Position numbers and translations under genes: made by a program. From Thermoplasmatota archaeon (GTDB taxonomy: Archaea > Thermoplasmatota > Thermoplasmata > UBA10834), in assembly GCA_040751795.1 (NCBI GenBank), contig JBFMHR010000003.1:32001-96000 (forward strand): DNA of 64,000 bases, written 5' to 3'. A model generated the notes under the pieces. That model did not search any database. It worked only from the letters and a program-made list of their open reading frames with translations, and was not told where the DNA came from. This document shows, in pieces, positions 1 to 64,000 of this stretch (the first letter of the stretch is position 1; every line of letters begins with the position of its first letter).

Positions 1-707
1 CTGTACCCCTCCTTCTGCGAGAAGACCTTGGCGACGTGCAGGCTGGTGCCGTACCTCTCGTTGGTCTCGACCATCACCCTGTTCGGGGCTAGGTCCTCCA
101 GGGATATGAGCGCCCTCTCGGTGCCGCCGATGATGAAGTAGCCGCCCGGGTCGCAGAGGTCCTCGCCCATGTCGACCAGGAACTTGTCGGCCTCCTCGGG
201 CGTCGGCTCCCGGTCTATCTCGATGTTGTCCTTGTGCAGGTTGCACTTCTTGGACTTGACCATCACGGGCAGGTCGCCGATGTGGACCTTCTCGGGCTCC
301 CTCTCGATGCCGTCCTCCAGTATGGTGAACTCGAGCATGATGGGGGCGGAGTAGTTGAGGTTCCTCAGCCTGGCCTCCATGGGGTAGAGGTCGTGGGTGG
401 CGCCGTTGGCCTCCTTGATGACCGGCCTCCCGACGTTTATCGTCGGCCTGGCCGACGGGTCGATGAGACCTGTCTTCTCGTCCCTCTTCCGGCCGATCCT
501 GATCTCGATGATCTTCCCCTCGGTCCTGTCGGGGTCGAGCCGGATTATGCCCCTGTCGCTCTCGTCAGGGGACGCGCGGACGTTGTCCACGATCTTCTGC
601 ATCCTGCTGTTCGGGTGGTCTATGGTCGGCAGGAAGTCGTTGTACGACGCTATGTGGTGGTTGACGATGCTCCGCTCTCGGAAATAGGTTTCCACAAGTT
701 CCCTCAA
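1..707 (-). CDS. rpoB: DNA-directed RNA polymerase subunit B (Rpo2), 5' part; runs off window start
   Basis: Manual translation from TTG at 707: LRELVETYFRERSIVNHHIASYNDF...DPGGYFIIGGTER. GGGGTGA SD upstream; directly downstream of rpoH. Confidence 0.93.
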   Translation of the reverse strand, partial: MRELVETYFRERSIVNHHIASYNDFLPTIDHPNSRMQKIVDNVRASPDESDRGIIRLDPDRTEGKIIEIRIGRKRDEKTGLIDPSARPTINVGRPVIKEANGATHDLYPMEARLRNLNYSAPIMLEFTILEDGIEREPEKVHIGDLPVMVKSKKCNLHKDNIEIDREPTPEEADKFLVDMGEDLCDPGGYFIIGGTERALISLEDLAPNRVMVETNERYGTSLHVAKVFSQKEGY

Positions 708-711
708 GGGT

Positions 712-969
712 TCACCCCCGCACTACCAGCCGGTAGCTGGTCGATACGCCGCTGGTCCGGCTGCGCCTCACGATCTTGACTACCATTCCCTCTTCGACTG
801 GGCCCGATATCGCGTCCAGCGCGCGAATGCACGGGTCCGAGATCCTGATCTTCGGAAGCTGGTCCTTCGTCAGCTTCAGGTCGTTCAGGACCTTCTCGGC
901 CTCCTTCTCCGACAGGAGATGATGCTCGGGCACGAGCTCATGCTCCAGAACGTTAAATTCTCCGGCCAT
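712..969 (-). CDS. rpoH: RNA polymerase subunit H (Rpo5)
   Basis: HELVPEH...QLPKI..SDP...VKIVRRS.TSG...YRLVV signature. Confidence 0.97.
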   Translation of the reverse strand: MAGEFNVLEHELVPEHHLLSEKEAEKVLNDLKLTKDQLPKIRISDPCIRALDAISGPVEEGMVVKIVRRSRTSGVSTSYRLVVRG

Positions 970-1049
970 CTAGATCACCGCACGAGCGCTAGGATGTCCA
1001 ACTGGTCGACTCTCCCCCGTTTCTCCCACTGACCGATCCCGACGCCCGG

Positions 1050-1194
1050 CGGGCCCGCGGGGATTTCCGAGACTAGTCTGTGAGGCATAGTCATTCGAAC
1101 CCCGGGCCACCTGCTTAAAAGGCAGATGCTCTTTCTAGGGAAACCGATACATCGAGAATGCATGAGATTTCCTACCTAGCTGAGCTACGGGCCC
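1050..1194 (-). tRNA. tRNA-Lys(UUU) with two introns (1133-1173 at position 20/21; 1064-1093 at position 59/60)
   Basis: Removing both introns gives a complete cloverleaf: GGGCCCG TA GCTC AGCTAGGTA GAGC A TCTGC CT TTT AA GCAGG TGGCC CGGGG TTCGAAT CCCCG CGGGCCC G. Both junctions form bulge-helix-bulge-type motifs. Confidence 0.93.
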
Positions 1195-1361
1195 TGGGCG
1201 GCGTGGATACCCTAGGCTGCGTTAGCAGGCCGTGTAGTCTCTTCGAGTATTTAATGACTCCTTTCAATCCACCCCTTTCCCACCGGAGGGGGCGTTGTCC
1301 GTGTTTTTTAGGGCCGAATTGAATATAATTACGGTAATAAATCATCGGTTCTCAGCAACTG

Positions 1362-1871
1362 TTATGAAGGTTTCCCATGCGACCTCGTGTCATGCCGACC
1401 GGCCTGACCCTCCCGCCCCGCCGCCGATGAGAGCACCTCCCTGACGTATGCCCGGACCATGTCCTCCCAGCGCGGGGAGAGCGGCCCCCTGATGGAGACC
1501 ACCCCCACCTTCAGCACGGGCGTGTGGACCCTGACGCCCCTCGAGCGCGCGATGTCGTGCATCTTCGCGGCGGCGCTCGCGCCGTCCTCGTCGATGATCC
1601 CCTGCATCCCGGTGTCGAACGCCGCGACGCTCCTCCCGCCCCAAGCCTCGGGGTCGAGGCGGCTCACCACCTTCCTCATCCTGCCCGTCATCGTCCCGAG
1701 CCTCGTGGGCGATCCCAGGAAGAGGATGTCCCCCGTGACGGGGCGCCTGAGCGCGTCCTTCGCCCTCACGACCTCCGCGGAGTGGCCCTCCTCCTCGAGG
1801 ACCTGAGCGAGCATCCTTGCGACGAGCTCCGTGTTGCCGTAGACGCTGTCGTAGACTATGGTCCCCTTCGT
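1362..1871 (-). CDS. Flavodoxin-like protein; probable ACG start
   Basis: KGTIVYDSVYGNTE..A FMN-binding loop, LGSPT, AAFDT. No ATG/GTG/TTG near the domain start; ACG at 1871 follows a GAGGGGG SD. Confidence 0.8.
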   Translation of the reverse strand, partial: TKGTIVYDSVYGNTELVARMLAQVLEEEGHSAEVVRAKDALRRPVTGDILFLGSPTRLGTMTGRMRKVVSRLDPEAWGGRSVAAFDTGMQGIIDEDGASAAAKMHDIARSRGVRVHTPVLKVGVVSIRGPLSPRWEDMVRAYVREVLSSAAGREGQAGRHDTRSHGKPS

Positions 1872-1945
1872 CGCGGCCCCCCTCGGCCATGGTGCTATAG
1901 GATTATATACAGATAGGCTATTCCTCAGCCCCGAGGTAGGAGAAT

Positions 1946-2116
1946 TTGGAAGGCCAGGAGAAGGTCTGCTCCTCATGCGGCATCCGTCTCGTCAGGAAGA
2001 CGGAGACCACGTTCCGGTGCCCGAAGTGCGGGCAGGCCGAGATCGGACGGTGCATGAACTGCAGGGATCAGAGCGTGCACTACAGGTGCCCCGCGTGCGG
2101 GTTCGTCGGCCCGTGA
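1946..2116 (+). CDS. Small Zn-ribbon protein (HVO_2753/DUF1610 type), 56 aa; not in ORF track
   Basis: TTG start; [24 protein letters not shown]. Conserved position upstream of aEF-1beta. Confidence 0.88.
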
Positions 2117-2126
2117 GGTGTTTTCC

Positions 2127-2393
2127 ATGGGAGAGGTCGGCCTCCAATACAGGGTCCTGCCCGAAGGGCTCGAAGTGGACCTAGACAAGCTCGAGAAGGA
2201 TATCAGGGCGAAGCTGCCTGCGGGCGCGGTCCTCAAGGCGGCGGAGAAGAGGCCCGTCGCGTTCGGGCTCAAGGCGCTGCACGTGCTCATAGTCCTCGAC
2301 GACAAGAAGGGCGGGGCGGAGCAGGTCGAGTCGGCCATAGCCGAGGTGCCCGGCGTGCAGAGCGTCGAGATAGTCGAGATGGGGCTGCTCTGA
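2127..2393 (+). CDS. ef1b: Translation elongation factor aEF-1beta
   Basis: MGEV...RVLPEG.EVDLD.L...PVAFGLKAL...VQSVEI; GAGGTG SD. Confidence 0.95.
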   Translation: MGEVGLQYRVLPEGLEVDLDKLEKDIRAKLPAGAVLKAAEKRPVAFGLKALHVLIVLDDKKGGAEQVESAIAEVPGVQSVEIVEMGLL

Positions 2394-2411
2394 GGGGCCG
2401 CCCGTTCCGCA

Positions 2412-3023
2412 TCACTTCTTCTTAGGCTTGGCCTTGGAGGCCGGCGAGGCGTAGGACCTCAGTATGTCCCTGAGCTCCCCCTGCAGCCTGACGCTCTGGG
2501 CGTAGTGCTCGTCGTCCTGGGAGAGGAGGTGGGCGAACTCCGTCATGGACTGCTTGGTGAGGAAGGGCACGTCCCCCATCTCGCCGATCTTGTCCGACCA
2601 CTCGTGGGTCTTGCAGCAGCTCTCGATGTCCTTGACCAGCTTCGCGACCTTGGCGACGGCATCCGTCTCGGGGTTGAGCAGGAGCCCGAGCTTGGCGAGC
2701 CCCTCGAGGGTGGCCTTGGCCTGCTCCTCGTAGGTCTGCTTCCGGGCGGCCTCGCCGTGGGCGAGCATGAACATCTCCGCGGCGGACCTGTAGTACGTCT
2801 CTATGAAGTGGCCGACGCGCTCCTCGCGGGCGACCTCGACCATGCCCGCGGCCTTCATCTTCCTGATGTGGTGGTAGATCGCCTGAGCGGTGAGGCCCAT
2901 CTCGGACGCTATCTGGCTGACGGTCATCTCCTTGACCCTGAGGAGGTAGATCACCTTCCTCCGGGTCTCATCGGCCAGCAGCTCGAACGCCTTGGGGTCC
3001 TTGATGGTCTTGATGCTCTTCAG
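2412..3023 (-). CDS. ArsR-like winged-helix transcriptional regulator; probable CTG start
   Basis: KSIKTIKDPKAFELLADETRRKVIYLL..EMTVSQIA..QAIYHHIRKM. An in-frame TGA lies 3 codons upstream of CTG 3023; GGTGA SD 6 nt before it. Confidence 0.85.
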   Translation of the reverse strand: MKSIKTIKDPKAFELLADETRRKVIYLLRVKEMTVSQIASEMGLTAQAIYHHIRKMKAAGMVEVAREERVGHFIETYYRSAAEMFMLAHGEAARKQTYEEQAKATLEGLAKLGLLLNPETDAVAKVAKLVKDIESCCKTHEWSDKIGEMGDVPFLTKQSMTEFAHLLSQDDEHYAQSVRLQGELRDILRSYASPASKAKPKKK

Positions 3024-3206
3024 GACTAATCACCGTTAAAACATATTGTATCGCTGTAATATAATGCTTTTCGCACTAACATGTCGTTTTCCGTACTATC
3101 ACAACCATGTTGCTGATTAAAACGATGGTTTTATTAGGTAAATCTGCTATTAGCACCATGACAAGGAGCTGAGCGAGGTGTACGCGAAGAACACCGCAGG
3201 AGTCCC

Positions 3207-3584
3207 ATGGGCTCGGACGTATCGGGTGCGACCAGTCGCGCTCTCTGGGATCTGGATGAAGGCAGAGATAGCCTCGAGGGGGCGCGCGATATGAGCCTGG
3301 GGCACCACGTACTCCCCTCCGCCAGGAGGGTCGACGCCGAGGTCAGGCGGTACGTCCGGTCAGAGTACGGGGAGAGGGACCCGTGCTGGTTCTCCTCCGC
3401 ATGCGCCGGTGGCCCGCCCAAGGGGTGGGCCGCGGAGCGTGCGGCGGCGGGGGCTGTTGCGCCCCTCGCCATGCGCGGCGACAATGCCCGCGCGGAGCGC
3501 TGCTGCCCTGTCCTGAACGCTCTGGGCGACAACCGGCTCACCAAGGGGCTGGCCTCGAGGGGTGGGGTAGCTGGAGAGCCTTGA
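3207..3584 (+). CDS. Hypothetical protein (Cys-containing)
   Basis: ATG with GGAG SD downstream of an AT-rich promoter-like region; no recognisable motif. Confidence 0.45.
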   Translation: MGSDVSGATSRALWDLDEGRDSLEGARDMSLGHHVLPSARRVDAEVRRYVRSEYGERDPCWFSSACAGGPPKGWAAERAAAGAVAPLAMRGDNARAERCCPVLNALGDNRLTKGLASRGGVAGEP

Positions 3585-3690
3585 GGAGCAGGGCACGCGG
3601 ACGTGCAGCTACTGCGGCAGGAGCTGCGACTGCGGCTCCGCCCAGTGCCCCAAGTGCGGCAACGTCTTCCGCAAGGAGCGGAAGGGGTAG
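3571..3690 (+). CDS. Small zinc-ribbon protein, 39 aa; probable CTG start; not in ORF track
   Basis: LESLEEQGTRTCSYCGRSCDCGSAQCPKCGNVFRKERKG*: two CxxC knuckles. Confidence 0.6.
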   Translation: MESLEEQGTRTCSYCGRSCDCGSAQCPKCGNVFRKERKG

Positions 3691-3865
3691 CCGTGCAGAC
3701 CTGACGATCACCTGCCCCGGGCGCCACACACCTCTCTCATTCTGACGCGAACCCCCGAAACCGCGAAGGACGGCGCCCGGGGCCAAACCGCCCCGCCCAT
3801 CGATGATGTCCAGAATAAGGTAGCAAGAGGTTTTCGGAAGGGGTTTATGACCCGGACCGGCCGGC

Positions 3866-5266
3866 TCACGCCTTCGGCGGGGGCTTGATGAAGCCGCCCT
3901 TCATCAGGTACTTGGTCTGGTCCCTGGCCCTCTTGATGATCGCCGAGGCCGTGTCGTAGAGCTCCTGCCTGCTCTTCTTGACCCTCGCCAGGCCCTCGTT
4001 GACCGCGGCCGTGCCCACCGCGGCGGCCTCCCTCGGGAAGACCTCCCACTCGTCCATCGTCGGGACGATGTAGTCCTCCCTCAGGCCGTTGTCCTCCGCG
4101 GTCTTGGCGATCTCCAGGACCGCCGCCAGGCACATGGTGTCGGAGATGGTCTTGGCCTTGACGTCCAGGGTACCCCTGAATATGCCGGGGAACCCGAGCG
4201 AGTTGTTGACCTGGTTCGGGAAGTCGGACCTCCCGGTCGCGACTATCCTCGCGCCGGCCTCCTTCGCCTCCCACGGCCATATCTCGGGGATGGGGTTCGC
4301 GGTGGCGAACACGATGGAGTCGTCGGCCATGCCCTTGATCCACTCGGGCTTGACCGTCCCGGGGCCCGGCTTGGACGCGGCGACGACGATGTCGGCGCCC
4401 TTCATCGCGTCGGCCGGCGTCCCGACGACGCCCTCCTTGTTGGAGTGCTCGCACATGAACCACTTCTCCTTGTACTCGGCCTTGGTGTCCAGCCTGCCGG
4501 AGTGGAGGGTGCCCTTCGAGTCGCACATGATCATGTTGCCCCACTTGAAGCCGGAGACCTGCATGATCCTGGATATGGCGATGTTCGCGGCGCCCGCGCC
4601 GATGAACACGGCCTTCATCTCCGACGGCTTCTTCCCGACCATCTTCGCGGCGTTCACGGCGCCCGCGGCGACGATCGTGCCGGTGCCCTGCTGGTCGTCG
4701 TGCCAGACGGGGATCTCGCACTCGGCCCTCAGGCGCTCGAGTATGTAGAAGCACTTGGGCTGGGAGATGTCCTCGAGGTTGACGCCCCCGAGCGACGGCT
4801 GCAGCACCTTGACCGTCTCGATGATCTTCTCCGGGTCCTTCGTCCCGAGGCAGATCGGGTACGCGTCCACGCCGCCCAGGTACTTGAACAGGAGCGACTT
4901 GCCCTCCATGACGGGCATGCCCGCCTCGGGGCCGATGTCGCCCAGGCCCAGGACCCTGGTGCCGTCGGATATCACACCGACCGTGTTCCACCTGTTGGTG
5001 TGCACGTACGACAGGTCCTTGTTCTTGTTGATCGCCTTGCACGGCTCGGCCACGCCGGGCGTGTACCAGATCGCGAAGTCGTTGAAGTCCCTCACGGCGC
5101 ACTTGGGGACGACCTCGATCTTCCCCTCGTAGAACGGGTGGTAGACCATGGCGAGCCTCGCGGGCTCGTACGCCTTCTTCAGGAGCTCCTCGACCGACGC
5201 CGGCTTGGCGGCTGGCGCGGCCTTGGGCTCGGCCTTCTTCTTAGCAGCCTTCGTTTCCTTTGCCAT
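3866..5266 (-). CDS. NAD(P)-dependent malic enzyme
   Basis: YTPGVA, VISDGTRVLGLGDIG, MEGK, NLEDI, HDDQQGT, GAGAA, ATGRSDFPNQVNN. Confidence 0.96.
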   Translation of the reverse strand: MAKETKAAKKKAEPKAAPAAKPASVEELLKKAYEPARLAMVYHPFYEGKIEVVPKCAVRDFNDFAIWYTPGVAEPCKAINKNKDLSYVHTNRWNTVGVISDGTRVLGLGDIGPEAGMPVMEGKSLLFKYLGGVDAYPICLGTKDPEKIIETVKVLQPSLGGVNLEDISQPKCFYILERLRAECEIPVWHDDQQGTGTIVAAGAVNAAKMVGKKPSEMKAVFIGAGAANIAISRIMQVSGFKWGNMIMCDSKGTLHSGRLDTKAEYKEKWFMCEHSNKEGVVGTPADAMKGADIVVAASKPGPGTVKPEWIKGMADDSIVFATANPIPEIWPWEAKEAGARIVATGRSDFPNQVNNSLGFPGIFRGTLDVKAKTISDTMCLAAVLEIAKTAEDNGLREDYIVPTMDEWEVFPREAAAVGTAAVNEGLARVKKSRQELYDTASAIIKRARDQTKYLMKGGFIKPPPKA

Positions 5267-5488
5267 TCGATTCAACCCCTCTGTATCCGCATCATCGTCG
5301 AAACTCGTTGGTCAAGCTTACACGTTCGCGCAACGGCGACGGCGGTTTGTTGCGCTTCTTGCTACCAGCACAGGATAATTTCGACGGATTAATAGGTTGT
5401 TATCGTACCTTCCCGCTCAGAGGCGGGTCCGCCAGACGTCCCTCCGAGAACTGAACATATTATGAGGGCAAATCGATTCGGAACGGAC

Positions 5489-7114
5489 ATGAGGGTAGTG
5501 CTCCTCGACGGATACACGGACGAGCCCGCCTGCCTCGGCGTGCCCCCCTACGTCTCGCCCTACGTCAGGCTCTGCTACGGCGCGGCGAAGGACGCCGGCG
5601 CGGAGGTCCGCTACCTGACGGTCGACCAGTGGAGGGCGGACCCTGGCTCCCTCCCATCCGGGGACCTCCTGGCCGTGGTCAGGAATGTGGCGGTCCCGGG
5701 CAAGTACATCAGGGGCATGCCCGCGAGCGACAGGGAGCTCGCCGCGGTATGCGGCGCGTTCGACGGCCCCAGGGTCGCCAGCCTGGGGGTGGGCCCCGGG
5801 CAGGCGCCCGAGGCGTTGGTGGACTCGTTCGACATGATAGTCGAGGGGGACCTGGACGCGGCGGTGCACGGCGCGGTCGCCGAGAAGGCCCTCGAGGACC
5901 GCAGGAGGACCGCCGCCGAGTGGAACTCGTGGCTGGTGAAGGGGGCCGCGCTCTGCGCGGAGCACCCCGACATATGGGGGCCCCTCACCGCCGAGGTGCA
6001 GACATACCGCGGCTGCGTCAGGTACATCTCGGGAGGGTGCAGCTTCTGCGTCGAGCCGCTGTACGGACGGGTCGACTTCAGGGAGGCGCGGGACATCGCC
6101 GAGGAGGTCCGCGCGCTCGCCCGCGCGGGCGTGCGCAACTTCAGGCTGGGCGCGCAGTCGTGCGTGTACTGCTACGGCTCGAAGGAGGTCGGGTCCTCGG
6201 AGACCCCGAGGCCGGACCCCGGGGCGGTGGAGTCGCTCCTCAGGGGCGTCGCGGAGGCCGCGAGGCCGGAGGTGCTACACCTCGACAACGCCAACCCCGC
6301 GGTCATCGCGGAGCACCCGGAGGAGGCGCGGGAGGTCACGAAGGCGATAGCCGAGCACTGCACCAGCGGGAACGTCCTCGCCTTCGGGCTGGAGTCGGCC
6401 GACCCCGCGGTGGCGAGGGCCAACAACCTCAACTCCACGCCGGAGCAGACGCTGGAGGCGGTCAGGCTGGTCAACGAGGTCGGGGGGCGGCCGGGCCCGA
6501 CCGGGCTGCCGGCGGTGCTCCCCGGCATCAACCTGCTCTGCGGGCTCCTCGGGGAGACCAAGGGCACCTACGACCTCGACCTCCAGTTCCTGAAACGCGT
6601 CCTCGACGAGGGGCTCCTTCTCAGGAGGATCAACATAAGGCAGGTCGTCCCGTCGCGGCAGGAGTTCCCCGGCGTGAGGCACAGGGACGCCTTCGCCTCT
6701 CTCAAGAGGCGTGTCAGGGAGGAGGTCGACCTGCCCATGCTCTCCAAGGTCGCGCCCGACGGGGCCGTTCTGAGTGGCGTGTACACGGAGCTCAGGGAGG
6801 GCGGGAGGACCTTCGGCAGGCAGGCCGGGAGCTACCCGCTGCTGGTGGGCCTCCCCTACCCGTTCGAGGTGGGGAGGAAGGTGGACGTCTGGGTGAACGG
6901 GCGCGGGCCGAGGAGCGTCGGCGGCCTCGTGCACCCCACCGACGCGAACACCGCCACCCTGTCGATGCTCGGCGCCGTGCCCGGCATAGGCAAGAAGAGG
7001 GCCATGGCCATCGTGCGCAGGAGGCCGTTCGGGGGCGAGGAGGAGCTGTGGGCGCTGTTCGACGAGCCCGTGGCCCTCGAGTCGGCGAGGCGCCACCTCA
7101 AGGTCGGGACGTAG
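5489..7114 (+). CDS. Archaeal radical SAM protein with C-terminal TRAM-like and helix-hairpin-helix domains (COG1031-like)
   Basis: DGYTDEPACLGVPPY N-terminus, RGC.{7}CSFC cluster motif, GLESAD, VPGIGKKRA HhH. Confidence 0.85.
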   Translation: MRVVLLDGYTDEPACLGVPPYVSPYVRLCYGAAKDAGAEVRYLTVDQWRADPGSLPSGDLLAVVRNVAVPGKYIRGMPASDRELAAVCGAFDGPRVASLGVGPGQAPEALVDSFDMIVEGDLDAAVHGAVAEKALEDRRRTAAEWNSWLVKGAALCAEHPDIWGPLTAEVQTYRGCVRYISGGCSFCVEPLYGRVDFREARDIAEEVRALARAGVRNFRLGAQSCVYCYGSKEVGSSETPRPDPGAVESLLRGVAEAARPEVLHLDNANPAVIAEHPEEAREVTKAIAEHCTSGNVLAFGLESADPAVARANNLNSTPEQTLEAVRLVNEVGGRPGPTGLPAVLPGINLLCGLLGETKGTYDLDLQFLKRVLDEGLLLRRINIRQVVPSRQEFPGVRHRDAFASLKRRVREEVDLPMLSKVAPDGAVLSGVYTELREGGRTFGRQAGSYPLLVGLPYPFEVGRKVDVWVNGRGPRSVGGLVHPTDANTATLSMLGAVPGIGKKRAMAIVRRRPFGGEEELWALFDEPVALESARRHLKVGT

Positions 7115-7176
7115 CCCCACTGCAACAGTCACATTATAGTAATGAGCACCCGATTCGAGTCGGGGAGTCGAAGAGC

Positions 7177-8208
7177 GTGGACGTCCGGAGAGCCGCGAAG
7201 TACCCGTTCCTGAAGGATGCGTCGGCCTACCTGAAGGAGTCCGGGATCACCCTGGACAGCCTGACCAACAGCGTCGCCTACCAGCGGGCGCGCTTCATGG
7301 GGAAGGAGAGGGTGATGGAGGCGGTCGACGGCGGCATCATAGACGACCACCCCATGGCCTCCGCGGGGGACGCCAACAACGAACTGCTGAGCTACCCCGT
7401 CGCGAGGATGATCGTGTCGGCCGTCGCCGACCCGATGCTGGTTAACAGGTACGCCATCGCCGAGGCGAAGAAGGCGGACGAGAGGCTCAGGGGCGAGGAG
7501 CTCCCCTTCATAAAGGCCGTCGCTGAGGAGCTGGGGCTCGACGTGGCCGTGGAGGACGGGGCCATCTCGGTGGACTTCGCCGCCTTCCTGCGCTTCACCG
7601 CGACCATGCGCAGCAAGGACTGGAAGCTCGTGAACCAGCAGGTCGTGGGCGGGAGAGTCGTGGTGACGAAGCACAGGCTGGTCAGGCTGATCCAGCAGAT
7701 GCTCACGGACAAGATATCCTCCGAGCTGCCGCTGCCCGTGAACGACGGCATAATGCAGGCCTTCTCCGCGGACATCGCCGAGATCGGCGGGATCATGGCC
7801 GAGAAGAGGGCGGAGTTCAAGGCCAGGAGCATGGGGAGGGTCTCGATAATCAGGTTCCCCCCGTGCATGAAGAAGATGCTCAAGATGATCCAGGGCGGCG
7901 AGAACCTGCCCCACTCCGGGAGGTTCGCCCTCGTGTCGTTCCTCCACAAGCTCGGCATGAACTCCGACGAGGTGCTCGAGACATTCTCCTCGGCCCCGGA
8001 CTTCGACGAGAGCAAGTCCAGGTACCAGATCCAGCACATAACCGGGGAGATCTCAGGGACGGAGTACACGCCCCCTGAGTGCTCGACCATGAAGAGCTAC
8101 GGGATATGCTTCGACCCCGACTCGCTATGCAAGCAGGAGTGGATGACCCACCCGCTCACCTACTACAAGGCCAAGGGGAGACGGTTCAAGAGACCGTCAG
8201 GGAAGTGA
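7177..8208 (+). CDS. priL: DNA primase large subunit
   Basis: AKYPFL, LSYPVAR, FPPCM, NLPHSGRF, YTPPEC..C..C Fe-S Cys, HPLTYY; GTG start. Confidence 0.95.
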   Translation: MDVRRAAKYPFLKDASAYLKESGITLDSLTNSVAYQRARFMGKERVMEAVDGGIIDDHPMASAGDANNELLSYPVARMIVSAVADPMLVNRYAIAEAKKADERLRGEELPFIKAVAEELGLDVAVEDGAISVDFAAFLRFTATMRSKDWKLVNQQVVGGRVVVTKHRLVRLIQQMLTDKISSELPLPVNDGIMQAFSADIAEIGGIMAEKRAEFKARSMGRVSIIRFPPCMKKMLKMIQGGENLPHSGRFALVSFLHKLGMNSDEVLETFSSAPDFDESKSRYQIQHITGEISGTEYTPPECSTMKSYGICFDPDSLCKQEWMTHPLTYYKAKGRRFKRPSGK

Positions 8209-8817
8209 CTTCCAGATCATGTGGGCGCGCTGGACCGCGGTGACGTTCCCCGCGACCCCGAACCATATCATCATCCACCCGATGAGCGAGGAGTCGAACA
8301 GGTCGGTCGCCTCGGACACGCCGAGGGAGACCAGCACGTACTGGACAATGGGCACGACGATCAGGAGGACCAGCCTGTCCGCCCTCCCGAGGATGCCCCT
8401 GTACTCGCGCCTCAGGCCCAGCGCCTGCGCCTGCGTGCCCATGTAGCTGGCGAGCATCACGCCTATGACCGCGAAGAGTCCGGTGAAGAGAGAGCAGTAG
8501 GGGCTCAGCGCTATGCCCGCGAGTATGAAGACGTCCGCGTACCTGTCGATGACGTGGTCCACGAAGTCGCCGCGCTTCGACTCCTTGGCGGCGAGCCGCG
8601 CGACCTTCCCGTCCAGGGCGTCGAGCAGGCCGTTCATGCCCACCATCGCGGCCGCGAGCAGCAGGAAGTGCTCCGGCTCCCACGTGAAGAACAGGCCGGC
8701 GAGGAACGCGAAGAGCAGCGAGGCGACGGAGAGGTGGTGGGGGTTGATCCTCGCGAGCCGCCTGGCCGCGGGCGAGAGTATCTTGTCGGCCTCGCCCCTG
8801 TAGCTCTCTAGAACCAG
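8197..8817 (-). CDS. CDP-alcohol phosphatidyltransferase (archaetidylinositol-phosphate synthase-like); probable CTG start
   Basis: DALDGKVAR...GDFVDHVIDRYAD motif. N-terminus (M)VLESYRGEADKIL starts at CTG 8817 with GGAGGT SD and overlaps the kinase stop. Confidence 0.9.
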   Translation of the reverse strand: MVLESYRGEADKILSPAARRLARINPHHLSVASLLFAFLAGLFFTWEPEHFLLLAAAMVGMNGLLDALDGKVARLAAKESKRGDFVDHVIDRYADVFILAGIALSPYCSLFTGLFAVIGVMLASYMGTQAQALGLRREYRGILGRADRLVLLIVVPIVQYVLVSLGVSEATDLFDSSLIGWMMIWFGVAGNVTAVQRAHMIWKSLP

Positions 8818-9323
8818 TCCAGAACCTCCCTGCTCCAGTCAACATGGCCGACTGGATATTTCTGGATTTCTCCCGCGGCTATCTTCTCGATGGCCGCCGC
8901 GACCTCCGCGGGCTTCATACCAGTGGTGTCCACCTCGCACACCTCCGGGACGCTCTCGACCGCCTCGACGAGGATCACGTCGACGGCCTCCGCCTCGACG
9001 TTCTCGCGGACCTTGGCCTCGGGCCACCCCTTCTTGGCGAGCCTCCTCCCGAGGACCTTCGGGGAGCACCTCAGCACCACCGCGACGTCCACGTCCAGGA
9101 GGTGCGAGAGGTGCCCCTCGAGGAGGAGGTCGCCCTCCAGCTTCGACACGGCCTTGGCCAGCCTCCGGACGTCGACCTCCTTGGTCCTCCGCCCCTCGTC
9201 GAAGCCGACCACCGCGCCGCAGCTCTCGGCGAGGTCGTTGACGTGCACGACCTTGAGCGTCCGCACAAGCTCGGACGCCGAGGTCTTGCCCACGCCCGGC
9301 GTCCCTGTGACCGCGATCCTCAT
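8808..9323 (-). CDS. Adenylate kinase, AK6/Fap7 family
   Basis: TGTPGVGKT P-loop, EGHLSH, KVRENVEAE. Confidence 0.93.
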   Translation of the reverse strand: MRIAVTGTPGVGKTSASELVRTLKVVHVNDLAESCGAVVGFDEGRRTKEVDVRRLAKAVSKLEGDLLLEGHLSHLLDVDVAVVLRCSPKVLGRRLAKKGWPEAKVRENVEAEAVDVILVEAVESVPEVCEVDTTGMKPAEVAAAIEKIAAGEIQKYPVGHVDWSREVLDWF

Positions 9324-9353
9324 GCCGACCATCCATACGAGCGTCGGGAGATA

Positions 9354-10163
9354 TCAAGGCTCACACGCGCGCCCGCCCAGCTCCTCCGCGAAGGCGAGGG
9401 CCATCGCGCTCCTCCTCATCCGCGCCTCCACGGCCCGCCTTATCCCGACCGCCGCGCGCGGATCCACCGGGAACCCGATGCCGCAGTCTATGTCCATGAG
9501 GACCAGGTACTCCGCGGGGGCGAGGCCCACCCTCACCGGCCTCTTCCCGGCCTCGGGCCCCATCGACTCCAGGTCCATCCTGCCCGAGCTGCCCTCGTTC
9601 ATCATCCAGACGATCCTCCGGACCATGTTCCAGAGGAAGCTCTCTGCCCTGAAGTCGACCGCGTAGAACATCCCGGAGTCGGAGACGTCGATGGAGTCGA
9701 TCCTCCTCACCGGGTTCCTGTCGTCCTTCCTCGCGTAGCCGGAGAAGTCGTGCACCCCGACGAACCTGGACGCGACCTCCCTCAGGAGCGCGGGGTCCTG
9801 GCCCGACCTGGGCAGGTGGTACCTGTACCACCGCTGCCTCGCGGCGCGCGGGTTGAACCCGTCCGGGACCTTGACGGCGGAGAAGGCCCAGACGTCCTCC
9901 ATCTCGGAGTTGATGGCGGAGCAGAGCGACCCCAGCGGGAAGGAGGTCCTGAACGACACGATGTTGCCGAGGGCGCTCACCCCGCGGTCTGTCCTGCTCG
10001 AGCTCCTGTAGCCGCACTCGCGCGGCGAGCTTATCGCGCCGACCCTCGCGAGCGCGTGCACGAGGGCGCCCTCGACCGTGGCGCCCTCCGGCTGCCTCTG
10101 GAAGCCGAGGAAGCTCGCGCCGTCGTACGCGAACTTGAGCGCCACCCTCTCGTCCTGGGACAC
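9354..10163 (-). CDS. truA: tRNA pseudouridine(38-40) synthase
   Basis: YDGASFLGFQRQP, SRTDRGVSA, FVGVHDF, FLWNMVR; GTG start. Confidence 0.95.
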   Translation of the reverse strand: MSQDERVALKFAYDGASFLGFQRQPEGATVEGALVHALARVGAISSPRECGYRSSSRTDRGVSALGNIVSFRTSFPLGSLCSAINSEMEDVWAFSAVKVPDGFNPRAARQRWYRYHLPRSGQDPALLREVASRFVGVHDFSGYARKDDRNPVRRIDSIDVSDSGMFYAVDFRAESFLWNMVRRIVWMMNEGSSGRMDLESMGPEAGKRPVRVGLAPAEYLVLMDIDCGIGFPVDPRAAVGIRRAVEARMRRSAMALAFAEELGGRACEP

Positions 10164-10215
10164 GTCCGTGTCATCTGCTACAGGGTTAAATACATGCGGC
10201 ATCCGTGCTGGGGGC

Positions 10216-10968
10216 GTGCCCCGGTTCAGGGTAGTGCTCATCGAGCCTCTGCACGACGGGAACGTCGGCGCCATCGCGAGGGCCATGAAGAACTTCGGGC
10301 TGGACGACCTCGTCCTCGTCAGGCCGTGCGCGATCGGCGAGGAGGCCACCAAGAGGTCCATGCACGCCATCGACGTGCTCCAGAGCGCGAGGAGGGTGTT
10401 CACGGACGAGGAGGCGCTCAAGGGGGCGGACTTCGTGGCTGCGACCTCCGGCATCTCCACCTCCAACGAGAAGCGCTTCTCCAGGATCGCCATGACCCCG
10501 AGGGAGTTCGCGGAGAAGGTCAAGGACGTCGACGGGACGATAGCCGTACTCTTCGGGAGGGAGGACTTCGGCCTGGACAAGGAGCTCATCAGGCGCTGCG
10601 ACTTCCTCGTCACGGTGCCCGCGAATCCCGAGTACACCGTGATGAACATCAGCCACGCGGCCGCGGTCGTCTTCTACGAGCTCTTCGCGTCCAACTTCAC
10701 CAAGTGGGAGCCGAGGAAGGCGGCCGAGCTGGAGACGGAGAAGCTCCACGAGTACTTCGCGACGCTCCTGGACCTGATAGACTACCCGCAGCACAAGAAG
10801 GCGAAGACCAAGGTGATGTTCAGGAGGCTCATCGCGAGGTCCGCGCCCTCGACGTGGGAGTTCCACACCCTGATGGGCGTGCTGAACGACTCGATGAGGA
10901 AGTGCTCGGACGGGGAGGTCCCGAAGAGGCGCGCGAAAAAGGGGGGTAGCCCCTCCAAGTTGCGGTGA
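10216..10968 (+). CDS. trmJ: SPOUT tRNA methyltransferase, TrmJ family
   Basis: GNVGAIARAMKNFG, LFGREDFGL, YTVMNISHA. Confidence 0.88.
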   Translation: MPRFRVVLIEPLHDGNVGAIARAMKNFGLDDLVLVRPCAIGEEATKRSMHAIDVLQSARRVFTDEEALKGADFVAATSGISTSNEKRFSRIAMTPREFAEKVKDVDGTIAVLFGREDFGLDKELIRRCDFLVTVPANPEYTVMNISHAAAVVFYELFASNFTKWEPRKAAELETEKLHEYFATLLDLIDYPQHKKAKTKVMFRRLIARSAPSTWEFHTLMGVLNDSMRKCSDGEVPKRRAKKGGSPSKLR

Positions 10969-11011
10969 GGGGCGTGGTTGTGGTTGTGTCTTCTGTGGGG
11001 GAGGAATCAGG

Positions 11012-12067
11012 TCATCCTAAGGCCCCTGCAAGGCCGTACGAGGGCGGCCTGTAGCCGACCTCCTCGATGCCTACCGGGGACGAGCACTGCGCCGCCGCTC
11101 CGGGCGTCCTGATGCCCGTGACGATCGCCATGAGCTTGATGTTGCTGCCAGCGTCGGGGTCTATGCGTGCGCCGAGCTTGATGTTCGCCGTGTCGCCGAG
11201 CCTGTTGGTTATGCCGTTGAAGACCTCGTAGGCCTTCCTCAGGGAGAGCGTGGGCCCGCCCGTGACGTGTATCATCGCCCCGGTGGCGCCCTCGAAGTCT
11301 ATGTCCAGGAGGGGGTTGCTGATCGCCTCGAGGACGACCTTGTGGGCGTCCTCGCTCTCGCCGTAGAGGACCGTGGACGCGCCGCCCTTGAGCATCATCG
11401 TCCTGAAGTCCGCGAAGTCCAGGTTGATCATGCTGGTCTCGCAGATCGTCTCGGTGACGCCCCTGACGACCTCCACGATGAGCTGGTCCATGACCATGAA
11501 CGCCTGCTCTATCGGCAGCTTGGGCACTATCTTGAGGAGCCTGTTGTTGTCGAGGATGATGGTGCTGTGGGCGCGCTCGCGCAGCTTCGCGATCCCCGCC
11601 ATGGCCACGCGCGACCTGCCCTTCTCTATGTCGAAGGGGATGGTCACGAGCGCGACGGAGATCGCGCCGTGCTTGCGGGCCGCCTCCGCGACGACCGGGG
11701 CGACTCCCGTGCCCGTCCCCCCGCCCATGCCGGCGGCGACGAACACGATGTCGTAGTCCCGGACGAGGAGCTCGATCTTGTCCAGGTAGTCGTAGGCGAC
11801 CTTCTCCCCTATGGCGGGGTCGCCCCCCGTGCCGTATCCGTTGGTGAAGTTGTCGCCGATGAGGAGCTTCTTGCCGGCGTTCACCCTGGACATGTGGAAC
11901 TTGTCGGTGTTGATGGCTATGGTGTCCGCCTCGAGGCCGGCCTGGTTCATCCTGTGCACGCTGTTGGAGCCGCCGCCTCCGCAGCCGACGACGCAGATCT
12001 TGGGGGACAGGCGCGCCTCGAGGTCGCAGTCGTTCTCGAGGGCGTCCTGGATGATCCTGTTGAGCAT
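11012..12067 (-). CDS. ftsZ: Cell division protein FtsZ, FtsZ2-type
   Basis: GCGGGGSN, GMGGGTGTG tubulin signature, INLDFAD T7 loop; lies downstream of an RHH regulator as in cdrS-ftsZ2 loci. Confidence 0.92.
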   Translation of the reverse strand: MLNRIIQDALENDCDLEARLSPKICVVGCGGGGSNSVHRMNQAGLEADTIAINTDKFHMSRVNAGKKLLIGDNFTNGYGTGGDPAIGEKVAYDYLDKIELLVRDYDIVFVAAGMGGGTGTGVAPVVAEAARKHGAISVALVTIPFDIEKGRSRVAMAGIAKLRERAHSTIILDNNRLLKIVPKLPIEQAFMVMDQLIVEVVRGVTETICETSMINLDFADFRTMMLKGGASTVLYGESEDAHKVVLEAISNPLLDIDFEGATGAMIHVTGGPTLSLRKAYEVFNGITNRLGDTANIKLGARIDPDAGSNIKLMAIVTGIRTPGAAAQCSSPVGIEEVGYRPPSYGLAGALG

Positions 12068-12155
12068 GCGCTAACCGCACCTCCCGGGGGAGGGCGTGCG
12101 CTCATGCGTACATGCGTGCGTGGCCGACATCTTCCCATCCCTTGTTTCTAGGCCG

Positions 12156-12470
12156 TCACCGCTCCAGTTCCTCTATCGCCTTCGACAGCCTCTTGCGTAT
12201 GTATTCGCGCACGGCGTTCCTTATCGCGTCGTCGACGGACACGGAGTCGCCGTCCTGGACGAGCTGCTTGAGGTTGACCACATTCCCCTTGGGCAGCTCG
12301 ACTGTGACCTTCTCTATGTACTCGGGCGTGAACTCGCCCTCGACGAACTTGTCGATGGCGGCCCTAATCGCGTCAGATATGGTGGAGAACCTGCCCTGGT
12401 CCACGAGAGCCTGGAGTGCATGGATGCGCTCCTCCGGGAGCCGGATTGTGACCCGCTCTGACTCTACCAT
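12156..12470 (-). CDS. Tandem ribbon-helix-helix regulator, CdrS-like
   Basis: ERVTIRLP...LVDQGRFSTISDAIRAAI followed by a second unit, EKVTVELP...LVQDGDSVSVDDAIRNAV; immediately upstream of ftsZ2. Confidence 0.85.
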   Translation of the reverse strand: MVESERVTIRLPEERIHALQALVDQGRFSTISDAIRAAIDKFVEGEFTPEYIEKVTVELPKGNVVNLKQLVQDGDSVSVDDAIRNAVREYIRKRLSKAIEELER

Positions 12471-12537
12471 CTGGCAGCCTCCTGTCGTCCGACGATATCG
12501 CGGTGTTCGTCAGACAAATGTCAGTATCAACTCCGTG

Positions 12538-12553
12538 ATATTTATACCTTTTC
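12538..12553 (-). promoter_or_regulatory. BRE/TATA promoter of the cdrS-ftsZ2 unit
   Basis: Minus strand reads GAAAAGGTATAAATA, about 70 bp upstream of the RHH start. Confidence 0.6.
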
Positions 12554-12560
12554 AGCCCTC

Positions 12561-12940
12561 GGTTCTGGTGCATTAGCGGGTGTTGGCCGTCCGCTGTTTG
12601 TCCGCTGTTTCTTTTCGGGTGCTGGCTAGCTTCAATAACTCGTGCCATTTGAAGCCCTTTAGAGGGGGCAGATCGGCGGCCTCTCCAGGGGTCTTTCCTA
12701 GTGTCTGATGCGTCCGCACCATGTCGTAGTGCACTCTCCACCCGTCCATCAGGGCGGCTGCGCCCGTCTCTCCGTCGAAGGCCCTCATGACCTTGGTTCG
12801 GGACTTCTCCGAGCCGTGGAGCCTCTCGATCTTGTTGTTGTTCTTCTCCGCCCTGATGCTCTCGACCAGGACATGCGGGTTCTTGTGGCCCGTGCCAAGC
12901 TCGCGCCTGATGGCCTTCGGGTAGCCTGGAGGCAACGTCG
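12561..12940 (-). mobile_element. Truncated IS6-family element: terminal inverted repeat plus 3' part of a DDE transposase
   Basis: End GGTTCTGGTGCA resembles IS6-family IRs (GGTTCTGTTGCA type). ORF YPKAI...NNNKIERLHG..K.RTKVMRAF...YDMVRTHQTLGKTP is an IS6-like C-terminus; the 5' half is missing. Confidence 0.82.
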
Positions 12941-12955
12941 TCGGGCATAATGTCG

Positions 12956-13747
12956 TCATCTCAAAGCCCACCGCAACACTTCCGACAATACCGTCAGTCC
13001 AATAGGAATGAGGATGTACGCCACAGCTGTCCAAAGCCGCTTCTTCCATACGTCTCCTATCCTACTATGCTCAGGGCCAGTTACGAGTTCGACTCTTGGA
13101 TAGAGGTTTTCAAACCGTTTAACAAAAGATGGCATTGCATATATCGCTGCGATGAAGAACACAAGGAAGAGAAACCAGAATGCGTTGCTATCCCACTCTG
13201 CATCCTCAGTGAGCTTGGTCAATATCACGATTGTATTCGTGAAGAGATAAGCGAACACTAGCGGCAATAATGTAATCATGCAGAATCGTCTTAGCTTTGT
13301 AAATTTCACCTGCGGCTTTGCGTCTCCGATTATCTTCTCTAGAGTACCCCGAATGCCATTTACCCAGATGTCCTGGCTACCTGTAACGGATATTACATTG
13401 TTTGTGTCGGTATCAGAACCATGTTCCAGCCGGATAGAAATGGTCTTATTCTCATCCTTATTCTCAAATACCATTTCTACATAGACAATCCTCTTGTCAT
13501 AGAGCCGTCCTCCTTCTGCGAAGACCCCTGCGTCGTCACATTCGTATTGCGTCCCGTCCGAACTTCGAAGAATGTATTTCCTCGTCGGTACTGTCCTTGT
13601 CGGTGGATACACAACAACAGGGTCATCGGGGTCAGCTTCCTCGGCAGTTTTCAGATATTCTGCCTCAATGACCTCTGCCAACTTCCTAATGTCGCCAATC
13701 GTGAATATCCTGTCAGAAATCCTGTATGGTGGCGGGGTGATCTTCAT
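12956..13747 (-). CDS. Hypothetical protein, soluble N-domain plus about 3 C-terminal TM helices (island cargo)
   Basis: 263 aa ORF, GGAGG SD, lower GC than flanks, three hydrophobic segments. Confidence 0.75.
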   Translation of the reverse strand: MKITPPPYRISDRIFTIGDIRKLAEVIEAEYLKTAEEADPDDPVVVYPPTRTVPTRKYILRSSDGTQYECDDAGVFAEGGRLYDKRIVYVEMVFENKDENKTISIRLEHGSDTDTNNVISVTGSQDIWVNGIRGTLEKIIGDAKPQVKFTKLRRFCMITLLPLVFAYLFTNTIVILTKLTEDAEWDSNAFWFLFLVFFIAAIYAMPSFVKRFENLYPRVELVTGPEHSRIGDVWKKRLWTAVAYILIPIGLTVLSEVLRWALR

Positions 13748-13987
13748 AATCGTTGATTCCTCCTTCGACTATCCACGTCGAAATACTATAGTGAGCTTAT
13801 GAATGTAATTCATGAATCATCTGGTCATGCTTGATTTCGCTGGATTCCGCCCACCACCCAAATTGCCACGCTCAGGCGGGGCCGTCAGACCACCCTCCGA
13901 TTTGCTCCAGAACCTCAGCCTCGGGCATTGTCATCTTGAGTGTGATAGCCAGACCACGTCTGGTATGACGAATTTCTTACGAGTTCG

Positions 13988-14923
13988 CTACTCAGCTGAG
14001 TACTTGTATCGAAGGTCGACCAGAATCCTGTCATAGAGGTTAGAGGCACTCTCGAGGTATGCCGAGGCGGCAAGGGCTTTTCCCCTCAGTTCTTCTGAAT
14101 GGAGGGCAGTAACAAGACCTGGTACCCTGATCTTCTTGCCATCGAGATTGCTGATCACGAAAGGTCGGTCGCCACCCCATATCAAAGTGTTGAAATAATC
14201 CTTCTGAGGTGATTGGCTTTGGTGCTCCGTGAGATGCTTGTACATTGTGAAGACCACGCTGCGCACAATCTCGGTCTGGTCATCCGGCTTCGTGCGTTCT
14301 ACATCCACTCCTTTCGCAATCTCATAGGCTTCGGTGGCAAAGTCGTTGAAATTCCTGATGAACGAGACTGATTCCTTCTCCAGCTCATCCATCATATTGA
14401 CAAGGTTTCCGTCGAGGTACTGCATGTCTTTCTGACGATCTGGCGTGATGTGCTTCCGCCACGCTGTCACAAGTCCCTCGGGAATCTTCCCGTCTTCAAA
14501 CCGAAGATTGCCAGCTCTGATTCTGACAACTGTGCTAGGCATCATAGAGGTCTTGTACTTGACAAAAGCTTCCTGGGCAGCAGCACTCAACTTCCCGTCC
14601 TCCTGCCTTAGGACTGATGCACGGTTTCGAAGGCTGACCGCCTTTCTATCAGCCGATAAAGTACACCACAGCGCGGAACACCACAACATTATCATTGAGA
14701 AGAAGGTGAGCGCCGATGCGACAACGGCTATCTGCCTGAAGGGCTCGCCCTCCGGTGCATACGCGAGACTCGTTAGGAGGGCTACGAGAACCACAATAAT
14801 CACAGTTGGCAGCCCCTTCAGGAGACTCATCCATATCTCCCTGTGAGTTTCGAGGTCTTGAATGTCTTGATTGGATTGCCTAAGTTCCTCATTGAGACCT
14901 GCAAGCCTTCCGCCCACAACCAT
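13988..14923 (-). CDS. Hypothetical protein, 2 TM helices plus helical C-domain (island cargo)
   Basis: 311 aa ORF with lower GC and two hydrophobic segments near the N-terminus. Confidence 0.65.
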   Translation of the reverse strand: MVVGGRLAGLNEELRQSNQDIQDLETHREIWMSLLKGLPTVIIVVLVALLTSLAYAPEGEPFRQIAVVASALTFFSMIMLWCSALWCTLSADRKAVSLRNRASVLRQEDGKLSAAAQEAFVKYKTSMMPSTVVRIRAGNLRFEDGKIPEGLVTAWRKHITPDRQKDMQYLDGNLVNMMDELEKESVSFIRNFNDFATEAYEIAKGVDVERTKPDDQTEIVRSVVFTMYKHLTEHQSQSPQKDYFNTLIWGGDRPFVISNLDGKKIRVPGLVTALHSEELRGKALAASAYLESASNLYDRILVDLRYKYSAE

Positions 14924-15132
14924 TGAACCGAGAACTACGAAGTTGGTGATTAAACTGACTCAGCGAACAGTCCACTGAATGGAGTCTCCCCCAACCATTC
15001 TCAAATGGGCAGATAAAACCGGCCTTCTCTGCGAGGGGCAGTCCACCCAGCACAGAGTGTCTCCTCAAGAAGTTGTACTGAATCACGGAAGAAGGCACCT
15101 TGTCATGACAATCCTCAAATAGCGCACAACAG

Positions 15133-15675
15133 ATGGATTCCTCTGGAGGAGGTGGTATGCAAGCCTCTAGTCTTAGTCTTGAGAAGAGAGGATTCTGGGA
15201 AGCATCGAGGGAGGCCTACAGGTTCATTCTGGCTATGGCCATCCTGATCATCTTCGGGATGTTGCTGGTAGCCACCATGGCGGGAGGATATACTGACCCG
15301 ACGGTCATTGCGGGCATGTTCAGCGGCTGGATAGTAGCCATCATTGGCTTCTACTTCATGGATGAAGTGTCTGCTCGGTCTACGTCCGAAGAGGTCAAGC
15401 GAGCAGTCCAGAGCCAATACGACGATGCATTCGCAGCGCACGAGGAGAACCTAAGGGCAAAAGACACCGTCATACAGCGGTTGAAGGACGAGCTAGTCAC
15501 TCTATCCTATGACTGTGCCAGGGCCAAGAAGGAGCGGGATGAAATCATAAACCAGCAGAAGGAGGCTCTCGAGAAGCTGATAAACGAGGTCGAGGAACGA
15601 CGAGCATTTGCGAAGCAATTCTCAGACATGCTAACTCAGCTTGGCCCGAAGCCAGAGAGTGTGAAGGAGGGATAG
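15133..15675 (+). CDS. Hypothetical protein, 2 TM helices plus coiled coil (island cargo)
   Basis: Two TM segments ending WIVAIIGFYF, then a heptad-rich tail. ATG 15157 after GGAGGTG is an alternative start. Confidence 0.75.
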   Translation: MDSSGGGGMQASSLSLEKRGFWEASREAYRFILAMAILIIFGMLLVATMAGGYTDPTVIAGMFSGWIVAIIGFYFMDEVSARSTSEEVKRAVQSQYDDAFAAHEENLRAKDTVIQRLKDELVTLSYDCARAKKERDEIINQQKEALEKLINEVEERRAFAKQFSDMLTQLGPKPESVKEG

Positions 15676-15708
15676 ATCCTTTCCAAGGAAAGGTGTGAGG
15701 TGCTGTCT

Positions 15709-15960
15709 ATGGCAGAGGAGAAGGAAACCCTGAAGCAAAAGGTTACCCGTTTCGAGGAATGGCTTGAAGAGATTGACAAGCAGAACCAGGTCAACTTCGA
15801 GGAATTGAAGCTGGTGCTCAAGCGAAAACCGTCTGAAGATGACTCATGTGCCGATGTCAGACTGGCTGTTCAGCAGACAGTTGCCAGGGCAACTGAGGAT
15901 AGTGTCAGGATAGACAACGAATCCAGGGAGAGATTGAGGAAGGTCAAGAGGGCGTTCTGA
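15709..15960 (+). CDS. Small coiled-coil hypothetical protein, likely co-transcribed with 15133-15675
   Basis: GAGGTG SD before ATG 15709; charged helical sequence. Confidence 0.65.
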   Translation: MAEEKETLKQKVTRFEEWLEEIDKQNQVNFEELKLVLKRKPSEDDSCADVRLAVQQTVARATEDSVRIDNESRERLRKVKRAF

Positions 15961-16001
15961 ACTTCAATCGAGCTCTGTCCACTGCTGCGTCCAATGATGT
16001 C

Positions 16002-16343
16002 CTACGAACTCAACCACGCTGACAGGAACTCGAGGTAGTCCTGGGAGTTCTTGCCGAACGAGTGGTTCTCCACCGACTCCATGAGCCTGTCGACGCAGTT
16101 CACCATGGCCCTGTCCGACCACTTCTTCTCCGCCGCCACGACCCTCACGACGTTGAACAGCGTCCAGGGGAGGATGGTGTAGTCCTTAACCGTGTCCTCG
16201 CCGACGAGGATTCTCCGGAGGCTCTTGAGGGCCTTGAGCACATCGCTGTCGGTCATCGATGGATCGAGCTCGTAGAGTTCTAGGATTGTTGACTCCATTC
16301 CCCAGTAGACCGGGGCATACTTCCCCCAATGGCTCCTGCTCAC
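16002..16343 (-). CDS. Hypothetical protein
   Basis: GTG 16343 overlaps the stop of the upstream transposase fragment; ...ESTILELYELDPSMTDSDVLKAL...YLEFLSAWLS with GC-rich third codon positions. Confidence 0.6.
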   Translation of the reverse strand: MSRSHWGKYAPVYWGMESTILELYELDPSMTDSDVLKALKSLRRILVGEDTVKDYTILPWTLFNVVRVVAAEKKWSDRAMVNCVDRLMESVENHSFGKNSQDYLEFLSAWLSS

Positions 16344-16453
16344 GCCACGTTCATGGGGCGAGCTGTTGAAGATGCTTTCGGATACCGTGCCATGATCTCC
16401 TTCTTGAGCAGTTCGCGGATGTTGTGGAGGGTGACCCTCAGCCTGAGCTCCCT
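16340..16453 (-). pseudogene. C-terminal remnant of a second DDE transposase (IS5/IS4-like), cut by the IS6 end
   Basis: Frame reads RELRLRVTLHNIRELLKKEIMARYP...*, resembling the 'RELxLxxxxHNI' tail of IS5/IS4-type transposases; begins exactly at the IS6 IR junction. Confidence 0.5.
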
Positions 16454-16583
16454 GGTTCTGGTGCATCAACGGGCAGTGGCAGTCCGCTGTTTGTCCGCTG
16501 TTTCTTTTCGGGTGCTGGCTAGCTTCAGAAGCTCATGCCATTTGAAGCCCTTCGGAGGGGGCAGGTCGGCGGCCTCTCCGGGG
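16454..16583 (-). mobile_element. Second truncated IS6-family end, direct repeat of 12561-12690
   Basis: 130 bp ungapped match with 14 mismatches by manual count (about 89%); starts with the same GGTTCTGGTGCA end. Confidence 0.88.
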
Positions 16584-16593
16584 CCGGATGCGG

Positions 16594-18033
16594 TCAGATC
16601 GAGAGCATGTATTCCTTCGGGATCGAGACGATGTTATCTTCCGGGAACACGGAGAGCTCGTTCTCGGATATCAGGACCCCGTACTTCGGCCGGACCTTCT
16701 TAGCCGTCCTGATGATCTGTCCCTTCCCCTTGGTCCCGTACCCCACCTCGATGACTATCTCCTCACCGCTCGAGAGCCTGACGATGAAGTCTGCGCCCCC
16801 TTCGCGCGCGTCGTGGAAGAAGTCGAGCCAGTTCTCCGTCCCCCGCAGCCTGAACAGGGATGCCGAGACCGCCTCCTCGAGGAGGCGGCCGTGTACCTCA
16901 GGGGTGTGAGCGAACTTGCCCACGAGGTGCAGCAGCGCCGCCTTGACCACCGGGGCGTTGAACTTGTACTTCGGGGACTTGCTGATCCCGCTCGAGACGG
17001 AGCCATAGGGCCTGATCGGATAGATGACCTCGGACTTGATCAACACGTCCAGGACCTCGCTCAGGGCGGACCTGGATATCTTGACCTTCTGGCTCAGCGA
17101 CTCGTAGCTGCACTTCCCATTGACGGCGAACAGCAGGAGGATGTTGAATATCTTGTCCAGGGTCTCCTTGTCGAAGTTCTGGATGGCGGGTATGTCGGAG
17201 TTGACGATCTTCGACAGCGAGTCGAGGACGCGGCCGAACACGTCCTCCTCCTCCGAGAAGGGGATCGCGAACGGGAGCGTCCCGACGGTCAGGAACGTCT
17301 CGACCTCGTAGGGCTTGATCGATGACCAGTAGCGGTCGACCTCCCCCTTCATCCCCCTCAGGCTCTCGTAAGCCTCGATGGCGTCCTTCGAGCGGAATAT
17401 GGCGCCCTCTATCCTCTCCTTCAGGTTCCTCGTCTGGGTCACCTTGTGCTTCAGGGTCATGTACTCGGGGAAGTTCAGGGGGTACAGCCTCTCCTTCCTC
17501 GCCCGCCTCGCCGCGTCGGAGCTGCTCTGCAGAGAGAGGGCTGACGACCCGGTGGTGATCATGAAGACCCTCCTGGTGCGGTCGAAGACGGCCTTCTGCG
17601 CGACCGCCCAGTTCCTATCATAGTGGGCCTCGTCGACCAGGAGGAAGTGGTTGCCAGAGAGGTCCTCGAGGCTGGTGTTCATGAGGGACTCGTAGGCCCT
17701 GACGACGCCGTTCAGGTCCGCGCCTATCAGCCTGGTGACCTGGTCCATCGAGACGTATAGTATGTTCTGCTGGGGCACCCCCTGCTGCGCCAGATGGAAG
17801 TACAATTGGGCCAGCAGAGTGGTCTTGCCCGTCCCCCGGAGGCCGGAGAAGACCACCCACCTGTCCTCCGAGCGTCCGCTCAGATAGCCGTCCAGGAGCG
17901 TCCTGAAGCGATAGTAGGCCCATCGCCAGTAGATGCGGTTCCCTCCGGCGTCGAGGGTGTAGTTGCCCAGCATGGTCGGTGCGAGGGACACCCGGCTGCG
18001 GACGTGGTCCATCAGCAGGGGCGATACTTCCAT
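16594..18033 (-). CDS. AAA+ ATPase with C-terminal DUF4143 / PD-(D/E)XK-like domain
   Basis: GLRGTGKTT Walker A, LLVDEAH Walker B, TGSS, LYPLNFPEY, ADFIV..IEVG tail. Confidence 0.88.
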   Translation of the reverse strand: MEVSPLLMDHVRSRVSLAPTMLGNYTLDAGGNRIYWRWAYYRFRTLLDGYLSGRSEDRWVVFSGLRGTGKTTLLAQLYFHLAQQGVPQQNILYVSMDQVTRLIGADLNGVVRAYESLMNTSLEDLSGNHFLLVDEAHYDRNWAVAQKAVFDRTRRVFMITTGSSALSLQSSSDAARRARKERLYPLNFPEYMTLKHKVTQTRNLKERIEGAIFRSKDAIEAYESLRGMKGEVDRYWSSIKPYEVETFLTVGTLPFAIPFSEEEDVFGRVLDSLSKIVNSDIPAIQNFDKETLDKIFNILLLFAVNGKCSYESLSQKVKISRSALSEVLDVLIKSEVIYPIRPYGSVSSGISKSPKYKFNAPVVKAALLHLVGKFAHTPEVHGRLLEEAVSASLFRLRGTENWLDFFHDAREGGADFIVRLSSGEEIVIEVGYGTKGKGQIIRTAKKVRPKYGVLISENELSVFPEDNIVSIPKEYMLSI

Positions 18034-18380
18034 CACAGTATGTTATATCATACCATAAGATAATGATTATGTATCGCTGTAGACTACTCTTAGTGCGACA
18101 ACACCTATAGCGAGCGATGTACGCCCATGCGCGGTATGGCTCCTCAGTCAGTCTCTCCAGGGCCGATGGATGGAGTGAGTATCCCCTTGGAGGGGGATAC
18201 TTACACCGACTCCCGTGTCGGTCCCGTGGCGTTGCCTCGGCAATCAGCCACCAGACCCCGGGGACCGGAGAGCATCTGGAACCGGCGGCCGACTGATGCC
18301 GCGGTGGCCGTGTTCCTTCCGAGCGAGAAATAGAGGTTTCGAGAGGGGCCGCCCACCCCTCTCGCTGTCGTAGAGGTTTC

Positions 18381-19595
18381 TCAGTTGTAGTCGTTGAGGA
18401 ACGCCCACCAACCCATGTCGATGGCCCAGGCGACCTCGGTGTACGCGTCGGCGTACATGTCCCAATCGCCGCCCACACCCCACCACAGGGTGAGGCCGTG
18501 GCACGCCGCGGCGCCGGGCCCGTTGTCGAAGGCTAGGACCGCGTCGTCTATGGCGACGATCATCGCGGACGTCAAGGTCCTCAACGTGGTGTCCTTGATC
18601 TTCGCGTCGGCGAGCAGCCACTCGCCCAGGTCGGCCATGTCCACGTGCTCGGATGTCGCCCATGCGCAGTAGGCGCTGCTGAGCGCGTACTTGTAGTTCT
18701 TCTTGTACAGGGCCAGGTCCGTGTGCATCCTCGCGCACCAGGCGTCGAACACCGAGGCCTGGGCACCTATGCTCGCGACGTCCACTGCCGACAGGGCGAC
18801 GGTCTGCGCCCAGTTCAGCGGGTCGTAGTACGCCGCCCATCCGGCGACCATGTCCACCGCGACCTGGTCCGGGGTCCTCGCCGCGTTGCTCGCGAGCGGC
18901 GCGAACATCAGGTCGTACGGGAAGCCGTTCATCGGGATGGTCTCCTCGGACGCGACCATGTTGTCCACCATGCCCGTCAGCGAGACCTGGTAGACGACCT
19001 CGATCGCCGCCATGTTGCAGCAGTCGAACGACAGCACGTCGATGTGCACACCGGCGTTCACGAGCGACGCCTGCAGCTCGGGCATCGTGATCTTGTCGCC
19101 GGAGGTCTGGTCGTTGCTGAAGTACCTCCACGCGTAGCCGTGGTCGGACGCCGTCACGACCAGGTTCTCGGACGGATATAGGGTCGTGACCTCGGTCAGG
19201 AACCACGCGAAGGTCGCGCCGTCGCCGAAGTTCATCTCGGGATACGTGTTCACAACCGTCACCGTCCCGCCCTCGATCTCCATGAGCTCGATGGTCTGCG
19301 TGCTCATCCTGTCCAGCACGGCGACGATCTCGAAGTCGTCGCTGGCAGGTATGTTCAGCAGGGCCGGGAGGCTGTACTCGTCCCAGTACCTCTCGAGGTC
19401 GTTGTCGCCGTTGTAGTAGACTGCGAGCGTCCACGGGACCGGGTCCTGCGCCCTCGCGTTGCCCACGAGCAGCATGCCCGGGGCGACGAGGACTACTGCG
19501 GTCAGAATACCTAGGCACAATCTGGCTTTGTGTCCCCTCGTTGCAATACCCCCATCAGAGGACCAGCTGCCTTGACAGTTGTGAAGGTCCCCCAC
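18381..19595 (-). CDS. Secreted clostripain-family (C11) cysteine peptidase; start uncertain
   Basis: Signal-peptide-like hydrophobic stretch, WTLAVYYNGDNDLE, EMNFGDG.T, DHG (His), FDCCNM (Cys), VASEE. Confidence 0.88.
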   Translation of the reverse strand: MGDLHNCQGSWSSDGGIATRGHKARLCLGILTAVVLVAPGMLLVGNARAQDPVPWTLAVYYNGDNDLERYWDEYSLPALLNIPASDDFEIVAVLDRMSTQTIELMEIEGGTVTVVNTYPEMNFGDGATFAWFLTEVTTLYPSENLVVTASDHGYAWRYFSNDQTSGDKITMPELQASLVNAGVHIDVLSFDCCNMAAIEVVYQVSLTGMVDNMVASEETIPMNGFPYDLMFAPLASNAARTPDQVAVDMVAGWAAYYDPLNWAQTVALSAVDVASIGAQASVFDAWCARMHTDLALYKKNYKYALSSAYCAWATSEHVDMADLGEWLLADAKIKDTTLRTLTSAMIVAIDDAVLAFDNGPGAAACHGLTLWWGVGGDWDMYADAYTEVAWAIDMGWWAFLNDYN

Positions 19596-19888
19596 TCGCC
19601 GCCGTATCGGCTACTGACTACTTGTACGTATCACCCTGGTGCGTGCCACGTCCAGGAGGCCGGTTCCTCCCCGTCGCCGCGCGTCCCGCCCCGACCTCGC
19701 CGGACCGAGGGGCGGCGCGCCCCGAGCCATGCTGGCCAACGCCCTTCGGCACTCGACGACACGAGTGCCAGTCATCGCCGTCTCGGGGGAAAACCATGCG
19801 GCCGGGGCCGATGGGCCGCGAAAACATCGACACGCACAGAAGCCAGATGGCTCAAGAATGGGCATCGGGGGGCGCTCTGGCCCGGGAA

Positions 19889-19915
19889 ACCTATTTAAAT
19901 ACCTATTTAAATACC
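19889..19915 (+). promoter_or_regulatory. Tandemly duplicated TATA element upstream of tbp
   Basis: ACCTATTTAAAT x2 followed by ACC, ending about 20 bp before the ATG. Confidence 0.7.
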
Positions 19916-19935
19916 CTTAGTGCCGGTGAGATTTT

Positions 19936-20484
19936 ATGGCAGTCATCAAGATAGAGAACGTCGTCGCCTCGACGTCTCTCGGGGGGGAGCTGGATCTCCA
20001 GGCAATCGCTCTCGCGCTGGACGGCGCGGAGTACGAGCCGGAGCAGTTCCCAGGGCTGATATACAGACTGAAGGAACCGAAGACCGCCACGCTGCTCTTC
20101 AGGAGCGGCAAGGTCGTCTGCACGGGCGCGAAGAGCCTCGAGCAGGTGAAGACCGCGATCAGCAAGGTCGCCAAGCAGATCGAGGCGGCCGGGATCGTGA
20201 TCAAGGTCGAGCCGAAGATCGAGGTCCAGAACATAGTCGCGTCGAGCGACCTGGGCGCCCAGATCAACCTGAACGCCATAGCCATAAGCCTCGGCCTGGA
20301 GAAGGTCGAGTACGAGCCGGAGCAGTTCCCCGGACTCGTCTACAGGATCGACTCCCCGAAGGTCGTGGTGCTCCTGTTCGGCAGCGGCAAGCTCGTCTGC
20401 ACGGGCGCAAGGAAGCCCGAGGACGTCGAGGCCGCGGTCGACAAGATAACCGAGGAGCTCAAGGCGGCCGGTCTCCTGAAGTGA
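19936..20484 (+). CDS. tbp: TATA-box binding protein
   Basis: Two repeats of NVVAS...YEPEQFPGL.YR...LF.SGK.VCTGA. Confidence 0.99.
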   Translation: MAVIKIENVVASTSLGGELDLQAIALALDGAEYEPEQFPGLIYRLKEPKTATLLFRSGKVVCTGAKSLEQVKTAISKVAKQIEAAGIVIKVEPKIEVQNIVASSDLGAQINLNAIAISLGLEKVEYEPEQFPGLVYRIDSPKVVVLLFGSGKLVCTGARKPEDVEAAVDKITEELKAAGLLK

Positions 20485-20494
20485 AGCCCTGCCC

Positions 20495-21337
20495 ATGGAC
20501 GTACCGATACTGGACAACCACGCGCACCTAGAGCCACTGATAGGAAGGCACGTGGAGGCGGTCAGGGACTTCGAGAGGGCCGGCGGGACCCACATCGTCA
20601 TATCGCATCTGCCCTACGGTCACCTCAGGGTCTCCTCCCCGGAGGACTTCAGGAGGGGCTTCGACGAGACCGTGCGGCTCAGGGACCGCGTCAACTCCGA
20701 GACCGGTGTCAAGGCCTTCGCGACGGTCGGCCCCTACCCGGTCGAGCTGCTCCACCTCGAGGAGAGGCTCGGGCCGGAGCGCGCCAAGGACGTCATGATG
20801 AGGGGCATGGACATCGCGGCCGAGTTCGTCAGGGAGGGCAAGGCGCTCGCGATCGGGGAGGTCGGGAGGCCGCACTTCGAGGTCACGGAGGCTCAGCTGG
20901 CCGCGTCGAACGAGATAATGTCGTACGCGATGTCGCTCGGGAAGGAGCTCGGGTGCGCGGTCGTCCTGCACACCGAGAGCGCCACGCCGGAGTCGATGCG
21001 CGAGCTTGCTTCCATGGCCGACCGGGCGGGCCTTCCCAGGTGGAGGCTCGTCAAGCACTACTGTCCCCCGCTGGTGCTGGAGGAGGAGAACCACGGGCTG
21101 ATGCCGTCGGTCCTGGCCGGCATGGACGCGGTCGCGGAGGCGCTCTCGAAGGGGACGAGGTTCCTCATGGAGACGGACTTCCTGGACGACCCCAGGAGGC
21201 CGGGTGCAGTCCTGGACATACGGACCGTGCCCAAGCGGACCCGGACGATGCTGGAGAAGGGCCTCATGACAGAGGAGCAGGCCCACAAGATACATGTAGA
21301 CAATCCGCGTGCGACCTACGGGCAGGCCTTCGAGTGA
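20495..21337 (+). CDS. TatD-related metal-dependent hydrolase
   Basis: DNHAH, IGEVGRPH, LHTE, METDFLDD. Confidence 0.88.
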   Translation: MDVPILDNHAHLEPLIGRHVEAVRDFERAGGTHIVISHLPYGHLRVSSPEDFRRGFDETVRLRDRVNSETGVKAFATVGPYPVELLHLEERLGPERAKDVMMRGMDIAAEFVREGKALAIGEVGRPHFEVTEAQLAASNEIMSYAMSLGKELGCAVVLHTESATPESMRELASMADRAGLPRWRLVKHYCPPLVLEEENHGLMPSVLAGMDAVAEALSKGTRFLMETDFLDDPRRPGAVLDIRTVPKRTRTMLEKGLMTEEQAHKIHVDNPRATYGQAFE

Positions 21338-21368
21338 GACCCATGGCCTGCCGGAAGGCATCTGACCT

Positions 21369-22535
21369 ATGGCGGCCTATTCTGACATGGCGGACAGGTT
21401 CTCTGAGGTGGCCCAGAGGCACGGGAGCCTAGTCTTCGTCCAGGCGGTCGTCGCGGTCGCAAACACGACCGCCAACGCTTTCGTGATGATCTACCTCCTC
21501 CGCGAGGGGATGGAGTACATCGAGTGCGCCTTCTTCCTCCTGATCGCCTTCGTCGTCGCCCTCGTCCTAGCGACCCACGGGTCGAACCTGGTCGCCCGGG
21601 ACTTCTCCGCCTCGATGCGGCTGGGCATGGCGTGCATGGCGGCCTACTACATCGCCCTCGCGGCGCTCTCCGGCCCGGTCCTCATGCTCGTCCCGCCGCT
21701 CTTCCTCGGCACCTATATAGTCACGTTCTGGGTGCCGTACAACTCGCTCATCTCCCATGCGACCTCGCAGGAGAGGCGGGGCGCCGGCGTGGGGGCGTAC
21801 TTCCTGGTCTTCCCCGCGGTGTCGACCGTCGGCCCGCTCGCCGGCGGGCTGATCATAACCCTGGGGTCCTACGACCTCCTGTTCGCGTTCGGGGCCGCGG
21901 TGATCGGGGTGAACATCCTGTACCTGTCGAGGCCGTCCGCGGTGAGGCCGGACCAGGGCCTCACAACGGCTGGAATCCTATCTCCGTCGAGGGGGAGGGT
22001 CTTCTCGCTCGCCCACACCGACGGACGTGTGGCGCGCGGGCTCTTCGCGCAGGGGGTCCAGGACGGCGTGTTCTGGATTGCCCTGCCGGTCCTGAGCTTC
22101 GAGTTCGCGACCGACGAGGCCGCCCTCAGCGGGTACCTCTCTCTCTTCGCCTTCTGCGGGGCGCTCATGACCGTCGCCCTCGGATACCTCTCGGACCGGG
22201 TGAGGGAGAGGGGGAGGATACTCAGGCTGGGTGCGGCCGCGACCGCCGTCTCGATGGCCGTCTGCGGGCTCGCGTCCTCGGCGGAAGGGTACCTCACCGG
22301 GATGAGTGCGGCGAGCTTCTGGCTCGCGGTGGTCTCCGCCTTCCTCTTCACCCTCCTCGTCGACCGCTCCGAGAGGACCATCACGACAGGGATGATGACG
22401 AGGGAGGCGATGCTCAACGCGGGGAGGCTAGTGGGGATCTCCGTCACCATCGTGCTCCTCGCACTCGAGCTCGACCTCTCGGCTAGCATGTTCGTCGCCG
22501 CGGCGGCCGTCGCGACGGTCGTCGCCGTCAAGTGA
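21369..22535 (+). CDS. MFS-type membrane transporter
   Basis: About 12 hydrophobic segments; GYLSDRVRER motif A-like. Confidence 0.82.
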   Translation: MAAYSDMADRFSEVAQRHGSLVFVQAVVAVANTTANAFVMIYLLREGMEYIECAFFLLIAFVVALVLATHGSNLVARDFSASMRLGMACMAAYYIALAALSGPVLMLVPPLFLGTYIVTFWVPYNSLISHATSQERRGAGVGAYFLVFPAVSTVGPLAGGLIITLGSYDLLFAFGAAVIGVNILYLSRPSAVRPDQGLTTAGILSPSRGRVFSLAHTDGRVARGLFAQGVQDGVFWIALPVLSFEFATDEAALSGYLSLFAFCGALMTVALGYLSDRVRERGRILRLGAAATAVSMAVCGLASSAEGYLTGMSAASFWLAVVSAFLFTLLVDRSERTITTGMMTREAMLNAGRLVGISVTIVLLALELDLSASMFVAAAAVATVVAVK

Positions 22536-22539
22536 CTGG

Positions 22540-22815
22540 TCATGGGACGATGCTGAAGTCATCGAACTCATCCGTGGCCTCCGACATCTCCACGGCCTTC
22601 CGCTCCACGCGCGCGTGCGGCTGTCCTGTGGCGCACCACTCTACCGCCTGGTCGACCGCACGCTCCTCGCCCTCGAACACCGCCTCGACGGCGCCGTCAT
22701 CCCTGTTCCTCACCCACCCGGTGAGGCCGAGGGAGCGGGCGCACTTCTGAGCGTTGGCCCTGAAGAACACCCCCTGGACGAGGCCCTCGAAGACGACGTG
22801 CGCGCGGACCTTCAC
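22540..22815 (-). CDS. acyP: Acylphosphatase
   Basis: GLVQGVFFR, GWVRNRDDGAVEAVFEG; GTG start. Confidence 0.95.
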   Translation of the reverse strand: MKVRAHVVFEGLVQGVFFRANAQKCARSLGLTGWVRNRDDGAVEAVFEGEERAVDQAVEWCATGQPHARVERKAVEMSEATDEFDDFSIVP

Positions 22816-23003
22816 GCCCCTGGATGAACCTCCCGCGCGATGAAACCTGCCATCCGGGCGGGCGCGCGGCCAGCGGGGGCGCCAGTACATAGATATTTAT
22901 ACTCACATGCCGATTTTATAGATGCGCACGCACGCGCGCGGGATGCACCGTCAGCAGAGCCGTATGTGAGGATCACGTCGGCCTCGGGATGAGGTGAAAC
23001 AAC

Positions 23004-24125
23004 ATGATGAGATCGCTCGTCGAGGACGCACTTGCGAGGGAGCCAGGGCCTGGCTCGAGCATCGCTGAGGCAGCGATGCTGGGACAGGACCAGAGGGTGG
23101 ATGCAGAGCTCGAGCAGATACTGCGGAGCCTGAAGACGAACATCAAGATCGTCGGGGTCGGCGGAGGCGGCACCAACACCGTCGCGAGGCTGTACGACGA
23201 GGGGATCATAGGCGCCGAGCTCTACGCGGCCAACACGGACGCGCAGCACCTCCTCACGCTGAAGGCGCCCCACAAGATCCTCCTGGGCAGGAGGGTCACG
23301 AGGGGCCTCGGCGCGGGCGCGCTCCCGCAGGTCGGGGAGGAGGCCGCCAGGGAGGTCGAGGACGACCTCAAGAAGATACTCGCCGACACGCACATATGCT
23401 TCGTCACCTGCGGGCTCGGGGGCGGCACCGGAACGGGCGGGTCCGCCGTCGTCGCGCGCATAGCGAAGGAGATGGGCGCGCTCACGATCGCCGTCGCCAC
23501 GATGCCGTTCAGGGGCGAGGGCAAGATGAGGATGGAGAACGCCGAGTGGGGCCTGGACAGGCTCAGGGACGCGGCGGACACCGTCATAGTCATACCGAAC
23601 GACAAGCTCCTGGAGCTGGTCCCGAGGCTCTCCCTCAACGCGGCCTTCAAGGTCGCCGACGAGGTCCTCATGAGGTCCATCAAGGGCCTCACCGAGGTCA
23701 TAACGAGGCCCGGCCTGGTGAACCTGGACTTCAACGACGTCAAGACGATCATGAAGGGCGCCGGCGTCGCCATGATGGGCATGGGCGAGTCGGACGCGCC
23801 CGGCGACGACAGGGTCCTGGAGGCCATAGACCAGGCGATCAACTCACCGCTGCTCGAGGTCGACATCAGCGAGGCCAACGCCGTGCTGATAGACGTCATC
23901 GGCGGCACGGACATGACCATATCCGAGGCGGAGAAGGCGGCCGAGGAGGTCCAGAGCAGGGTCAGCCCGAACGCCCGCATCATATGGGGCGCGGCAGTGG
24001 ACCCCGCGATGGACAAGACGGTCCGGGTCATGCTCGTGGCGACCGGGGTGAAGTCGAAGCAGATCCTCGGCAAGCCCACGGAGAGGCGCTTCAAGGGCGT
24101 CGGAGAGGTGGACCTGGTCCGCTGA
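23004..24125 (+). CDS. ftsZ: Cell division protein FtsZ, FtsZ1-type, copy A
   Basis: GVGGGGTN, NTDAQHL, GLGGGTGTG, NLDFND, SPLL. Confidence 0.97.
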   Translation: MMRSLVEDALAREPGPGSSIAEAAMLGQDQRVDAELEQILRSLKTNIKIVGVGGGGTNTVARLYDEGIIGAELYAANTDAQHLLTLKAPHKILLGRRVTRGLGAGALPQVGEEAAREVEDDLKKILADTHICFVTCGLGGGTGTGGSAVVARIAKEMGALTIAVATMPFRGEGKMRMENAEWGLDRLRDAADTVIVIPNDKLLELVPRLSLNAAFKVADEVLMRSIKGLTEVITRPGLVNLDFNDVKTIMKGAGVAMMGMGESDAPGDDRVLEAIDQAINSPLLEVDISEANAVLIDVIGGTDMTISEAEKAAEEVQSRVSPNARIIWGAAVDPAMDKTVRVMLVATGVKSKQILGKPTERRFKGVGEVDLVR

Positions 24126-24252
24126 CCCCCTCCGTAAGCTCCGAAACGTTTAAGAGACCCAATCAGCTACGGTGCTCTCGACCGGCGAGCATGGCTCGCC
24201 GTTGCCATTTGTCACGTTACGTTCACGTGAAGAACGCTGCGGAGGCCCCTAG

Positions 24253-25356
24253 ATGAAGTCGCTCGTCGACAGTGCCCTTAGCTCGGTGGACGCGGAGCAG
24301 AGCAGGAGACCGGAGGGTTTCACCCCCTTCACTGCGGAGGACGAAGAGCTGCAGAAGATACTGCAGGGGCTCAAGACCAACATCAAGATCATAGGCTGCG
24401 GCGGCGGAGGCTCCAACACGATAAACAGGCTGGCCCAGGCCGGCATCGTGGGGGCCGAGCTCTACGCGGCCAACACCGACGCGCAGCACCTGCTGATGAC
24501 CCACGCCCCGCACAAGCTCCTGCTCGGCAGGAGGGTGACGAGGGGGCTGGGCGCCGGCGCGCTCCCCCAGGTCGGCGAGGAGGCCGCCAGGGAGGCCGAG
24601 GAGGAGCTGAAGAAGGCCGTCGCCAACGCGGACATCGTGTTCGTGACGTGCGGGCTCGGGGGCGGCACCGGGACCGGCTCCGCCCCGTTCGTGGCGCAGC
24701 TGGCCAAGGAGGCGGGCGCGCTCACGATAGCGATATGCACCTACCCGTTCCAAGCCGAGGGGGCCATCAGGGCGGAGAACGCCGAGTGGGGCCTCGAGAG
24801 GCTGAGGAGCGTGGCGGACACCGTCATAGTCATCCCCAACGACAAGCTCCTGGAGCTCGTCCCGAAGCTGGCCCTGAACGCCGCGTTCAAGGTCGCCGAC
24901 GAGGTCCTCATGAGGTCGATCAAGGGCATAACCGAGATCGTCACCAAGCCGGGCCTGGTCAACCTCGACTTCAACGACATCAAGACCGTCATGAAGGCGG
25001 GCGGGGTCGCGATGATCGGCCTCGGCGAGGCGGACGACGACGACAGGGCCGTGACCGCGGTCATGGAGGCCATCAACTCGCCGCTCATCGAGCTGGACAT
25101 ATCGGAGGCCACGGCGGCGCTCGTCAACGTGACGGGCGGCCCGAGCATGACCGTCACGGAGGCGGAGCAGGTCGCGGAGGTCATCCAGTCGAAGATCAGC
25201 CCTGGCGCCAGGATCATCTGGGGCGCCGCGGTGGACGAGACGCTCGACGAGACCATCCGCGTGATGGTGGTCATAACCGGAGTGAAGTCGAGGCACATAC
25301 TCGGCCCGAAGAAGGACAAGAAGGGCTCGGCCATGGGCCTGGACTTCATCAAGTAG
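24253..25356 (+). CDS. ftsZ: Cell division protein FtsZ, FtsZ1-type, copy B
   Basis: Same motifs; C-terminal GLDFI tail; followed by secE-spt5-rpl11 as in the canonical ftsZ1 locus. Confidence 0.97.
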   Translation: MKSLVDSALSSVDAEQSRRPEGFTPFTAEDEELQKILQGLKTNIKIIGCGGGGSNTINRLAQAGIVGAELYAANTDAQHLLMTHAPHKLLLGRRVTRGLGAGALPQVGEEAAREAEEELKKAVANADIVFVTCGLGGGTGTGSAPFVAQLAKEAGALTIAICTYPFQAEGAIRAENAEWGLERLRSVADTVIVIPNDKLLELVPKLALNAAFKVADEVLMRSIKGITEIVTKPGLVNLDFNDIKTVMKAGGVAMIGLGEADDDDRAVTAVMEAINSPLIELDISEATAALVNVTGGPSMTVTEAEQVAEVIQSKISPGARIIWGAAVDETLDETIRVMVVITGVKSRHILGPKKDKKGSAMGLDFIK

Positions 25357-25375
25357 GTCGAAGGGTAGGAACGAG

Positions 25376-25615
25376 ATGACAGACATAGTGGACAAGTCCT
25401 GGGATCTTCAGAGGAAGATCGAGGAGAAGACCAAGCACGTCGGCAAGGGCAAGTACGGCAGGGTCCTGAAGATGGCCAGGAAGCCGACGGGCGAGGAGTA
25501 CCTCAAGGTCACGCAGACCGTGGCGATCGGCCTGATCCTCCTCGGGGGCCTGGGCTTCCTTATCTACTGGCTGTTCGAGTACGGCTCTGACCTGATCATC
25601 AGGGCCTTCAGCTGA
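25376..25615 (+). CDS. secE: Protein translocase SecE/Sec61-gamma
   Basis: YGRVLKMARKPT.EEY, single TM helix GxxGFLIY. Confidence 0.95.
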   Translation: MTDIVDKSWDLQRKIEEKTKHVGKGKYGRVLKMARKPTGEEYLKVTQTVAIGLILLGGLGFLIYWLFEYGSDLIIRAFS

Positions 25616-25641
25616 CGTTTCACGATGTGCGAGGGATCGTT

Positions 25642-26562
25642 TTGGGACTGTTCGACGTAGAATCCAAGAAGGCGGAACCGAAGAAGGAGGCGCCGCAGCA
25701 CCACGCGCCATCCGGAGCGAAGGCCCTCCAGTTCGTCGTCCAGGGGGAGACGAAGAGGTCGGTCGCGTCCGGCGACGCGACGGAGTTCGAGGCGGCCCTC
25801 AAGATAGCCGACGACGGCCAGACCCACTCGGTCGCGGTCAAGGTCGACACGGTCTTCTCCGCGACGGAGGAGGGCTCCCCCGAGTGGTTCGTCAAGCTCT
25901 ACGACCCGGTCGGGGTCGTCTGGGAGAACACCCCCTCGGCCGACCAGGCCAAGGAGAAGGTCTTCGAGATCATGCCGGGCGAGGAGAAGAGCCTCACCCT
26001 CAAGATCACCTCGCCCACGGGCGCCAGGTTCGGCGACAAGATAACCGTCCTGGTGAGCGCGAACCTCACGGACGACCCGAGCGTCAACGACACGATAACG
26101 CTCCAGGCGACCGCGAGGCAGTCCATAATGGCGATCAAGACGTCCATAGGCCACGAGAAGACCGTGGCCGACTCCGTGGCCAGCAGGGCGAAGCCGAAGC
26201 CGATCGGCCTCTTCGCCATCCTGTCCCCGGCGACCATCAGGGGCTACGTCTTCGTCGAGGCGATGAACACCGACGCGCTGAGGGAGGTCGTGAAGGGCGT
26301 GCGCAGGACCAGGGGCATGGTCAAGGGCGAGACGACCTTCGCGGAGATAGAGCACTTCCTGACTCCCAAGCCCATAGTGTCGGGCATAGTCGAGGGCGAC
26401 ATCGTGGAGCTCATCGCCGGCCCGTTCAAGGGCGAGAAGGCCAGGGTCCAGCAGATCGACGAGAGCAAGGAGCAGATCACCGTCGAGCTGTTCGAGGCCA
26501 TGGTGCCCATACCCGTCACGATCAGGGGGGACCATGTGAGGGTCCTCGAGAAGGAGAAGTGA
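25642..26562 (+). CDS. spt5: Transcription elongation factor Spt5/NusG with N-terminal extension
   Basis: C-terminal ~150 aa are NGN (KTSIGHEK..GYVFVEA) plus KOW (GDIVELIAGPFKGE). TTG 25642 or GTG 25627 start. Confidence 0.93.
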   Translation: MGLFDVESKKAEPKKEAPQHHAPSGAKALQFVVQGETKRSVASGDATEFEAALKIADDGQTHSVAVKVDTVFSATEEGSPEWFVKLYDPVGVVWENTPSADQAKEKVFEIMPGEEKSLTLKITSPTGARFGDKITVLVSANLTDDPSVNDTITLQATARQSIMAIKTSIGHEKTVADSVASRAKPKPIGLFAILSPATIRGYVFVEAMNTDALREVVKGVRRTRGMVKGETTFAEIEHFLTPKPIVSGIVEGDIVELIAGPFKGEKARVQQIDESKEQITVELFEAMVPIPVTIRGDHVRVLEKEK

Positions 26563-26566
26563 AACG

Positions 26567-27040
26567 ATGGCAGAGAAGCTCGAAGTTCTGGTGGACGGTG
26601 GCAAGGCCACCCCGGGACCGCCGCTGGGTCCGTCCCTCGGTCCGCTGGGAGTGAACGTGATCCAGGTAGTGAACGCGATAAACGAGAAGACCAAGGCGTT
26701 CGCCGGGATGAAGGTGCCAGTCACCCTTACCGTCGACTCGAAGACCAAGGCCTTCGAGATCAAGGTCGGGACGCCGCCCACGAGCGCCCTGATACTCAAG
26801 GAGATCAGGGTCGAGAAGGGGAGCGGGAGCCCGAAGGCGACCAAGGTCGGGAACCTCTCGATACAGCAGGCCCTCAAGATCGCCGAGATGAAGAAGGACT
26901 CGATGCTCGGCAAGACCAAGAGGGAGAGGTTCAAGGAGGTCGTCGGGACCTGCGTGTCGATGGGCGTCACCGTCGACAACAAGGAGCCGAAGCAGGTCAT
27001 CAAGGAGCTCGAGGCCGGCGGCTACGCCGGCGTAGTCTGA
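26567..27040 (+). CDS. rpl11: 50S ribosomal protein L11
   Basis: GGKATPGPPLGP.LGP, GTCVSMG. Confidence 0.98.
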   Translation: MAEKLEVLVDGGKATPGPPLGPSLGPLGVNVIQVVNAINEKTKAFAGMKVPVTLTVDSKTKAFEIKVGTPPTSALILKEIRVEKGSGSPKATKVGNLSIQQALKIAEMKKDSMLGKTKRERFKEVVGTCVSMGVTVDNKEPKQVIKELEAGGYAGVV

Positions 27041-27067
27041 GCCACCTCCTGGGATGCGGTCGAACGG

Positions 27068-28468
27068 TCACTGCACAGCCCTGGCCATCTTCAGCCTGGC
27101 CGCCTCGCACGCGATCGTTATCACGTCCATCGTAGGAGCGGCGGGCGGGCAGTAGGCGGTCTCAAGCCTCGCGAACTCGTGCACGGTCATCCCCGCCATT
27201 ATGCCCACGGCGAAGGCGTTCACCCTCATGTGCACCCTCCCCTCGCCGACGATCTGCGCCCCCAGGATCTTCCCGGTCTCCGGGTGCGCCAGCACCTTGA
27301 CGTAGATCTCCTTCCTCCCGGGGAAGTAGTCCGGGAGGGTGAAGCCCCTGACCTTGCCAACGAGCGGCCTGATGCCGGCCGCCTCCAGCTGGGGCGTCGT
27401 CGGCCCGACGGCCGCGACCTGGCACCCGAAGGGCTCCGTCGCGCGCGTCTGCAGGAAGCCCTTCGGCAGGTGCTCGTCCCCGCCTGCGGCGTTCACGCCC
27501 GCGACCATGGCCATCTTCACTGCTATGGTGCCCAGGCCGCTCACCGTCGGCTTCCCGGTGATGAGCTCGGGGTACTCGGTGCAGTCGCCTACCGCATACA
27601 CGTCCTTGACGCAGGTCTCGCACCTGTCGTCGACGACGATCTGCCGCGTCTGCCCGACCTCGCACCCGACCTGCTTGGCCAGCTCAGTCTCCCCCCTCTG
27701 GCCGGTGGCAATGACGATGACGTCTGCGTAGAACGTCCGCTCCTCCTTCGTCTTCCTGTCCACCGCGACGACGCAGTTGGCCCTCTGCTCCCCCAGTATC
27801 TCGGTGACCTCGTACTCGTTGAACATCTTCACGTCGTGCTTCCGTATCGCGTCGGCCATCATCTGGGCCATGTCGTCGTCGACCATGGCCAGGATGCAGC
27901 TCGGGAGGTACTCGATGATGGTGACCTTGCAGCCCCTGACCATCAGCGCCTCGGCCACTTCGAGGCCGACCAGGCCAGCGCCGACCACGACCGCGCGCTT
28001 GCCCTTGGTCGAGAGCCTCTGTATGCCCCTCGCGTCGTCTATGGTCCTTAGGACGAACACGCCCTCCTTCAGCTCGCCCTGTGTCCCCTCCTTGAAGGCC
28101 CCCTTGATCGGGGGCACCCATGCCTTCGCCCCCGTGGCGAGGACCAGGGAGTCGTAGGGCAGGGCCTCCTCCGAGCCGTCCGCCTTGGTGACGTGGACGA
28201 CCTTCGCCCCGCGGTCGACGGAGGTGACGGACGCGCCGAGCAGAAGGCCTATCCTGTTCTTCTTGAGGCGCTCCTCCGGCGCCTCGATGAGGTTCGTGAG
28301 CTCGGGGATCACCCCCGATATCCCGTAGGGGAGGCCGCACCTCGAGTACTGGGGGTACGGCTCGCGCTCTATCATGACTATCTCTGCCTGGCGGTCCGTC
28401 TTCCTGGCGAACTGGGCCGCCGTGCCCCCGCCGCATCCCGCGCCTACTATGACAATCCTCCGCACCAT
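27068..28468 (-). CDS. FAD-dependent NAD(P)H oxidase / CoA-disulfide reductase family protein
   Basis: GAGCGG FAD motif, YSRCGLPY redox Cys, ATGA, GAGLVGLE, YAVGDC, AYCPP. Confidence 0.9.
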   Translation of the reverse strand: MVRRIVIVGAGCGGGTAAQFARKTDRQAEIVMIEREPYPQYSRCGLPYGISGVIPELTNLIEAPEERLKKNRIGLLLGASVTSVDRGAKVVHVTKADGSEEALPYDSLVLATGAKAWVPPIKGAFKEGTQGELKEGVFVLRTIDDARGIQRLSTKGKRAVVVGAGLVGLEVAEALMVRGCKVTIIEYLPSCILAMVDDDMAQMMADAIRKHDVKMFNEYEVTEILGEQRANCVVAVDRKTKEERTFYADVIVIATGQRGETELAKQVGCEVGQTRQIVVDDRCETCVKDVYAVGDCTEYPELITGKPTVSGLGTIAVKMAMVAGVNAAGGDEHLPKGFLQTRATEPFGCQVAAVGPTTPQLEAAGIRPLVGKVRGFTLPDYFPGRKEIYVKVLAHPETGKILGAQIVGEGRVHMRVNAFAVGIMAGMTVHEFARLETAYCPPAAPTMDVITIACEAARLKMARAVQ

Positions 28469-28627
28469 GGCAGCCAACCCTCCAGGGTCCTCCGGGAATC
28501 AGCTCAGCGGCGTTAAATCATTTCCATGCCCCTGGGGGCTCCCGGAGGGGTTGCATGGGAGCCAGGCGGGCGCCCCCCGGCCCAAAACACTTATAAACCC
28601 CCTCTGCATTGGCTGACCTCCCTAGGC

Positions 28628-28662
28628 ATGTAGGAGAGCCCCCTGGGCTCGCCGTACTACAT
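28628..28662 (+). promoter_or_regulatory. Putative uL1-binding leader hairpin upstream of rpl1
   Basis: ATGTAG-GA-GAGCCC-CCT-GGGCTC-GCCGTA-CTACAT: two helices around an asymmetric GA / G..A loop, directly before the GGAGG SD. TTATAAA promoter near 28591. Confidence 0.65.
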
Positions 28663-28675
28663 CGGAGGGATCCAA

Positions 28676-29314
28676 GTGGTAGACCAGCACCTCATAGACG
28701 TCATGAAGAAGCTCCAGGCCGAGTCCAAGAAGCGGAATTTTGTGGAGTCGGTCGAGCTGGCCATCAACCTCAAGGACATCGACCTCAGCAACCCCAAGAA
28801 CAGGATACAGGAGGAGATCATGCTCCCCAAGGGCAGGGGGCGTGAGGTCAGGGTCGGGGTTTTCGGCAGCTCCGAGATGGCCATGAAGGCCAAGGGCGTC
28901 GCGGACGTCGTCATCCAGCCCGAGGAGATCGAGGAGATCGCCAAGGACAAGGCGAAGGCCAAGAAGTTCGCGAGGGCGAACGACTTCTTCGTCGCCGAGG
29001 CGCCCCTGATGCCCACGATAGGCAAGAGGCTCGGCATAATCCTCGCCCCGAGGGGCAAGATGCCGAAGCCGATACCCCCGGGCTCGGACCCGAAGACGGC
29101 CATAGACAAGCTCAAGGTCAGCGTGAGCGTCAGGACGAGGGACAAGAAGACCTTCCACCTCGCCATCGGGACGAACGCCATGACCCCGGAGGACCTCGCC
29201 GAGAACCTCGACGCCGTCCTCAAGAGGCTCACCTCCAAGCTGGAGAGGGGCAAGATGAACATCCGCTCGGCCTATGTCAAGACCACCATGGGCCCCTCGT
29301 TCAAGGTGATCTGA
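28676..29314 (+). CDS. rpl1: 50S ribosomal protein L1
   Basis: RNFVESVELAINLK, LAPRGKMP, KTTMGP. Confidence 0.98.
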   Translation: MVDQHLIDVMKKLQAESKKRNFVESVELAINLKDIDLSNPKNRIQEEIMLPKGRGREVRVGVFGSSEMAMKAKGVADVVIQPEEIEEIAKDKAKAKKFARANDFFVAEAPLMPTIGKRLGIILAPRGKMPKPIPPGSDPKTAIDKLKVSVSVRTRDKKTFHLAIGTNAMTPEDLAENLDAVLKRLTSKLERGKMNIRSAYVKTTMGPSFKVI

Positions 29315-29315
29315 G

Positions 29316-30323
29316 ATGACGGCGCACGTCGCACCCTGGAAGAAGGAGGCGGTCGCGGGCCTCGTCACGCTGATGAGCAAGGGGGACGTGATCGGCGTGA
29401 TCGACGTCAGCGGCGTCCCCGCGCAGGCCTTCCAGACCATCAGGGCGAACCTGAGGGACAAGGCCGACATCGTCATGCTCAAGAACTCGCTCATAAGGAT
29501 CGCGATCAAGGAGGCCGCCAAGGAGAAGAAGGGGCTCGAGCAGCTGGTGGACGCGGTCGACGGGCAGTGCGCCATCGTCACCACCTCCCTTAACCCCTTC
29601 AGGCTCTACAAGCAGCTCGACGCCACGAAGACCAAGATGCCCGCCAAGGGTGGCGAGGTCAGCCCCGAGGACATCGAGGTCAAGGCCGGCGAGACGGCGT
29701 TCAAGCCCGGCCCGGTCGTCGGCGAGCTGCAGAAGGCGGGCCTGCCCGCGGCGATAGAGCAGGGCAAGGTCGTCATCAAGAAGGACAAGGTCCTGGTCAA
29801 GAAGGGCGACAAGATCCCGAGGGACGTCGCCCTGGTGCTCGCGAAGCTCGAGGTCTTCCCCATCACCGTGGGGCTGGACCTGCACGCGGCCTACGACGAC
29901 GGCATGGTGTTCAGGAAGGACGTGCTGGCGGTCGACGACAAGGAGTACCTGGACAGGGTCGCGAGGGCCGCCTCCGGCGCCCTCAACCTGTGCGTGTTCG
30001 TGTCGTACCCGACCTCGGCCTCCATAAGGCCGATGCTCGCCAACGCCCACATGAAGGCCCTCAACCTGGCTGTGAACGCGAAGATCGCCAACGAGGAGAC
30101 CATCAAGCTCATGCTCGCGAAGGCGAACGCGCAGATGCTCTCCCTGGCGTCCAAGGTCCCGTCGGGCCTGGACGACGAGCTGAAGGGCGCGCTCAGCGCG
30201 GCCCCGAAGGCCCCCGAGAAGAAGGGCGGCGAGGGCAGGAAGGAAGACAAGAAAGAGGAGAAGAAGGAAGAGAAGGTCTCCGAGGAGGAGGCTGCGGCCG
30301 GCCTCGGTGCCTTGTTCGGATAA
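29316..30323 (+). CDS. rpl10: 50S ribosomal protein L10 (P0)
   Basis: [14 protein letters not shown], acidic tail [13 protein letters not shown]. Confidence 0.98.
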
Positions 30324-30345
30324 CCGATGTAAAGGAGGCAGAAGA

Positions 30346-30654
30346 ATGGAATATGTGTACAGCGCGATGGTCCTGCACGCGGCGAAGAAGCCGGTGACGG
30401 AAGAGGGCATAACGAAGGTGTTGAAGGCGGCCGGCGTCGAGGCGGACGCGGCCAGGGTGAAGGCCCTCACGGCGGCCCTGGAGGGAGTCAACATAGACGA
30501 GGCGATCGCGACCGCGGTCGCAGCGCCCGTGGCGGCGGCCCCTGCGGCGGCTGGACCCGCTGAGAAGAAGGACGAGAAGAAGGAAGAGAAGAAAGAGGAG
30601 AAGGGCGTCTCCGAGGCAGAGGCTGCGGCCGGTCTCAGTGCGCTCTTCGGCTGA
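30346..30654 (+). CDS. rpl12: 50S ribosomal protein L12 (P1)
   Basis: [11 protein letters not shown]...[10 protein letters not shown]. Confidence 0.98.
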
Positions 30655-30747
30655 GACCTTTTCCTTAGTCTCAAACCTCTTCCCGGGACTCCGTCCCCGG
30701 AGGCCGGGACCTACGGGTCCCGCCCGGCCGGGAGCGCACGGTGAGCA

Positions 30748-31095
30748 TCAGCCCTGTCCGAGCATCCTGCCCACTTCTTTCTCGAGCATGTTGGCCAGCT
30801 CGTGCCCAATCTCCTTCCGGAGGTCCTCCGGCACGAGGGCTATCCCCAGCTTCGCCCCGCACTTGCCGATCTTGAGCAGGGCGTACGCCTCCCTGACCTT
30901 CGCCTCCATGAGCGACTCGACCGCGGCCCTGAGCTCCGCGCGGAGCTCCGGGTCCGCCTCCAGCTTCTCCCGTATATGCCTCTTGACCTCGTCCCTGACG
31001 AGGTCCTGGACCGCCTCGACCATGAGCGTCTCCGACTGCATCATCGACTTCGTGGTCTTGAGGACCGCGCTGACGACATCCTCCTCTGCTCCCGT
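30748..31095 (-). CDS. Hypothetical helical protein; start either ACG 31095 or ATG 31044
   Basis: Coding-like codon usage extends upstream of ATG 31044 to an ACG preceded by a GGTGA SD. Confidence 0.65.
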   Translation of the reverse strand, partial: TGAEEDVVSAVLKTTKSMMQSETLMVEAVQDLVRDEVKRHIREKLEADPELRAELRAAVESLMEAKVREAYALLKIGKCGAKLGIALVPEDLRKEIGHELANMLEKEVGRMLGQG

Positions 31096-31216
31096 GTTCT
31101 CACCCGACCTTCGACGGGGTTGTCAAGATAAAACCGTTTGCCCTGACCCGGCCCCAGCCCCCTCCCCTTAAAATAGAACGAAGTCGATTGCGAGCCACCT
31201 TCTGAGGACGAGCGAC

Positions 31217-32386
31217 ATGTGGGACACCGTCGGCAAGAGCGTTTTCAAGGACCAGCGCACCCTGTCCTTCGACTACGTCCCCCCCAAGCTGGTGCACAGG
31301 GACGCCCAGATGAAGCGCCTGATAATGCTCTTCAGGCCCGTCGTCGAGGAGGACGGGGCGCAGAACGCCGTCCTGACGGGCAGCGTCGGCACCGGCAAGA
31401 CCGCGACGGCCAAGCGCTTCTGCATAGACCTCAAGGACCACGCCGAGAAGAGGCAGAAGGCGGTCGACTGGACCATAGTCAACTGCAGGCAGAGGAACAG
31501 CGAGTCCGCCGTCGTGCTGCAGATCGTGAACCACTTCCAGCCCAACTTCCCCGACAGGGGCTTCTCCATCACCGAGATGCTGAGGATCCTCAGGAAGGAC
31601 CTCGAGAAGCGCAGGCTGCACATGGTGGTCGTCCTGGACGAGGCCGACGTGCTCCTCAAGAAGGCCGGCCCGGACATCATCTACAAGCTCACCAGGTTCG
31701 GCGAGGAGAAGCTCGACTCGCGCCCGCTGGTGTCCCTGATACTCGTCTCGCAGAAGAACATATTCGACATGCTCGACGCGGCCTCGACGAGCACCTTCAA
31801 GCGGACCAACCTGATCGAGTTCGGCAAGTACACCACGGAGGAGCTCAGGGACATAGTGGCCCAGAGGGCCGCGCTCGCGCTGCACGAGGGGGCGGTCGAG
31901 GAGGGCGCCCTCGACATCATCGCCGAGGCTTCCTCGGAATGGGGCGACGCCCGCTTCGCGATCGAGATCCTCGAGAAGGCGGGCATGCTCGCGGACGAGG
32001 AGGCGACGGGCAGGATAGGGGTCGAGCACGTCCGGGGCGCGAAGGCGGAGGCGTACAGCTCCATCACCGAGTCGAAGCTCTCCGGGCTCGACCTGCACCA
32101 GAGGCTCGCGCTCCTGGGCATCGCGAGGGCCTCCCGGGGCAAGGCCTACATCACCACGAGGGACGCGGAGTCCGCCTACGCCGTCGCGTGCGAGGAGCGA
32201 GGGGAGAGGCCGAGGGCGCACACGGCCTTCTGGGGCCTCATGAAGGACCTTGACACCCTGGGCGTCGTCAGCGCGAAGAAGAGCGGCCCCGGGATATCGG
32301 GGAAGACGACCGTCATAACGCTGCTGGACATCCCAGCCAAAGCGCTCGAACAGAAGGTCGTGCAACTACTAGATGAACCCCACTGA
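31217..32386 (+). CDS. cdc6: Orc1/Cdc6 replication initiation protein
   Basis: FDYVPPKLVHRD, GSVGTGKT, VNCR, VLDEAD, GDARFAI, C-terminal winged helix. Confidence 0.95.
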   Translation: MWDTVGKSVFKDQRTLSFDYVPPKLVHRDAQMKRLIMLFRPVVEEDGAQNAVLTGSVGTGKTATAKRFCIDLKDHAEKRQKAVDWTIVNCRQRNSESAVVLQIVNHFQPNFPDRGFSITEMLRILRKDLEKRRLHMVVVLDEADVLLKKAGPDIIYKLTRFGEEKLDSRPLVSLILVSQKNIFDMLDAASTSTFKRTNLIEFGKYTTEELRDIVAQRAALALHEGAVEEGALDIIAEASSEWGDARFAIEILEKAGMLADEEATGRIGVEHVRGAKAEAYSSITESKLSGLDLHQRLALLGIARASRGKAYITTRDAESAYAVACEERGERPRAHTAFWGLMKDLDTLGVVSAKKSGPGISGKTTVITLLDIPAKALEQKVVQLLDEPH

Positions 32387-32469
32387 ACGGCTTGTATCCA
32401 GCAAACTGCCAGTAGGAACAAGATATTTATAGGACGGGCCCTGTCCACGACGTAACGGATGGAGGCCCC

Positions 32470-33018
32470 ATGGGCTCGGATGACAAGGGCGCTGTGGAGA
32501 TGATACGCCCTGAGGAAGGCATGTGCTACGTCGTCAGGGAGCGTAAGCCCTTCCTCTCGTACAAGCTCTTCGAGGGCGCCATATCCGACGGGTCCCCCGG
32601 CCTCTGCGTCACGAGGCAGTACCCGGACAAGATAAGGGAGTCGTTCGACCTGAGGGACACGCGCGTGATGTGGCTCAGCCACACCCCGGGGAAGGACCAC
32701 CACAACCCGACGAGCATCGGGACCCTCGCGACCATCATCTCCTCGTTCATAGAGCGCTACGAGAAGTGCGTCGTGATCATCGACGGCCTCGAGTACCTCG
32801 TCATCAACAACGGCTTCCAGCAGGTCCTCAGGTTCGTGGAGCACATAAACGAGCAGGTCATGCAGAGCAGGTCGACCGTGCTCGTTCCCATAAGCCCCAA
32901 CGCCTTCAGCGAGAAGGAGCTGGCGCTCCTCGAGAGGAACGTCGAGGTCATAGAGGCGCCCTCCGTGAGCATGGGCCTCGAGAAGGACATGATGAGGCTC
33001 ATCGACCAGTACAGGTGA
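32470..33018 (+). CDS. Standalone DUF835 (inactive RecA/KaiC-like) domain protein
   Basis: GLCVTRQYP, WLS, IIDGLEYLVINNGF..VLRF, EKELALLER. Confidence 0.85.
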   Translation: MGSDDKGAVEMIRPEEGMCYVVRERKPFLSYKLFEGAISDGSPGLCVTRQYPDKIRESFDLRDTRVMWLSHTPGKDHHNPTSIGTLATIISSFIERYEKCVVIIDGLEYLVINNGFQQVLRFVEHINEQVMQSRSTVLVPISPNAFSEKELALLERNVEVIEAPSVSMGLEKDMMRLIDQYR

Positions 33019-33075
33019 AGGGCGGTCCGTTTTACCGGCCCAAGGTTTTTGCACACCTTCCATGATTAGCCCTGC

Positions 33076-34227
33076 ATGAACGCGACCCCTCTGAACGACG
33101 AGCACAGGAGGCTCGGTGCCAAGATGGTCTGGTTCGCAGGGTGGGACATGCCCATCCAGTACACGTCGATCATGGACGAGCACATGACCGTCAGGAACGC
33201 CAGCGGGGCGTTCGACGTGTCCCACATGGGGGACTTCATCATAAGGGGCCCCGGGGCGTCAAAGGTGATAGACCTCCTCATGACCAACAAGGTGCGCGAC
33301 GCCCCGGTCGGCCGGTGCGTCTACTCCCACCTCCTGGACGAGCGGGGGAGGATACTGGACGACACCATCGCGTCGCCTCTGGGCAAGGACGAGTACTTCA
33401 TGGTCCCCAACGCCTCCACGACCTCCAAGATGAGGAAGTGGGTCGAGAGCCACCTCGACGGGCAGGAGCTGGTGGACATGTCCTCGGAGCTCGCGACCGT
33501 CGCGGTCCAGGGCCCGATGGCTAGGGAGGTGGTCCAGAGGCTCACGTCCGCCGACCTGTCGCCCCTGGGCTCGTTCTGGGCGACGTTCGCGAGGCTCGAC
33601 CACATCGATTCCAAGGGCTCCCGCCCGAGGACCGAGCTCCTGAGGGACAGGAGGTCCGCGAACGGCCAGGGCGAGGGCATCATGGCCTACCTGTCCACGA
33701 CCGGCTACACCGGGGAGGAGGGGTTCGAGATCGCCTGCGAGAACGCGGACGCGCACGACGTGTGGAGGGCCGTCCTCGAGAAGGGGAGGGACCTGGGCCT
33801 CAGGCCGATAGGCCTGGGCGCGAGGGACACCCTGCGCCTCGAGAAGGCGCTCCTCCTGTCCGGCACCGACTTCGACGGCTCCCAGACGAGCGTGCAGACC
33901 GGCCCTTCCTGGGTGGTCGACTGGGGGCACGAGTTCATGGGCAGGAAGCACCTGGAGGAGCAGCGCGCCTCCGGTTCCTACGACAGGCTCGTGTGCGTCG
34001 AGGCGAAGGACAAGGGCATACCCAGGCACGGCTACGAGATACACAGGGACGGGGCGAGGGTCGGGACCGTCACCAGCGGCACGATGTCGCCCGTCCTGAA
34101 GAAGGGGATCGCCATGGGCTACGTCCCCGTCGGCATGTCGGCCGTCGGGACGGGGCTGCAGGTCAAGGTAAGGGACACGCTGGTGGAGGCGGAGATCGTG
34201 AAGCCGCCTTTCGTGAGGAGGGGATGA
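33076..34227 (+). CDS. gcvT: Glycine cleavage system aminomethyltransferase T
   Basis: FAGWDMPIQY, FDVSHMG, TGYTGEEGFE, GLGARDTLRLE. Confidence 0.96.
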   Translation: MNATPLNDEHRRLGAKMVWFAGWDMPIQYTSIMDEHMTVRNASGAFDVSHMGDFIIRGPGASKVIDLLMTNKVRDAPVGRCVYSHLLDERGRILDDTIASPLGKDEYFMVPNASTTSKMRKWVESHLDGQELVDMSSELATVAVQGPMAREVVQRLTSADLSPLGSFWATFARLDHIDSKGSRPRTELLRDRRSANGQGEGIMAYLSTTGYTGEEGFEIACENADAHDVWRAVLEKGRDLGLRPIGLGARDTLRLEKALLLSGTDFDGSQTSVQTGPSWVVDWGHEFMGRKHLEEQRASGSYDRLVCVEAKDKGIPRHGYEIHRDGARVGTVTSGTMSPVLKKGIAMGYVPVGMSAVGTGLQVKVRDTLVEAEIVKPPFVRRG

Positions 34228-34228
34228 C

Positions 34229-35263
34229 ATGAAGGAGCTGCTCGAGGAGCTGATACGGGTGCCCGGGGTCTCCGGGTTCGAGGAGGACATAAGGGAGCGC
34301 ATCAGGGAGAAGGTCGAGGCCATGGGCCTCGTGGCCGAGGAGGACAACATCGGCAACCTGATGGTGACCGTCGGGGACAAGGGCCCCAAGGTCGTGTTCA
34401 TAGCCCACATGGACGAGCTGGGCCTCATAGTGAGCAAGATGGAGGCGGACGGCTCCCTCAGGATACGCAAGGTCGGGGGCATCGACGACCGCACCCTCGT
34501 GGGGAGGGTCGTGGAGATCAAGACGCAGAAGGGGACCGTCACGGGCGTCATAGGCCTCAAGCCCCCGCACCTGATGACCGAGAGCGACGACAGGAAGAAG
34601 GTCGTCGGGTGGGAGGAGGTCAGGGTCGACGTCGGCACCAGGACCAGGGCCCAGACGGAGAGGCTCGGCGTGCGGATCCTGGACCCGATGGTGCTCAAGA
34701 AGGACGTGACATTCATGGGCGACATGGTCTGCGCCAGGGGCGTGGACGACAGGGCCGGGTGCGCCGTGCTCCTGGAGGCGCTGGACCGGCTCCGCAAGAA
34801 GAGGCTCCCGCTGCGGCTCACCTTCGTCTGGAGCGTCCAGGAGGAGACGGGGCTCAAGGGGGCGAAGGTCGTCGGCTTCAGGATGACCCCCGACTACGTG
34901 TTCGCGATAGACACCATGACGACGACGGACGGACCGGGCCAGGGGGAGACCTACGAGAAGATCCTCCTGGGCTCGGGACCGGCCCTCCGCATGCTGGACC
35001 ACGCCGCGGTCGCCTCCCCGAAGCTGAGGAAGCTCGTGGAGGAGGTCGCCAGGGCGGGGAAGGTGCCCCTGCAGTACGGCACGGGAGGGGGCGCCACCGA
35101 CGGAGCGGTGATGCAGGACTTCGGCGCGCTCATGATGCCGCTGGGCATACCCATGCGCTACACCCACTCCCCGACCGAGTGCGCCAGCATGGAGGACCTC
35201 GCGCAGCTCTCGAGGCTCGTGGTGCTCATATCCGAGAGGCTCGCCAAGGGCGGCAAGGGATGA
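34229..35263 (+). CDS. M42 family (TET) aminopeptidase
   Basis: GVSGFE, AHMDELG, DDRAG, QEETG, RYTHSP. Confidence 0.93.
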   Translation: MKELLEELIRVPGVSGFEEDIRERIREKVEAMGLVAEEDNIGNLMVTVGDKGPKVVFIAHMDELGLIVSKMEADGSLRIRKVGGIDDRTLVGRVVEIKTQKGTVTGVIGLKPPHLMTESDDRKKVVGWEEVRVDVGTRTRAQTERLGVRILDPMVLKKDVTFMGDMVCARGVDDRAGCAVLLEALDRLRKKRLPLRLTFVWSVQEETGLKGAKVVGFRMTPDYVFAIDTMTTTDGPGQGETYEKILLGSGPALRMLDHAAVASPKLRKLVEEVARAGKVPLQYGTGGGATDGAVMQDFGALMMPLGIPMRYTHSPTECASMEDLAQLSRLVVLISERLAKGGKG

Positions 35264-36330
35264 CCATGGCCTCCGACGCGGAGAAGGTCCTGACGGACCT
35301 GGTGCTGATGAGGTCCCAGGAGACCGACCCTATGGGGCCCATCGCAGACTACGTGGCCAGGCGCATGAAGGCCCTCGGGATGGACGTGAGGAGGCACGGC
35401 TCCGCCGAGAAGCCCTCGCTCGTGGGCGAGCGGGGGAAGGGCGGCGTGGTCCTGTCGGGCCACCTCGACACCGTGCCCATAGGCACCGGCTGGACCAGGG
35501 GGCAGGGCGAGGTCGTGGACGGCGCCATGTACGGCCGCGGCACCAACGACATGAAGGGCGGGTGCGCGGCGATGCTGCTGGCGGCCGAGGAGCTCGTGGC
35601 CGCCGATGTGCCTTTCGCGCTCTGCTTCACCACCGACGAGGAGACGTCCATGGACGGGGCGGCCGCCGCGGCGAAGGACCCCGCGCTCGGCGCGGCCCCG
35701 GCGGTGGTCGTTACCGAGGCCACGGAGTTCGACATCGTCGTCAGGGAGAAGGGGCTGGTGCAGTTCTCCATCACCACCAGGGGGAGGCCGGCCCACGCCA
35801 GCATGCCCCACCTGGGCGAGAACGCCATCGCAGGGATGGTGTCGGTGCTCCACAGGCTGGAGGACGTCTACAGGCCCCCCAAGGACCCGCTGGAGCAGAT
35901 GACCCTGTGCGTCGACACGATCAGGGGCGGGACCGCGATGAACGTCATACCCGACGAGTGCGTCGCCGAGGTCGACGTCAGGTACCCGCCGCACATGAGC
36001 ACCCAGGCGGTCCTGGACCTGGTCAGGAGGAAGGTCGGGGACGCCAGGTTCGAGGTCAAGGTCCTGCACGAGCTGGACCCCGTGGAGACGGAGGCGGACA
36101 GCGGGGCCGTCAGGACCATGAGGGACGTCGTAGGCCCGGGGGCGAAGGTCCTCTCGGTGCCCTACGCGACTGAGATGGTCATGTTCAAGGCCGCCAACAA
36201 GAGGCTCATGGTCTGCGGGCCCGGTGAGTCGGCCGGGTGCCACATCCCGGACGAGAAGATACGCGTCGCGGACGTGGCCAGGGCGGCGGAGATCTACACA
36301 GAGTACTGCTCCCGCATGGCCGGCGGCTAG
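35260..36330 (+). CDS. M20 family metallohydrolase (ArgE/DapE-like)
   Basis: GHLDTVP, GRGTNDMKGG, DEE, GRPAHAS, CHIPDE. Confidence 0.92.
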   Translation: MTMASDAEKVLTDLVLMRSQETDPMGPIADYVARRMKALGMDVRRHGSAEKPSLVGERGKGGVVLSGHLDTVPIGTGWTRGQGEVVDGAMYGRGTNDMKGGCAAMLLAAEELVAADVPFALCFTTDEETSMDGAAAAAKDPALGAAPAVVVTEATEFDIVVREKGLVQFSITTRGRPAHASMPHLGENAIAGMVSVLHRLEDVYRPPKDPLEQMTLCVDTIRGGTAMNVIPDECVAEVDVRYPPHMSTQAVLDLVRRKVGDARFEVKVLHELDPVETEADSGAVRTMRDVVGPGAKVLSVPYATEMVMFKAANKRLMVCGPGESAGCHIPDEKIRVADVARAAEIYTEYCSRMAGG

Positions 36331-37616
36331 GGGAAGACCCTGCTGACCGTGCGCGGGTAGGGGATCGCGTCCCTGATGTGGTCCATCCTGCAGACCCACG
36401 TCAGGAACCTCTCGACGCCCAGGCCGAAGCCGGAGTGCGGGACGGAGCCGTACCTCCTCAGGTCGAGGTACCACGAGTACCTGTCCAGGCTCTCGCCCTT
36501 CTCCCTGATGCGCTCCATCAGGAGGGCGTTGTCCGTCTCCCTCTCGCTGCCGCCGATGATCTCGCCGAAGCCCTCCGGCGCCAGGAGGTCCGTGTTCTTG
36601 TAGGTCCTGGGGTCGTCCGGGTTCTCCTTCATGTAGAACGGCTTCAGCTCCTTCGGGTAGTTCATGACGAACATGGGGGTGCCGCTGTCCTTGGTCAGCT
36701 CGCGCTCCTCGACCGCCCCGAAGTCGGAGCCCCATTCCACGTCCAGGCCCTTCGCCTGGAGCCGCTCTATGGCCTCGCCGTACGGGAGCCTGTCGAACGG
36801 CGGCGCGACCCGCAGGAGGTCCGCGGGGTCCCGCTTGAACAGGCCGAGCTCGGCGCTGCAGTCCTTGGCGGCCCTGTGCAGCATCGCCGTCACGAGCTCC
36901 TCCTGGACCTTCATGTTCTCCGCGTTGTCGACCCAGGCTGCCTCCATCTCGAGGTGCCAGAACTCGGCGAGGTGCCTGGGGGTCCTGGACTTCTCCGCCC
37001 TGAACGACGGCGTGAGCGAGTAGACCTTCTCGCAGGAGTAGATGAGCGACTCGAGGTAGAACTGGGCGCTCTGCGACAGGTACGCTATCCTGTCGAAGTA
37101 CTTGATCTGGAAGAGCTGCGTGCTGTCCTCCGCGGCGACGCCTGTTATGATGGGAGGGTTGACCTCGACGTAGCCGTTCTCGTGGAACCAGTCCCTCGCG
37201 CCCATGAGGAGGGAGTCCTTGATCCGCATCGCGGCCGTCTGCTCCCTGGAGCGTATCCAGAGGTGGCGCAGGTCGAGGAGCAGCTCGGTGCTCTGGTACT
37301 CCGTGATGGGGAACGGCTCCGCCGGGCCCACGAGGGTGAACCTGGAGGCCCGCACCTCGAACCCGCCGGGGGCGCGCTTGTCCTCCGCCATGGTCCCCTC
37401 TATGATGGCCGATGATTCGATGCCCGCGTTGGTGGCCGCCGCGAAGTCCGGCTCCGGCACTGTGCCCTTCTTGACGGTGACCTGGACTATGCCAGAGGAG
37501 TCCCTGAGCACGGCGAACACGATCCCCCCGCTGCTCCGGGTCCGGTAGATCCAGCCCCTCACCTGCACGGCCTTCCCGACCATGTCCTCGGCGAGGACGT
37601 CCCTTATCGCGACCAT
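36327..37616 (-). CDS. asnS: Asparagine--tRNA ligase
   Basis: OB-fold GWIYRTR, RHLWIRS, YLSQSAQFYLE, FRAEKSRT.RHLAEFWHLE, GGSERE, PHSGFGLGVER. Confidence 0.95.
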   Translation of the reverse strand: MVAIRDVLAEDMVGKAVQVRGWIYRTRSSGGIVFAVLRDSSGIVQVTVKKGTVPEPDFAAATNAGIESSAIIEGTMAEDKRAPGGFEVRASRFTLVGPAEPFPITEYQSTELLLDLRHLWIRSREQTAAMRIKDSLLMGARDWFHENGYVEVNPPIITGVAAEDSTQLFQIKYFDRIAYLSQSAQFYLESLIYSCEKVYSLTPSFRAEKSRTPRHLAEFWHLEMEAAWVDNAENMKVQEELVTAMLHRAAKDCSAELGLFKRDPADLLRVAPPFDRLPYGEAIERLQAKGLDVEWGSDFGAVEERELTKDSGTPMFVMNYPKELKPFYMKENPDDPRTYKNTDLLAPEGFGEIIGGSERETDNALLMERIREKGESLDRYSWYLDLRRYGSVPHSGFGLGVERFLTWVCRMDHIRDAIPYPRTVSRVFP

Positions 37617-37682
37617 CCAGATGCTGAAGCCCCAATCCGAATATAAGCCCTTCGGACGCCGGCGCAACGGAGATATCGCGGC

Positions 37683-38174
37683 TTGGCGGTACCGCTGACC
37701 GTGAAGGTCAGGGAGGCGGCCCCCGAGGACCTGGGGGGCCTGATGCGCCTCGAGGAGGAGTGCTTCGGGGTCGAGAAGTTCTCGGAGGCCACCCTCATGG
37801 CGTTCCTCGTGAGGGAGGACGCCTTCGCCCTCGTGGCCGAGGAGGAGGGCGTCGTGGGCGCCGCCCTCTGCCTCTGCTCGAGGGGCAGGGCCGAGGGGAG
37901 GATAGCCTCGATAGCCGTCCTGGGGCGGGAGAGGAGGCGGGGGGTCGGGTCGCTGCTCCTCCGGGAGACGGAGGCGCGGCTCGAGGCGATGGGGGCCAGG
38001 ACCTTCGGGCTCGAGGTCGACGTCGAGAACGGGCCCGCGATAGCCCTCTACACGAAGCACGGCTACACGCTCAGGGCGATCGTGAGGGATTACTACGGCG
38101 CGGGCAGGCACGCGTACGTGATGGAGAAGTCCCTGAGCCCCCAGGGGTCGAGGGTCAGCGTCAGGCCTTCCTGA
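37683..38174 (+). CDS. RimI-like GNAT N-acetyltransferase
   Basis: SIAV..RRRGVG..L acetyl-CoA loop, LEV..N.PAIALY..GY, YY..GRHA.VM. Confidence 0.88.
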   Translation: MAVPLTVKVREAAPEDLGGLMRLEEECFGVEKFSEATLMAFLVREDAFALVAEEEGVVGAALCLCSRGRAEGRIASIAVLGRERRRGVGSLLLRETEARLEAMGARTFGLEVDVENGPAIALYTKHGYTLRAIVRDYYGAGRHAYVMEKSLSPQGSRVSVRPS

Positions 38175-41100
38175 CGACCAGCTCGAGCGGCATCCTGTCG
38201 ACAGTCCACTTGACGGCGCCCTCCGCTGGCTCCGACCGCGTGAGCGCGCGCGCGTGCGTCTCGTGGCGTATATGCTCCATGTGGGACGAGATGGCCGCCT
38301 CGATGTCCGGGTGGGCGCTGTACTCCACGACCACCTCGTCCTCGAACTCCAGGCCCTGCTCCTTCCTCATGTGCTGCACCCGCCTGATGACCTCCCTCGA
38401 GAGACCCTCCAGCCTCAGCCTCCGGTCCACCGCGAGGGACATGTAGGCGTGGATGTCGCCGGCGCTGGCGTGGGCGTACCCGCCCTTCTGCCTCTCCGAC
38501 ACCAGGACGTCCTCCTCGGTGAGGTCGAAGCCGCCGAGCCGGACCTTGCCCGATGCGCGCAGGTGCCTGACCAGCTCGCTCCCGTCCACCTGGTCCAGGA
38601 GCCTGGAGACCTCCGAGGCGGACTCCTTGAACTTGGGCCCGAGGGTCCTGAGGTTCGGGGACACGGCGAACTCCACCATGCCCTCCCTCGACTCGACGCA
38701 CTCGACCCGCTTGACGTTCAGCTCCTCCGCGATCATCCTCTCGTACCTGCGCAGGACCCATGCGACGTCCCTGCTGGAGGCTATCACCGCGTGGTCCAGG
38801 GGCTGCCTCAGCTTCACGTTCGCACCCTGCCTGGCGGTCCTCCCGGCCTCCACCGCCTGCCTCACGGCCGCCATCTGCGACTCGAGGGGTGGGACCACCA
38901 TCGAGGCGTCCGCCCTCGGGAAGTCCTCGAGGTGGACGCACCCCTTCGGCCCCTTCAGGCACCTGTACAGCCAGTCCGAGAAGAACGGCGCCGCCGGCGC
39001 CATGATGAGGGAGAGGGATGCGAGGCACTCGTGGAGCGTCGCGTGCGCGGAGAACCTGTCCTCGGGGTCGTTCTCCATCCAGAACCGCCTCCTCGACCTG
39101 CGGACGTACCAGCCGCTCAGGTCGTCGACGAACAGAGTGGTCGCGCGGACCGCCGACTGCACGTCCATCGCGTCGAACGCCGCCCTCACGTCCCCTATGG
39201 TCGAGTTGAGCCTGGACAGGATCCACCTGTCGAGGTCGTGGGTCCGGTCCTTCGCCCCCTGGCCCGTGTACCCGTAGGCGTTGGCGTTGGACGAGTAGAA
39301 CGCGTAGAGGTTCAGGACGGTCGTGAGCGTGCCCACCATCGTCTTCCTCACGTCCTCCATCGAGAACCTGACGGGGCTGGACACCGTCGAGCCGAGGAGG
39401 TACAGCCTGGCCGCGTCTGCGCCCACGGAGCCGAACACCTCGGCCGGGGACGCCGCGCCGGCGGCGCCCGCCCCCATCGCCCTGCCCTTCTCGTCGAGCA
39501 GGCGCTCCAGCACCAGCACCGACCGGAAGGCGGGCGCGTCGAAGAGCAGCGTGCCCACGACGTGCTGCGTGTAGAACCAGCCCCTGGTCTGGTCCGACGA
39601 CTCGGTGATGAAGTCGACCGACCTGTGCGTCTCGAACTCGGCGATGTTCTCGAACGGGTAGTGGTACTGGGCGAACGGGGCGCAGCCGGAGTCGTACCAG
39701 CAGTCGAGCACGTCCTGCTCCCTGGCCATCCCCGCGCCGCACTCAGGGCAGCGGAGGCGGACCGAGTCCACGGACGGCCTGTGGAGGTCCAGGGGCTCGG
39801 GGAGCGGCGCCTCCGAGAGACGGGCCAGCTCCTCCACGCTCCCGACGCAGACCTCGTGGCCGGACGGGCACCTCCAGACCGGCAGCGGGGTCCCCCAGTA
39901 CCTGCTCCTGCTGACCACCCAGTCCTTCGCGTCCTCGAGGAACGTGCCGAACCTGCCCCCGCCGTAGTCGGTCGGCACCCAGCTGATCTCGGAGTTGAGC
40001 TCGGCCATCCGCTCCTTCGCGCCCGAGGCGCGCACGGACCAGACGTCCCTGGGCTTGTACATGAGAGGGCTGCGGCACCTCCAGCAGAACGGGCTGGAGC
40101 GCCTGGTCAGGCCCCACTTGAAGAGGAGGCCCTTCGCCTCGAGCATGCGCACGACCTCCGGGGAGGCGTCGCCCACGCTCCTGCCTGCGAGGTCCGGGAC
40201 CTCTGCGGTGAACCTGCCCGAATCGTCGACGGGGTCGAACGGGGCGACGCCCTCATCCTCCCCGATCTGGCGGTCGACTGAGGCGTATGGGGGCGACACG
40301 TGCATGACGCCCGTCCCCTCCGCCTTGGTGACCTCGTGCGAGCCCACGACCCTGTGGCCCCTGCCCCCGAAGTCACAGTACGCGAAGGGAGGCTCGTAGG
40401 CCATGCCGACCAGCTCGGAGCCGGCCATCGTCCTGACCGGCCGGGCCTCCGGGCCCAGCATGTGGGCCTTGTCCTCCGCGACGATGGCGCGCTCGCCGGC
40501 CACCTCGTACACGCCGTAGGCCTTCGATGCGTCGACCGCGAGGAGCGCGTTCGCGACCAGCGTCCAAGGCGTCTCGGTGTAGACCAGGGCCGACGCGCCG
40601 AGCGACGGGACCCTGAACCTCACCACGGCCCACCTGACCTCCGCCTCCTCGAAGCCGAGGGCGACCTCGTGCGTGCTGAGGGGCGTGCCGCACCTGGGGC
40701 AGTACGGCGCGACCTGGAGCGACTTCGACACCAGGCCTCTGGAGTGTAGCTGCTTGAAGGACCACCAGACGCTCTCGATGTACTCGTTGGACATCGTGAG
40801 GTAGGCATGCTCGTAGTCGATCCCGTATCCGAGCCTGCGGCTCATGTCCTCCCAGTCGGCCTTGTACCTCACGACGCTCTCGCGGCAGGCGTCGTTGAAC
40901 CCCCCGACCCCGAAGGCCTCGACCGCGCCCTTGCCGTCGATGCCGAGGGCGCGCTCGACCTCGATCTCGACCGGGAGGCCGTGGCAGTCCCACCCCGCGA
41001 TGAAGGGGAGGACATCGCGGCCGTTCATGATGTGGTACCTGAGGAAGGAGTCCTTCACGGCGCGCGTGAGCGCGTCGGACATGTCGGGGGGCCTGTTGGC

Positions 41101-41253
41101 CGTCGGGGGGCCCTCGCAGAACACCAGAGGCGCCCCGCCCCGCATCCGCTCCTTCACCCGGGAGAGGGTCCCCTCCTCTCGCCAGAGCGCGAGGACCTCC
41201 TCCTCGAGCTGGGGGAAGGTCTCCCCCGCGGGTTCCCGGTAGTACCTCTTCAT
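38161..41253 (-). CDS. Isoleucyl-tRNA synthetase (IleRS2)-like protein with degenerate HIGH and KMSKS motifs
   Basis: 1030 aa intact ORF: GPPTAN, GWDCHGLPVE, DWVVSRSRYWGTPLP, DCWYDSG, DQTRGWF, WYVRRSRRRFW. HIGH position reads DMSD and KMSKS position reads AMGAG. Confidence 0.92.
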   Translation of the reverse strand: MKRYYREPAGETFPQLEEEVLALWREEGTLSRVKERMRGGAPLVFCEGPPTANRPPDMSDALTRAVKDSFLRYHIMNGRDVLPFIAGWDCHGLPVEIEVERALGIDGKGAVEAFGVGGFNDACRESVVRYKADWEDMSRRLGYGIDYEHAYLTMSNEYIESVWWSFKQLHSRGLVSKSLQVAPYCPRCGTPLSTHEVALGFEEAEVRWAVVRFRVPSLGASALVYTETPWTLVANALLAVDASKAYGVYEVAGERAIVAEDKAHMLGPEARPVRTMAGSELVGMAYEPPFAYCDFGGRGHRVVGSHEVTKAEGTGVMHVSPPYASVDRQIGEDEGVAPFDPVDDSGRFTAEVPDLAGRSVGDASPEVVRMLEAKGLLFKWGLTRRSSPFCWRCRSPLMYKPRDVWSVRASGAKERMAELNSEISWVPTDYGGGRFGTFLEDAKDWVVSRSRYWGTPLPVWRCPSGHEVCVGSVEELARLSEAPLPEPLDLHRPSVDSVRLRCPECGAGMAREQDVLDCWYDSGCAPFAQYHYPFENIAEFETHRSVDFITESSDQTRGWFYTQHVVGTLLFDAPAFRSVLVLERLLDEKGRAMGAGAAGAASPAEVFGSVGADAARLYLLGSTVSSPVRFSMEDVRKTMVGTLTTVLNLYAFYSSNANAYGYTGQGAKDRTHDLDRWILSRLNSTIGDVRAAFDAMDVQSAVRATTLFVDDLSGWYVRRSRRRFWMENDPEDRFSAHATLHECLASLSLIMAPAAPFFSDWLYRCLKGPKGCVHLEDFPRADASMVVPPLESQMAAVRQAVEAGRTARQGANVKLRQPLDHAVIASSRDVAWVLRRYERMIAEELNVKRVECVESREGMVEFAVSPNLRTLGPKFKESASEVSRLLDQVDGSELVRHLRASGKVRLGGFDLTEEDVLVSERQKGGYAHASAGDIHAYMSLAVDRRLRLEGLSREVIRRVQHMRKEQGLEFEDEVVVEYSAHPDIEAAISSHMEHIRHETHARALTRSEPAEGAVKWTVDRMPLELVVRKA

Positions 41254-41598
41254 GGCAACAGACTCCTCCAAAAGGGGCTCTATCACATACTCGGCAATGG
41301 TGGCATGAATCAGCCAATAGCTATAATCAGGGACTGGCCAGCCGAGTACATCGGAGGGTTTGGAACGACGGTCACGATATATAATACCTAGTCGCGGGCG
41401 ATGGACGCTATTGGTCATCGGCGCTGCGGGCGCGCCCGGGCCCGTGACTAGGCGTGTCATGGCACGGCCCGCGCATGCTGGCCTGTTGCCAGGGCCGCAG
41501 GGCCTCTAAGAAAGTAATATATAACAGAGGACATATAGCGCGCCAGCGTGCAATCCATGGCCCGGGGTGGTGCCCAGGGCCAGATGGGGTGAACACGG

Positions 41599-41769
41599 AT
41601 GGAAGAGCCCTTGTGCAACGTGGAGTTTCTGAAGAGCAACGCCTCGTACGTGGCCAGAGTACAGAGCGACCTGGGCGGAGTGAGGGAGTACAGGAGCGCC
41701 TCGTTGGAGGAGATACTTGAGCAGGTGATCATAGACCTCCAAGAGGAGTTCGAGGGCGCGCGCCTTTAA
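41599..41769 (+). CDS. Small acidic hypothetical protein, 56 aa; not in ORF track
   Basis: GGGGTGA SD, MEEPLCNVEFLKSNASYVARVQSDLGGVREYRSASLEEILEQVIIDLQEEFEGARL*; TATA-like TAATATATAA near 41515. Confidence 0.75.
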   Translation: MEEPLCNVEFLKSNASYVARVQSDLGGVREYRSASLEEILEQVIIDLQEEFEGARL

Positions 41770-41892
41770 GGCCGCGCACGGGCATTGGAACGGCAGCGGG
41801 TCGACGGAAAGGGTTCGTCGGAGCCGAGTTCATCCCCGAGGGCGTCGGGAGCGGGCACCACAGGCCGAGGCGGACCCAAAGGGGGCGACTGA

Positions 41893-42234
41893 ATGGAAGA
41901 GAAGGACAAGAAGGAGTACGAGGAGATCATCTCGTCCTACTACGGCGAGGACCAGGTCGCCGCGCTCGTGAGCTTCAAGATAGACACCAAGGGCTCCGAC
42001 ACGGTGGCGCAGAAGATCGCGGGGTTCGACCACGTCGAGGACGTGTTCCTGGTGACGGGCGACACCGACATCATCGCCAAGGCCAGGTTCCCCAACTACG
42101 CGTCCCTGAAGAAGTTCATAGTCGACGACGTCGCGGGCATAGAGGGCGTGAAGGAGACCAAGACATTCATGGTCGTCACGACGTTCAAGGAGAGGGGCAA
42201 GGTCAGGGAGCCCGAAGAGGAGCAGAAGGAATAG
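41893..42234 (+). CDS. Lrp/AsnC ligand-binding (RAM) domain protein, no HTH
   Basis: VEDVFLVTGDTDIIAK, IEGVKETKT. Confidence 0.88.
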   Translation: MEEKDKKEYEEIISSYYGEDQVAALVSFKIDTKGSDTVAQKIAGFDHVEDVFLVTGDTDIIAKARFPNYASLKKFIVDDVAGIEGVKETKTFMVVTTFKERGKVREPEEEQKE

Positions 42235-42278
42235 GCGCCCCCTGCTCACCGCGCAGCCATTCACAGAGGTGGTCGTTC

Positions 42279-42533
42279 ATGGATATGGAGACGAGGCTCA
42301 GGCAGATAATGGAGGTGTTGGACCAGCTTGCGGACGACAACTCCGTACCGAGGAACATAAGGCGCGGGGCGACCCAGGCCAAGGAGCGGCTCTCGCAGAG
42401 GAGCGAGGCGCTCGACATCAGGAGCGCCAGCGCGATCATGATACTCGACGAGCTGGCGAACGACCCGAACATACCGCTGCACGGGCGCACGCTGATCTGG
42501 AACATCATCAGCCAGCTCGAGACGGTCAAGTGA
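42279..42533 (+). CDS. UPF0147 family protein
   Basis: D.SVPRNIRR.A, ILDELANDPNIPLHGRTLIWNIISQLE. Confidence 0.93.
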   Translation: MDMETRLRQIMEVLDQLADDNSVPRNIRRGATQAKERLSQRSEALDIRSASAIMILDELANDPNIPLHGRTLIWNIISQLETVK

Positions 42534-42538
42534 AACCT

Positions 42539-42610
42539 GCGGCTGTAGTCTAGTGGTTAGGACTGAAGCTTCCCAAGCTTTAAGCCCGGGTTCGAATCCC
42601 GGCAGCCGCA
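42539..42610 (+). tRNA. tRNA-Gly(CCC), intronless
   Basis: Acceptor stem GCGGCTG/CAGCCGC, anticodon arm GAAGC TT CCC AA GCTTT, T arm CCGGG TTCGAAT CCCGG, discriminator A. Confidence 0.96.
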
Positions 42611-42629
42611 CTCATACCCCGCGGCCGGC

Positions 42630-43046
42630 TCATTGCAGGTTCAGCACCGCGACCTTCTTCTCCTGGTTCATCTCGCGGGTCGACCTGACGCCGTCCAGCC
42701 TCAGCACCCCTATCTCGTTGGACACCCAGGCCTTCCCCCTCAGGAGGTGGCCGCCGAATGCCCTGTGCTCCCTGTCCGCGACCGAAACGTGGATGTGCAC
42801 CCTGTGTTCGCCATACCCCGAGATCACGCCCTGTATCGACAGGAGCTCATGCGGCTCTGGAAATGCACGGCTGACGTACTCCCCCTTGTCGAAGTACCCG
42901 AGCTCGAAGTCGCTTATCATCCCCACGCCCGTGCATATGAGCATCGTCGACCGCGAGTCCCTGACCGACTTGAGTATCGACTCGATTATGTCCTCGCCGT
43001 CGTCGAGGCGGAGGATGTGCATCTGGCCGCTTCTGGACTGCTGCAT
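42630..43046 (-). CDS. PPC/DUF296 domain protein
   Basis: LRLDDGED, ELLSIQG, HIHVS, GGHL. Confidence 0.9.
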   Translation of the reverse strand: MQQSRSGQMHILRLDDGEDIIESILKSVRDSRSTMLICTGVGMISDFELGYFDKGEYVSRAFPEPHELLSIQGVISGYGEHRVHIHVSVADREHRAFGGHLLRGKAWVSNEIGVLRLDGVRSTREMNQEKKVAVLNLQ

Positions 43047-43211
43047 CTGACCTCTCCCGTGCCTGTAGGCGCGTGCCACCCGAAGTACCTACGCAATGCG
43101 GGCGCGAGGGAACAGGCCCCGGTGCGCATCGGCCCGGTTCGTTGACCGGCGCGTCAACCGCGAAACCAGGTTCATATAGCGCCCTCCGGCTACGAAGATG
43201 CCGGTGAGGAA

Positions 43212-44603
43212 GTGGTGGCTCGGAAGCTGGTCATAGCGACGGTGGCATTCGCCATGCTCGCCTTCCCGATGACGACGCCCTTGGCCTCGGCCGACGGTAT
43301 GACGCACGTGTACGACGATGTCTACGATGACTGGAGCCTCTCGGCCGAAGAGACCCAGTACGGGATGATCAACCTGGTCGGAGGGTCGGAGAGGCTCCTG
43401 CTCGCCATAAGGGTCGACAGCGACACCCTGGCCTCGGCGGACCAGGCGGTGTGGATATTCACCGTCCCTGGGGACCCCGACCAGATCGAGGTCGACCTCA
43501 TGCCCGCGGTAAGGGAGATATCCGGCGAGCCGTTCTCGCACACGGCCAGGAGGGAGTTCTGCGAGAACCTCGTGATGGGCTACGGCACTCAGCTGTACCC
43601 CGTGGCCGCGCTCCTCCTCACGCCATCGGTGAGCCCGAGCCTCCTCCTGGGCGATGACTCGAAGGACTACGGACCCGGGGTCGAAGTCTCCACCCACATC
43701 GAGTCGCGCGGCATGACGATGGAGGTCGTCTCCGCCCAGTACGCCGATGCGCTGGAGGCGTACCTGCTGGGCCTGGGACTGGAGCTGGACGAGGGGTCGG
43801 CGTCCCTGATCGGCGAGTATGTCGGGGACGAATACGCCTTCGTCGTCTCGTGGATCTCGGACGTCGAACAGTTCAGTCTCGACGTGCCGATGCAGTACGA
43901 CCGCTCCACGGGCGAGTTCTACTACGAGCTCGGCCTCTTCGCCGAGTTCCCGACGGACCGTGTGTTCTACCCGCTCAGGCTGACGAGTGTCTACGGCGAG
44001 AGGGTGGTGCCCATGCTGCTGCAGGTCCTCGGCTTCGTTCAGACGGACGCCGGCGCCGCCGACTACGGCCCGCTGGACATCGCCGTCGAGCACAAGGTCT
44101 CCCGCTACTACTCCATCTCCCCCGAGCTGAGCCCGTTCTTCACGGCGGACGGGAACAGCACCGTCGACGAGTACATGTTCCTTCAGAACTTCAGGTACAC
44201 GGAGGTCGTGATCAAGGCCCCCTCGGAGCTGCTGGAGGCGGACCTCTGGATGGTGCCCGCGTCGTCCACCTCCCTGGACGTGCAGCTGTGGGTGACTGAG
44301 AACGGGTTCCTCGCCTCCCTGATGGTCGTCCTGGGGCTCTCCTCGCTGGCAGGGGTCGTCTCCGGGGCGCTCGTGTTCGCACCCCACCGCCCGGTCCTCT
44401 GGAAGTTCGCTGTCCTCGGGCTTGCGAACGTCCTCACGGTCGTCGGGCTCTGGTTCGCCGCCAGGACGCTCGAGGTGGAGCGCACGATGACGAGGCCCGA
44501 GGTGCCTGTCCCGGCCAGCCCCTACAGGGCGGACTTCCTGTTCGTCTACAGCTTCGTGTTCCTGGCCTCGGTGACCATGGTCCTCATGGCGTTCTGGGCG
44601 TGA
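43212..44603 (+). CDS. Exported, membrane-anchored hypothetical protein (DUF2330-like N-region, about 3 C-terminal TM helices)
   Basis: Signal peptide ending ASADG, AVWIFTVP, FYPLRLTS, hydrophobic C-terminus. Confidence 0.7.
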   Translation: MVARKLVIATVAFAMLAFPMTTPLASADGMTHVYDDVYDDWSLSAEETQYGMINLVGGSERLLLAIRVDSDTLASADQAVWIFTVPGDPDQIEVDLMPAVREISGEPFSHTARREFCENLVMGYGTQLYPVAALLLTPSVSPSLLLGDDSKDYGPGVEVSTHIESRGMTMEVVSAQYADALEAYLLGLGLELDEGSASLIGEYVGDEYAFVVSWISDVEQFSLDVPMQYDRSTGEFYYELGLFAEFPTDRVFYPLRLTSVYGERVVPMLLQVLGFVQTDAGAADYGPLDIAVEHKVSRYYSISPELSPFFTADGNSTVDEYMFLQNFRYTEVVIKAPSELLEADLWMVPASSTSLDVQLWVTENGFLASLMVVLGLSSLAGVVSGALVFAPHRPVLWKFAVLGLANVLTVVGLWFAARTLEVERTMTRPEVPVPASPYRADFLFVYSFVFLASVTMVLMAFWA

Positions 44604-44617
44604 GGCGGTTGGCCGCC

Positions 44618-45823
44618 CTAGGCCTGCTCGAAGACCTTCGAGATCCGTTCCATGGCCCAGTCGACCTCGGCCTTGGTTATGACCAGCGGGGGCGCGAACC
44701 TGATGGTCTTCTCGTGGGTGTCCTTCGCGAGGACGCCCTCGGCCATCAGCTTCTCGCAGATCGGCCGGACCGTCTCGCCGGGCCCGAGGTGGAACTCGAC
44801 GCCTATGAGGAGGCCCTTGTACCTGATGGCCTTGATCTTCCTGGTCTTGACCTCCTTCAGCCTCTTGACGAAGTACTCGCCCATCTCCTTCGACCTCGCG
44901 TCGAGCTTCTCGTCGACCAGGACGTCCAGCGAGGTGCTGGCGATGGCGCACGCGAGCGGGTTGCCCCCGAAGGTGCTCCCGTGGGAGCCAGGTGTGAAGA
45001 CGCCCATGAGCTCCTTGGTGGAGACGCACGCCGACACCGGGTAGAGGCCGCCGCCGAGGGCCTTGCCCACGCAGAGAATGTCGGGCTTGATCCCCTCGTG
45101 CTGGAACGCGAACATCCTGCCCGTGCGCGCGAACCCGGTCTGTATCTCGTCGATGATGAGGAGGACCCCGTTCTTGTCGCACACGCGCCTGAGGTCCTTG
45201 AGGTACCCCGGGGACGGGACGTTGATGCCTGCCTCCCCCTGGATCGGCTCGACGAGTATGCCGATGGTGTTCTTGTTGATGGCCGCCTCGAAGGCCTTCA
45301 CGTCGTTGTAGGGGATCGTGACGAAGCCCGGGGCGAACGGCCCGAAGCCCTTCTTCGAGTCGGGGTCGGACGAGAAGCTGATGATGGTGGTCGTCCGGCC
45401 GTGGAAGTTGTTCTCGCACACGATGATCTCCCCCTTGTCCTCGGGTATGCCCTTCTTCGTGTGGCCCCATCTCCTGGCGAGCTTGATGGCTGTCTCCACC
45501 GCCTCGGCCCCTGTGTTCATCGGGAGGGCCATCTCGAGGCCGGCGAGGTCGCAGAGCTTCTTCAGGAACGGGCCCATGCGGTCGTTGGAGAACGCCCTTG
45601 AGGTGAGCGAGACCCTCTTCATCTGTTCGACGGCCGCCTTCACTATCTTCGGGTGGAGGTGGCCCTGGTTGATGGCCGAGTAGGAGCTCAGCATGTCCAT
45701 GTACTTCTTGCCCTCGACATCCCAGACCCAGACGCCCTTCGCCTTCGATACCACGACGGGCAGCGGGTGGTAGTTGTGGGCTCCGTAGCCCCTCTCGAGT
45801 TCGATATAGTCCTTGGCCTTCAT
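44618..45823 (-). CDS. rocD: Ornithine--oxo-acid aminotransferase
   Basis: GAHNYHPLPVV, MNTGAEAVETA, NFHGRT, EPIQGEAG, DEIQTG, GKALGGG, HGSTFGGNP. Confidence 0.96.
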   Translation of the reverse strand: MKAKDYIELERGYGAHNYHPLPVVVSKAKGVWVWDVEGKKYMDMLSSYSAINQGHLHPKIVKAAVEQMKRVSLTSRAFSNDRMGPFLKKLCDLAGLEMALPMNTGAEAVETAIKLARRWGHTKKGIPEDKGEIIVCENNFHGRTTTIISFSSDPDSKKGFGPFAPGFVTIPYNDVKAFEAAINKNTIGILVEPIQGEAGINVPSPGYLKDLRRVCDKNGVLLIIDEIQTGFARTGRMFAFQHEGIKPDILCVGKALGGGLYPVSACVSTKELMGVFTPGSHGSTFGGNPLACAIASTSLDVLVDEKLDARSKEMGEYFVKRLKEVKTRKIKAIRYKGLLIGVEFHLGPGETVRPICEKLMAEGVLAKDTHEKTIRFAPPLVITKAEVDWAMERISKVFEQA

Positions 45824-45926
45824 GCGATCGTCCTCTCGCAGGCCGGCTAGGCCTGCGGCGTCCAGCGGATTGCGTCCCGGTCTTAAAATGATTCCAAGGC
45901 ACACCCGCCGAAGTAGCTGCCCGTGC

Positions 45927-46514
45927 TCAGGGGGCCCTGCGCGCGGGCTCCGCCAGCATCATGACGGAGACGGCCGCCCCCCAGGCCATCGCCGCCAGGA
46001 CGGCGAGCGTCTCCGTGAACGGACCGATGCCCATCCCCAGGAGGACCAGGCCGGAGGCGAACGCGGCGGCCGAGGCTGCCGTGCCCGGACGCCCGAGGGC
46101 GCCGGTCAGGTGGAAGGCGTAGGCGATGGCCCCGAGGGCCGCCAGGAGGGTCAGGAAGAACGCTATCGAGAAGGCGAAGTGCGTGTCGCCGTAGTCCTCG
46201 GTGAATATGCCGACGTTCACCAGGAGGGCCCCCGCGACCGCGAGCAGGGCGCACGCGGCGCGGGACGGGGCCGGCCTGCCGAGCAGCGGGTACAGGCCGA
46301 TGAGGGAGAAGGCGAGGATCAGCGCCCCCGAGATCATGAGCGCCGAGTTGAAGGCCCACGCCGCGGGGCCGACCCCGAGGTCGCTCAGGTAGTCCTCAAG
46401 GAACGTGTAGCCGGGGTCCTGCGTCGCGGCGACCGAGTACAGGACCGAGAACGCCACGACCGCCAGGAGACCGCAGGCGGCGCCCGCCCTGTAAGGGATA
46501 TCTGTGACGCGCAC
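45927..46514 (-). CDS. DUF998 membrane protein
   Basis: PGYTFLEDYLSDLG, FN, VGIFTE..H. Confidence 0.85.
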   Translation of the reverse strand: MRVTDIPYRAGAACGLLAVVAFSVLYSVAATQDPGYTFLEDYLSDLGVGPAAWAFNSALMISGALILAFSLIGLYPLLGRPAPSRAACALLAVAGALLVNVGIFTEDYGDTHFAFSIAFFLTLLAALGAIAYAFHLTGALGRPGTAASAAAFASGLVLLGMGIGPFTETLAVLAAMAWGAAVSVMMLAEPARRAP

Positions 46515-46564
46515 GGTCCCAGGATTGCAGTGCAGAGGTATAACGGTAGCAGCGTGGCGGGCGG

Positions 46565-48355
46565 TCAGAGCCGCGTGTTCCTGGGGACGGTCTTGACCAC
46601 GCCGTAGACGGGCTTCGGCAGCGCCCTCTCCAGCCCGTCATCGGCCATCGCCGGCTTCGGGAAGCTGTACACCTTCGCGGGAGTGGTCTGGACCTCCACG
46701 TGGACCTTGTAGTAGGCCCTGACCATGAGGGTCAGGAGCGACAGGACGTACGCCCCGGCGACCACGAGGGACATCTGCCAGAGGTAGGTCCAAATCGACA
46801 CGATTGCAAGGGCCGACAGGGCTGCGCCGGAGATGGTCCACGAGACCAGGCCCACTATGATGTCCCCGGACTCGGACCGGACGCCGAGGTTGGAGTAGTT
46901 GACGTGCCTGACAACCTCGGAGACCTCCATCCTTACGACGAAGTACACCGCGATGGCCATCACCAGCCCCAGCAGCACCAGGACGACGTGCAGGGGCGAG
47001 TCGACCAGGAGTATCGCCGTCGAGAGGACGACGAACGAGACCAGGAGGGCACCCGTCATCTTGGCCCCCTTGAAGACCTTGAGGGTGGATGGGAGGATGA
47101 CCTTCCCCAGGGTCCTGGATATGACTGCCGCGGAGAACTTGACCGGCCTCGGCACGATCCTCCCCGCGGCGTTCGCCAGCGCGGCCGAGTGCTTCACGAG
47201 GGCGGGTGATATGGCGCTCATCGCGAAGCAGAAGGCTCCCGCGAAGGGGTTGAGGAGGCTCCCCATGGTCGCGCCCTGGACGTTGCTCCCGACGCTCGCG
47301 TAGAGTATCGATTCGACGCCCCTCCCCGACGCGCTCGTGCCAATGGTCATGGACGCCTTCGGCGAGAAGCCGAGGAAGTGCGTCACGGAAGACATCACGA
47401 ACACCTCGTAGAGGATCACGAGCGGGATGGCGATGGCGACCATCCATATGACCTCCGGGAACTTGGCCGGGTCGATCATCATCCCGAAGGAGGTGAAGAA
47501 TATGGCCACGAAAGCGTCCTTGAAGGACTCGAGCTTGGAGCGTATCCGGACGGAGACGTTGGTCTCCGCGAGGATCATCCCTATGAAGAACGCCCCTATG
47601 ATGGGCGGGACGTTCATGACGGCGGCGAAACCCGATGTGAGGAAGACTATGCCCAGCGCGAACAGGATGAACATCTCGTCGTTCTCGATGCTGTTGAAGA
47701 ACGAGACGACCTTCGGGACCGCCCACACCGCTACCCACACGAAGAAGGCGTAGAAGGCGCCCACCCCCAGCAGGAGCTTGCCGTACTCCGACGGGTCCGC
47801 CTCGGGCCTGACGATCATCCCGCTGGCGACGGTCAGTATGAGCATGGCGATGAAGGTCTCGACGACAACGAGGCCGATGAGGAACTCGACCTCCGGGCTC
47901 GACATCCGCTTGAGGTCGAACAGCACCTTCATCGCTATGCTGGTGCTGCTCATCGCTATCACACCCGCGAGGAAGATGGAGTCTATGAGCGGCCAGCCCA
48001 GGAAGGACGCGAACACGAAGCCCACGAAGAGGCCGACGCTCGTGTCTATGACCGCGAGGATTATCGCCGGCGTCCTGGTCTTCTTCAGCTTCGAGAAGGA
48101 GAACTCGAGCCCGACGAAGAACATCAGCATCACGAGGCCGACGAATGACAGCATCTCGATCAGGCTGGTGTCGGTAATGAGGCCGTCGTACTGGTAGCCG
48201 AGGATGTTGAGGCTGATCTTGGGGCCGATGAGTATGCCGATGGCGATGTAGCCGATCATGACGGACTGGTTGGCCCTGCGCGCCATGGTCGCCGCTAGGA
48301 ATGCCAGGAGCATGATGGCGCCCATCTGGAACAGCAGCTGAGCCTCGGTGTCCAT
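46565..48355 (-). CDS. Cation:proton antiporter (CPA2/Kef family)
   Basis: GYIAIGILIGP, MFFVGLEF, SSTSI, GAFFIGM, FVAIFF.SFG. Confidence 0.9.
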   Translation of the reverse strand: MDTEAQLLFQMGAIMLLAFLAATMARRANQSVMIGYIAIGILIGPKISLNILGYQYDGLITDTSLIEMLSFVGLVMLMFFVGLEFSFSKLKKTRTPAIILAVIDTSVGLFVGFVFASFLGWPLIDSIFLAGVIAMSSTSIAMKVLFDLKRMSSPEVEFLIGLVVVETFIAMLILTVASGMIVRPEADPSEYGKLLLGVGAFYAFFVWVAVWAVPKVVSFFNSIENDEMFILFALGIVFLTSGFAAVMNVPPIIGAFFIGMILAETNVSVRIRSKLESFKDAFVAIFFTSFGMMIDPAKFPEVIWMVAIAIPLVILYEVFVMSSVTHFLGFSPKASMTIGTSASGRGVESILYASVGSNVQGATMGSLLNPFAGAFCFAMSAISPALVKHSAALANAAGRIVPRPVKFSAAVISRTLGKVILPSTLKVFKGAKMTGALLVSFVVLSTAILLVDSPLHVVLVLLGLVMAIAVYFVVRMEVSEVVRHVNYSNLGVRSESGDIIVGLVSWTISGAALSALAIVSIWTYLWQMSLVVAGAYVLSLLTLMVRAYYKVHVEVQTTPAKVYSFPKPAMADDGLERALPKPVYGVVKTVPRNTRL

Positions 48356-48513
48356 CTCCGCACGTCCTCGTCGCGTCTTACGCGGGGATGATGCCACCTA
48401 ATTCACGGAGAATCGGTTTGCATCCCATCCGGCTGGTCATCGCCATCGTCCGTACTTATAATTTATCCGGGACGCGGCCGAGCCAGTCTTCCGAACGTCT
48501 AGTAGCTACGCTA

Positions 48514-49569
48514 CTAGCCGACCGAGGGCGGGAACAGCAGGAGCAGGACGATGTAGAGGACGTAGAGCGAGCCCGAGGCCAAGAGGGTCCTGTACTCCAC
48601 CCGCTTCTTGATCTTGACCGAGTAGTAGATCCAGAAGGCGGCCGCGAGGGCTATCACCATGCTGGCGATGTTGATCGGCTCGAGGGACCACTCGGTGAAG
48701 AGGAGGCCGATGCTGACCGGGAAGCTGCTCTGGAACACCATGGCGCCGGTGATGTTCCCCAGCGCGAGGGTGTCCTTCCCCCTGAGGTACCATATGACGC
48801 TGTTGAACTTCTCGGGCAGCTCGGTGGCTATCGGGGCGATCAGGAAGGCAAGGATCATCGGGGCGACTCCGACGGCGGCGGACACCATCTCCACCTCCTC
48901 GACGAAGAACTTCGCACCGATTATGATGCCCATGAGCGAGGCAGCCACCTGGAAGAGGATCATGACCATGCCGAAGTCGCTCTTGGCCGGCGAGATCTTG
49001 AAGAGCCTCCCGGTGTAGAGCGCCGGGCAGGCGCCCTCGCTCATGTCGGAGTCCTCCTTGAGGAGCTGCCAGATGTACACCACGTACATGATCATCAGGA
49101 AGCCCGCCGCGCCGAAGTTGATGAGCGAGCTGTCGAATGAGTCCTGGAGCCCCAGGAGGCCGCAGACCAGGGCGATCATGTACATGCCCATGAAGAACCT
49201 CAGGTCGCGCTCGGCGTGCCCTGACTTCAGCACCAGGCAGCTGTTGCGCTTCCCCTTGCTGCAGGCGTACCATATCGCGACACCGCCCACGAGCATGGCG
49301 AGCGTGCCGAGCATGAACGGCGCGCCGAGTATGGCGCCCTCCCCGATCTCCTCGCCCTCCTCGGCGCTGCCGAGGAATATCGCGATGAGCGGGATGATGG
49401 TCTCGGGCATCGCCGTCCCGACCGCGGCGAGTATGCTCCCCGTGGCGGTCTCGGCCAGGCCGAGCTTGCAGCCCAGCCATTCCACACCGTTCACGAACAC
49501 TTCGCAGCTCAGGAGGATTATCGCCAGGGCCGCGATGAGGATCCCGATTCCCAATATGTCGACCGCCAA
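48514..49569 (-). CDS. Na+/Ca2+ exchanger family protein (YrbG-like)
   Basis: Alpha repeats GTAMPE and ATELPE, ALGNITG. Confidence 0.9.
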   Translation of the reverse strand: MAVDILGIGILIAALAIILLSCEVFVNGVEWLGCKLGLAETATGSILAAVGTAMPETIIPLIAIFLGSAEEGEEIGEGAILGAPFMLGTLAMLVGGVAIWYACSKGKRNSCLVLKSGHAERDLRFFMGMYMIALVCGLLGLQDSFDSSLINFGAAGFLMIMYVVYIWQLLKEDSDMSEGACPALYTGRLFKISPAKSDFGMVMILFQVAASLMGIIIGAKFFVEEVEMVSAAVGVAPMILAFLIAPIATELPEKFNSVIWYLRGKDTLALGNITGAMVFQSSFPVSIGLLFTEWSLEPINIASMVIALAAAFWIYYSVKIKKRVEYRTLLASGSLYVLYIVLLLLFPPSVG

Positions 49570-49686
49570 TGGGACACCCGCGGCGGACTATTGCCATGCG
49601 GTACTTAAACCATTCTGACGGACACCCGCCCGGCCCGGGCCGCCGCCCCCATGGCACCTCCCATAAGTGTTAAGTAAGGACATGGG

Positions 49687-50988
49687 ATGATAGGCTACTG
49701 GATGTTCAGCGTCCTCAAGTCCCGGGGCGTCCGCACCCCATGGCACCTCAGGGTCCTCTACCTCTCGACCTTCCTCCTGAGGACCGCCTTCGGCGCGCTC
49801 CTGCTCCTCATCGCCAGCTACGTGCCCTACGACAACGATTACGAGGCGCTCCTGAACGTCGCCATAATCGCGGTCCCGTACCCCCTCGCCGAGATGGTCA
49901 CGGCCAACTACTTCGGCTTGGTGAGCGACAGGACCGGCAGGAAGGTCATCATAGTCGCGGGGACAGGCCTCGCGGCGGTGGTCGTCGCGCTCTACACCCT
50001 CTCCAACAACGTCTGGTACCTCGCGACCATGCACGGCATCCACGGCATCGGCGCGGCGGCGACGGTCGCCCCCGCCATAGCCATGATCGCCGACCACGCG
50101 GAGAGCTGCGACCGGGGCCGCCAGATGGGGTGGTTCGACTACTCCACGTTCCTGGGCTACATAATCGGGGCCGTCGTGGGCGGCTTCATGATCGACTTCA
50201 CCGGCCCGACGGCGGGGTTCCTCATCGTGGCTGCCCTGCTCGGCGCGTCGGCCGCGATGCTGCAGCTCCTCGTCAAGAAGGAGAAGCCCGTGGTGAAGGC
50301 GGCCGCCATGGAGGGGTTCCAGGCCCTGAAGAAGGTCTTCCGGATCAGGGAGATAAGGCTGATGTTCCCCATCTGGCTCATAATCGCGACCATCCTCGGG
50401 CTGGCGATCACCTACCTCCCCAGGATCATGCTCAGCGAGGATGTGTCGGGGAGCACCATCGGCATAATGTTCGGCGCGGCCGGGGTCGCCCTCGGCCTCC
50501 TGCAGCCGTTCTGGGGCAAGGTCTCTGACATCGTCGGCCGTGTCCCGGTGATGGCCTACGGCGTGTTCAGCATATTCGGGATAGTCGTGATGGTCCTCGG
50601 GTTCTCGGAGTATGCGTTCGAGATGACGGACGAGGGCATCGAGTTCAAGCTCTTAGGGATGATACCGCTGGCCATCCTCGGCCTCGGGGCCGGGGCGTTC
50701 GTCCCCGCGGCGCTCGCGATGATGGCCGACTCGTCGGACGAGGAGTGCTACGGCGCGACCATGGGGCTCTACTCGTTCGCCCTCGGGTTCGGGGCGTTCA
50801 TCGCGGAGAGCCTGGGGCTGGGGATAATAGTCCTGAGCGGGGCGGCGCAGGAGGACGAGATGGCGCCTGTCTGGCTGCTCTACCTCGCCGCCGTGCTCAT
50901 CGGGCTCGCGGTGGTCCTCATGATCTGGTTCTTCCTCGCGAACGTCGTGTCGAAGAGGCTCGCCGCGAGAAGGAAAGTGCAGAGATGA
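49687..50988 (+). CDS. MFS transporter
   Basis: GLVSDRTGRK and GKVSDIVGR motif A; about 12 TM segments. Confidence 0.9.
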   Translation: MIGYWMFSVLKSRGVRTPWHLRVLYLSTFLLRTAFGALLLLIASYVPYDNDYEALLNVAIIAVPYPLAEMVTANYFGLVSDRTGRKVIIVAGTGLAAVVVALYTLSNNVWYLATMHGIHGIGAAATVAPAIAMIADHAESCDRGRQMGWFDYSTFLGYIIGAVVGGFMIDFTGPTAGFLIVAALLGASAAMLQLLVKKEKPVVKAAAMEGFQALKKVFRIREIRLMFPIWLIIATILGLAITYLPRIMLSEDVSGSTIGIMFGAAGVALGLLQPFWGKVSDIVGRVPVMAYGVFSIFGIVVMVLGFSEYAFEMTDEGIEFKLLGMIPLAILGLGAGAFVPAALAMMADSSDEECYGATMGLYSFALGFGAFIAESLGLGIIVLSGAAQEDEMAPVWLLYLAAVLIGLAVVLMIWFFLANVVSKRLAARRKVQR

Positions 50989-52001
50989 TAGAGGTCGACG
51001 GGTCGCACGGCGAGGGCGGAGGGCAGGTCCTCAGGACCGCCGTCTCGCTCTCGGCGGTGCTCCGCGAGCCGGTCCGCATAACCGGGATCAGGTCGGGGAG
51101 GCCGAACCCCGGGCTCGCGGCGCAGCACGTGACAGGGGTCATGGCCGTGGCGGAGCTCTGCGACGCCGAGGTCGACGGGGTCCACGTCGGCTCCAAGGAG
51201 GTCGTGTTCCGGCCGGGCGAACTCACCGGCGGGGAGTTCGAGTTCGACGTCGGGACGGCGGGCAGCACGTCCCTCGTGCTCCAGACCTGCATCCTCCCCG
51301 CGGCGATGTCCAAGGCGCCTGTCCGCATGACCATCATGGGCGGAACAGACACGAAGTGGTCCCCGCCCATCGACTACATGAGGCTCGTGCACCTGCCCAT
51401 CGTCGAGCGGATGGGCGTCCCCTGCGAGATCGATCTGGTGCGCAGGGGTTTCTACCCCGAGGGAGGAGGGGAGGTGACGGCGCTGATCGGACGGTGCGCG
51501 GACCTCAGGGGCATCGAGGTCGCCGAGAAGGGGGACCTCGTCGGGGTGGCCGGCGTCGCCTACGCCCAGAACCTCCCGGAGCATGTGGTCACCAGGCTCA
51601 AGCACTCCGTCCTAAAGGGCCTCGTGGGGCATGCGGAGGCGAAGGTGGAGTCGGACATCCGAACGGGCAGGAGCACCGGCGCAGGGGTGGTGCTCGCCGC
51701 GAGGTACGGCAACACGGTCATCGGGGAGTCGGCCCTCGGCCAGAGGGGTGTCAGGGCCGAGACGCTCGGGGAGGCCTGCGCATCAGGCCTCGTGGAGACC
51801 ATGCTCTCCGGCGCCACGGTGGACGAGCACATGCTCGACCAGCTGGTCCCTTACATTGCCCTGGCCAAGGGCGGTTCGGCCGTGGTCGCGGAGGAGCTGA
51901 CGGGGCACGCCGAGACGAACATCTGGGTCGCGGAGAGGTTCCTGGGAGGCAGGTTCAGAATCGCCAGGCGGGGCGGGCTGGTCGAGGTCAGGGCCGACTA
52001 G
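50985..52001 (+). CDS. rtcA: RNA 3'-terminal phosphate cyclase
   Basis: DGSHGEGGGQVLR, PGLAAQH, TAGS, GGTD, RGFYPEGGG, DQL, TGHAETN. Confidence 0.96.
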   Translation: MIEVDGSHGEGGGQVLRTAVSLSAVLREPVRITGIRSGRPNPGLAAQHVTGVMAVAELCDAEVDGVHVGSKEVVFRPGELTGGEFEFDVGTAGSTSLVLQTCILPAAMSKAPVRMTIMGGTDTKWSPPIDYMRLVHLPIVERMGVPCEIDLVRRGFYPEGGGEVTALIGRCADLRGIEVAEKGDLVGVAGVAYAQNLPEHVVTRLKHSVLKGLVGHAEAKVESDIRTGRSTGAGVVLAARYGNTVIGESALGQRGVRAETLGEACASGLVETMLSGATVDEHMLDQLVPYIALAKGGSAVVAEELTGHAETNIWVAERFLGGRFRIARRGGLVEVRAD

Positions 52002-52768
52002 CCGTACATGTTCGGCCTGGCCGCTGTCTTGTCGCCCTTCTTGACCACGGCCTGCTTCTGTATCTCCCTGATGTGCTCCTCTATGCGCTTGGCCTCCTCG
52101 AAGAGGGGCTTCGCGTCGAACTCGACTCCGAGCAGGATGTCGTCTATGGCCTCCAGCACCAGGGCGGCGGCCTTGGCGTCCGGGAAGTCCGGGTGGGCCT
52201 CGGCCAGCAGGGTCACCACGTCGAAGTCGCGCTTCCGGCCCTCGTTGAGCAGGACGCCCGCCACTCCCGAGATGACGCCCTCCTCGAACTGGCGGATGCC
52301 GTTCTCCTTCAGGAGCTCGCGGGCCCTGGGGGTGCTCGCTATGCCGAACACGACGTTGGATATGTCGGCACTGTCCCGGATCTCCGGGTCCAGGACCAGG
52401 CCCTCCGGGGACACGATCATCCTGCACCTCTGCTCCACCGCCCAGTCGACGAGGACGCGCGATATGGGACGGACGAGGTTCGGGGGCGCCTGGAACTCGG
52501 AGATGAAGGCGACCAGCTGGTCACCGCGGGGGCCCTTGTCGCCGGCGTAGATCCTCACGGGGCTGAGCGGGACCGCGTCGCGGATGAGCGACACCGTCGG
52601 GAACTGAGGGGAGTCCATTATGCCTATGTGCTCCATCTTCAGGACCTTGATGAGGTAGTTCGCGGATATCGAGCTCACGAGGCCCACGCTGGGGAAGCCG
52701 TCGATTATCGTCGCCCCCCGCAGGTCCTTCTTCTTCAGCTCGAATATGCGGATGTCGTTCTCGTCCAT
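51998..52768 (-). CDS. Proteasome assembly chaperone (PAC2) family protein
   Basis: GFPSVGLVSSI, GVISGVAG.LL, PDAKAAA, C-terminal MYG (HbYX). Confidence 0.92.
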   Translation of the reverse strand: MDENDIRIFELKKKDLRGATIIDGFPSVGLVSSISANYLIKVLKMEHIGIMDSPQFPTVSLIRDAVPLSPVRIYAGDKGPRGDQLVAFISEFQAPPNLVRPISRVLVDWAVEQRCRMIVSPEGLVLDPEIRDSADISNVVFGIASTPRARELLKENGIRQFEEGVISGVAGVLLNEGRKRDFDVVTLLAEAHPDFPDAKAAALVLEAIDDILLGVEFDAKPLFEEAKRIEEHIREIQKQAVVKKGDKTAARPNMYG

Positions 52769-52955
52769 CAGCCTGGGAATGAGGCGGAGCACTCATAAAT
52801 GTTCGGTGCACGGGCGGCGACGTGCCCCGCGCGCCCGGGGGACGGGCCAGCGCTTCCCGGGGCCGCCGCGTGCGCTGACCGCCCTTCCTTCCTCCGACAA
52901 GAAATACGGTGCGAAGGGTTATTACGCGGCCGGACGTTCTTCGGGCGGGTAGGGT

Positions 52956-53588
52956 TTGAAGACAATCATCAACTGCGCAATGTCCGCAGACGGCAAGATC
53001 GCGCTCAGGTCGAGGAGGCAGACCACGATCTCCGACGACGAGGACAAGAGGCGCGTCCACAAGCTGAGGAACTCGGTCGACGCGATCCTCGTGGGGGTAG
53101 ACACGGTCATCTCTGACGACCCCAAACTCACGGTCAACGAGAAGTACGTCAGGGGGCCGAAGCACCCGGTCAGGGTCGTCCTCGACTCCGACGGGAGGAC
53201 GCCCGCCGGGGCGCTGGTGCTGAACGGGGCCTCGAGGACCATCATAGTCACGAACGAACACGCCACCGCCACGTTCCCCAACGCCGAGGTCGTCAGGTGC
53301 GGGAAGGACGAGGTCGACCTCGTGCGCCTGATGCCCCTCCTGGAGGCGCAGGGGATCCACAAGCTCCTGGTCGAGGGGGGCTCGAAGGTAATCTGGTCGT
53401 TCCTGAGGACGAGGCTCGCGGACGAGGTCTACATATTCATAGGGAGCATGGTCATAGGAGGGGACGCCTCCCCGACGCCCGCCGGAGGGCAGGGCGCGGC
53501 CGACGAGAAGGACATAGTCCAGCTCAGGCTGAAGGGGGCCGAGGTGCTCGGGAGCGGCGTCCTGGTGAGGTACGAGGTGGTGAAGTGA
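52956..53588 (+). CDS. 2,5-diamino-6-ribosylamino-4(3H)-pyrimidinone 5'-phosphate reductase (archaeal RibD-C)
   Basis: AMSADGKIA, DAILVG..TV..DDPKLT, LLVEGG. Confidence 0.92.
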   Translation: MKTIINCAMSADGKIALRSRRQTTISDDEDKRRVHKLRNSVDAILVGVDTVISDDPKLTVNEKYVRGPKHPVRVVLDSDGRTPAGALVLNGASRTIIVTNEHATATFPNAEVVRCGKDEVDLVRLMPLLEAQGIHKLLVEGGSKVIWSFLRTRLADEVYIFIGSMVIGGDASPTPAGGQGAADEKDIVQLRLKGAEVLGSGVLVRYEVVK

Positions 53589-54049
53589 CCGACGAGTCGG
53601 CCAAGCCCAGGTTCATAGCGGACCACATGCTCGGGTCCCTCGCGAAGTGGCTGCGGATGATCGGGTACGACACGGTCTACGACAAGAAGCTGGACGACCC
53701 GGCCATCGCGGCGACGGCGAGGGCGGAGAACAGGTTCGTCCTCACGAGGGACAAGGAGCTCTCCAAGGAGCCCGGCGCCCTCTTCATCGAGAGCGACGAG
53801 CTCGACGCGCAGCTCTCGGCCGTCAGGGAGAGGTTCGGCCTGGCCTTCGACGAGGCCGCCATACGCTGCACCGCCTGCAACGGCGAGCTGGTAGACATGC
53901 CCAAGGAGGAGGCGAAGGGCTCCGTGCCCGAGGGCGCCTTCGCCGGGAACGACAGGTTCTGGAAGTGCGCCGGCTGCGGCAAGGTGTACTGGCGCGGCTC
54001 CCACTGGCGCGGGATAACCGAGCGGCTGAAGAAGCTCAACCTCGCCTAG
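53585..54049 (+). CDS. Mut7-C RNase domain protein
   Basis: FIADHMLGSLAKWLRMIGYDT, LTRD, RCTACNG, CAGCGKVYWRGSH. Confidence 0.92.
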   Translation: MTDESAKPRFIADHMLGSLAKWLRMIGYDTVYDKKLDDPAIAATARAENRFVLTRDKELSKEPGALFIESDELDAQLSAVRERFGLAFDEAAIRCTACNGELVDMPKEEAKGSVPEGAFAGNDRFWKCAGCGKVYWRGSHWRGITERLKKLNLA

Positions 54050-54983
54050 CCTCTGGCCCGTGCAGGTGCTCGCTGATGATCTTCCCGCTCGAGGAGTTCA
54101 CTATCATGGCCCCGCCCTTCCCCTCGACGCACCAGACGGGGAGGTAGACGAGCCCCTTCGGCTCCACGACCATCGGGTCCTTCTGGGGCCTCTTCCTCTC
54201 TATGATCTCCGAGTGGCCGAAGTCCCTGACCTCCTCGGTGAAGGACCTGTACTCCTTCGCGATGGCCTCCCGCGCGAGCTCGCTGGCCTTCTCCTGCTCG
54301 ACCTTGGGCTCCCTGCGTGTGTGCTGCGCGTCTATGGAGTCGACGAGCTCGAAGCCCCAGCGCCATGTCTCGATCTGGCCCGTGAGGGCGTTGACCGCCA
54401 CTATCCCGGCCCTCTGCTTGCCGTCGTCGATGTTCAGGACGTAGTGGAAGAGGTAGTGCGGGACCAGCTCGAGCTCGTACCTGTAGCCCTGGACCTCGTG
54501 CCTGGCCAGGTACTTCACGTCCTCGAGCGAGAAGTTCGGCCTCACGATCCTCTCCGACCTCTCGACGGCGCTCTCGACTATGATGGGGATCGACTGCTCC
54601 GGGGGCTCTGCGGGCCTCTGGGGGAGCTCGTCCGAGATGACCTCGTCCAGGAGGCTCTTGATGGCGTCCTCCCCGAGGGACCTGAGGTGCATGCTCCCTA
54701 TCTCGTGCTCCACGTCCTCCCGGTCCCAGTAGTATATGCCCCGCTTCTGGAGGAGAGACTGGACGTTGTCGTCGACCTTCCCGATCGAGGCGACGATCTT
54801 CCGGCCGTGGAAGTCCGCCACGTTCCTGACGAAGTCGTCGACGTCCTCGGAGAGCATGTCGCTCGCCGCCATGACGACGACCGAGACGTCCTCCCTCGAG
54901 CCGTACAGGTAGCCGTCCTTCTCGACTACCTCGAAGTCCCTGGACCGCAGGATCTCCGTCAGATGGTCCTTGAGGGTGTTCAC
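54036..54983 (-). CDS. Hypothetical protein; N-terminus resembles a degenerate restriction-endonuclease-like fold
   Basis: 315 aa with GC-rich third codon positions and a GGGGGAG SD; fold assignment is tentative. Confidence 0.7.
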   Translation of the reverse strand: MNTLKDHLTEILRSRDFEVVEKDGYLYGSREDVSVVVMAASDMLSEDVDDFVRNVADFHGRKIVASIGKVDDNVQSLLQKRGIYYWDREDVEHEIGSMHLRSLGEDAIKSLLDEVISDELPQRPAEPPEQSIPIIVESAVERSERIVRPNFSLEDVKYLARHEVQGYRYELELVPHYLFHYVLNIDDGKQRAGIVAVNALTGQIETWRWGFELVDSIDAQHTRREPKVEQEKASELAREAIAKEYRSFTEEVRDFGHSEIIERKRPQKDPMVVEPKGLVYLPVWCVEGKGGAMIVNSSSGKIISEHLHGPEARRG

Positions 54984-55113
54984 CCGCTCCCCCGACCTTG
55001 AACGCGCAGTCCCGATAAAAGGCTATTGAAGCGCCTGGCCCCTACAAAGTTAATTACGCCCCCGGGGCGGTTACGTGCCGTGGCGGCCGCCAGGCCGCCT
55101 GGGAGGGACCGTC

Positions 55114-55527
55114 CTGAACCTGAGGACCCTGGCCCCCGTGGGCCTCTTCATAGCCGGGGTCGCGTGCATCGCGGCCTCGGTCGCCGCAGGGGAGACCGAG
55201 GTCTCCCTGCTCATCATATTCCCCGTGTTCAGCGGGTCCAGCGGCCTGTTCCTGCTTGGGACGGCCCTCGTCGTCTTCGGCTTCATAGCCGGGTTCATGG
55301 CCCTCATGGTCGGGCAGGCCGAGCTGGCCGGCGCGACCTTCGGCCCTGCCGGGGGCGCCACCGCGAGCGGGAACGCCAAGAGGGAGACCAAATACGGAGG
55401 GGTCGTGCTGATCGGGCCCGTTCCCATCGCGTTCGGCTCCGACAGGAGCATGGCCCTCGCGATGCTCGTCCTGGGCATCATATTGGCGGTCGCCGCGCTA
55501 GTCGCCCTCGCCCTTCTCCTCGGCTAG
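55114..55527 (+). CDS. DUF131/TIGR00304 membrane protein; start CTG 55114 or GTG 55075
   Basis: KYGGVVLIGPVPIAFGSD signature. Confidence 0.85.
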   Translation: MNLRTLAPVGLFIAGVACIAASVAAGETEVSLLIIFPVFSGSSGLFLLGTALVVFGFIAGFMALMVGQAELAGATFGPAGGATASGNAKRETKYGGVVLIGPVPIAFGSDRSMALAMLVLGIILAVAALVALALLLG

Positions 55528-55719
55528 GGACTCCGCGGCCTCGTCGGGGGTGACCTTGCGCGAGGAGGCGACATCCCTCACCGCGCTCATGACCTGGATG
55601 TACCTCGAGAAGTCCAGGCCCCGCCTCCTCACGGTCCTGCCTATCGCGCGCTCTATGGTCTCGTCCCTGAGCCTGGTCTGGACGGCCTCCTTCACGATGG
55701 AGACTGTCTCCGGGTCCAT
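55498..55719 (-). CDS. Small hypothetical protein downstream of guaAA
   Basis: ATG 3 nt after the guaAA stop; coding-like codon usage. Confidence 0.65.
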   Translation of the reverse strand: MDPETVSIVKEAVQTRLRDETIERAIGRTVRRRGLDFSRYIQVMSAVRDVASSRKVTPDEAAESLAEEKGEGD

Positions 55720-55722
55720 GCC

Positions 55723-56298
55723 TCAGACCTTCTTGTGCGCCTGGCAGACGTCCACGAACGCCTGGAAGATCTCGTAGCCGTTGTCCGTGTGCTCCACCTC
55801 CGGGTGGAACTGCACGCCGAAGAGCGGCTTCTCCCTGTGCCTCATGGCCTGGATGGCGCAGTTGTCCGAGTGGGCGAGCGCGACGAAGCCCTGGGGCATC
55901 TCCGTGACCTCGTCGTTGTGCGACTCCCACGCCACTATCGTCGGGGGGAGCCCCTTGAAGATCTCGTCCTCGTCGTCGATGTTCACGAGGGTCTTCCCGA
56001 ACTCCGGGATCTTGGAGGGACCGGCCTTGCCCCCGAGGTGGGCGGCCATGAACTGGTGGCCCGCGCAGATCCCCATCACGGGGACCCCGGACCTGTCGAT
56101 GTAGTCGCCGCACCTGCCCATGGCCTCGGCGTTCAGCCCGACCCGCGGCGAGCCGCCCGAGAGGACGAGCCCGTCGGCCTTGATGCTCTCGAGGGGCGTG
56201 GTGTTCGGGACGATCTCGCACTCGACCCCAAGGTCCCTTAGGACCCTCCACTCCCTGTGGGTCCACTGACCGCCGTTGTCGATGACCAGGATGCGCAT
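55723..56298 (-). CDS. guaAA: GMP synthase subunit A (glutamine amidotransferase)
   Basis: DNGGQWTH, GICAGHQ, SHNDEV, VQFHPEV. Confidence 0.96.
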   Translation of the reverse strand: MRILVIDNGGQWTHREWRVLRDLGVECEIVPNTTPLESIKADGLVLSGGSPRVGLNAEAMGRCGDYIDRSGVPVMGICAGHQFMAAHLGGKAGPSKIPEFGKTLVNIDDEDEIFKGLPPTIVAWESHNDEVTEMPQGFVALAHSDNCAIQAMRHREKPLFGVQFHPEVEHTDNGYEIFQAFVDVCQAHKKV

Positions 56299-56467
56299 GC
56301 CCCTGTGAACACCGGGTCAATATTTAGGCTCTGCTGAGCGCCCCCGGGCCGCAGTGGGAAGAACTTCGAACGCGGGGAGTGCCAGGGTGCCGTCCCGCCC
56401 GCGCGCGACTATATAAAGAGGGGTTAAATGCGCGGCGGGCCCCGGTGAAGGCCGTTCTCTCCCGGGC

Positions 56468-57415
56468 TCACTCCCACTCGATGGTCGCCGGGGGCTTGTC
56501 CGTTATGTCGTACACGACCCTGTTGACCTTGTCCTTCATCGAGTTGGTGATCCTGCAGGAGATCGCCTCGAGCACGTCGTGGGGGATCTTCGCGTACACC
56601 GCCGACATCGCGTCGACGGAGTCGACGGCCCTGACGGCGACCGTGTACCCGTACGCCCTGATGTCCCCCTGCACGCCGACGCTCCTGACCGGGAGCAGGA
56701 CCGCGAAGTACTGCCACGGGAGCCTCATCTTCCCCGCGGCCGCGGCCTTCTCGATCTCCTCCTCCGCTATGGCGCACGCCTCGCGCACTATGGCGACCGA
56801 CTCCCTCGTCGGCTCGCCCATTACCCTTATCGCGAGCGCGGGCCCGGGGAACGGCTGCTTCTCGGCCACCTCGATCTTCAGGGCGCGCGCGACCTTCCGC
56901 ACCTCGTCCTTGTAGAGGTCCCTGAGAGGCTCCACGAGCTTGAGGTGCATGTCCGCGGGGAGGCCGCCGACGTTGTGGTGCGACTTGATCGTGTCCCTGA
57001 GGCCGCCGCCGCTCTCGATCCAGTCCGGGGCGATGGTCCCCTGGACCAGGTACTGCGCGTCGAACTTCCTCGCCTCGCGCTCGAAGACGCGGATGAACTT
57101 CTCGCCGATTATCTTGCGCTTCCTCTCGGGGTCGGTGACGCCCTTGAGGGCGTCGAAGTACTCGTCGCTGGCGTCCACGACCCTGTGGTTCACGCCCAGC
57201 CTCGAGAGCATCTTGTCGACGTTCGCCGTCTCGCCCTTCCTCATGAACCCCGTGTCGACGTAGATCGCGAGGAGGCGGTCGCCGAGCGCCCTGCTGACCA
57301 GGGCGGCGCACACGGTGCTGTCGACCCCGCCAGACGCGGCGATGATCGCCCTGCCCTTGACATCCTCCCCGACCTTCTTGACCTGCTGGTCGATGAACTT
57401 CTCCGCGTCGAACAT
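56468..57415 (-). CDS. guaAB: GMP synthase subunit B (ATP pyrophosphatase)
   Basis: SGGVDS, DPERKRKIIG, IKSHHNVGG, PFPGP, KPPATIEWE. Confidence 0.97.
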   Translation of the reverse strand: MFDAEKFIDQQVKKVGEDVKGRAIIAASGGVDSTVCAALVSRALGDRLLAIYVDTGFMRKGETANVDKMLSRLGVNHRVVDASDEYFDALKGVTDPERKRKIIGEKFIRVFEREARKFDAQYLVQGTIAPDWIESGGGLRDTIKSHHNVGGLPADMHLKLVEPLRDLYKDEVRKVARALKIEVAEKQPFPGPALAIRVMGEPTRESVAIVREACAIAEEEIEKAAAAGKMRLPWQYFAVLLPVRSVGVQGDIRAYGYTVAVRAVDSVDAMSAVYAKIPHDVLEAISCRITNSMKDKVNRVVYDITDKPPATIEWE

Positions 57416-57880
57416 CTAGACCTCAACTTCCTTGGAGTCCTGGATGACCTTGTCCCTGAGCCTCTGGCGGTAATCCGCGAGGGCCTTCCCGACCTTCGCG
57501 TCCTTGAGCGCGAGTATCTGGGCCGCGAGTATCGCGGCGTTGTCGCCGCGGTCCAGCCCCACGCCCGCGACGGGTATCCCCGGCGGCATCTGCACGACCG
57601 AGAGGATCGCGTCGAGGTTGAGGGCACCGCTCACCGGGACGCCTATGACAGGCTTGACGGTCCGCGACGCTATGACGCCCGGGAGCGCGGCCGAGAGCCC
57701 CGCGATGGCGATGAAGACCTCGGCGTCCGCCTCGCTGACGAGGCGCTCGACGAGCTCCGGCGTCCTGTGGGCGCTGGCGACGCTGAGCCTGTAGGGTATC
57801 CCGAGCTCCTTGAGGACCGAGACCGCCTTCTCGGCAACCTTCATGTCGCTCTTGCTGCCCAAAACAATCTGGACGCTCAT
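57416..57880 (-). CDS. purE: N5-CAIR mutase / AIR carboxylase
   Basis: [25 protein letters not shown]. Confidence 0.96.
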
Positions 57881-57932
57881 GTGAAAGGTAGAAGAACGGT
57901 TTGTAGAAAAAGGTTTGCGTCTAGCGCCCCGC

Positions 57933-58229
57933 TCACGACTTCATTATCGCGACGAGGAACACGCCGACCGCCGCGAGGGCGCCTATCAGGCCCGCGACGA
58001 TGAACAGGAACGCGTCCCAGATGACCTTGCCGAGGTCGACGTCGAGCACGTCGACGGAGTCGAGGCAGAGGACGCCCCAGACGACCCCCACGACCAGCCC
58101 GACGACCAGCAGGACGACGCCTATCATGCGGCTCTTCCCGCTGCCGAAGTAGGCAGTGAATATGCCCGCGAGCAGCATGAAGAGCCCGAATACCATTATC
58201 AGCACTGTCAGGAAATCCATTGGATCCAT
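57933..58229 (-). CDS. Small 3-TM membrane protein
   Basis: Hydrophobic; [14 protein letters not shown] motif. Confidence 0.75.
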
Positions 58230-58257
58230 CGTATCTCACCCACTTTCCGGCACATGT

Positions 58258-58491
58258 CTAGAACTTGATCCCGGTCAAGGTCTTGGTGTCGATGACGCCT
58301 GGAATCGAGCGGACCTTGTCGACAACGACCTGCCCCAGCAGGTTGAAGTCCTCCGCCTCGATCTTCGCGATCAGGTCGTACTCCCCGAAGAGAGGGTGCA
58401 ACTCCACGACTTCCTTGACCTTCAGGAGCTCGTTGTAGACCTCGTGCTCTTTCGCTGGCGCGGTACTTATCAGTATAAATCCCACGGCCAT
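58258..58491 (-). CDS. Lrp/AsnC ligand-binding (RAM) domain protein
   Basis: GFILI....KEHEVY, LFGEYDLIAK, IPGVIDTKTL. Confidence 0.92.
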   Translation of the reverse strand: MAVGFILISTAPAKEHEVYNELLKVKEVVELHPLFGEYDLIAKIEAEDFNLLGQVVVDKVRSIPGVIDTKTLTGIKF

Positions 58492-58578
58492 CTGGTGCTC
58501 ACCGCGCTGTATAATGGGATATCCTTTCATAAACCTTTCGGGATTCCGTGCAATGAGCCAGATTTCTGGCGCAGCGCG

Positions 58579-59502
58579 CTACACGTGCTTCCTGCGCGCG
58601 GCGCGCCTCTGCACCATGTCCCAGCTCGGCAGCGAGCTCTGCGCGCCGACGCTCTCGACGATGAAAGAGGCCGTCGACGCGCCTATCCAGGCGCACTCCT
58701 CCATCGGCAGCGACTTCGACAGGCCCGCGTAGAACCCGGCCCTGAAGCCGTCCCCGGCGCCGGTGGTGTCCACCACCTTGTCGGGCTGGATGCTCCCCAC
58801 CAGGACGTCGTCGTCCCCGGTCAGGATCCTGCTCCCCTCCCCCCCCATGGTGACGACCAGCATCTTGACGTACGAGAGGAGCTCCGCGTCCTCCTCCAGG
58901 TTGAGGTACTCCTTGGCCCTGTGCAACTCGGAGGTGTTGACGAACAGGCCGTCGCAGTGCTCCAGAACGGCCCTGAACGACTGCGGGTCGTAGACGTAGT
59001 GGAGCTCCTGGGCCGGGTCGAAGCAGACGGTCTTCTTCCTCGCCTTGGCGCGCCTCGCGACCTTCAGCATGTAGGAGGGCCTCCCCGTCCCGACATGGAC
59101 GAACCTCGAGGAGTCGGCCGTGTGGGTGCGAATGGGGAGCCGGTCCTGCTCGAGCACCGCCCCCTGCTCCACGAAGCCGATCTGGTTGTGCCCCGCGTCG
59201 GAGACCATGATCACGAAGGGCGTCCTCTTGCCCCTCACCTTGACCACGTCCGTGGTGTCTATGCCGCTGCCCTTGAGCGCGTCCATGAAGTCCTTCGGGA
59301 AGTCGTCGCCGACGTGGCTCGCGAGCGCGGTGGGGACGCCGAGCGTCGCAGCGATCCTCGCGAGGTTCGCCCCCGTGCCGCCGTACAGCTCCCTCCTCCC
59401 CTTCAGCTCCACGCATGTGTTCGGCTCGGGGAACCGGTCGGAAGAGTAGATCAGGTCCACGGCCGTGTGGCCGTAGACTCCGAGGAAGTTAGCCTTGCGC
59501 AA
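58579..59502 (-). CDS. PfkB family carbohydrate/nucleoside kinase
   Basis: GGTGAN, FDPAQ, VDTTGAGDGFRAG. Confidence 0.93.
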   Translation of the reverse strand: MRKANFLGVYGHTAVDLIYSSDRFPEPNTCVELKGRRELYGGTGANLARIAATLGVPTALASHVGDDFPKDFMDALKGSGIDTTDVVKVRGKRTPFVIMVSDAGHNQIGFVEQGAVLEQDRLPIRTHTADSSRFVHVGTGRPSYMLKVARRAKARKKTVCFDPAQELHYVYDPQSFRAVLEHCDGLFVNTSELHRAKEYLNLEEDAELLSYVKMLVVTMGGEGSRILTGDDDVLVGSIQPDKVVDTTGAGDGFRAGFYAGLSKSLPMEECAWIGASTASFIVESVGAQSSLPSWDMVQRRAARRKHV

Positions 59503-59584
59503 GTGATGCTCCCCCTTGCCCTCCCGTATCGCCGCCGCCGTACTTGAAAAGTCGGGTTGCGCGGCCAGGGACCAGGGGGGGAGG

Positions 59585-60829
59585 CTATGTCCCCTCGCGC
59601 CAGCTCCGGACGTAGGACTGCTGGTCCTTGGAGAGCCTGTCTATCCTGACGCCCATGGTCTGGAGCTTGAGCCTCGCCACCTGGTCGTCGAGGTGGTCCG
59701 GGACGTCGTACACGTCGGGCTCGAGGGTCTGCGCGCTGAAGTCCAGGTATTCGAGGCACAGCGCCTGTATCGCGAAGCTCATGTCCATGATCTCGACCGG
59801 GTGCCCCTGGCCCGCGGCGAGGTTGACGAGCCTCCCCTCGGCCAGCAGGTAGACCCTCCTCCCGTCCCTGAGCACGAACTCCTCCACCGACTCCCTCACC
59901 TTCGAGTGGCGCTTGGAGAGCTTCAGGAGGGCCGCCTTGGAGATCTCGTTGTCGAAGTGGCCCGAGTTGGCCAGGACGCACCCGTCCTTCATCGCCCGGA
60001 TGTCCTCGGCCGTGACGACGTCCTTGCACCCCGTCGCGGAGACCACGATGTCCGCGTTCCTCACGGCCTGCGACATCGGCATCACCGCGAACCCGTCCAG
60101 CTTCGCCTCGATCGCCCGTATCGGGTCGACCTCGCACACGGTCACGTCGGCGCCCATGCCCTTGGCGCGCATGGCGATCCCGCGGCCGCACCAGCCGTAG
60201 CCGGCGACCACGAAGTTCTTTCCCGCTATGAGGAGGTTGGTGGAGTTCATGAACCCGTCCATGGTCGACTGGCCCGTGCCGTACCGGTTGTCGAAGAGGT
60301 ACTTCATGTAGGCGTCGTTGACGGACATGACCGGGAACCTGAGGGCGCCCTCCTGGGCCATGGCCCTGAGGCGCATGACCCCGGTCGTCGTCTCCTCGTT
60401 CGCCCCCTTGACCTTCGGCAGGAGCTCCTTCCTGTCCGTGTGAAGCAGGAATATGAGGTCCGCTCCGTCGTCGATGACGTAGTCTGGCCCCATGTCCAGG
60501 ACCTTGTTGAGCGATTTGTAGTAGTCCTTCGTGTTCTGGCCCTTCTTGGCGTAGGTCGTGAGGCCGTACTCCGCGTTCAGAGCCGCGGCGACCGAGTCGT
60601 CGGTCGACAACGGGTTGCAGCTAGTGAGCCGGACCTCGGCCCCCGCCTCCTGGATCGTGAGAGCCAGCACCGCGGTCTTCGCCTCCGTGTGCAGGGCCAT
60701 CCCGACCTTCAGGCCCTCGAAGGTCTTCTCCTTGACCATCCTGGACCTTATGCTTCCGAGGACCTTCATGTGCGTCCTCGCCCACTCGATGCGCCTGACG
60801 CCCTTCTCGACCAGTTCCTTGTTGGCCAT
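59585..60829 (-). CDS. ahcY: Adenosylhomocysteinase (SAH/SIH hydrolase)
   Basis: CNPLST, DDGADL, EETTTG, FDNRYGTGQS, GYGWCGRG, GHFDNEI, GHPVEIMDMSF. Confidence 0.97.
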   Translation of the reverse strand: MANKELVEKGVRRIEWARTHMKVLGSIRSRMVKEKTFEGLKVGMALHTEAKTAVLALTIQEAGAEVRLTSCNPLSTDDSVAAALNAEYGLTTYAKKGQNTKDYYKSLNKVLDMGPDYVIDDGADLIFLLHTDRKELLPKVKGANEETTTGVMRLRAMAQEGALRFPVMSVNDAYMKYLFDNRYGTGQSTMDGFMNSTNLLIAGKNFVVAGYGWCGRGIAMRAKGMGADVTVCEVDPIRAIEAKLDGFAVMPMSQAVRNADIVVSATGCKDVVTAEDIRAMKDGCVLANSGHFDNEISKAALLKLSKRHSKVRESVEEFVLRDGRRVYLLAEGRLVNLAAGQGHPVEIMDMSFAIQALCLEYLDFSAQTLEPDVYDVPDHLDDQVARLKLQTMGVRIDRLSKDQQSYVRSWREGT

Positions 60830-61041
60830 GCTACCTTCCTGACGCATCGAGCGACGCGCTAATACATTTGTTGGTACAACCATATCCCTCGCGGGCGGCG
60901 ACCCTGGAGGACCCCGGCTATATAGATGCCGTAAGGGACCGGACATCAACCGGAGGTACGGTGCCCTACATCTCCACATGAAATCTACGTCCCCAAGGAT
61001 GATGACCGCGGCCGGGCTCTGAAGGTCCAAGAGGCCGAAAT

Positions 61042-62211
61042 ATGGAACAGGCTGAGAAGGACGAGGACGGTGCGGCGGACCGCAAGGTCGTCATGCCGCA
61101 CAAGGGAGGCAACACGACCCTCTACATGTTGGCAGCGGTCGCGGTGGTGGCCGTGATAATCATCGCGGCCTTCGCGACCGGGATCCTGTCGACGGGGTCG
61201 AAGGACAGCGTCACACTGACCGGGGCCGGGGCGACCTTCCCGATGCCGCTGATACTCAAGTGGGCCGACGAGTACTACAACGTGAGCGACGGAGCGGTCA
61301 AGGTCAACTACGGCGGAGGGGGCAGCGGGGCCGGCATAACCCAGATCAAGGAGAAGCAGGTCGACTTCGCCGGCTCGGACGCCCCTCTGAGCGCGGATGA
61401 GTCCTCGACGTACGGACTCGTCCACATACCGGAGACCCTCGGCGCGGTGGTGGTGGCGTTCAACCTGCCGGGCATATCCGCCTTGAAGCTCGACGGGGAC
61501 ACGACCGCGAGGATCTTCATGAAGGACATAACGGCCTGGGACGACCCGGCGATAGCGGCGCAGAACCCCGGAGTGGCCCTGCCGGACGAGTCCATCGCGA
61601 CTGTCGTCAGGTCAGACTCGTCCGGCACGACATTCGTGTTCACCGGGTACCTGGCGATCGTGAGCCCGGAGTTCGACGAACTCTACGGGCAGGGCAAGAC
61701 GGTGGCCTGGCCCGAGGGCACCCTCGCGCAGTCCGGCAACTCCGGCGTCGCGCAGGCGGTCCAGGGCACAAGCTACTCCGTCGGGTACATAGAGCTCGCG
61801 TACGCCCTGGAGAACGACATCGCCTTCGCCCAGATGGAGAACCACGACGGTGCGTACATCACAGCATCCCTGGCGACGACGGCGGCCGCCGCCGCGGCCG
61901 CGGTCCCCACCCTCCCGGCGGGGGACGGGGACTGGTCCGGCGTTCATGTGCTCGACGCGCCGGGGGCCGACTCGTACCCCATCGTCACCTTCACGTACAT
62001 CCTGGTCTACAAGGAGCTGTACAACGAGGACACGGAGATGAACAGGAGCGCTGCCGAGGCCCTCCTGGACTTCCTGTGGTGGGCGGTACATGAGGAGGGG
62101 CAGGCCCTGGCCGGCCCGCTGCAGTACGCGCCGCTGCCCGACGCGGTCGTGGAGCTCAACGAGGAGACGCTGAGGGCGATCACCTACCAGGGCGACACCC
62201 TGATGGACTGA
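61042..62211 (+). CDS. pstS: Phosphate ABC transporter substrate-binding protein
   Basis: GAGATFP, GGGSGAG, DFAGSD, RSDSSGTT, YPIVTFTY. Confidence 0.96.
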   Translation: MEQAEKDEDGAADRKVVMPHKGGNTTLYMLAAVAVVAVIIIAAFATGILSTGSKDSVTLTGAGATFPMPLILKWADEYYNVSDGAVKVNYGGGGSGAGITQIKEKQVDFAGSDAPLSADESSTYGLVHIPETLGAVVVAFNLPGISALKLDGDTTARIFMKDITAWDDPAIAAQNPGVALPDESIATVVRSDSSGTTFVFTGYLAIVSPEFDELYGQGKTVAWPEGTLAQSGNSGVAQAVQGTSYSVGYIELAYALENDIAFAQMENHDGAYITASLATTAAAAAAAVPTLPAGDGDWSGVHVLDAPGADSYPIVTFTYILVYKELYNEDTEMNRSAAEALLDFLWWAVHEEGQALAGPLQYAPLPDAVVELNEETLRAITYQGDTLMD

Positions 62212-62302
62212 GGCTGAACCCCCGCAAACCCCTTACCCCGCCTCCGGCCGGAGGGGCCGATGCCCCGCCGCCCGGGAGTGGGACGAAGGTCTGGCGGACG
62301 CT

Positions 62303-63268
62303 ATGTGGACGACGAGGAGGCAGGGAGGCAGAGGGAGGAGGAGCTCCAGCTCCCTCCAGGACAGGCTCTTCAAGTACTCGGTGACGGGCGTGGCCGCGCT
62401 CGTCCTGGCCCTGCTCTGGGGGCTGGTCGTCAAGCTGGTGCTCGACGCCCAGACCTCGATAGGCACCTTCGGGCTCGACTTCCTGACGAGCGACGTGTGG
62501 GACCCCAACAGGGACCTGTACACCGCCCTGCCGTTCATCTTCGGGACACTCATGACCTCTGCGATCGCGATCCTCATCGGCGTCCCAATCAGCATAGGCA
62601 TCGCAGTCTACCTCTCCGAGCTCGCGCCCGCGTGGGTCCGGGAGCCGCTCTCGTTCCTCATCGAGCTCCTGGCGGCGGTGCCGAGCGTCATATACGGCCT
62701 CTGGGCGATATACACCCTCAGGCCGGTGCTCACCGGCTCAGTGGAGCCCTTCCTCATGGACGTCCTGGGCTGGACGCCATTCTTCGAGGGGGCGGCGTTC
62801 GGGATCGACAAGCTCGCCGCCGGCGTCATACTGGCGGTGATGATCATCCCGACGGTCGCATCGGTCTCCAAGGAGAGCATGATGGCCGTCCCGGACTCCC
62901 AGAGGGAGGCGGCCCTCAGCCTGGGGGCGACCAGGTACGAGTCCACCCGGATGGCCGTGCTCACGTACGCCCGCTCCGGCATCTTCGGGGCAGCCATACT
63001 CGGCCTGGGTAGGGCGATCGGCGAGACCATGGCCGTGACCATGACCATCGGGAACGCCAACCTCATATCGTGGTCCCTGCTCGACCCCGGCCAGACGATG
63101 GCCAGCGTCATCGCGAACAACTGGGGCGAGGCGGACGGGCTGATGCTCTCGTCCCTCATCGAGATAGGCGTCGTCCTGTTCCTGGTGGCGCTCGTGGTCA
63201 ACGTCTTCGCGCGGCTGATGGTCGGGCGCGTGATGAAGTCGGTCCACATGACGGGAGGGGGACTGTGA
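62303..63268 (+). CDS. pstC: Phosphate ABC transporter permease PstC
   Basis: IELLAAVPSVIYGLW, EAA.SLGAT, GRAIGETMAV. Confidence 0.96.
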   Translation: MWTTRRQGGRGRRSSSSLQDRLFKYSVTGVAALVLALLWGLVVKLVLDAQTSIGTFGLDFLTSDVWDPNRDLYTALPFIFGTLMTSAIAILIGVPISIGIAVYLSELAPAWVREPLSFLIELLAAVPSVIYGLWAIYTLRPVLTGSVEPFLMDVLGWTPFFEGAAFGIDKLAAGVILAVMIIPTVASVSKESMMAVPDSQREAALSLGATRYESTRMAVLTYARSGIFGAAILGLGRAIGETMAVTMTIGNANLISWSLLDPGQTMASVIANNWGEADGLMLSSLIEIGVVLFLVALVVNVFARLMVGRVMKSVHMTGGGL

Positions 63269-64000
63269 GGGGGAACAGGGCCCGGAGGCTGAAGGACCGG
63301 GCCGCCTCCCTGGTCGCCCTGGGGTGCGTCCTGATAGCCCTGGTCCCCCTCGTCTCGATACTCATAGAGGTGATAAGCAGGGGCGCCCCCGCGATAGACT
63401 GGACCTTCCTGACGGAGCGCACCAAGAGCGCGGGCTCCGCCGACTCTGGGATCGGGAACGCCATCCTCGGGTCCCTCCTCCTCGTGATGTGGGCGTCGCT
63501 AATAGGCCTCCCGCTCGGGATACTCACCGGGGTGTACGTGTCCGAGTACGGCGACAACCGGTTCGGGAGGACCGTCAGGTTCTTCAACGACATACTGGCC
63601 AACTTCCCATCGATAGTCATAGGCCTGTTCGCCTACTCCCTCATAGTGACGGTCGTCGGCTTCTCCATGGTCTCCGGCGCGTTCGCACTGGCGGTCATCA
63701 TGGTGCCAATAGTCGCGAACACCACGGAGGAGTCGCTCAGGATGGTCCCCAACTCCCTGAGGGAGGCGTCCCTGGCGCTGGGCGTCCCGAGGTGGAGGAC
63801 GGTCCTCAAGGTCATCATATCCAACGGGAGGTCGGGGCTCGTGACCGGCGCGCTGCTGGCAATAGCGAGGGTCGCCGGGGAGACCGCCCCGCTCATACTC
63901 ACGTCGTTCGGCAACAGCTTCTGGGAGACGGGGCTGACGGAGCCCGTCGCAGCCCTCCCGCTCGTGATATTCAGGAACGCCATGTCGCCATACGCCGACC
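63265..64000 (+). CDS. pstA: Phosphate ABC transporter permease PstA, partial; runs off window end
   Basis: GTG overlapping the pstC stop; GIGNAILGS, PSIVIGLF, REASLALG, ARVAGETAPL. Confidence 0.93.
   Translation, partial: MRGNRARRLKDRAASLVALGCVLIALVPLVSILIEVISRGAPAIDWTFLTERTKSAGSADSGIGNAILGSLLLVMWASLIGLPLGILTGVYVSEYGDNRFGRTVRFFNDILANFPSIVIGLFAYSLIVTVVGFSMVSGAFALAVIMVPIVANTTEESLRMVPNSLREASLALGVPRWRTVLKVIISNGRSGLVTGALLAIARVAGETAPLILTSFGNSFWETGLTEPVAALPLVIFRNAMSPYAD

Follow-up and report, generated by a model that had tools for sequence, protein, structure and literature searches.

How does a gene persist when it has every domain of an isoleucyl-tRNA synthetase (IleRS) but neither of the two ATP-site signatures, and what might its product do? 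The question is raised by a gene in the window, the stretch of 64,000 nucleotides from a Thermoplasmatota archaeon that we analyzed (positions 32,001 to 96,000 of contig JBFMHR010000003.1). An earlier sequence-only reading had described an intact ORF of 1030 aa with DMSD in place of HIGH and AMGAG in place of KMSKS. The ORF indeed translates without a stop, and both replacements are present in the translation of the protein, termed P0001. The gene and its ATP-site positions are:

38161..41253, (-): degenerate IleRS2-type paralog (P0001, 1030 aa), from ORF and translation; stop codon at 38161-38163
41092..41094, (-): residue 54, Gly of the TANG motif changed to Arg; canonical sequences conserve this Gly
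41074..41085, (-): residues 57-60, HIGH-equivalent codons reading DMSD; canonical same-type sequences read HIGH
39466..39480, (-): residues 592-596, KMSKS-equivalent codons reading AMGAG; KMSKS occurs in 0/114 clade sequences

A longer ORF extends up to 41460. Its use is unlikely, because ortholog starts coincide with the MKRYYREP position and 1-base indels occur in related contigs from public runs at 41422-41438, ahead of the start at 41253. At the ATP site of P0001, both HIGH histidines are replaced by acidic residues and the HIGH glycine by serine, and the KMSKS-equivalent loop is devoid of lysine. Relatives of the genus read HMGD or HFGD at the HIGH position, and D or S was found at the first His position in independent assemblies (P0003, P0012, P0014).

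The Pfam domains of P0001 are tRNA-synt_1, Anticodon_1 and DUF5915, and the order of Rossmann, CP1, Zn, helical and C-terminal DUF5915 regions, together with the full-length fold, places the protein in the IleRS2 structural type. The signatures of a functional isoleucine--tRNA ligase, namely HIGH, KMSKS and the CP1 editing motifs, are lacking. Structure modelling, as proposed by the sequence-only reading, yielded an AlphaFold2 model with a pLDDT of 89.4, with lower confidence at the KMSKS-equivalent region (pLDDT 65). The closest solved structure is the IleRS2 of P. megaterium (PDB 8c8u/8c8v/8c8w; phmmer E 6e-223, 37% identity), and the model aligned to 8c8v over its full length, including the resolved C-terminal tRNA-binding domain of the latter, with a TM of 0.93 and an rmsd of 3.0 Å over 1037 columns, predicting an IleRS2 fold. 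P0001 also scores 686.4 bits against the NCBIfam ileS equivalog TIGR00392, above the cut-off of 621.4; pipelines would therefore name the gene ileS, as anticipated, and source annotations indeed give this name to its orthologs.

To establish how the gene stands relative to a canonical synthetase, we searched related genomes for a second ileS. Two IleRS copies were present in all 24 same-family relatives of a first survey (24/24) and in 22/22 genomes of a second one, which included 5 further family genomes. In every relative, the canonical copy is an archaeal-type IleRS with a C-terminal HhH+DUF835 tail, and in the single-contig genomes G017, G018 and G020 it shares one chromosome with the degenerate copy. 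The family's canonical copy retains 181/197 conserved columns, with intact WTTTPWT and GTGIVHIAP editing motifs in the same genomes that carry the degenerate gene. In the assembly studied here (G000), it is represented by a fragment:

G000:C12:403536-404090, (-): 3' end of the canonical IleRS, last 185 codons, at the end of contig C12

Over 151 aa the fragment shares 96% identity with the canonical IleRS C-terminus of G011; no stop interrupts its frame up to the contig end, the flanking regions are collinear and DUF835 is recognized at 5e-36. Since the canonical 3' end survives at a contig end in the syntenic position, the degenerate gene as the sole ileS of this genome is ruled out. Judged from the relatives, the canonical gene should be intact here as well, the assembly holding its last 185 codons. 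ARAGORN detected no tRNA-Ile among the 34 tRNAs of the assembly, whose tRNA set is incomplete. Six sister families show the opposite: there the IleRS2-type copy is canonical, and it is the archaeal-type copy that has degenerated. One genome, G075, may carry two fully canonical copies.

Within its Thermoplasmata family, 29/29 searched genomes have an ortholog of the degenerate gene, and orthologs also occur in another 113 database clusters. Motifs were counted in 114 cluster representatives and columns scored in 111 clade sequences. The motif-less clade that the sequence-only reading proposed to look for exists, across the 114 representatives and 29 genomes; it is monophyletic (SH-aLRT 100), and its topology mirrors the tree of the canonical copy. 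KMSKS is absent from all members (0/114), whereas KM[SA]K[SHRT] is present in 80/80 control IleRS2 of other organisms among the matches listed, a loss beyond chance. Among the same matches, HxGH or [GA]xHH occurs in 79/80 and WTTTPWT in 78/80. Retention of HIGH and KMSKS by close orthologs had been named as a counter-argument; for KMSKS it falls away. Decay of HIGH is patchy across the clade, with HxGH still present in 66/114 members, and motif decay as a whole is graded: K[MILV]x[KR]x is found in 50/114 members (K[MILV]xKx in 12, K[MILV]xRx in 38), and HxGH combined with K[MILV]xKx in 9/114. The deep-branching ortholog of G018, for example, reads HIGH together with KITKD. Canonical motifs are present in 6/6 nearest out-clade clusters and in 5/5 same-type genes of other families. 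The 80 listed IleRS2 genes, mostly bacterial, are 34-42% identical, with no clear donor among the matches listed. The gene is split by a frame break in one family genome, G019.

We scored the clade over 178 columns conserved at at least 93% in 28 canonical IleRS. It retains 135 of them at at least 90% and loses 21, which concentrate at HIGH, KMSKS, the CP1 hinge and the two editing motifs; 45 residues are fixed specifically in the clade. The TANG glycine, a column that passed the 93% screen over the 28 canonical sequences, is kept by 1% of the 111 scored clade sequences and by 1/114 in the wider set. The loss had initially been described as confined to the ATP site, a view that does not hold, as the CP1 editing motifs are degenerate too. 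The editing, pocket and tRNA-binding features are:

40561..40581, (-): residues 225-231, CP1 Thr-rich editing motif, YTETPWT for WTTTPWT
40291..40317, (-): residues 313-321, CP1 GTGxVHxAP editing motif, reading GTGVMHVSP
40966..40995, (-): residues 87-96, GWDCHGLPVE, amino-acid-pocket motif, kept at at least 90% in 111 clade sequences
39571..39603, (-): residues 551-561, ESSDQTRGWFY, second pocket motif, kept
41116..41118, (-): Cys46, clade-specific invariant residue at the end of strand β1
39682..39702, (-): DCWYDSGC, residues 517-524, with Cys518 and Cys524 flanking the pocket Trp
38161..39333, (-): residues 641-1030, anticodon-binding helical domain and C-terminal DUF5915, kept (Pfam)

Within the Thr-rich motif, T227, T228 and T231 are retained in 8-48% of clade sequences and T226 in 86%, and in the GTGxVHxAP motif 16% still have the editing His and 13% the Ala of AP; the editing residue Asp327 is retained in at least 90%. 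On the other side of the balance, GWDCHGLP, the four Cys knuckles and WYVRRSRRRFW, reported as preserved, were all found in P0001. From the literature on T. thermophilus IleRS we take GWDCHGLPVE to be the isoleucine-pocket motif. ESSDQ had been regarded as a deviation, but canonical same-type sequences read EALDQ, so that it is not aberrant; in this second pocket motif E551, D554, Q555 and T556-Y561 are kept at at least 90% in the clade. Cys46 is found in 100% of clade sequences, with Leu or Val at this position in the canonical groups, and the likewise clade-specific Cys518 and Cys524 in 96% and 100%, respectively. The order of the Rossmann strands suggests that Cys518 and Cys524 may lie spatially close to Cys46.

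Assessing selection by pairwise dN/dS resulted in values of 0.08-0.21 for the degenerate gene (13 pairs) and 0.06-0.18 for the canonical copy (5 pairs), showing that the motif-less clade is under purifying selection (dN/dS < 1). Values per domain were in the range of 0.11-0.17, below 0.2 in all five domains, with 0.15-0.16 for CP1, 0.12 and 0.15 for the anticodon-binding helical and the C-terminal DUF5915 domains, respectively, and 0.17 vs 0.056 for the Rossmann C-half. Overall the degenerate copy evolves 1.4-1.9 times faster than the canonical one. ORFs are intact over family-deep divergence (57-84% identity), and the gene is spanned, with no indel inside its coding part, by contigs that come from 4 public runs in as many studies, are 90-99% alike and belong to runs that each contain at most 21% of the sampled words. 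The public runs listed for the sequence include no RNA runs.

The gene is accompanied by asnS, a small GNAT gene, a RAM-domain protein, UPF0147 and a tRNA-Gly, and the block asnS / GNAT / gene / small ORF / RAM / UPF0147 is conserved within the family. In 23/23 family loci the GNAT gene lies directly at the 3' end of the degenerate gene; being convergent, it is not co-transcribed with it. At 12 loci in other families, the canonical gene of the same type has none of these neighbours beside it. As synteny in the family is conserved in general, the neighbours give no functional clue. An Rfam scan of 36-44 kb detected nothing beyond the tRNA-Gly, and the locus does not have the biosynthetic-cluster setting of SbzA.

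Because an intact and selected copy devoid of ATP-site and proofreading motifs stands beside a normal one, P0001 has probably taken on a new role that does not include tRNA charging. On balance, we consider it likely that the gene encodes a pseudo-synthetase, a non-aminoacylating IleRS2-type paralog that keeps the pocket motifs and the tRNA-binding scaffold. It has a canonical paralog of the same specificity and is under purifying selection despite the loss of catalytic motifs, and each computational test that was proposed and run favours this interpretation, from which we infer the non-charging role. The IleRS2-type paralog would have lost the TANG Gly, KMSKS and the CP1 editing motifs in the family ancestor and HIGH later, in several sublineages; since then purifying selection would have maintained the gene, its product full-length and correctly folded, with translation served by the second gene, the archaeal-type IleRS with the HhH+DUF835 tail. 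As pocket motifs, zinc knuckles, anticodon-binding and C-terminal tRNA-binding domains are kept, its most likely activity would be to bind tRNA-Ile, in charged or uncharged form, and perhaps isoleucine, in a non-catalytic or at least ATP-independent manner, with possible roles as sensor, chaperone, sequestering factor or scaffold. Loss of aminoacylation, binding of tRNA and isoleucine and any downstream role are predictions. Deep-branching members might retain weak activation, and adenylate chemistry might still be part of what the family does; loss of the fourth-position His alone is no proof of inactivity, as working archaeal-type enzymes read HxGT. A wider and more speculative proposal is that Thermoplasmata with two IleRS keep one of them, of either type, dead yet selected, the IleRS2-type copy here acting as a sensor or transferase dependent on tRNA-Ile or Ile-tRNA-Ile rather than being a relic. 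The new invariant cysteines of the dead copy would surround the old isoleucine pocket, and that either type can be the dead copy would suggest that IleRS has a non-catalytic function in these archaea which has gone unrecognised.

A catalytic variant, which we regard as rather improbable, is an aminoacyl-tRNA-dependent transferase or other new enzyme that passes Ile from Ile-tRNA-Ile to an acceptor in the remodelled ATP site, like SbzA, an IleRS-like and Ile-tRNA-dependent precedent as described in PMC6331615 and PMC12945691. Retention of the Ile-pocket motifs and tRNA-binding domains alongside loss of the ATP motifs would suit such an enzyme, as would the invariant C46, C518 and C524 with H543 and R544, which adjoin the pocket motifs, and the constant GNAT neighbour. 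However, SbzA in the same descriptions belongs to a biosynthetic cluster and still has HIGH and KMSKS-like motifs, the neighbours here differ, and the free variation of the HIGH and KMSKS positions from ortholog to ortholog speaks against an acceptor site being conserved at these places. Somewhat less probable still is an IleRS that remains active through a non-canonical active site, for instance as a spare resistant to a natural IleRS inhibitor. Some ArgRS lack KMSKS, and the clade members combining HxGH with K[MILV]xKx are in line with residual activity. According to PMC10485003, IleRS2 enzymes tolerate changes in HIGH and are the classical spares that resist mupirocin, and NmLeuRS2, with the KMSKS Lys changed to Ser, keeps about 1/42 of activity in the account of PMC4005665. 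Yet the combined changes at the ATP site of P0001 leave neither HIGH His nor a loop Lys, orthologs show no constraint on the loop sequence, the editing site has gone as well, and nothing similar was found in any control IleRS2 among the matches listed.

A trans-editing factor resembling the crenarchaeal ThrRS-ed, with a dead synthetic site and a CP1 that clears Val-tRNA-Ile, is very unlikely: CP1 is retained under constraint and Asp327 is conserved, but the editing motifs of the clade are degenerate and those of the canonical copy in the same genomes are intact, and this role was rejected on the former ground. Least credible is that a redundant gene is slowly decaying under neutrality, or that the motif readings stem from an assembly or sequencing artefact; in favour one could cite the faster evolution, the Rossmann C-half ratio and the frame break in G019, against the intact ORFs, low dN/dS, 45 fixed clade-specific residues, replaced first His in independent assemblies and indel-free coding part in the public-run contigs.

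The pseudo-synthetase reading bears on annotation as well as on biology, since pipelines name such genes ileS, so that in fragmented MAGs, the present one among them, the dead copy can be the sole 'ileS' reported, distorting completeness and metabolic inferences. The orthologs of this single family form a graded series, ranging from almost canonical to completely degenerate, that makes the case unusually well suited to study, with the further advantages of a canonical partner in the same genomes and the mirror-image loss in sister families. In the literature searched, there was no described IleRS lacking synthetic and editing motifs yet under selection. Non-charging synthetase paralogs are known for a few specificities, including LeuRS-I, HisZ and PoxA relatives. 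In the ThrRS-ed / ThrRS-cat split of Crenarchaea, likewise a case of duplicated archaeal synthetases with one copy devoid of synthetic activity, the inactive copy keeps its editing site and works in trans, whereas the editing motifs of P0001 are degenerate.

The non-aminoacylating LeuRS-I of Sulfolobaceae (Weitzel et al. 2020, as summarized in the review PMC9437257), to which no function is assigned there, is also an archaeal class Ia paralog beside a canonical copy, with a disrupted CP1 editing domain. It belongs to the Leu rather than the Ile specificity, is reported still to form leucyl-adenylate and to have a divergent acidic C-terminal domain, in contrast to P0001, which lacks the ATP motifs and has a conserved C-terminal domain. 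NmLeuRS2 of Natrialba magadii is a second archaeal class Ia synthetase with a substituted KMSKS lysine, for which PMC4005665 describes no editing activity and retained tRNA affinity; it charges weakly (1/42 to 1/260 of its partner) and keeps most motifs, whereas P0001 has lost both signatures. Bacterial IleRS2, as presented in PMC10485003, have their domains in the same order, the tRNA-binding domain at the C-terminus included, and likewise occur as a second synthetase beside a housekeeping IleRS, but are active, tolerating a swapped G/AxHH motif and carrying HxGH or G/AxHH plus KMSKS, neither of which is present in P0001. SbzA of Streptomyces is an IleRS paralog with another job beside a housekeeping IleRS; the HIGH and KMSKS-like motifs, weak charging and natural-product gene cluster described for it in PMC6331615 are not shared by P0001.

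The degenerate gene encodes an isoleucyl-tRNA synthetase paralog of the IleRS2 type (type B), distinct from the archaeal-type IleRS with its HhH and DUF835 tail (type A). Translation confirmed the intact frame and the two substituted motifs described by the sequence-only reading, located where class I synthetases carry HIGH and KMSKS:

38161–41253, minus strand: degenerate IleRS2-type gene, open frame of 1030 codons
41074–41085, minus strand: HIGH-equivalent, residues 57–60, translated as DMSD
39466–39480, minus strand: KMSKS-equivalent, residues 592–596, translated as AMGAG

The protein scored 686 bits against the NCBI ileS profile TIGR00392, above the curated cut-off of 621, and contains the Pfam domains tRNA-synt_1, Anticodon_1 and DUF5915, while the GC content of its gene equals that of the surroundings. 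An alternative longer frame extends to 41460. As MKRYYREP is also where the orthologs start and the single-base indels observed in near-identical contigs from public runs all lie upstream (41422–41438, none within 38161–41253), 41253 rather than 41460 is the likely start.

The gene is embedded in the following neighborhood:

36327–37616, minus strand: asnS-like gene, class II Asp/Lys/Asn-type synthetase, 429 residues
37683–38174, plus strand: GNAT acetyltransferase gene, converging on the degenerate ileS and overlapping its 3′ end by 14 bases
41599–41769, plus strand: 56-codon ORF, no Pfam family
41893–42234: stand-alone Lrp/AsnC ligand-binding (RAM) domain gene
42279–42533: UPF0147, after the RAM-domain gene
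42539–42611: tRNA-Gly(CCC), after UPF0147

The asnS-like gene lies two genes downstream of the degenerate ileS, so that two synthetase-family genes fall within 5 kb. The GNAT gene adjoins the degenerate ileS in 23/23 family loci and in 0/12 canonical same-type loci elsewhere, and the 56-codon ORF, situated between the ileS promoter region and the RAM-domain gene, is conserved in 20 of the 23. Elsewhere in the window, positions 12001–16000 are GC-poor (0.51–0.53 vs about 0.65) and hold several ORFs of 150–311 codons; neither Pfam, for five ORFs tested in this interval, nor Rfam, for the interval itself, yielded a match, and it may be a foreign island.

A large protein collection yielded 113 further cluster representatives with 57–84% identity to the degenerate protein, followed by a sharp gap to the six next clusters at 43–45%. 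The clade members, from Thermoplasmata or 'Euryarchaeota' MAGs, are named isoleucine--tRNA ligase, bearing out, together with the passed TIGR00392 cut-off, the expectation that automated pipelines would call the gene ileS. KMSKS was found in 0/114 clade sequences and the glycine of TANG in 1/114, indicating that both losses are ancestral to the clade, whereas PHIGH and KMSKS were present in 6/6 out-clade sequences. The KMSKS loop read K[MILV]xKx in 12 clade sequences, K[MILV]xRx in 38 and neither in 64. HxGH was kept in 66 and absent in 45, the other 3 sequences being truncated, pointing to a later, patchy decay of HIGH with this genome and three other sequences at the extreme end. The earlier concern that close orthologs might retain the motifs proved unfounded for KMSKS, while HxGH persists in the majority of clade sequences. 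Among the matches listed, 80 IleRS2 genes from other organisms, whose record titles are mostly bacterial, served as control: KM[SA]K[SHRT] occurred in 80/80, WTTTPWT in 78/80, and HxGH (33) or [GA]xHH (46) in 79/80. The latter is a known active HIGH variant, swapped-motif IleRS2 enzymes staying active (PMC10485003).

We compared the 111 full-length clade sequences over 178 columns that reach ≥93% conservation among 28 canonical IleRS (17 of type A, 11 of type B); 135 columns were kept at ≥90%, 22 at 50–90%, and 21 were lost. The losses cluster at the TANG glycine, the first histidine of HIGH, the KMSKS loop, the DPS hinge into CP1, replaced by an invariant arginine, and both editing motifs. 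Retention in the Thr-rich editing motif was 8–48% (T227, T228, T231) and in GTGxVHxAP 16% for the histidine and 13% for the alanine, indicating that both the synthetic and the editing centers have decayed. The loss is therefore not confined to the ATP site as first proposed, and a trans-editing role appears weakened by the same decay. Three helical-domain positions changed as well (W647L, D660Y, K733R). Conserved were GWDCHGLPVE and E..DQTRGWFY, which we take, after the T. thermophilus structure papers, to be the amino-acid-pocket motifs, all four zinc knuckles, DW..SR.RYWG and WYVRRSRRRFW, as well as the C-terminal GLAREVIRRIQHMRK block. ESSDQ, previously listed as deviating, is no defect, since canonical proteins of this type read EALDQ. 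Additionally, the clade has 45 fixed residues that neither canonical group shows, including Cys46, Cys518 and Cys524, which adjoin the pocket motifs.

In a quick IQ-TREE phylogeny (LG+G4, 53 rows), the degenerate genes of the family formed one clade (SH-aLRT 100) with a long stem of 0.55, mirroring the type A topology with branches 1.4–1.9 times longer. Nei–Gojobori dN/dS was 0.08–0.21 over 13 pairs (0.18 between the window's assembly, G000, and the related genome G003), compared to 0.06–0.18 for five type A pairs, which shows the purifying selection anticipated for a motif-less clade, here of 114 sequences. Each domain was constrained (0.11–0.17), the largest relative relaxation being observed for the Rossmann C-half with the KMSKS loop (0.171 vs 0.056). 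The AlphaFold2 model (61 sequences; mean pLDDT 89.4, pTM 0.82), less confident at residues 521–560 and the former KMSKS loop, matched full-length P. megaterium IleRS2 (8c8v), also the top sequence match among solved structures, with a TM of 0.93 and an rmsd of 3.0 Å. The gene is thus under selection and its product is predicted to fold. The degenerate gene of one family genome (L035, G019:C1:584601-587689) lies in two frames, reflecting either a real break or an assembly error.

Only the degenerate gene reached the ileS cut-off in G000 (53 contigs, 92.8% complete). Two IleRS genes, an ortholog of the degenerate gene and a copy ~34% identical to it, were present in 24/24 same-family genomes of a first survey and in five further ones among 22/22 of a class-wide survey, providing the second, canonical ileS that had been looked for; in G017, G018 and G020, whose genomes are single contigs, the two genes share one chromosome. 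Type A, the second of the two, has HIGT and MSKS with intact editing motifs (WTTTPWT, GTGIVHIAP), retains 181/197 columns conserved elsewhere and carries a C-terminal extension of ~330 residues with HHH_5 and DUF835 (e.g. L047, G011:C1). HxGT is a working variant, as it also occurs in the sole IleRS of neighboring families. This gene abuts the contig start in 5/11 same-genus MAGs, and its flanking genes in the relatives G011 and G004 are collinear with the last 11 kb of G000 contig C12, which ends in a matching fragment:

G000:C12:403536-404090, minus strand, outside the window: type A 3′ fragment, last 555 bases of C12, 185 residues, open to the contig end

The fragment is 96% identical to the G011 type A C-terminus over 151 residues and matches DUF835 (5e-36), indicating a canonical gene that is present and cut by an assembly break, with the integrity of the missing part judged from relatives. 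Fragment and synteny rule out the degenerate gene as sole ileS. By tblastn, G000 holds at least ten further DUF835-like loci; a pairing of DUF835 with a tRNA synthetase, or an IleRS-DUF835 fusion, was not described in the literature searched.

Across a class sample of 201 genomes (one of them the unpublished G116, which underlies no claim made here), two IleRS matches occurred in many genomes of the families f1 (that of the window), f9, f10, f12, f16, f21, f22, f24, f27 and f28. Nine inspected non-f1 genomes with a degenerate copy, from six families, exhibited the mirror image, a degenerate type A beside a canonical IleRS2 type: G034 and G066 (f9), G035 and G047 (f10), G037 (f12), G041 and G089 (f16), G084 (f24) and G134 (f28), with the nine type A loci L054-L056, L083, L084, L087, L088, L077 and L090. 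Their type A genes retain a full-length open frame and the tail; HIGH and KMSKS are gone, and pocket and editing motifs often as well. Among the families seen, f1 alone has the IleRS2 type as its degenerate copy. G075 (f22; L076, L080) seems to have two canonical IleRS. The second IleRS of G070 (f21; L081, G070:C27) combines AMHRS in place of KMSKS with GVHH, the motif that in bacteria is linked to mupirocin hyper-resistance. In G124 (L089, L095; G124:C29), the archaeal-type gene lies in two frames, again a real break or an assembly error.

Together, the evidence shows a full-length, folded and selected protein that lacks the residues for ATP binding and proofreading but has kept its amino-acid-pocket motifs and all modules contacting tRNA. 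On this combination we read it as a non-aminoacylating protein that would bind tRNA-Ile and perhaps isoleucine, possibly acting as sensor, chaperone, sequestering factor or scaffold. The most interesting alternative, by analogy with SbzA, a transferase using Ile-tRNA-Ile (PMC6331615), would be an ATP-independent transferase with the same substrate. The conserved pocket and the new clade cysteines fit it, whereas the housekeeping neighborhood and the lack of constraint at HIGH and KMSKS speak against it. Deep-branching members might conceivably retain some synthetase activity, which is unlikely for the DMSD/AMGAG protein. Neutral decay is disfavored by the low dN/dS, and an artefact by the indel-free public-run contigs across the gene. 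The degenerate protein represents a real, well-supported pseudo-synthetase candidate.

In the literature searched, no IleRS was found described that lacks the two signature motifs together with the editing motifs. Among described proteins, the nearest are LeuRS-I of Sulfolobaceae, which has a disrupted editing domain and is reported to form the adenylate without charging (review PMC9437257), and NmLeuRS2, with a Lys-to-Ser exchange in KMSKS, weak charging and retained tRNA binding (PMC4005665). Neither these two nor the swapped-HIGH IleRS2 enzymes are an IleRS that has lost both signature and editing motifs.
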